A DNA stretch of 12,609 nucleotides from Archangium sp. (lineage in GTDB: Bacteria > Myxococcota > Myxococcia > Myxococcales > Myxococcaceae): contig QKJM01000968.1 of assembly GCA_003249315.1 (NCBI GenBank), positions 1-12,609 of the forward strand. The letters are read 5' to 3'. Of the stretch, positions 1 to 12,609 are shown piece by piece. The first letter of the stretch is position 1. The number at the start of each line of letters is the position of its first letter. The position numbers and the translations under genes are program-made. The notes under the pieces are model-generated. The model was given only the letters and a program-made list of their open reading frames with translations. It made no database searches and was not told where the DNA came from.

Positions 1-703
1 CCAGACCCGCTCCATCGGTGCTCATCCGAGTGAGGAGGGACACCAACGCGTCCGCATCCTCCTCGGACAGGCGCCGGGTGAGGATGAGACCATCCGACAA
101 CGTGGACTCGGTGAAGAGGAAGGGGCGCAACCGACGCTCGTCGAGCCCCACATAGGTGGCCAGGCTGGCCCGCAGGGAGCACTCGTCCGGGTGGTTGGCG
201 AAGAGCGCCGCCACGTCCGCCTCCCCGGAGAGCACCGCATCCAGCGCCTTGCGGTACGTACCGTGGAAGCGCTGCTCGCGGAACACCTCGTCCGGGAACA
301 TCCCCCGCGACTCCAGGTGCCGCACCGGCAGCAGATACCCGCCAGTGGAGCGCGGAGCCACCCAGGCCACACGCTTTCCCTTCAGGGTCTCCAGGGTGAG
401 CGGCTCCTCCGCCCGACACACCAGCGCCGAGTGGTAGTACCAGCTCCCCGAGCGCACCGATCGCAGCACCGCCCGCGCCCGCGGCTCGAAGGCCGCACAC
501 TGCTCCGCCGTGCCCCAGGCCATCTCCACCCGACCCGCCGCCAGCTCCTCCTCCAGCAACTCGTAGGTGGGCGCCAGCTCCACCACCACCGGCCGCCCCA
601 TTCTCTCGGACAGCACCCGCCCGAAGAGATCGACCTTGACGTGCTCCCGCACCTCCCCCAGCGAGGGGTAGAGCAGGAATCGGATGGGGCTGGATGAAGA
701 CAT
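1..703 (-). CDS. Partial CDS (N-terminal ~234 aa; continues beyond the left edge). Cytoplasmic PhnD/SsuA-like periplasmic-binding-protein-fold domain protein (phosphonate-binding-type PBP2 fold) with no signal peptide.
   Basis: Hand translation of the minus strand from ATG at 703..701 gives MSSSSPIRFLLYPSLGEVREHVKVDLFGRVLSERMGRPVVVELAPTYELLEEELAAGRVEMAWGTAEQ...GKRVAWVAPRSTGGYLLPVRHLESRGMFPDEV...ALFANHPDE... with no stop down to position 2. It is missing from the ORF track because it has no stop in the window. G/C at third codon positions is very high. A GGAGGA Shine-Dalgarno (complement of 715-720) lies about 11 nt upstream, and an in-frame GTG at 706..704 is an alternative start. Pattern resembles the Phosphonate-bd/PhnD family. 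No N-terminal hydrophobic signal sequence. Confidence 0.6.
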   Translation of the reverse strand, partial: MSSSSPIRFLLYPSLGEVREHVKVDLFGRVLSERMGRPVVVELAPTYELLEEELAAGRVEMAWGTAEQCAAFEPRARAVLRSVRSGSWYYHSALVCRAEEPLTLETLKGKRVAWVAPRSTGGYLLPVRHLESRGMFPDEVFREQRFHGTYRKALDAVLSGEADVAALFANHPDECSLRASLATYVGLDERRLRPFLFTESTLSDGLILTRRLSEEDADALVSLLTRMSTDGAGL

Positions 704-757
704 CACGTGTGCGGTCCTCCTCGCCCCCTGTGGCGTCAGAGACCCGGTGTCTCGATC

Positions 758-836
758 GGCTTCACACCCTGCCACATCCTTCGCATTTTTCGCACACTTT
801 TCACGTTTCACCGGGAAAGGCTGAATTCACACCCTT
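758..836 (-). promoter_or_regulatory. Lower-GC spacer between the giant-ATPase stop and the PBP-like gene start. Carries several short direct repeats and is a candidate independent promoter/operator for the PBP-like gene.
   Basis: Plus-strand repeats: TTCACACCCT at 761-770 and 826-835; TTCGC at 780-784 and 789-793 (9-bp spacing); TTTCAC at 799-804 and 806-811 (7-bp spacing). Local AT content is markedly higher than the window average. The spacer is 171 nt on the coding strand between the stop at 872 and the start at 703. Confidence 0.3.
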
Positions 837-871
837 CCCTACACGCACGAAGCGCCGCACGCGCCCCTCCC

Positions 872-3800
872 CTAGCGAGGCTGCATGGTCTGCAGGAGTT
901 GCAGCGCCTCCGTCACCGCCTTCCAGACCTCCATCGCCTTGAGGCTCTCGTCCCCACCCTGGAGCGTCCGCTTCGCCAGCCGCTCCAGTGGCTCGAGCGC
1001 GCTCTCCACCAACAAGAGCTGCTTGCCCAGCTCCGCCGGGAGGGGCGCGCCTCTCGGAGCAGGCATCGGCGAGCGATCGGCCATCAGCTTCATCGCTTGC
1101 GACATCTGATCCATGTAGCGCCCCAGATCCGCCGGAGGCACCGGCGCCTGCGTCGCCGGCCGCTCCGCCACCGTCCTCACCACCTGCGTCAACTGCTCCA
1201 TCAGCGGCGTCAGATCCGTCGTCGACGCCGCCGGTCGATCCGAGAGCGCCTTCAGCAGGTGCGCCAGGTGCTTCAGGTAGGGCGTCAGATCCGGCCCCTG
1301 CACCACCGGCGCCGGCAGCTCCCGACTCGCCAGCTCCAGCAACGCCTCCCTCAGCCCATCCAACCTCGGCGTCACCTCCGCCATGGGGGGAGGCCCCTCC
1401 GACTTGCGCGACACCTCCGCCGCCCGCACCACCGCGTCCCTCACCGAGCCAAGCTGCTCCTCGATGGCTCCGAGCTGGCCCGTCACCCGAGCCACCGGAT
1501 CATCCTCCTTCCCGCCCATCCTCTTCACCCGCGCGAAGCCCTGCTTGATCTCCTCCCAGCGCTTCGCCTGCTCCGGCTTCAGCCGCCCCCGCAGCTCCTG
1601 CAGCTTCAGCAGGTTCTGCTCCGCCGCCGTCGTCAGCGTCTGCGACTCACCCTGGTAGTGGTCGTCGAGGAGCCGCTCCAGCTCATCCTCCGTCATGGCC
1701 GCGACCACCTTCTCGGTGATCTTGCTCATGTTGCGGTAGCTGCCCTGCAGCTTGAAGGGAGGCTCCGTCCGGAAGCGATCGTCCTGCGCCGCCGAGGCGA
1801 TGTACTCCAGGTTCACCTTCAGCAGCACCTCCTGCACCTTGAACAGCCGCTGGAACACCGCGACGATCTCCTGCAGCTCCGCCGCCGCGTACCCGTGCGA
1901 CAGCTCACCACTGGGCACCTCCTCGCCCTTCGCCATGCGGATCAGCTTGTAGATGTCTCCCGGCTCCCGCGTCGCCAGAGGCTGCAGCACCGCGCTCGAC
2001 GTCAGCGCGTTCTCGACGTAGCTGAGCGCGAACAGCTCCTCCTTGCCGTCGAGGATGTCACCCAAGTTGTAGGTGTCCGCGCGGTTGGCGAGCATGTCCG
2101 GAATCCGGAAGCGATCGCCCGTCTCCGTGTATGGGTTGCCCGCCATCACCACGCAGAACTTCTTGCCCCGCAAGTCATACGTGCGCGTCCGCCCGTTCCA
2201 CACGCCTTCGATCCGGCGCTGACCGTCGCACAGCGAGATGAACTTCTGCAGGAGCTCCGGATCCGTGTGCTGGATGTCATCGAGATAGAGCATCACGTTG
2301 TTGCCCATCTCGAAGGACAGGTTGATGCGCTCCACCTCCTGGCGCGAGGTGGCGTTGGGCGCCTCGGCCGGATCCAACGACTTCACCGAGTGGCCCAGCG
2401 CCGGGCCGTTCACCTTCACGAAGGTGAGCCCCAGCCGGCTGGCCACGTACTCCATCAACGTCGTCTTGCCGTAGCCCGGAGGGGACATGAGCAGCAGCAT
2501 GCCCATCCGGTCCGTGCGCTTGCCCTCCCCCGCCGCGCCGAGCTGCTTGGCGAGGTTGGCGCCGATGAGGGGCAGGTACACCTCGTCGATCAGCTTGTTG
2601 CGCACGAAGGACGAGAGCACCTTCGGCGTGAACTCCTCCAGCCGCAGCTTGCGGCGCTCGCGCTCGAGCAGATCACGCAGCAGCGCCCGGTACGCGTGGT
2701 AGGCCGGCACGCGCTCCTGCCGGAAGGCGCTCAGCCTCTCCAGGAACTCGTCCAGCCGGAGTGACAGCGTCCGGTCGTGGATGCGCGGGTGCTGACCCAG
2801 CAGCCCCGTCACCTCGGTGGAGGTGAGCGCGCCGGCCACCTCCCGATCCACCTTGCGCTCGGTGAGCAGCACCACCGCGGCCTCGGCCGCCACGTGCCCG
2901 GCGGAGCCCGGACCGCCCTCGCGCCGCGCCAGGAACGCGTCCACCCAGGCCCGCACCACTCGCACCCGCTCGGGCAGGTTCTTCGCCAGGCCCCGCATGT
3001 CCTCCTCGAAGGCCGAGCGCGTGTTGGAGCGATCCAGGTGCGCCAGCAGCGCCTCCGCGAGCGCCGACGCCTCCCCGCTGGTGGTGAAACGAGGACGCTC
3101 CACCCCGAGCTCCTCCACCAGGTAGCGCCCGGCCAGCCGCGCCTCGGCGGGGCCATGCGCCACGCCCGTCGCCTCGAGGAAGGCGCCGATGCGCCCGCCC
3201 AGCTCGTCGCCCAGGGCCAGCAGCTCCGCGGCCTCGCCGAAGGCCTGGCGCAGCCGGTGCAGGCTGCGCGCCCGCCGGTGGAAGAGCGCCTTGCCCTCCG
3301 CGTCTCCGTCGAAGGCCCAGAAGAGGACCGCCCAGGCGCGCGGCGTGGGAGCGAAGCGCAGCAGCCCCGCCCCCGTGTGCATGCCCAGCAGCTTCTCCAG
3401 GATGGCCGCCGCGTCCGCGTCGTGGATGCCGCGCTCATAGCCCTCGTCGTACTTGTCCGAGGCGTACGCGCGCACCTGCTCCAGCAACCCGTTGCTCTCC
3501 AGCGACGCCTGGTGCAGCGCCGCCAGCGTCAGGCTGCCCTTCCCCTCCTCCGCGGCGAACAGCACCTGCGCCGCCAGGTACTCGGCCCGGTACACCTCCG
3601 GTATCTCCGAGACCAGGTGCTGCTCCCAGAGCGCGCGGTACTTCTCCAGCTCCGGATCCTCCAGCTTCTGCGCGTAGTCCGTGCCGGTGAGCTGCATGTA
3701 CAGCGCCCCGTCACGCGGCAGCAGCGTCAGCTCCAGCGTCTGCGTGTTGACGTTGAAGCGGTGCTTGCCCAGTTTGATCACCGGGGCGCCCGAGCCCTCC

Positions 3801-6364
3801 TCGAAGAGCTCCTGCCTGTCGCGAAGCGCGCGCAGCGCGTCCTGGCGCGCCGTCTTCAGCCGGCTGAGCACCTCGTCCGAGCGAACGCTGTCCTGGAGCT
3901 CCAGGAGCTGATCGGCGAGCTGCCGCAGCTTCTGCACCATGGAGTCGGACGCGAAGTAGGAGTTGAGCTCGTCCTCGGCCTTGAAGGACTTCGCCCGCCG
4001 GTTGACGCCAGAGAGGATGCGCTCGGCGGCCCCGAAGAGGTTCTGCGCCCGCCTCTGGCGCTCGTCCAGCAGCGTCTGCTTCTTCTGCCCGAAGGCCTCG
4101 AAGATCTCCTCGCGCTTCTCCGTGAGATCGCCGAGGAACTCGTCGAACTCGCCGAAGCGGCCCTCCATCTCCTCGAGCTGGACGGTGATGCGCGAGAGGC
4201 CCTCGTCACACTTCTCCGGGGTGTCCGCCACCGAGAGGGCGCTCTCCACCGCCTGGCCGAGCAGCTTGAACTGGGCGCCGAACTCCACCCGCTTCTCGCG
4301 GCCCACCAGCTCCTTGCGCTTGACGGAGAGGCCCGCGCGCACCCGGTTGAGGCGACTGAAGAGCTCGGAGATGCCCTCGAGGATGCGGGCGCGCGCCAGC
4401 GGATCCCCCACCTGCAGCCCGCCCACCGTCTCGCTCAGCCCCTCCAGCCCCTTGCCCACCTGCCCGACGTCCTCGCCCAGCGGCTCCAGTTCCTGCGTCG
4501 TCTGGATGGGCTCCAGCTTCTCCAGCAACTCCTCCAGCCGGGTGGCCAGCGGCGCCAGGGCCTCCCCCTGTTGGAGGAACTGCACGGCGTCGGTGCTGAC
4601 GCGGTCCGTCTCCTCGACGACCTGCTTCTCCAGGGCCTCGAGCCGCGCCACGTCGACGTAGCGCACCTCCTTGAGGGTGATGAGGTGGCCGCGCTGCTTG
4701 CGCAGCTCCGACAGGGCGTTCATGTAGCCCTCTGCGTTCTGCAGCTCCTCGGGCCGCACGCGCAGCAGCACCTTCTCCTGGGCCTCCGAGGCCTCGGCGA
4801 TGGCCTCCTCCGCCCGGCTGCGCAGCGCGAGCACCTTCTCGAACTCGTCGATGATGAGCTCGGAGGTTCGGTGCAGCGTGGAGATGGACTCGGTCAGCCC
4901 CACCTCCTCGTGCGAGAGCCAGTAGTAGGCGTCCGGCATGCGCGTGGCCGCCGAGGCCAGATCCTCATAGGTGCGCCGGGAGGGCTTCTCCGTGCGGGCC
5001 ATCCGCACCAACGTCAGCGCGTCGGAGATGCCGCGCACCAGCTCCGCGTTACCCACCTTCCCCAGGTAGCCGGGCGCCGGAGGCTGCTGCGCCGCGTGCT
5101 CGTCGGAGAAGAAGGGCGTCTGCCACACCTGCATGGGGTGGACGCGAGTGGGCTCGTTGGAGGTGGCGCGGAAGAGCGCCAGTTGCCCGTCATCGAAGAT
5201 GCTGAAGCCGTGCCCCAGCAGCGGGTTCTGCACCTCCTTGCGCACCAGGTTGTACGGGAAGAGGACGTAGCTGCCTTCGTCCCTGCGGTGGAAGACGTAC
5301 AGCACGTCCTCCCCGTTGGGCGACTTGAGCGCCCGCTTGAACTCCAGGCCGTCGCCCACGTCCTCGAAGAGCTTGTAGTCCCCCGTCTGCAGGTAGTAGC
5401 CGCCCGGGAAGACGATGCCCTGATCCTCCGGCAGCCGCACGCACGCATGGCCGATGGCGTCGATGCGCACCACGTGCTGGGTGCGCGTGTTGAACACCAG
5501 GTAGCGGTGCTTCTGCTCGCGGAAGGGCAGCACCCGCAGGAGGATGAGGGCCCCCACCTTCGCGTAGGCGAACTCGGCGTCGTCCAGCGATTGATCCGGA
5601 TCATCCACCGGCTCGCGGTAGATGCCCCGCCCGTCCGCGGTGTTGTCCTCCACCTTGACGGTGAGATCGCCCTTCACCGTCTCCACGAACACCTGATCCA
5701 GGATGTTGACGTGGGGGTGCTCGCCCAGGACGTAGTCGTCCCGCGTGGCCACCGTCCACTCGAAGTCATGCGACGGCGGGAAGACGTGATCGCGCTCGCC
5801 CTGGTTGTCGATGTAGGAGGCGTTGCCCTCCTTGTCGAGCGAGAAGCGGAAGACCTTGATGTCCCGCAGCGACTGGCCCGTCTGGAAGATGGCCAGCAGC
5901 TTGTTCTTGTCGCGCCGAAGCTGCAGGAGCTTCGCGTCCTTGTAGTACTTGTAGAGTTCGCCGAAGTCCTTGACGAAGCGCGGATCCTGCAGGAAGCCAC
6001 CCGCCTCGGTGGTGGGAACCTCGCCGAAGTCGAAGCCCTCGGACGTCCGCTCGAACCTGTGCAGCGAGAAGACGTCCGCCACGGACGTCTCCTTCTTCAG
6101 CCCGATGAAGACGTTGTAGCCGAAGAGCAGGTACTTCCCGATGTTGACGATGTCGCGCGGGACGCAGTTGTTCTCCGTGCGCACCCGCTCGTTGCCGATG
6201 ACGGCGAGCTCCGTGCCTCCGAAGAGCTTCTTCCGCCGCTCGTTGAGATCCGTGGCCTTCGCGCCGAGCGTCTCCGCCTGCGCCAGCAGGCGCGCGCGGA
6301 TGACCTCGTAGCTACCGCCTTCCAGCGTGGCCTCTCCCGCGGGCGTGGGGGTTTCTGTTGCCAT
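872..6364 (-). CDS. Giant (~1830 aa) soluble multidomain protein with an N-terminal beta-rich ~480-aa region, a long alpha-helical/coiled-coil middle region, and one clear AAA+ ATPase module of the AAA_5 / MoxR / McrB-like type at about residues 1290-1450. A ~350-aa helical, Pro-containing C-terminal region follows.
   Basis: ORF track gives 872..6412 minus, 1846 aa. P-loop LLLMSPPGYGKTTLMEYV fits the xPPGxGKT AAA consensus. Walker-B-like NVMLYLDDIQHT parallels the hhhhDEINRA motif of AAA_5/MoxR. CVVMAGNPYTETGDRFRIPDMLANRA parallels the MoxR sensor-1/Arg region NPxExxGxxxLPxAxxDRF. No TM segments or signal peptide. Preferred start is ATG at 6364..6362 (MATETPTPAGEATLEGG...). The track start at 6412 is a GTG preceded by GGGAGAGGGA, which lies inside a hairpin. 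TAG stop at 874..872. Confidence 0.8.
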   Translation of the reverse strand: MATETPTPAGEATLEGGSYEVIRARLLAQAETLGAKATDLNERRKKLFGGTELAVIGNERVRTENNCVPRDIVNIGKYLLFGYNVFIGLKKETSVADVFSLHRFERTSEGFDFGEVPTTEAGGFLQDPRFVKDFGELYKYYKDAKLLQLRRDKNKLLAIFQTGQSLRDIKVFRFSLDKEGNASYIDNQGERDHVFPPSHDFEWTVATRDDYVLGEHPHVNILDQVFVETVKGDLTVKVEDNTADGRGIYREPVDDPDQSLDDAEFAYAKVGALILLRVLPFREQKHRYLVFNTRTQHVVRIDAIGHACVRLPEDQGIVFPGGYYLQTGDYKLFEDVGDGLEFKRALKSPNGEDVLYVFHRRDEGSYVLFPYNLVRKEVQNPLLGHGFSIFDDGQLALFRATSNEPTRVHPMQVWQTPFFSDEHAAQQPPAPGYLGKVGNAELVRGISDALTLVRMARTEKPSRRTYEDLASAATRMPDAYYWLSHEEVGLTESISTLHRTSELIIDEFEKVLALRSRAEEAIAEASEAQEKVLLRVRPEELQNAEGYMNALSELRKQRGHLITLKEVRYVDVARLEALEKQVVEETDRVSTDAVQFLQQGEALAPLATRLEELLEKLEPIQTTQELEPLGEDVGQVGKGLEGLSETVGGLQVGDPLARARILEGISELFSRLNRVRAGLSVKRKELVGREKRVEFGAQFKLLGQAVESALSVADTPEKCDEGLSRITVQLEEMEGRFGEFDEFLGDLTEKREEIFEAFGQKKQTLLDERQRRAQNLFGAAERILSGVNRRAKSFKAEDELNSYFASDSMVQKLRQLADQLLELQDSVRSDEVLSRLKTARQDALRALRDRQELFEEGSGAPVIKLGKHRFNVNTQTLELTLLPRDGALYMQLTGTDYAQKLEDPELEKYRALWEQHLVSEIPEVYRAEYLAAQVLFAAEEGKGSLTLAALHQASLESNGLLEQVRAYASDKYDEGYERGIHDADAAAILEKLLGMHTGAGLLRFAPTPRAWAVLFWAFDGDAEGKALFHRRARSLHRLRQAFGEAAELLALGDELGGRIGAFLEATGVAHGPAEARLAGRYLVEELGVERPRFTTSGEASALAEALLAHLDRSNTRSAFEEDMRGLAKNLPERVRVVRAWVDAFLARREGGPGSAGHVAAEAAVVLLTERKVDREVAGALTSTEVTGLLGQHPRIHDRTLSLRLDEFLERLSAFRQERVPAYHAYRALLRDLLERERRKLRLEEFTPKVLSSFVRNKLIDEVYLPLIGANLAKQLGAAGEGKRTDRMGMLLLMSPPGYGKTTLMEYVASRLGLTFVKVNGPALGHSVKSLDPAEAPNATSRQEVERINLSFEMGNNVMLYLDDIQHTDPELLQKFISLCDGQRRIEGVWNGRTRTYDLRGKKFCVVMAGNPYTETGDRFRIPDMLANRADTYNLGDILDGKEELFALSYVENALTSSAVLQPLATREPGDIYKLIRMAKGEEVPSGELSHGYAAAELQEIVAVFQRLFKVQEVLLKVNLEYIASAAQDDRFRTEPPFKLQGSYRNMSKITEKVVAAMTEDELERLLDDHYQGESQTLTTAAEQNLLKLQELRGRLKPEQAKRWEEIKQGFARVKRMGGKEDDPVARVTGQLGAIEEQLGSVRDAVVRAAEVSRKSEGPPPMAEVTPRLDGLREALLELASRELPAPVVQGPDLTPYLKHLAHLLKALSDRPAASTTDLTPLMEQLTQVVRTVAERPATQAPVPPADLGRYMDQMSQAMKLMADRSPMPAPRGAPLPAELGKQLLLVESALEPLERLAKRTLQGGDESLKAMEVWKAVTEALQLLQTMQPR

Positions 6365-6415
6365 CGTCAGTTCACCGGGATGGGTTGGAACCAGGAATGC
6401 GAGCACCCTCACCCC

Positions 6416-6460
6416 GTCCCTCTCCCAGAGGGAGAGGGGTTCTTCCCTCGGTGGAGGGAC
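6416..6460 (-). other. Two tandem GC-rich stem-loops in the 140-nt flotillin-to-ATPase spacer, with no U-tract. Possible RNA stability/attenuation or processing element; not a canonical intrinsic terminator.
   Basis: Perfect 9-bp inverted repeat CCCTCTCCC (6418-6426) / GGGAGAGGG (6430-6438) with a 3-nt loop, extendable by G-U pairs at 6416-6417 and 6439-6440. Second hairpin TCCCTC (6444-6449) / GAGGGA (6454-6459) with loop GGTG. Neither is followed by a T-run on either strand. Confidence 0.4.
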
Positions 6461-6504
6461 AGGGGCGAGGGTACCGGGACTGCTTGGATCGCCAGGTGAT
6501 CAGA

Positions 6505-8676
6505 TCACTCGGTGCTCTTGTCGCCGCGGAGCGGCTCCGCCTCCGAGAGCGTCTTCATCTGGTTGGCCGCCACCGCCGGCGCCGCCTGCGCGGGCACCAT
6601 GCGGTGCAGCATCGCCGCCATCGCCAGGTTCTGCGCGTCGTTGGTCAGCCCCGGCCTGGAGAGGATCTCCTTGAGGTCCGCCGGCAGATCCTTCTCGCCG
6701 TTGAGGTAGCCGGCGAAGGCCTTGCGCAGCGTCTCGCCGTGCTCCAGCGCGCCATCCACGGACTGGCCCACGGAGATGGCCTTGATGAAGCGCTCGAAGA
6801 ACTGGCCGTCGCCGCCGACGATGTTGACCTTCGCGTTGCCCATCGTCTCGGAGAGCACCTTGGCCTGGGCCTCGGCGATCTCCTTGCGCACGCGGATCGT
6901 CTCCAGCTCCACGTCGCGCTCCTTCTGCAGGCGCAGGCGGAACTCCTCGTGCTCGCGGGTGACGCCATCCAGGGCCTTCATGGACTCGGCCTTCTCGGCC
7001 AGGCCGCGGGCCTCGGCCAGCAGCTTCTCCTCGATCCCCTTGGCCTCGGCGAGCTGGCGCTCGCGGATGGCGATGGCCTCGGCCTCGCCGCGCTTCTGCA
7101 TGGCCTGGGCCTCGGCCTCCTGGATGCGGGCCTGGGCCATGCCCTTCTCCTGCGCACCCGCGGCCTCGGCCAGCAACTGCTCCTTGGCGGCGACGGCCTG
7201 GGCCATGCCCTGCTTCTCGATGACGGCGGCCTCGGCCTCCTTCACCCGCACCTGGGCCATGCCCTGCTTCTCGACGGCCTGCGCGTCCGCTTCCTTCACG
7301 CGCACCTGCGCCAGTCCCTCGGCGGCGGCCTCGGCCTGGACGCCCTCGGCCAGCCGCATCTTCGCCTTGGCCGTCTTGTCCGAGGCCTCCAACTCGGCCT
7401 CGGCCAGGGTCAGCTTCTCCTTGGCGGCGAACTTGGCCACCTCGTTGCTGGCCTCGGCGGCCTTGATGTCCTTGACCAGCTTCTCCTGCGCCTGCGCCTC
7501 GGCGGTGATGAGCAGCGCGTCCTTCTTGCGCGTGGCCTCGGCCTTCACGCGCAGATCCTTGATGCGCTCCTCCTCCTCGGCCACCGTCTTCTCCACGGCG
7601 ATGCGCGCGCGCACCACGTCGGCGATGGCCTTCTTCTCCGCCTCGAGCGCCTTCTCCTTGGCGATGCGCTGCAGCTCCACCTCGCGCTCGCGGTTGATGG
7701 CCTCCAGGGCGCGATCCTTCTCCACGCGCTCGGACTCCACGCCCACCACGCGCTCGCGGTTCTTCTGGGCCACCTCCACCTGGCGCTGCTTGTTCTCCTC
7801 GTTGATGAGGATCTCCTCCTGGGCCTTGATGCGCGCCAGGGAGGCCTTGGCGTGCTCCTCGGCCTTCACCCGCTCGGCCTCGGCGACCTCCCGGGCCTGG
7901 ATGCTGTCGATCTCCCGCTTCTGCTTGGCGGCGGCCTCGGAGCGCTGGCGCTCGAGCGCGAAGATGGCCTCGTCCGACTCGACGTTGCGCTTGGTGATGG
8001 CCATGCGCTCGTTCTGCCGGAACTCATTGGTCTCGACGTTGCGCAGCGAGGTCAGCTCGGTGATCTTCCGGATGCCCTGGGCGTCGAGGATGTTGTCCTT
8101 GTCCAACATCTCGATCGGGGTCTGCTCCAGGAAGTCGATGGCGCAGTCCTCGAGCATGTAGCCGTTGAGGTCCTTGCCGATGACCTTGATGACCTCTTCC
8201 TTGATCTCCTCGCGGTGGGTGTAGAGCTGCTCGAAGTCGAAAATCTTTCCCGCGGTCTTGAGGGCCTCGGAGAACTTGGCCTCGAAGAGGTTCTCGAGCG
8301 TCTCCTGGTGGCTGGCGCGGGCGCAGCCGATGGACTGAGCCACCTTGAGCACGTCCTCGCGGGTCTTGTTGACCCGGACGAAGAAGGTGACCTTGATGTC
8401 CGCGCGGATGTTGTCCTTGCAGATCAACCCCTCCTTGCCGCGGCGGTCGATGTCGACCGTCTTGAGGGAGATATCCATCACCTCGGCGCGGTTGATGATG
8501 GGCCACACCACCGCGCCAGTGAAGGTGACGACCGGATCACCCTTGAAGGGGTTGATGATCAGCGCCCGTCCCTGATCCACCTGCCGGTAGAACCTGGAGA
8601 CGATGAACGCCGCGCAGAAGATGAAGAAGAGGATGCCGCCAATGGCGAGCAGGACTGTGACGATCGGAAGTTCCAT
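6505..8676 (-). CDS. Flotillin / SPFH (band-7, PHB) domain protein of the YqiK/FloT type with one N-terminal TM helix, an SPFH domain, and an unusually long E/A/K/R-rich coiled-coil region (723 aa total).
   Basis: ORF track 6505..8718 minus. N-terminus MELPIVTVLLAIGGILFFIFCAAFIVSRFYRQVDQGRALIINPFKG...DISLKTVDIDRRGKEGLICKDNIRADIKVTFFVRV is typical of a flotillin TM plus SPFH start. EA-rich heptad-like coiled coil runs through the middle. Flotillin-like C-terminal region ...NIVGGDGQFFERFIKAISVGQS. Preferred start is ATG at 8676..8674 (Met15 of the track ORF) with AAGGA just upstream; the track start at 8718 is GTG. TGA stop at 6507..6505. Confidence 0.88.
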   Translation of the reverse strand: MELPIVTVLLAIGGILFFIFCAAFIVSRFYRQVDQGRALIINPFKGDPVVTFTGAVVWPIINRAEVMDISLKTVDIDRRGKEGLICKDNIRADIKVTFFVRVNKTREDVLKVAQSIGCARASHQETLENLFEAKFSEALKTAGKIFDFEQLYTHREEIKEEVIKVIGKDLNGYMLEDCAIDFLEQTPIEMLDKDNILDAQGIRKITELTSLRNVETNEFRQNERMAITKRNVESDEAIFALERQRSEAAAKQKREIDSIQAREVAEAERVKAEEHAKASLARIKAQEEILINEENKQRQVEVAQKNRERVVGVESERVEKDRALEAINREREVELQRIAKEKALEAEKKAIADVVRARIAVEKTVAEEEERIKDLRVKAEATRKKDALLITAEAQAQEKLVKDIKAAEASNEVAKFAAKEKLTLAEAELEASDKTAKAKMRLAEGVQAEAAAEGLAQVRVKEADAQAVEKQGMAQVRVKEAEAAVIEKQGMAQAVAAKEQLLAEAAGAQEKGMAQARIQEAEAQAMQKRGEAEAIAIRERQLAEAKGIEEKLLAEARGLAEKAESMKALDGVTREHEEFRLRLQKERDVELETIRVRKEIAEAQAKVLSETMGNAKVNIVGGDGQFFERFIKAISVGQSVDGALEHGETLRKAFAGYLNGEKDLPADLKEILSRPGLTNDAQNLAMAAMLHRMVPAQAAPAVAANQMKTLSEAEPLRGDKSTE
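7090..7310 (-). repeat. In-frame tandem repeat of about 54-66 nt, roughly 4 imperfect copies, inside the flotillin coiled-coil region. It encodes 18-22-aa units of the form EKQGMAQVRVKEAEAxAV.
   Basis: Repeated plus-strand unit CCTGGGCCATGCCCTGCTTCTCGA(TGA)CGGC...CTCCTTCAC(C/G)CGCA visible at 7131-7196, 7197-7250 and 7251-7304, with a degenerate copy near 7090-7130. The protein shows GMAQVRVKEADAQAVEKQGMAQVRVKEAEAAVIEKQGMAQAVAAKEQLLAEAAGAQEKGMAQARIQEAEAQAMQKRG. Confidence 0.7.
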
Positions 8677-8778
8677 GTCCTTGTCCGAGCAGAGAAGACC
8701 AGAGGGGGCTTGTACCACGCGACCGGAGACCCCCGTGAGACCCCCCCGGTGCGCCAGAGAAATGTCATGTGAGGCGAC

Positions 8779-9558
8779 TCACCGCGTGCGCATCCTGTCG
8801 CGGGCGACGGCCGCCGCGGTGAGCGGATCCTTCAGGTGCTGCAGTTCCTCGGGCAGGAGCCAGTCCACGGGCTCCACCTCGTAGGCGTCACGGGACGGAT
8901 CATACCCGAGGATCAGCGCCCGATCTCCCCGCTGGAGTTCGTTCGCCTTTTCGCAGAAGACGTGAAGCAGGAGGCCGGCGCCGCCATCCTCGAAGTTGGC
9001 CTGGCCGAACCCGCCGTCCACCTTGCTGCTGGAGATGACGCACACACGCCCCAGGAGCGAGTCGCGGCGAGGGGCCTGGTTCACGGCGAAGACGGGGCGC
9101 AGGGGCCGTACGGCCAGGCCCGCGAGCCCGGTGCCCACCACGAGGCACAGCACGGACAGCACCCCACCGACGAGCACGCCTGGCAGCGCGCCGAGCAGGT
9201 TGCTCGCCGGACCCGACAGCGCCAGCGACAGCAGCCAGGAGAGGAAGATGGCGAAGCTGAGGGACACCGTCACCGGCACGCCGCCGAAGCCGAGCACCTC
9301 GAGGAAGCTGGCCCCCGCCTTGGCGCCTCCCTCCATCGCGCCCTTGGCCCCGGCCTCCATCGCGCCCTTCACCCCGCCCTCCAGGGCCTCGCCCGCCCCG
9401 GCCTTCGCGCCGAGCGCGAAGTCGCCCAGGTCTCCATCCAGGAGATCGATTCCCACCGCGCCGATCATGACGGTCAGCCAGTAGCCGAGCACCACTCCCA
9501 TGGGGATGGTGAAGAGCACGGTCGGGAAACTGAGGATGGTGTGGAGGAATTCGGTCAT
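8779..9558 (-). CDS. NfeD/YqiJ-like flotillin-associated membrane protein with three predicted TM helices, a Gly/Ala-rich loop and a C-terminal OB-fold beta-barrel domain.
   Basis: ORF track 8779..9675 minus (the 9675 start is GTG). The first in-frame ATG at 9558..9556 gives MTEFLHTILSFPTVLFTIPMGVVLGYWLTVMIGAV (TM1). Further hydrophobic helices at FAIFLSWLLSLALSG and LPGVLVGGVLSVLCLVVGTGLAGLAV. C-terminal ...LLGRVCVISSSKVDGGFGQANFEDGGAGLLLHVFCEKANELQRGDRALILGYDP matches the short-NfeD OB-fold pattern. It sits immediately upstream of the flotillin gene, the same order as E. coli yqiJ-yqiK. TGA stop at 8781..8779. Start choice is uncertain because there is no clear SD for either start. Confidence 0.72.
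   Translation of the reverse strand: MTEFLHTILSFPTVLFTIPMGVVLGYWLTVMIGAVGIDLLDGDLGDFALGAKAGAGEALEGGVKGAMEAGAKGAMEGGAKAGASFLEVLGFGGVPVTVSLSFAIFLSWLLSLALSGPASNLLGALPGVLVGGVLSVLCLVVGTGLAGLAVRPLRPVFAVNQAPRRDSLLGRVCVISSSKVDGGFGQANFEDGGAGLLLHVFCEKANELQRGDRALILGYDPSRDAYEVEPVDWLLPEELQHLKDPLTAAAVARDRMRTR
9315..9400 (-). repeat. Short in-frame tandem repeat of about 24-27 nt inside the NfeD-like gene, encoding a Gly/Ala/Lys-rich loop.
   Basis: Plus-strand CCTCCATCGCGCCCTTGGCCCC / GGCCTCCATCGCGCCCTTCACCCCG / CCCTCCAGGGCCTCGCCC units. The protein shows EGGVKGAMEAGAKGAMEGGAKAGA. Confidence 0.5.
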
Positions 9559-9737
9559 CGGGCTTCGGCCAAGGAGAGGGAACGGAGTGTATTCCAGGGG
9601 TTGGGGGGCCTGCCTAGCCCCTTCCGGTCGATTCCCCGCCCGCCATCCCCCCAGGCGGAAGGGGCGGGACGCCACGGTGGGGAGAAGGCGCCGCTGAACA
9701 TGCTCAGGGGAAGCGAGAACCCGCTAGGCTCCGGCCC
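9559..9737. promoter_or_regulatory. Divergent intergenic region of about 180 bp between the NfeD-like gene (minus) and the 2OG oxygenase gene (plus). It should contain both promoters and carries a GC-rich inverted repeat.
   Basis: Inverted repeat CCCGCCC (9635-9641) / GGGCGGG (9662-9668) with a ~20-nt spacer. Weak -35-like TGAACA at 9695-9700. No strong sigma-70 consensus is visible, as expected in high-GC genomes. Confidence 0.35.
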
Positions 9738-10448
9738 GTGAGCGAGTACGTCACCCACCGCGCGGCCCTGAAGGGGGCGCAGCTGGAGTCCCTGAGGGAG
9801 GCGCTGCTCTCCTCGCGCTTCGTGGGGCGGAGCCAGTTGATGGGGACGTTCCAAGGCAGCCGGGGCTTCGCGTTCATCTTCACGGAGGCGGGTCGGGCGA
9901 CGCTAGAGGCGCGCTTCCCCTTCCTCCGGGAGTACCTGGCGCTGGCGATGGAGCCGGCGAGCTGGCGCGGGCTGCTGCCCTGGCGGGAGCGGCTGTTCGG
10001 ACCGAGGCCGGAGCGCCGGAGGCCCAACGCCTTCTATCTGAACCTCCTGCTGGTGGAACCCGGCAAGAGCGTGGGCCGGCACATCGACGCGACGCTTCAA
10101 GGCCCGAGCGGCGTGGAGGGGGCGGTGCCAGAGCACGTGAGCGTGCTGTACCTGGCCGTTCCGAGGGGAGCGAATGGCGGCGAGCTGGTGATGACGCGCG
10201 GGCAGGAGTGGCTGGGCGTGGTGCGACCGAGAGAGGGGATGCTGGTACACTTCCGGGGAGACCTGATGCACGAGGTACGGCCCTTCACGGGAGCTCTCGA
10301 GGGGGCGCTGCGGGCGAGCCTGGTCTGCGAGCAGTACGCCTTCGAGCCCGAGGCCCTGGCACGACTGCCCGAGTTCCGGATCCAATCCAAGGCGGGTTTC
10401 ACGGCGTACCTGGAGGAGCACCGCGCCCGGACTACGGCTGAGACATGA
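9738..10448 (+). CDS. 2-oxoglutarate/Fe(II)-dependent dioxygenase superfamily protein (prolyl-4-hydroxylase-like fold).
   Basis: ORF track 9738..10448 plus, 236 aa, GTG start. Facial-triad pattern HxD...H plus RxS in canonical spacing: VGRHIDAT (H-I-D), then about 60 aa later GDLMHEVRPF (distal His), then LRASLV (RxS 2OG-binding) about 15 aa further. The overlapping minus ORF 9903..10421 is a Q/R/L/P-rich shadow. TGA stop at 10446-10448. Confidence 0.7.
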   Translation: MSEYVTHRAALKGAQLESLREALLSSRFVGRSQLMGTFQGSRGFAFIFTEAGRATLEARFPFLREYLALAMEPASWRGLLPWRERLFGPRPERRRPNAFYLNLLLVEPGKSVGRHIDATLQGPSGVEGAVPEHVSVLYLAVPRGANGGELVMTRGQEWLGVVRPREGMLVHFRGDLMHEVRPFTGALEGALRASLVCEQYAFEPEALARLPEFRIQSKAGFTAYLEEHRARTTAET

Positions 10449-11799
10449 ACGTCTCGAACTCGAGCCGTTCCATCTTGCGCGAGAGCACCCCCAGCCCCGT
10501 GAGCGCCGTCACGTACACCGCCCCCGCATAGCCGTACCCGTAGAAGCGCACGCCCAGCTCCAGTGTCAGCAGGGTCAGCCCCACGTTCAGCAGCAGCAGC
10601 AGCCCCGTCAACCCCAGCGCCACCCTCCGCTGATCCAGGTAGAAGAAGACGTTCAGCACCGCCAGCAGCAACACCTGCCCTCCCGCCGCGACGAGATCCA
10701 CCCCATACAGCGGCAGGTAGTACGGAGAGAGCCCCCACGCCTCCAGGACCCGCGGCCCCGCGAGCAGCAGCAGGAGGATCGTCAGCCCCTGCACCTTGAA
10801 GAGCTCCTCCAGCCCGCGGCGCACCGCCGCCACCATCCCCCCGCGCAGCCGCTCCAGCTCCCCCAGCTTCCCTCCCCTTCGCACCGAGGCGTAGAAGTCC
10901 GCGTGCTGCTCCGCGAAGTCCGTCTCTATCCGCACCAGGTACACCGCCATCCCCGGGATCGTCGAGAGGCACGCCAGGAACATCGGCAGGTCATACAGGA
11001 CCGACGCGCGCAGCGGCCCCAGCACCGCCTCCGAGGTGGACGGGTTGCACCAGAACAGCAGCTTGTCCGACCAGATGCCCAGGTTGTACAGCAGCCCCAC
11101 TCCCGCCAGCCCGTAGAGGGCCTGCCCCCTCCGCAGGAAGTCGAAGGACACCAGCCGCCTCAGGGGATGGCGACGCAGCACCAGCGCCAGCAGCGTCACC
11201 AGCATCCACCCCTGCCCCACCAGGAAGCCCGCGAGCAGCCCCTCCAGCCCGAAGGGCCTCAGCCCCAGCGCCGCCCCCACCGACAGCCCATAGCCGAGCA
11301 GGAACGTCCACAGCACCGCCCGGTACTCCTTCAGCCCCGAGAGCATCACCACCAGCACCCAGAGATCGCAGAGCACCACGAAGCACGACAGCAGCAGCAA
11401 CCGCACCGTCAGCGGCTCCCGGAACAGCAGCCCCAGCACCCCTCCCGCCAGCAGCGCGCTCCCCACCGTCGTCAGCCCCAGCGCCCCCAGCAGGTTCGGC
11501 AACACCCGCGCCGTCTTCCCCTCGTAGAGCCGATCCGCCACGAACCTCGACAGCAAGAGCTGCAGCGGCCCCGTCGCGATCAGCGAGCACGCCATCATCC
11601 ATGTGATCGACACCAGGAAGGGACTCGACACCACGCCCTTCTCACCGCCCGCTCCCAGCGCTCCGATCACCATCATCCCGCAGATGGAGAACACCCACGG
11701 GCCGGAGGAGATCAGCCTCGCGTACCCGTAACCCCTCAGAAGGCCCCAGAGGCTGTCGTCTCGGAAGAGCTTCCGCAGCTCGAACCCGATCCCCGCCAT
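10432..11799 (-). CDS. pelG: PelG-like polysaccharide exporter of the MOP/PST flippase superfamily, 12 predicted TM helices, ~455 aa.
   Basis: ORF track 10432..11856 minus. The internal ATG at 11799..11797 is preceded by GGGGAGG (complement of 11804-11810). It gives MAGIGFELRKLFRDDSLWGLLRGYGYARLISSGPW..., which I recognise as the characteristic PelG N-terminus (P. aeruginosa PelG is ~456 aa). Highly hydrophobic throughout, with a cytoplasmic loop ...ETDFAEQHADFYASVRRGGKLGELERLRGG. It follows a GT4 gene as in pelF-pelG. TAG stop at 10434..10432. Confidence 0.65.
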   Translation of the reverse strand: MAGIGFELRKLFRDDSLWGLLRGYGYARLISSGPWVFSICGMMVIGALGAGGEKGVVSSPFLVSITWMMACSLIATGPLQLLLSRFVADRLYEGKTARVLPNLLGALGLTTVGSALLAGGVLGLLFREPLTVRLLLLSCFVVLCDLWVLVVMLSGLKEYRAVLWTFLLGYGLSVGAALGLRPFGLEGLLAGFLVGQGWMLVTLLALVLRRHPLRRLVSFDFLRRGQALYGLAGVGLLYNLGIWSDKLLFWCNPSTSEAVLGPLRASVLYDLPMFLACLSTIPGMAVYLVRIETDFAEQHADFYASVRRGGKLGELERLRGGMVAAVRRGLEELFKVQGLTILLLLLAGPRVLEAWGLSPYYLPLYGVDLVAAGGQVLLLAVLNVFFYLDQRRVALGLTGLLLLLNVGLTLLTLELGVRFYGYGYAGAVYVTALTGLGVLSRKMERLEFETFMSQP

Positions 11800-12609
11800 G
11801 CCGCCTCCCCGAGCGCCCCCCGATAGATGGCCCGGTAGCTGTCGAACATCATCCACTCATCGTAATAGCGCTCCACGCGAGCAATCCCCGCTGACCGCGC
11901 CGCCCTCCACCTCCCCTCATCCGTCAGCAGCCCCAGCACAGCCCGCGCCGCCGCTTCCGGATCCGAGATCGGCACCACCTCCCCCGCCGCTCCCAGCGCC
12001 CTGTCGTCCTTTCCACTCCCCTCGATCAGCTCCCTGCACGCGCCCACGTCCGTGCTCACCGCTGGCAGGCCACTCGCGAAGCCCTCCAGCAACACCAGGG
12101 GAAGCGCCTCGCTGATGGAGGTGAGCATCAACAGTCCCAGCTTCGGCAGCACCGCGTCCGGCTTCTGGAAGCCCAGGAACCTCACCCGCTCCCCCAGTCC
12201 CAGGCTCTCCACCAGCCCCCGGCACTCCCTCGCGTACGCCACGTCCTCGTCCTCGGGGCCGATGATCCACCCCTCCGCCTCGGGCATCCGGTTGCACACC
12301 AGCCGCATCGTCCGGATGAAGGTGCGGATGTCCTTGATGGGCACCACCCGCCCCAGCAGCCCCACCACTGGAGGTACCCTCTCCGGCCGCGCCTCCCTCA
12401 ACGCCGCGAAGCGCCGCACCGCCACCCCGTTGGGCACCACCCGCGTCCTCTCTTCCGGCGCCCCGTCCCTCACCTGCCGCTGACGGTTGCCCTCGTACAG
12501 TGCCACGATCGGATCCGCCGCCGCGTACGTCATCCGCCCCAGCCCCTCGAAGAAGCGGATCCACAGCCGCCGCAGCGCCCCCAGCCCTCCCTGCTTCCCT
12601 CCCCCCTCC
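11736..12609 (-). CDS. pelF: Partial CDS (C-terminal ~290 aa; the N-terminus lies beyond the right edge). GT4-family (GT-B fold) glycosyltransferase, PelF-like.
   Basis: The frame of track ORF 11736..12533 stays open upstream to the window end (...EGGGKQGGLGALRRLWIRFFEGLGRMTYAAADPIV...). The C-terminal Rossmann half carries the GT4 E-x7-E motif in ISEALPLVLLEGFASGLPAVSTDVGACRELIE, plus RVRFLGFQKPDAVLPKLGLLMLTS. TGA stop at 11738..11736, overlapping the pelG-like start by 64 nt. Confidence 0.7.
   Translation of the reverse strand, partial: EGGGKQGGLGALRRLWIRFFEGLGRMTYAAADPIVALYEGNRQRQVRDGAPEERTRVVPNGVAVRRFAALREARPERVPPVVGLLGRVVPIKDIRTFIRTMRLVCNRMPEAEGWIIGPEDEDVAYARECRGLVESLGLGERVRFLGFQKPDAVLPKLGLLMLTSISEALPLVLLEGFASGLPAVSTDVGACRELIEGSGKDDRALGAAGEVVPISDPEAAARAVLGLLTDEGRWRAARSAGIARVERYYDEWMMFDSYRAIYRGALGEAAWRGSGSSCGSSSETTASGAF

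Follow-up and report, generated by a model that had tools for sequence, protein, structure and literature searches.

A conserved operon in at least eight bacterial phyla encodes a YqiJ/NfeD2-like protein, a YqiK-type flotillin and a giant MoxR-class AAA+ ATPase

The locus and its three genes

The window (the whole stretch of DNA analysed here, 12,609 nucleotides from Archangium sp.) carries three minus-strand genes in the following order from 5′ to 3′: a YqiJ/NfeD2-like gene (9558..8779), a YqiK-type flotillin gene (8676..6505) and an ATPase gene (6364..872). A sequence-only reading of this DNA had proposed a same-strand module of three open reading frames at 872-9558; all three were verified at these coordinates by an ORF check, and the same order and strand recur among 80 loci of other genomes. 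The start codons of all three genes agree with the N-termini of orthologues and with tblastn alignments. The labels given to the two smaller proteins in that reading were missed by Pfam and were upheld by profile-profile comparison, as described below.

The gene for the YqiJ/YuaF-type (NfeD2) membrane protein (8779-9558, minus strand; ATG at 9558, stop codon at 8779-8781) encodes 259 amino acids, in which about three hydrophobic segments are followed by a C-terminal soluble domain according to hydropathy. No Pfam match was obtained for this protein at E≤10, and Pfam YqiJ_N was matched by one of 23 orthologues. When the orthologue profile was compared with E. coli YqiJ by hhalign, a match was found over 133 columns (87.7%, E 3.4e-6); a conserved FPTV..F..YW motif and the N-terminus of the protein are seen in the orthologue alignment. 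The multi-pass N-terminal membrane region is homologous to YqiJ on the hhalign comparison. For a C-terminal NfeD-type OB-fold domain, the best PDB profile match of the family, the YuaF soluble domain (2k14), falls in the right place but is weak (E 0.32). PGAP annotates the orthologue from Hymenobacter as 'DUF1449 family protein'.

The YqiK-type flotillin (SPFH) gene (6505-8676, minus strand; ATG at 8676, stop codon at 6505-6507) encodes 723 amino acids, with a membrane anchor at the N-terminus followed by the SPFH domain and an extended coiled coil rich in Ala and Glu. A single hydrophobic segment was found by hydropathy (residues 1-33), and A, E and K predominate in residues 231-620. Searches with Pfam at E≤10 (protein of the window) and with PDB profiles (flotillin family) both returned zero matches, an exact-sequence look-up with either start found no record, NCBIfam gave only a weak FloT match (20.7 bits), and Pfam Band_7 (PF01145) was matched by only 4 of 24 orthologues. 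A profile of 24 flotillin sequences was matched to E. coli YqiK by hhalign (99.9%, E 3.7e-32, 394 columns), with the alignment extending through column 465; homologues at 83% identity bear PF01145 and are annotated as YqiK, SPFH or flotillin. With its predicted anchor, SPFH domain, coiled coil and NfeD2-type operon partner, the protein can be assigned to the SPFH2/COG2268 group of the YqiK/FloT type. Partner proteins of this kind are often annotated as 'hypothetical' because the Pfam models miss them.

The gene for the AAA+ ATPase (872-6364, minus strand; ATG at 6364, stop codon at 872-874; the longest ORF begins with GTG at 6412) encodes 1830 amino acids. Since no hydrophobic or transmembrane segment is present, the protein is soluble. 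Its Pfam composition is DUF3686 (PF12458, E 2.8e-207, 446 of 448 profile positions covered), DUF7902 and AAA, with AAA/AAA_5 above the gathering scores, whereas the PGAP name is 'DNA repair ATPase'. The Pfam matches, hydropathy and a MoxR-like fold bear out the previous description of a soluble MoxR/AAA_5-like ATPase of about 1830 residues. More than 5,900 homologues were retrieved at E<1e-10, forming 708 clusters at 50% identity, and a PDB profile search returned no solved relative outside the Walker A region.

From the N-terminus onwards (all minus strand), the protein is predicted to consist of a beta-rich, propeller-like domain of about six to seven four-stranded blades that corresponds to the DUF3686 core (5120-6205, residues 54-415), a long alpha-helical region that includes DUF7902 and resembles spectrin-type helical bundles (3806-5107, residues 420-853), a small beta-sheet domain (residues 862-900) with a helical domain leading to the ATPase module (together 2555-3781), the MoxR-class AAA+ module in the C-terminal quarter (1463-2545), and a poorly conserved Pro/Ala/Leu-rich tail with a few predicted helices, low pLDDT and mostly non-consensus alignment columns (875-1462). 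Fold comparison of the AF2 models gave no informative match for the 2555-3781 domains. For the propeller and helical part, the top Foldseek matches included nucleoporin, IFT-A and clathrin heavy chain, with very low TM-scores; in the models, the propeller-then-helical-repeat layout may faintly recall eukaryotic coat proteins, and such domains would suit protein-protein contacts.

The AAA+ module contains Walker A (SPPGYGKT, 2462-2485, minus strand), Walker B (MLYLDDIQ, 2270-2293, minus strand) and a beta-hairpin ahead of the sensor-1 strand. Invariant in the ATPase alignment are Walker A, the sensor-1 Asn and nearby Arg residues; Walker B is likewise invariant, as DD instead of DE, and on this account the module may, instead of being a motor, hydrolyse ATP slowly or serve as a nucleotide-dependent switch. 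The fold is nearest to MoxR members, and MoxR, dynein and midasin are all closer to it than the classical threading clade. The MoxR-class members CbbQ, NorQ and RavA are remodelling chaperones, not proteases, and MoxR ATPases usually work with a VWA partner. No VWA domain was found in the giant protein with Pfam, and no VWA gene is conserved nearby among the 80 loci.

The two spacers measure 102 nt between the NfeD-like and flotillin genes (8677-8778, minus strand, with AAGGA ahead of the flotillin ATG) and 140 nt between the flotillin and ATPase genes (6365-6504), in line with the spacing reported before. The former folds no better than shuffled sequence (z +0.9). The latter has a predicted RNA fold of -70.9 kcal/mol (z = -4.8; 0 of 200 shuffles equally stable) and contains a GC-rich stem-loop without a U tract (6402-6475, minus strand). 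No consensus intrinsic terminator was found in either spacer by a terminator scan, so that the claim of terminator-free spacers stands for intrinsic terminators and needs qualification for the very stable hairpin in the 140-nt spacer. This stem-loop is possibly a REP-like element or an attenuator, and it could reduce read-through into the ATPase gene in this window; similar hairpins of different sequence occur in three other loci (L001, L003 and L004) and are absent from most.

The intergenic region 5′ of the module (9559-9737) is shared with a divergent plus-strand gene (9738-10448) that matches 2OG-Fe(II) oxygenase. From its position, the region is the probable promoter region of the module. 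No sigma-70 consensus was found in it, and comparison of the sequences 5′ of the NfeD-like gene in six myxobacterial loci for a conserved promoter motif gave patchy conservation to which no sigma-factor class could be assigned.

Conservation and genomic context

Gene neighbourhoods were compared in 80 genome loci retrieved via the ATPase. The flotillin gene lies directly upstream of the ATPase gene on the same strand in 75 of these, and the NfeD-like gene is present upstream, in the same order and on the same strand, in 72. Three of the five loci without flotillin end at a contig edge, which leaves 75 of 77 loci with enough upstream sequence (97%); the question raised earlier, whether homologues of the ATPase are enriched beside SPFH/NfeD genes, is thereby answered in the affirmative. 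In the two remaining loci (L016 and L026), the ATPase stands without flotillin and NfeD partners; no substitute scaffold was found there, the upstream genes being unrelated and on the opposite strand. No fourth conserved gene was found among the 80 loci.

The loci span Myxococcota, Actinomycetota, Gamma-, Alpha- and Betaproteobacteria, Planctomycetota, Acidobacteriota, Eremiobacterota, Bacteroidota and Deinococcota, and the module is a conserved operon in at least eight bacterial phyla. It recurs on megaplasmids and chromosomes (Pseudomonas, Hymenobacter, Deinococcus, Streptomyces, Proteus); E. coli genomes searched with the Proteus ATPase DNA gave no match. The ATPase retains 50-60% identity over about 1,700 residues between phyla, and the identities of the three proteins to the window copies co-vary across loci (r about 0.9). 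The gap between the flotillin and ATPase genes has a median of 13 nt, is 50 nt or less in 55 of 75 loci, and is an exact 4-nt overlap in ten. With such gaps, no transcript boundary is evident family-wide, in agreement with the co-transcription originally thought likely. The three genes almost certainly form one conserved, co-inherited and co-transcribed operon.

A PspA/IM30 gene stands ahead of the module on two plasmids, pQBR103 and one of Hymenobacter, and in some Gammaproteobacteria; PspA linkage was observed in only about 5 of 86 loci. L073, L076, L077 and pQBR103 carry yjfI and a gene of the pspA family directly upstream, and Hymenobacter has a Tir-type chaperone gene and pspA in that position. 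The full form was observed on the Hymenobacter plasmid and on pQBR103, and the upstream CesT/Tir-PspA-type dyad is present in L073, L076, L077, L082 and L083. In Proteus, LemA and TPM-domain genes adjoin the module. The module probably belongs to a membrane/envelope-stress network that includes PspA/IM30. The dyad is absent from the window, where the upstream neighbour is the divergent 2OG-oxygenase-like gene; the window therefore holds the 'abbreviated' form described by Ravi et al. 2024.

Proposed function and alternatives

We lean, by a modest measure, towards a module in which a flotillin and its NfeD2 membrane partner are served by a dedicated ATPase that assembles, remodels or recycles the scaffold in membrane stress. 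The flotillin and NfeD proteins would form an SPFH assembly at the cytoplasmic side of the membrane, like the solved SPFH-NfeD and flotillin complexes; the ATPase would oligomerise via its AAA+ module, its beta domain and helical region would make contact with the assembly or its clients, and ATP binding and hydrolysis would drive scaffold assembly, remodelling or recycling. This reading is supported by synteny, tight spacing, identity co-variation, YqiK/YqiJ homology, the MoxR-like fold and the PspA/LemA/TPM neighbours; from these we infer the physical interaction, the oligomeric state, the direction of remodelling and the physiological trigger. A more specific version, which we regard as tentative and rather doubtful in its details, is a hexameric MoxR-class ATPase with propeller and spectrin-like arms that loads, reshapes or dismantles flotillin-NfeD on damaged membrane, beside PspA. 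Vps4 acting on ESCRT-III and NSF acting on SNAREs serve as models for an ATPase that acts on flotillin-NfeD assemblies. The DD Walker B, the missing VWA partner, the sparse PspA linkage, the partnerless loci L016 and L026 and the spacer hairpin were counted against remodelling.

The operon evidence is identical for a client-directed quality-control system, in which flotillin-NfeD corrals damaged or unfolded membrane proteins and the ATPase extracts, unfolds or passes on these clients instead of working on the scaffold, as a protease-less analogue of HflK/C-FtsH. HflK/C-FtsH is a precedent for an SPFH scaffold with an AAA+ partner, and S. aureus FloA-NfeD is reported to stabilise unfolded proteins (PMC11222466). 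Extraction or unfolding of clients is nevertheless at odds with an AAA+ fold nearest to MoxR, dynein and midasin instead of the classical threading clade, with the absence, on reading the sequence, of an aromatic pore-loop motif at the expected site after the Walker A strand, with the lack of a protease domain and with the DD Walker B, and we consider this explanation unlikely. Considerably more improbable is an anti-phage or conflict system whose membrane scaffold and NTPase sense infection and disrupt the membrane. The module is indeed self-contained, found in variable genomic contexts and on megaplasmids, and PADLOC returned faint matches to IetA in the Walker A region (E about 1e-3). For the ATPase, however, the PADLOC 2.0 matches (IetA and mad8) do not extend beyond the P-loop, and the flotillin and NfeD-like proteins have no match; no phage-encoded copies were found in the phage collection searched, the conservation of the proteins between phyla is unusually high for defence genes, and the informative neighbours are membrane-stress genes, not defence genes.

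That the ATPase is a DNA-repair enzyme, placed beside flotillin without functional meaning, follows from the label alone (the Pfam PF12458 description and the PGAP name), and we find it hardly credible. No DNA-binding, nuclease or SMC-type domain was found with Pfam or NCBIfam, the PDB and NCBIfam RuvB matches span only about 45 residues around the P-loop and lie far under the cut-off, no repair genes are conserved nearby in the 80 loci, flotillin adjoins the ATPase in nearly all informative loci, with overlapping reading frames, and the family name was not found in the literature searched. A role of the module in Pel exopolysaccharide production in this genome was considered on account of pelG (PF16933, E 1.5e-139) and pelF (NF038011, E 7e-117) homologues just upstream on the same strand (10432-12533, minus strand). 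The plus-strand oxygenase-like gene stands between pelG and the module, and the link, to which next to no probability is assigned, was rejected with a pelG homologue in 0 of the 80 other loci.

The role of bacterial flotillins is still debated, and the standard picture contains no energy source. With a dedicated ATPase that accompanies one flotillin subfamily in at least eight phyla, flotillin assembly and turnover become concretely accessible to genetics and biochemistry, as does the connection of SPFH scaffolds with the PspA response to membrane stress. Tractable hosts that carry it include Myxococcus, Proteus mirabilis, Vibrio and the P. fluorescens plasmid pQBR103. If an ATP-driven flotillin machine is indeed present, it would be the first dedicated energy-consuming regulator of a flotillin scaffold. 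Thousands of database entries bear the name 'DNA repair ATPase' without support.

Comparison with known systems

Whether this architecture had already been catalogued was a question left by the sequence-only reading, and it has been: the same architecture was described computationally by Ravi et al. 2024 (PMC11237479; example Dokdonia donghaensis ANH61663.1), who also reported abbreviated operons without PspA to be widespread and drew the same membrane-stress inference from gene context. Comparison with their Table S3 string showed the three core genes with the same architectures and in the same order as in the window. Their description has the ATPase accompany the flotillin-YqiJ pair 'in some cases', whereas seen from the ATPase side the pair is nearly always present (75 of 77 loci). 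No fold class, motif analysis or experiments are given there; fold class and motifs were examined here. Literature searches found no experiments on the module and nothing relevant on DUF3686 or PF12458, on a 'DNA repair ATPase' together with flotillin, or on flotillin together with MoxR. NfeD2-SPFH2 pairs are described by Hinderhofer et al. 2009 (PMC2636767) with no mention of an ATPase partner, and a 2026 survey of P. aeruginosa SPFH proteins does not mention one either.

The E. coli yqiJ-yqiK and B. subtilis yuaF-floT operons (PMC2636767) encode homologous proteins in the same gene order, and their flotillins share the N-terminal anchor, SPFH domain and EA-rich coiled coil with that of the window. 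These operons lack the ATPase, and the flotillin of the window is longer (723 residues against 553 for YqiK) and has diverged beyond what the Pfam Band_7 and PDB profiles can detect. The nearest precedent for an SPFH protein with an ATPase is provided by the HflK/C-FtsH and QmcA-YbbJ cages, in which a scaffold is combined with a dedicated AAA+ enzyme (FtsH) or an NfeD partner; FtsH is, however, a membrane-anchored protease of the classical AAA clade, whereas the ATPase described here is soluble and MoxR-like and has no protease domain. The MoxR chaperone systems NorQ-NorD, CbbQ-CbbO and RavA-ViaA comprise proteins of roughly 250-500 residues with a VWA/MIDAS partner. In the window, by contrast, the AAA+ module forms only the C-terminal quarter of 1830 residues, Walker B reads DD and no VWA gene is conserved. 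PspA/IM30/ESCRT-III with Vps4-type ATPases present an analogous combination of a membrane-bound scaffold and a possibly recycling ATPase, but neither the ATPases nor the scaffolds are homologous to those of the window, from which PspA is absent. In Bacillus, an SPFH protein is reported to tether PspA (PMC8581546); the PspA-YdjGHI system of B. subtilis includes the SPFH protein YdjI, and the module of the window is itself linked to PspA in some lineages.

Gene arrangement in the window

The window (12.6 kb, 68% G+C), whose nearest relatives in homologue searches are Archangium and Cystobacter species, carries three open reading frames arranged head to tail on the minus strand: a YqiJ/NfeD-like gene (9558..8779, 259 aa), a flotillin-like gene (8676..6505, 723 aa) and a giant ATPase gene (6364..872, 1830 aa). 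They are separated by spacers of 102 nt (NfeD-like/flotillin) and 140 nt (flotillin/ATPase), and these coordinates and sizes agree with those obtained in the sequence-only reading.

Upstream of the trio, a plus-strand ORF (9738-10448, 236 aa) resembles a 2OG-Fe(II) oxygenase on the basis of a borderline PF13640 match (27 bits, right at the cut-off). This ORF converges on pelG and diverges from the module, and so marks the module's upstream boundary; because it lies between the trio and pelG/pelF, the module has its own upstream region (9559-9737). The minus-strand stretch 10432-12533 contains pelG and the C-terminal part of pelF (PF16933, E 1.5e-139; NF038011, E 7e-117), the latter gene running past the contig end, and forms the end of an operon for Pel exopolysaccharide. 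On the 3' side of the ATPase gene (window 1-871) only short ORFs were found (22-372, minus; 156-437 and 191-697, plus), Pfam matched none of them, and no site resembling a terminator was called beyond the ATPase stop codon.

Assignment of the flotillin and NfeD-like proteins

Pfam returned no match for either of the two smaller proteins even at E<=10, and NCBIfam gave only a weak FloT match for the 723-aa protein, so the flotillin and NfeD/YqiJ-like labels proposed from sequence alone required a real test. Alignments of orthologues of both proteins were taken from related loci and compared, as profiles, with YqiK and YqiJ of E. coli K-12 (NC_000913). The flotillin-like family matched YqiK with 99.9% probability (E 3.7e-32, 394 columns), and the NfeD-like family matched YqiJ with 87.7% probability (E 3.4e-6). 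The soluble domain of YuaF was the top PDB profile match of the NfeD-like protein, but a weak one (E 0.32). Hydropathy analysis fits both assignments, with a single anchor at the flotillin N-terminus and roughly three hydrophobic segments in the YqiJ-like protein, and close homologues of the flotillin are named YqiK, SPFH or flotillin in databases, some of them with PF01145. Both labels are thus supported.

Pfam Band_7 matches 4 of 24 flotillin orthologues and YqiJ_N matches 1 of 23 NfeD-like orthologues, and many such genes are consequently annotated as hypothetical. PGAP often labels the flotillin and NfeD partners 'hypothetical protein'; these labels, like the PGAP name 'DNA repair ATPase', look like artefacts of weak or mislabelled models.

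Conservation and spacing of the three genes

Twelve ATPase homologues were aligned, and the alignment was used as a pattern against one genome per GTDB species. Relatives are encoded by 591 of the first 600 pattern matches; 80 loci were retrieved, in which neighbours were called by tblastn with the window proteins and by all-against-all ORF clustering. In 75 of the 80 loci the ATPase gene is directly preceded by the flotillin gene in the same orientation, and 72 have the YqiJ-like gene upstream; no further gene family recurs around the ATPase in these loci except shadow ORFs. Three of the five flotillin-less loci (L010, L046, L063) end at a contig edge. The ATPase gene stands without upstream flotillin and NfeD genes only in L016 (Sorangium sp. 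So ce176) and L026, where the upstream genes are unrelated and on the opposite strand; these two ATPases may be second paralogues.

The neighbours include DUF4215/PA14 in L016; L026 has LTD/endonuclease-exonuclease-phosphatase, PIN and, on the ATPase strand, a GH114-like ORF (7389-8921). Six Polyangiaceae-type loci (L018, L030 and L033, also L019, L025 and L050) have 0.4-4 kb with ORFs between the NfeD-like and flotillin genes.

The median gap between flotillin and ATPase genes is 13 nt; 55 of 75 loci have gaps of at most 50 nt, and ten show an exact 4-nt overlap. In 68 loci, all three proteins vary together in their identity to the window copies (r about 0.9), a value to which shared phylogeny would contribute. 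Given this synteny and tight spacing, neither a lack of association of ATPase homologues with SPFH/NfeD genes nor a transcript boundary between flotillin and ATPase, the two findings named beforehand as contradicting the module, is seen at family level.

The 80 loci come from Myxococcota, Actinomycetota, Gamma-, Alpha- and Betaproteobacteria, Planctomycetota, Acidobacteriota and Eremiobacterota. A plasmid search added P. fluorescens pQBR103, a Hymenobacter plasmid (Bacteroidota), Deinococcus and Streptomyces plasmids, and Proteus, Vibrio, Photobacterium and Halomonas records; every record inspected carries this gene trio. More than 5,900 ATPase homologues were found at E<1e-10 in a word-indexed search; the family falls into 708 clusters at 50% identity, and full-length members have 1,590 to 2,036 aa.

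No consensus terminator or sigma-70 promoter was found in either trio spacer of the window. The statement in the sequence-only reading that the spacers hold no terminator stands in that respect, but the 140-nt spacer does contain a strong GC-rich stem-loop without a U tract (6402-6475, -70.9 kcal/mol, z = -4.8). Hairpins of similar strength and different sequence occupy the same position in Myxococcus, Archangium and Cystobacter loci; those in the window, L001, L003 and L004 have CCCTCTCCC/GGGAGAGGG and ACCCTCACCC/GGGTGAGGGT-type arms, and CCGGTGAAC is conserved just 5' of the ATPase start codon in hairpin-bearing loci. Very stable intercistronic hairpins were found in several Myxococcaceae and Archangiaceae loci and not elsewhere, and most other loci have almost no flotillin/ATPase spacer. 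The hairpin would be a local feature, not a transcript boundary shared across the family; it may be a REP-like element or act as an attenuator, reducing ATPase output relative to the scaffold.

Domain structure of the ATPase

Pfam identified PF12458/DUF3686 (E 2.8e-207), DUF7902 and a single AAA module, for which PF00004 and PF07728 both scored above cut-off, in the giant protein, which has no hydrophobic segment and is therefore taken to be soluble. Two AlphaFold2 models span the whole chain (residues 1-1084, mean pLDDT 83.0; residues 985-1830, mean pLDDT 79.6). They predict an N-terminal helix (residues ~18-48), a beta-rich domain of about 6-7 four-stranded units (~54-415), long helices (~420-853), a small beta sheet (~862-900), a helical domain (~926-1240), the AAA+ alpha/beta core and lid (~1274-1634) and a Pro-, Ala- and Leu-rich tail of low conservation and low model confidence (~1635-1830). 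The protein carries large candidate protein-interaction domains; a PDB profile search gave no solved relatives beyond the P-loop.

By its modelled fold, the AAA+ module is assigned to the MoxR class. A VWA partner is the usual companion of MoxR ATPases; none is encoded nearby, the giant protein itself has no VWA domain, and no VWA gene recurs in the 80 loci. In the aligned homologues Walker A (GYGKT), the sensor-1 Asn and neighbouring arginines do not vary. Walker B reads LYLDDIQ (window 2270-2293), and its Asp-Asp, in place of Asp-Glu, is invariant in every aligned homologue. Asp-Glu is usual at this site, and Asp-Asp is unusual for an active AAA+ enzyme; the motif may point to slow hydrolysis or switch-like behaviour.

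Genomic context, proposed mechanism and alternatives

The module is linked to PspA in some lineages. It directly follows yjfI and a pspA-family gene in three gammaproteobacterial loci (L073, L076, L077) and in pQBR103, where the upstream run (L082, 986-14190) comprises yjfI, PspA/IM30, rhomboid, DUF2491, DUF350, DUF1190 and glutathionylspermidine synthase genes. The corresponding position in the Hymenobacter plasmid is taken by pspA and a gene for a Tir-type chaperone, and in the Proteus mirabilis record (L084, 3681-5461) LemA and TPM-domain genes lie upstream, divergent from the module. These neighbours are membrane-stress themes; TPM domains are linked with PspA in Firmicutes too (Ravi et al. 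2024, PMC11237479).

The conserved, tightly spaced unit of a YqiK-type flotillin, a YqiJ-type partner and a soluble MoxR-class AAA+ protein is almost certainly an operon with functional coupling. The best overall explanation, considered somewhat probable, is that its ATPase acts on the flotillin-NfeD assembly during membrane stress. The flotillin and NfeD proteins would build an SPFH assembly at the inner face of the membrane; the ATPase would oligomerise via its AAA+ module and dock via the beta domain or the helical region, and nucleotide binding and hydrolysis would assemble, remodel or recycle the assembly under membrane stress. Scaffold remodelling as the specific activity is proposed tentatively.

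The main rival, extraction of clients by the ATPase in the manner of HflK/C-FtsH, is rather unlikely: the fold is MoxR-like, no protease domain is present and no aromatic residue is obvious at the pore loop. The remaining alternatives find little or no support. A role in phage defence is improbable, as PADLOC gave P-loop-level matches only and no copies were found in phages. That the protein is a DNA-repair ATPase, as its PGAP name implies throughout the family, is highly improbable: no DNA-related domains or repair-gene neighbours were found, RuvB matches are confined to ~45 residues around the P-loop, and the name has no basis. A Pel-related role, which adjacency in the window might suggest, is just as implausible, because the 9738-10448 ORF separates the trio from pelG/pelF and no pelG homologue was found across the 80 related loci; pelG is therefore not part of the module. 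The original interpretation of a flotillin module with a giant ATPase describes a real finding and holds up.

Comparison with known systems

The ATPase is not mentioned in a survey of SPFH operons (PMC2636767) or in a 2026 study of SPFH proteins in P. aeruginosa, and Popp et al. (2022) linked PspA with Band-7, FloT and NfeD in Acidobacteriota, not with the ATPase. No experimental work on any module member and no literature naming DUF3686 or PF12458 were found; the module gives direct access to the still debated function of bacterial flotillins.

Ravi et al. (mSystems 2024, PMC11237479; preprint 2020) described an operon that includes CesT/Tir, PspA, a Band-7/flotillin protein, a YqiJ/YuaF-like 3TM protein and a propeller-AAA+ protein, and reported a wide distribution of abbreviated, PspA-less operons, with the ATPase present 'in some cases'. 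The window has the same architecture in its abbreviated form. The three-gene architecture is thus not new, having been catalogued computationally in 2020/2024, and the locus is another instance of it. Added here are the MoxR-class AAA+ fold, the invariant DD Walker B, the absent VWA partner and the baseless 'DNA repair' name, together with the observations that the ATPase almost never occurs without the flotillin-NfeD pair and that overlapping reading frames support the operon.

Follow-up and report, generated by a model that had tools for sequence, protein, structure and literature searches.

Two questions are raised by the long minus-strand reading frame on this Archangium contig: how many ATPase lobes does its very large product contain, and on which cellular structure does that product act? 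The window, by which we mean the whole 12,609-nucleotide stretch of DNA analyzed, was examined together with homologous loci from other bacteria. Judging by homology, the frame at 872..6364 is genuinely coding rather than an accident of high-GC DNA, because its product matches the Pfam DUF3686 profile over its full length (positions 3-448 of 448, E=2.9e-207) and 5959 database proteins, among the 8000 candidates scored, match at E<=1e-10. Its domains place the protein in the DUF3686-AAA family, named "DNA repair ATPase" by NCBI: DUF3686 (PF12458) lies at the N terminus and DUF7902 in the central helical part, and a single AAA module toward the C terminus bears the motifs SPPGYGKTT, DDIQH, MAGNPYTE, and PDMLANRAD. 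The gene and the regions of its product are as follows.

872..6364, minus strand: coding sequence of the giant ATPase, 1830 aa from the ATG at 6364, with the stop codon at 872-874
4922..6265, minus strand: DUF3686 domain (aa 34-481), a predicted divergent beta-propeller
5162-5269, minus strand: peptide YVLFPYNL...FRAT (aa 366-401)
3806..4921, minus strand: helical rod (aa 482-853), predicted spectrin-like three-helix bundles
4310-4564, minus strand: DUF7902 (Pfam; aa 601-685), within the helical rod
2756..3781, minus strand: middle domain (aa 862-1203), AF2 pLDDT mostly >90
3407-3445, minus strand: family-invariant motif EGYERGxHDxDA (aa 974-986), in the middle helical domain
1685..2539, minus strand: single AAA+ module (aa 1276-1560), alpha/beta core plus lid
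875..1414, minus strand: C-terminal tail (aa 1651-1830), Pro/Ala/Leu-rich, low model confidence

An upstream GTG at 6412 would give a longer form (872..6412, 1846 aa), which is the one held in the database; the ATG at 6364 is favored by the homolog consensus "MA..(12-14 aa)..LEGGSYEV". The peptides quoted in the initial annotation were all found in the translated ORF. The C-terminal tail is poorly conserved outside Myxococcota, matches from other phyla stopping near aa 1630-1710, and its pLDDT falls below 50 in several segments of the AF2 model. Scanning the window for Rfam families, tRNAs, promoters, and terminators returned nothing relevant.

The family is widespread: it occurs in at least 586 species genomes from five phyla and, at 50% identity, falls into 784 clusters. 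The window protein is 73-85% identical end to end to Myxococcaceae proteins, and mean pairwise identity across the loci compared is about 53% over >1,500 aligned residues. It is the ortholog of Pseudomonas aeruginosa BacE (PA3728 / PA14_16190), with 51% identity over 1641 aa. The published primer PA14_16190/20_F matches exactly inside that 1746-aa gene; another published primer, PA14_16180/90_R, has no match to the P. aeruginosa locus at <=1 mismatch. In the literature searched, we found no experimental paper on a DUF3686/PF12458 protein, on a "DNA repair ATPase" with flotillin, or on flotillin with MoxR, nor any report of a family member purified, solved, or deleted with a phenotype. The family is catalogued and named, and it is not the well-characterized family of known function that would have refuted the initial annotation.

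To which clade does the ATPase core belong, and is it alone in the chain? The two AF2 models (pLDDT 84-87) agree with the MoxR/AAA_5-like core first proposed for this protein: the best solved neighbors of the AlphaFold model are the MoxR proteins CbbQ and NorQ, followed by dynein and midasin. Membership of the MoxR clade is therefore supported by the predicted fold. The Pfam AAA_5 profile scores 25.1 bits against a gathering threshold of 22 bits and is covered from position 2 to 126 of 139; PF00004 scores higher but is covered only at positions 1-68 of 131. A pre-sensor-1 beta-hairpin is present in the model (strands aa 1384-1389 and 1392-1397), directly before beta4 and N1410. Where a helix-2 insert would be sought, a conserved 18-residue loop, with no beta-hairpin predicted by AF2, joins beta2 to alpha2. 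We rejected the classical AAA proteins (Cdc48, FtsH, Vps4), which are marked by a full PF00004 match with the second region of homology and by the lack of a pre-sensor-1 hairpin. The protein also departs from MoxR proteins such as CbbQ, NorQ, and RavA in several respects. These are about 270-500 aa long, against 1830 aa here; their Walker B reads hhhhDE(I/V)NR, which MLYLDDIQH does not match; and they normally act with a VWA partner, whereas the window protein has its own propeller and rod and, by gene order, flotillin and NfeD partners. No VWA-domain gene was found by Pfam among the window proteins scanned. The Myxococcus stipitatus copy has a VWA gene nearby, and VWA genes are not among the conserved neighbors.

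As first noticed, the chain has only one convincing P-loop: GK[ST] and hhhhD[DE] each occur once in the whole protein, and Pfam delimits one AAA region (aa 1290-1416). The further suggestion that degenerate AAA lobes might be hidden elsewhere found no support. In comparisons with hhalign, the AAA profile of the family matched the N-terminal, middle, and C-terminal profiles at only 0.1-0.6% probability, and counting lobes in the AF2 models gave a single alpha/beta core. No second beta-alpha-beta core appears in these models, in which residues 421-1275 and 1442-1830 are helical except for two small all-beta units that lack beta-alpha-beta alternation. Midasin and dynein, in contrast, concatenate six AAA lobes per chain.

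The remaining regions were less opaque than they had seemed. The N-terminal domain had been called beta-rich and unrecognized; it is indeed beta-rich, with an N-terminal helix (aa 18-48) followed by about six to seven predicted four-stranded blades (aa 54-415), but it is recognized by Pfam as DUF3686. This N terminus has already been described as a coiled coil plus beta-propeller repeats (Ravi et al. 2024, PMC11237479). Likewise, the middle is helical in the models, as had been stated, apart from the two all-beta units, but it does contain a domain that can be named, DUF7902. In the AF2 model, the middle domain runs from a small beta unit of five strands through a helical domain to a 3-strand unit; G979, H981, and D984 of its EGYERGxHDxDA motif are invariant in our alignment A3. 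The predicted architecture is thus a divergent beta-propeller, a spectrin-like rod of about 430 residues, a conserved helical middle, and one MoxR-clade AAA+ module.

The genomic context points to what this module may act on. The ATPase gene is the third of a conserved operon, preceded by a yqiJ-like NfeD gene and a yqiK-like flotillin gene.

8779..9558, minus strand: YqiJ/NfeD-like membrane protein, with start M40 (9558) suggested by the family alignment
6505..8718, minus strand: membrane protein of the flotillin family (YqiK-like; 737 aa), adjoining the ATPase gene on its upstream side; start codon uncertain
6365..6504, minus strand: intergenic region between the flotillin and ATPase genes, with a strong GC-rich RNA hairpin

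Neither partner has a Pfam match even at E<=10 or a PDB sequence match, so both were identified against E. coli MG1655 YqiK and YqiJ. The flotillin is 30% identical to YqiK over 435 aa (BLASTP, E=1e-32) and has a weak NCBIfam FloT match; the YqiJ-like family profile matches YqiJ with 95% probability (hhalign, E=4e-8), and its ORF runs on upstream to a GTG at 9675. The intergenic hairpin has an MFE of -70.9 kcal/mol (z=-4.8), and 0 of 200 shuffles were as stable.

This order is retained over long evolutionary distances. Of 83 loci covering Myxococcota, Actinomycetota, Gammaproteobacteria, Planctomycetota, and Acidobacteriota, 80 have usable upstream sequence, and in 78 a flotillin homolog precedes the ATPase gene on the same strand, 77 times as its immediate neighbor and once at a distance of 6 kb. 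YqiJ-like homologs lie upstream of the flotillin gene at 72 of the 83 loci, and adjacent genes often overlap or are separated by short gaps. The flotillin gene is absent from two loci whose upstream flanks are complete, L001 (Sorangium) and L060. Apparent flotillin-ATPase fusions at L012 and L076 were discarded, as direct translation revealed a stop codon between the genes. The pairwise-identity matrices of ATPase and flotillin correlate with r=0.93, a value uncorrected for species phylogeny. Operons of Gammaproteobacteria additionally carry CesT-like, PspA, and PLD genes, and the arrangement DUF2170-PspA-YqiJ-flotillin-ATPase-PLD occurs at 15 proteobacterial loci and in P. aeruginosa.

Since the gene almost always directly follows a flotillin gene, its product probably acts on membrane scaffolds and not on DNA. 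We consider it an even call that the protein remodels membrane assemblies of flotillin/NfeD (and PspA) as a regulated AAA+ ATPase. The protein would oligomerize through its AAA+ module, forming hexamers as MoxR proteins do, while the propeller and rod would dock on the cytoplasmic flotillin/NfeD scaffold; ATP binding and hydrolysis could then assemble, open, or disassemble that scaffold during envelope stress, and PspA polymers might be remodelled likewise where they are encoded alongside. In this scheme we infer the oligomeric state, which way the remodelling runs, and what the Asp-Asp pair means for the kinetics; a physical or functional interaction with flotillin is implied only by gene order. 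FtsH with HflK/C and Vps4 with ESCRT-III/PspA similarly couple an AAA+ protein to an SPFH cage or an ESCRT-III-type polymer. The analogy is functional: both are classical AAA proteins of another clade, homologous to the window protein only in the AAA+ fold, and FtsH bears a protease and transmembrane anchor, Vps4 a MIT domain.

SPFH cages enclosing AAA+ machines are established for HflK/C-FtsH and prohibitin-m-AAA. This precedent, together with the conserved flotillin context, could suggest an unfoldase or extractase: damaged membrane proteins would be drawn out of flotillin microdomains and passed to a protease, as with FtsH within the HflK/C cage; in Xenorhabdus, a rhomboid protease gene follows the ATPase gene. 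We regard this as unlikely, if the least so of the alternatives. A protease domain is missing from the protein and a conserved protease from the operon, and MoxR-clade proteins are generally not threading unfoldases. Moreover, a threading mechanism is doubtful because the beta2-alpha2 loop, NGPALGHSVKSLDP, reads as lacking the aromatic-hydrophobic-Gly pore loop.

The motifs of the active site are listed below.

2459..2485, minus strand: Walker A, SPPGYGKTT (K1300, T1301; aa 1294-1302)
2264..2290, minus strand: Walker B variant, LYLDDIQHT (D1362, D1363, Q1365, H1366; aa 1359-1367)
2078..2137, minus strand: candidate sensor-1 N1410 (MAGNPYTE) and putative arginine finger R1428 (PDMLANRAD), NPYTETGDRFRIPDMLANRA (aa 1410-1429)
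1727..1750, minus strand: LQGSYRNM, putative sensor-2 of the MoxR "GxSxR" type (R1544)

The roles of N1410 and R1428 are proposed from MoxR and MCM motifs; that of LQGSYRNM is likewise putative. Walker A is invariant in the informative full-length representatives, the lone exception being a frameshifted entry; its first position, Ser instead of Gly/Ala, is invariant across the family. An Asp-Asp Walker B in place of the Asp-Glu of AAA_5 had been pointed out at the outset. It is borne out, and it is not local degeneration, as D1362 and D1363 are present in 68 of 68 informative full-length representatives (Q and H in 68/69). N1410 is found in 68 of 69 sequences and R1428 in all 69; alignment A3 shows no variation at Q1540, G1541, S1542, Y1543, R1544, or M1546. 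K1300/T1301, D1362/D1363, N1410, R1428, and R1544 are kept across sequences whose DUF3686 domains are 33-62% identical to the query. Such a complete and conserved set argues for a nucleotide site that works and is under selection.

The canonical catalytic Glu is missing from every family member, as might be expected of a catalytically dead pseudo-ATPase serving only as a nucleotide-binding scaffold. We find this slightly less likely still than the extractase. Sensor-1, the putative arginine finger, and the putative sensor-2 Arg are invariant across phyla, and these residues serve hydrolysis and inter-subunit sensing, not binding. Furthermore, DnaA, another AAA+ protein with a DD Walker B, still hydrolyzes ATP, slowly and upon triggering. 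The invariant Asp-Asp (DDIQH against DEINR in MoxR proteins) instead suggests slow or partner-triggered hydrolysis, so that the protein may serve as a regulated switch or timer and not as a fast motor; slowed hydrolysis or a switch had been raised as a possibility at the outset.

Published work on P. aeruginosa bears on the remodelling reading as well. BacE belongs to the bacABCDEF "biofilm-associated cluster," a Psp-like operon; it shares the DUF3686, DUF7902, and AAA architecture, and its gene is placed as in the window, directly after those for YqiJ-like BacC and the flotillin BacD/PaFlo3. The Pseudomonas operon additionally has DUF2170/CesT-like BacA, PspA-type BacB, PLD-type BacF, and a proposed sigma-54 promoter, whereas that of the window is the three-gene core only. 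bacA to bacF form one operon, whose sigma-54 promoter was proposed from sequence by the authors, and in a bacA mutant the level of BacE protein goes up 8.9-fold (PMC10948618). PA3728-PA3732 are also induced by phage infection (PMC12041424). Deletion of paFlo3 (bacD) has marginal phenotypes only. No sigma-54 consensus lies upstream of the window operon, and matches elsewhere in the window do not exceed chance expectation.

The protein might instead be an anti-phage or abortive-infection motor, a MoxR/McrB-like NTPase that would sense infection at the membrane and, joined by a PLD effector in some genomes, kill the cell or protect it. We hold this to be improbable. Induction by phage is expected regardless, as PspA-type operons answer many envelope insults; the window operon has no effector; and PADLOC gave only P-loop-level IetA matches (30 residues, E about 1e-3). 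At 90% identity, the cluster of the P. aeruginosa protein comprises 3222 sequences, and the Myxococcaceae keep a stable synteny, so the gene resembles core genome rather than a variable defense island. Least credible by far is a DNA repair ATPase, as which DUF3686 is described in Pfam ("ATPase involved in DNA repair") and the protein named by NCBI and UniRef, as these are labels only, the RuvB_N and RuvB profiles match weakly and just at the P-loop, recJ (three genes downstream in P. aeruginosa) and recF and gyrB (upstream in Xenorhabdus) are not conserved neighbors, whereas the membrane proteins flotillin, YqiJ/NfeD, and PspA are, no DNA-binding, nuclease, or helicase domain was found by Pfam, NCBIfam, or PADLOC, and no experimental support was found in the literature searched. 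The database name is without support and probably misleading.

The gene neighborhood of the window protein had already been reported by Ravi et al. 2024 (PMC11237479), whose "abbreviated operon" the window operon fits. That study includes no AAA+ clade, motif analysis, or structure; what we add to it is the assignment to the MoxR clade, the invariance of DDIQH, and the finding of a single AAA lobe. A more specific form of the remodelling reading may be put forward tentatively, though we think it rather doubtful: a dedicated ATP-driven remodeller of flotillin cages, in which a hexamer of about 1.2 MDa would grip flotillin/NfeD with six propeller-tipped, spectrin-like arms, and the Asp-Asp pair would act as a slow, partner-triggered timer. 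If true, it would be for flotillin the counterpart of Vps4 for ESCRT-III and of FtsH inside HflK/C.

The mechanistic role of bacterial flotillins is still under debate, and to our knowledge no energy-consuming (ATP-consuming) partner of flotillin is known in any organism. A large, conserved, flotillin-linked family offers a concrete and testable handle on flotillin mechanism, and DDIQH within an otherwise complete MoxR-type site provides a clean case for the tuning of the AAA+ cycle by an Asp-for-Glu exchange.

Spurious long open reading frames (ORFs) arise in high-GC DNA, and the window (G+C content, ~68%) holds an example of 1240 aa on the opposite strand. The giant ATPase ORF itself is real, given that its product matches DUF3686 over the whole Pfam profile (E = 2.9e-207), as well as DUF7902 (E = 2.9e-23) and, near aa 1290 to 1416, AAA, AAA_22, and AAA_5, and that a protein database search returned thousands of homologs. 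The N-terminal domain, described as unrecognized in the initial annotation, is therefore DUF3686. An ATG at 6364 yields an 1830-aa product agreeing with the N terminus of homologs; the deposited protein (1846 aa) starts at a GTG at 6412. All peptides quoted in the initial annotation were located in this product. The gene and its upstream neighbors are arranged as follows.

872 to 6412, minus strand: giant ATPase ORF (from the GTG)
6505 to 8718, minus strand: flotillin-family gene (737 aa), adjoining the ATPase gene upstream
8779 to 9558, minus strand: YqiJ-like gene, next upstream (ORF region to 9675)

Two AlphaFold2 models, built from 84-sequence alignments, cover residues 1 to 700 (pLDDT, 86.8) and 691 to 1830 (pLDDT, 84.2). 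They predict the following architecture.

aa 18 to 48: N-terminal helix
aa 54 to 415: beta-rich domain, strands in ~6 to 7 four-stranded blades
after the beta-rich domain to ~aa 853: helical rod
aa 862 to 901: small five-strand unit
aa 926 to 1168: helical domain
aa 1174 to 1203: three strands, followed by pre-AAA helices
aa 1290 to 1433: single alpha/beta P-loop core, with a beta-hairpin directly ahead of beta4
C-terminal to the core: lid and more helices, ending in a Pro/Ala-rich tail that is poorly predicted

The models weakly suggest that the N-terminal domain is a propeller. The helical middle domain contains a motif, EGYERGxHDxDA (aa 974 to 986; window 3407 to 3445), placed with high model confidence in a loop opening a helix. 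Three of its residues, G979, H981, and D984, do not vary across phyla in the family alignment, nor do D849, G866, and E920; the motif might contact the AAA module or form a second functional site.

The initial annotation proposed a single MoxR-like core, and the evidence bears this out: the AAA_5 match lies above the Pfam threshold and extends across the complete core, the model contains a pre-sensor-1 hairpin, and an invariant QGSYR resembles the MoxR GxSxR sensor-2. Placement in the MoxR clade is thus supported, by a margin of ~3 Z units in what is a model-dependent assignment. Searching the PDB by sequence and by profile matched the Walker A region alone; the family thus lacks a solved structure. 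Degenerate AAA lobes, as in midasin- or dynein-like proteins, had also been suspected elsewhere in the protein. GK[ST] and hhhhD[DE] each occur once in its entire length, hhalign found no match for the family AAA profile in profiles of the N-terminal, middle, and C-terminal regions (probability, ≤0.6%), and outside the core both models are helical or all-beta. We therefore rejected the multilobe reading; the predicted structure has one lobe. An FtsH-like extractase role is unlikely for this module, since it comes without a protease and without a canonical pore loop. In Xenorhabdus littoralis, the gene next downstream of the ATPase gene (15210 to 15776 of that locus) encodes a rhomboid intramembrane protease; it is absent from the conserved neighbors of ATPase loci.

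To assess conservation of the active site, we searched the DUF3686 domain against 1.84 billion cluster representatives, obtaining 784 clusters at E ≤ 1e-3, with full-length members of 1500 to 2000 aa. We aligned the 68 representatives of ≥1500 aa, whose DUF3686 domains share 33 to 62% identity with that of the query. SPPGYGKTT proved invariant, and 68 of 68 informative sequences have D1362 and D1363; Q1365 and H1366 occur in 68 of 69. Variation is absent or almost absent at N1410 (sensor 1), R1428 (in PDMLANRAD), and R1544 (in QGSYR). The Asp-Asp Walker B variant noted initially is, judging from this alignment, a fixed signature of the DUF3686-AAA family, whose Walker B reads DDIQH, whereas that of MoxR reads DEINR. 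A DD has a precedent in the DnaA Walker B, IDDIQ. Because the site around DD is otherwise complete and under strong selection, the variant does not reflect decay to a pseudoenzyme. The invariance of the sensor and Arg residues contradicts a noncatalytic scaffold, making this slightly less probable even than an extractase. It is a reasonable inference that DD may make hydrolysis slow or partner triggered.

Scanning one genome per species, we found the ATPase in at least 586 species. The best 80 of these loci span Myxococcota, Actinomycetota, Gammaproteobacteria, Planctomycetota, and Acidobacteriota. A flotillin homolog lies upstream on the same strand in 78 of 83 loci, directly so in 77 (in the other, L018, it is 6 kb off), and 72 of the 83 also have a YqiJ-like gene. 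Three of the five loci without flotillin are contigs starting inside or at the ATPase gene. Intergenic gaps, measured from script-chosen start codons, are short, often overlaps of a few bases. Pairwise identities of ATPase and flotillin correlate at r = 0.93, with species phylogeny uncontrolled, which fits inheritance as a unit. Escherichia coli K-12 has yqiJK and no ATPase; the ATPase thus accompanies only some of these operons, as an accessory. Only L001 (Sorangium sp.) and L060 (a Labilithrix MAG) have a full upstream flank with neither flotillin nor YqiJ genes; in the former, a divergent 979-aa gene without a Pfam match occupies the upstream position. These two ATPases may be paralogs paired with a different partner.

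The flotillin-family protein has a hydrophobic N-terminal segment and an EA-rich coiled coil and is 30% identical to E. coli YqiK over 435 aa (E = 1e-32); the profile of the YqiJ-like family aligns with E. coli YqiJ (E = 4e-8; hhalign probability, 95%). In Pfam, even at E ≤ 10, neither window protein (6505 to 8718 and 8779 to 9675) nor the X. littoralis partners (7532 to 9742 and 6850 to 7476) had a match, and automated annotation has probably left this partner subfamily "hypothetical." The 140-nt flotillin-ATPase spacer (6365 to 6504, minus strand) folds as a long GC-rich hairpin, CCCUCGCCCCUGUCCCUC...GAGGGACGGGGUGAGGG (minimum free energy, −70.9 kcal/mol; z = −4.8; 0 of 200 shuffles as stable), with no Rfam match. 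Possible roles are those of an intercistronic attenuator or mRNA stability element setting the ratio of flotillin to ATPase; alternatively, the hairpin may be a REP-like palindrome.

Beyond these genes, a divergent 2OG-Fe(II) oxygenase (9738 to 10448, plus strand; PADLOC "CAS-associated 2OG" model, E = 1.4e-59) is syntenic with the operon in Myxococcaceae only (L003 to L005) and so probably lies outside the system. A pelG gene (10432 to 11856, minus strand; Pfam E = 1.5e-139) and an ORF that reads as a putative PelF-like glycosyltransferase (11736 to 12533, minus strand) and extends toward the window end would mark where a Pel exopolysaccharide locus ends; they share 121 nt, so the PelG start codon was probably overcalled. 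A 168-aa ORF (191 to 697, plus strand), convergent with the ATPase gene and without a match in Pfam, NCBIfam, or PADLOC, is kept downstream of the ATPase in Cystobacter and Archangium (L006 and L009; 58 to 69% identity).

Clustering all ORFs from the compared loci revealed two extra upstream genes in 15 proteobacterial loci and one extra downstream gene in 8, belonging to DUF2170, PspA, and PLD (Pfam). In Pseudomonas aeruginosa, the same six genes adjoin recJ and a lasB-like protease gene. A published PA14_16190 primer matches exactly within the DUF3686-AAA gene there (1746 aa). This identifies the gene as bacE (PA3728), a member of the bacABCDEF operon; an alignment spanning 1641 aa shows 51% identity between BacE and the window protein. 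The genes bacA to bacF are cotranscribed, a sigma-54 promoter has been proposed from sequence, and BacE protein rises 8.9-fold in a bacA mutant (Wallart et al. 2024, PMC10948618). According to published work, the SPFH/NfeD pair comprises PaFlo3 (BacD) and the short NfeD PA14_16160, and PA3728 figures in a list of recurrently mutated genes from cystic fibrosis isolates. None of the papers cited here gives ATPase biochemistry or an ATPase structure. Phage-infected cells induce PA3728 to PA3732 (PMC12041424); this induction and the PLD partner suggest an anti-phage role, which we regard as improbable, somewhat more so than a dead scaffold, because PADLOC returned no match and the gene shows core-genome behavior. 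A DNA repair role, suggested by a database name and nothing else, is very improbable.

The best-supported reading is that the giant ATPase is an oligomeric MoxR-clade AAA+ machine. It would carry, on a long spectrin-like arm, a built-in propeller for binding substrates or adaptors and, with regulated hydrolysis supplied by the DD site, would act on the cytoplasmic flotillin/NfeD scaffold during envelope stress, and on PspA wherever it is coencoded. Our results show the architecture, the conserved motifs, the clade, and the linkage in an operon, and from them we infer both the oligomeric state and the flotillin contact.

The protein is a further member of a catalogued, widespread, functionally uncharacterized family. 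The association of this family with flotillin had been published previously, full and abbreviated operons having been described by comparative genomics (Ravi et al. 2024, PMC11237479). What our analysis adds is the supported clade assignment of the ATPase module, the family-wide invariance of DDIQH and other site residues, the single lobe, the weak indication of an N-terminal propeller, and the explicit orthology of the window protein to BacE.
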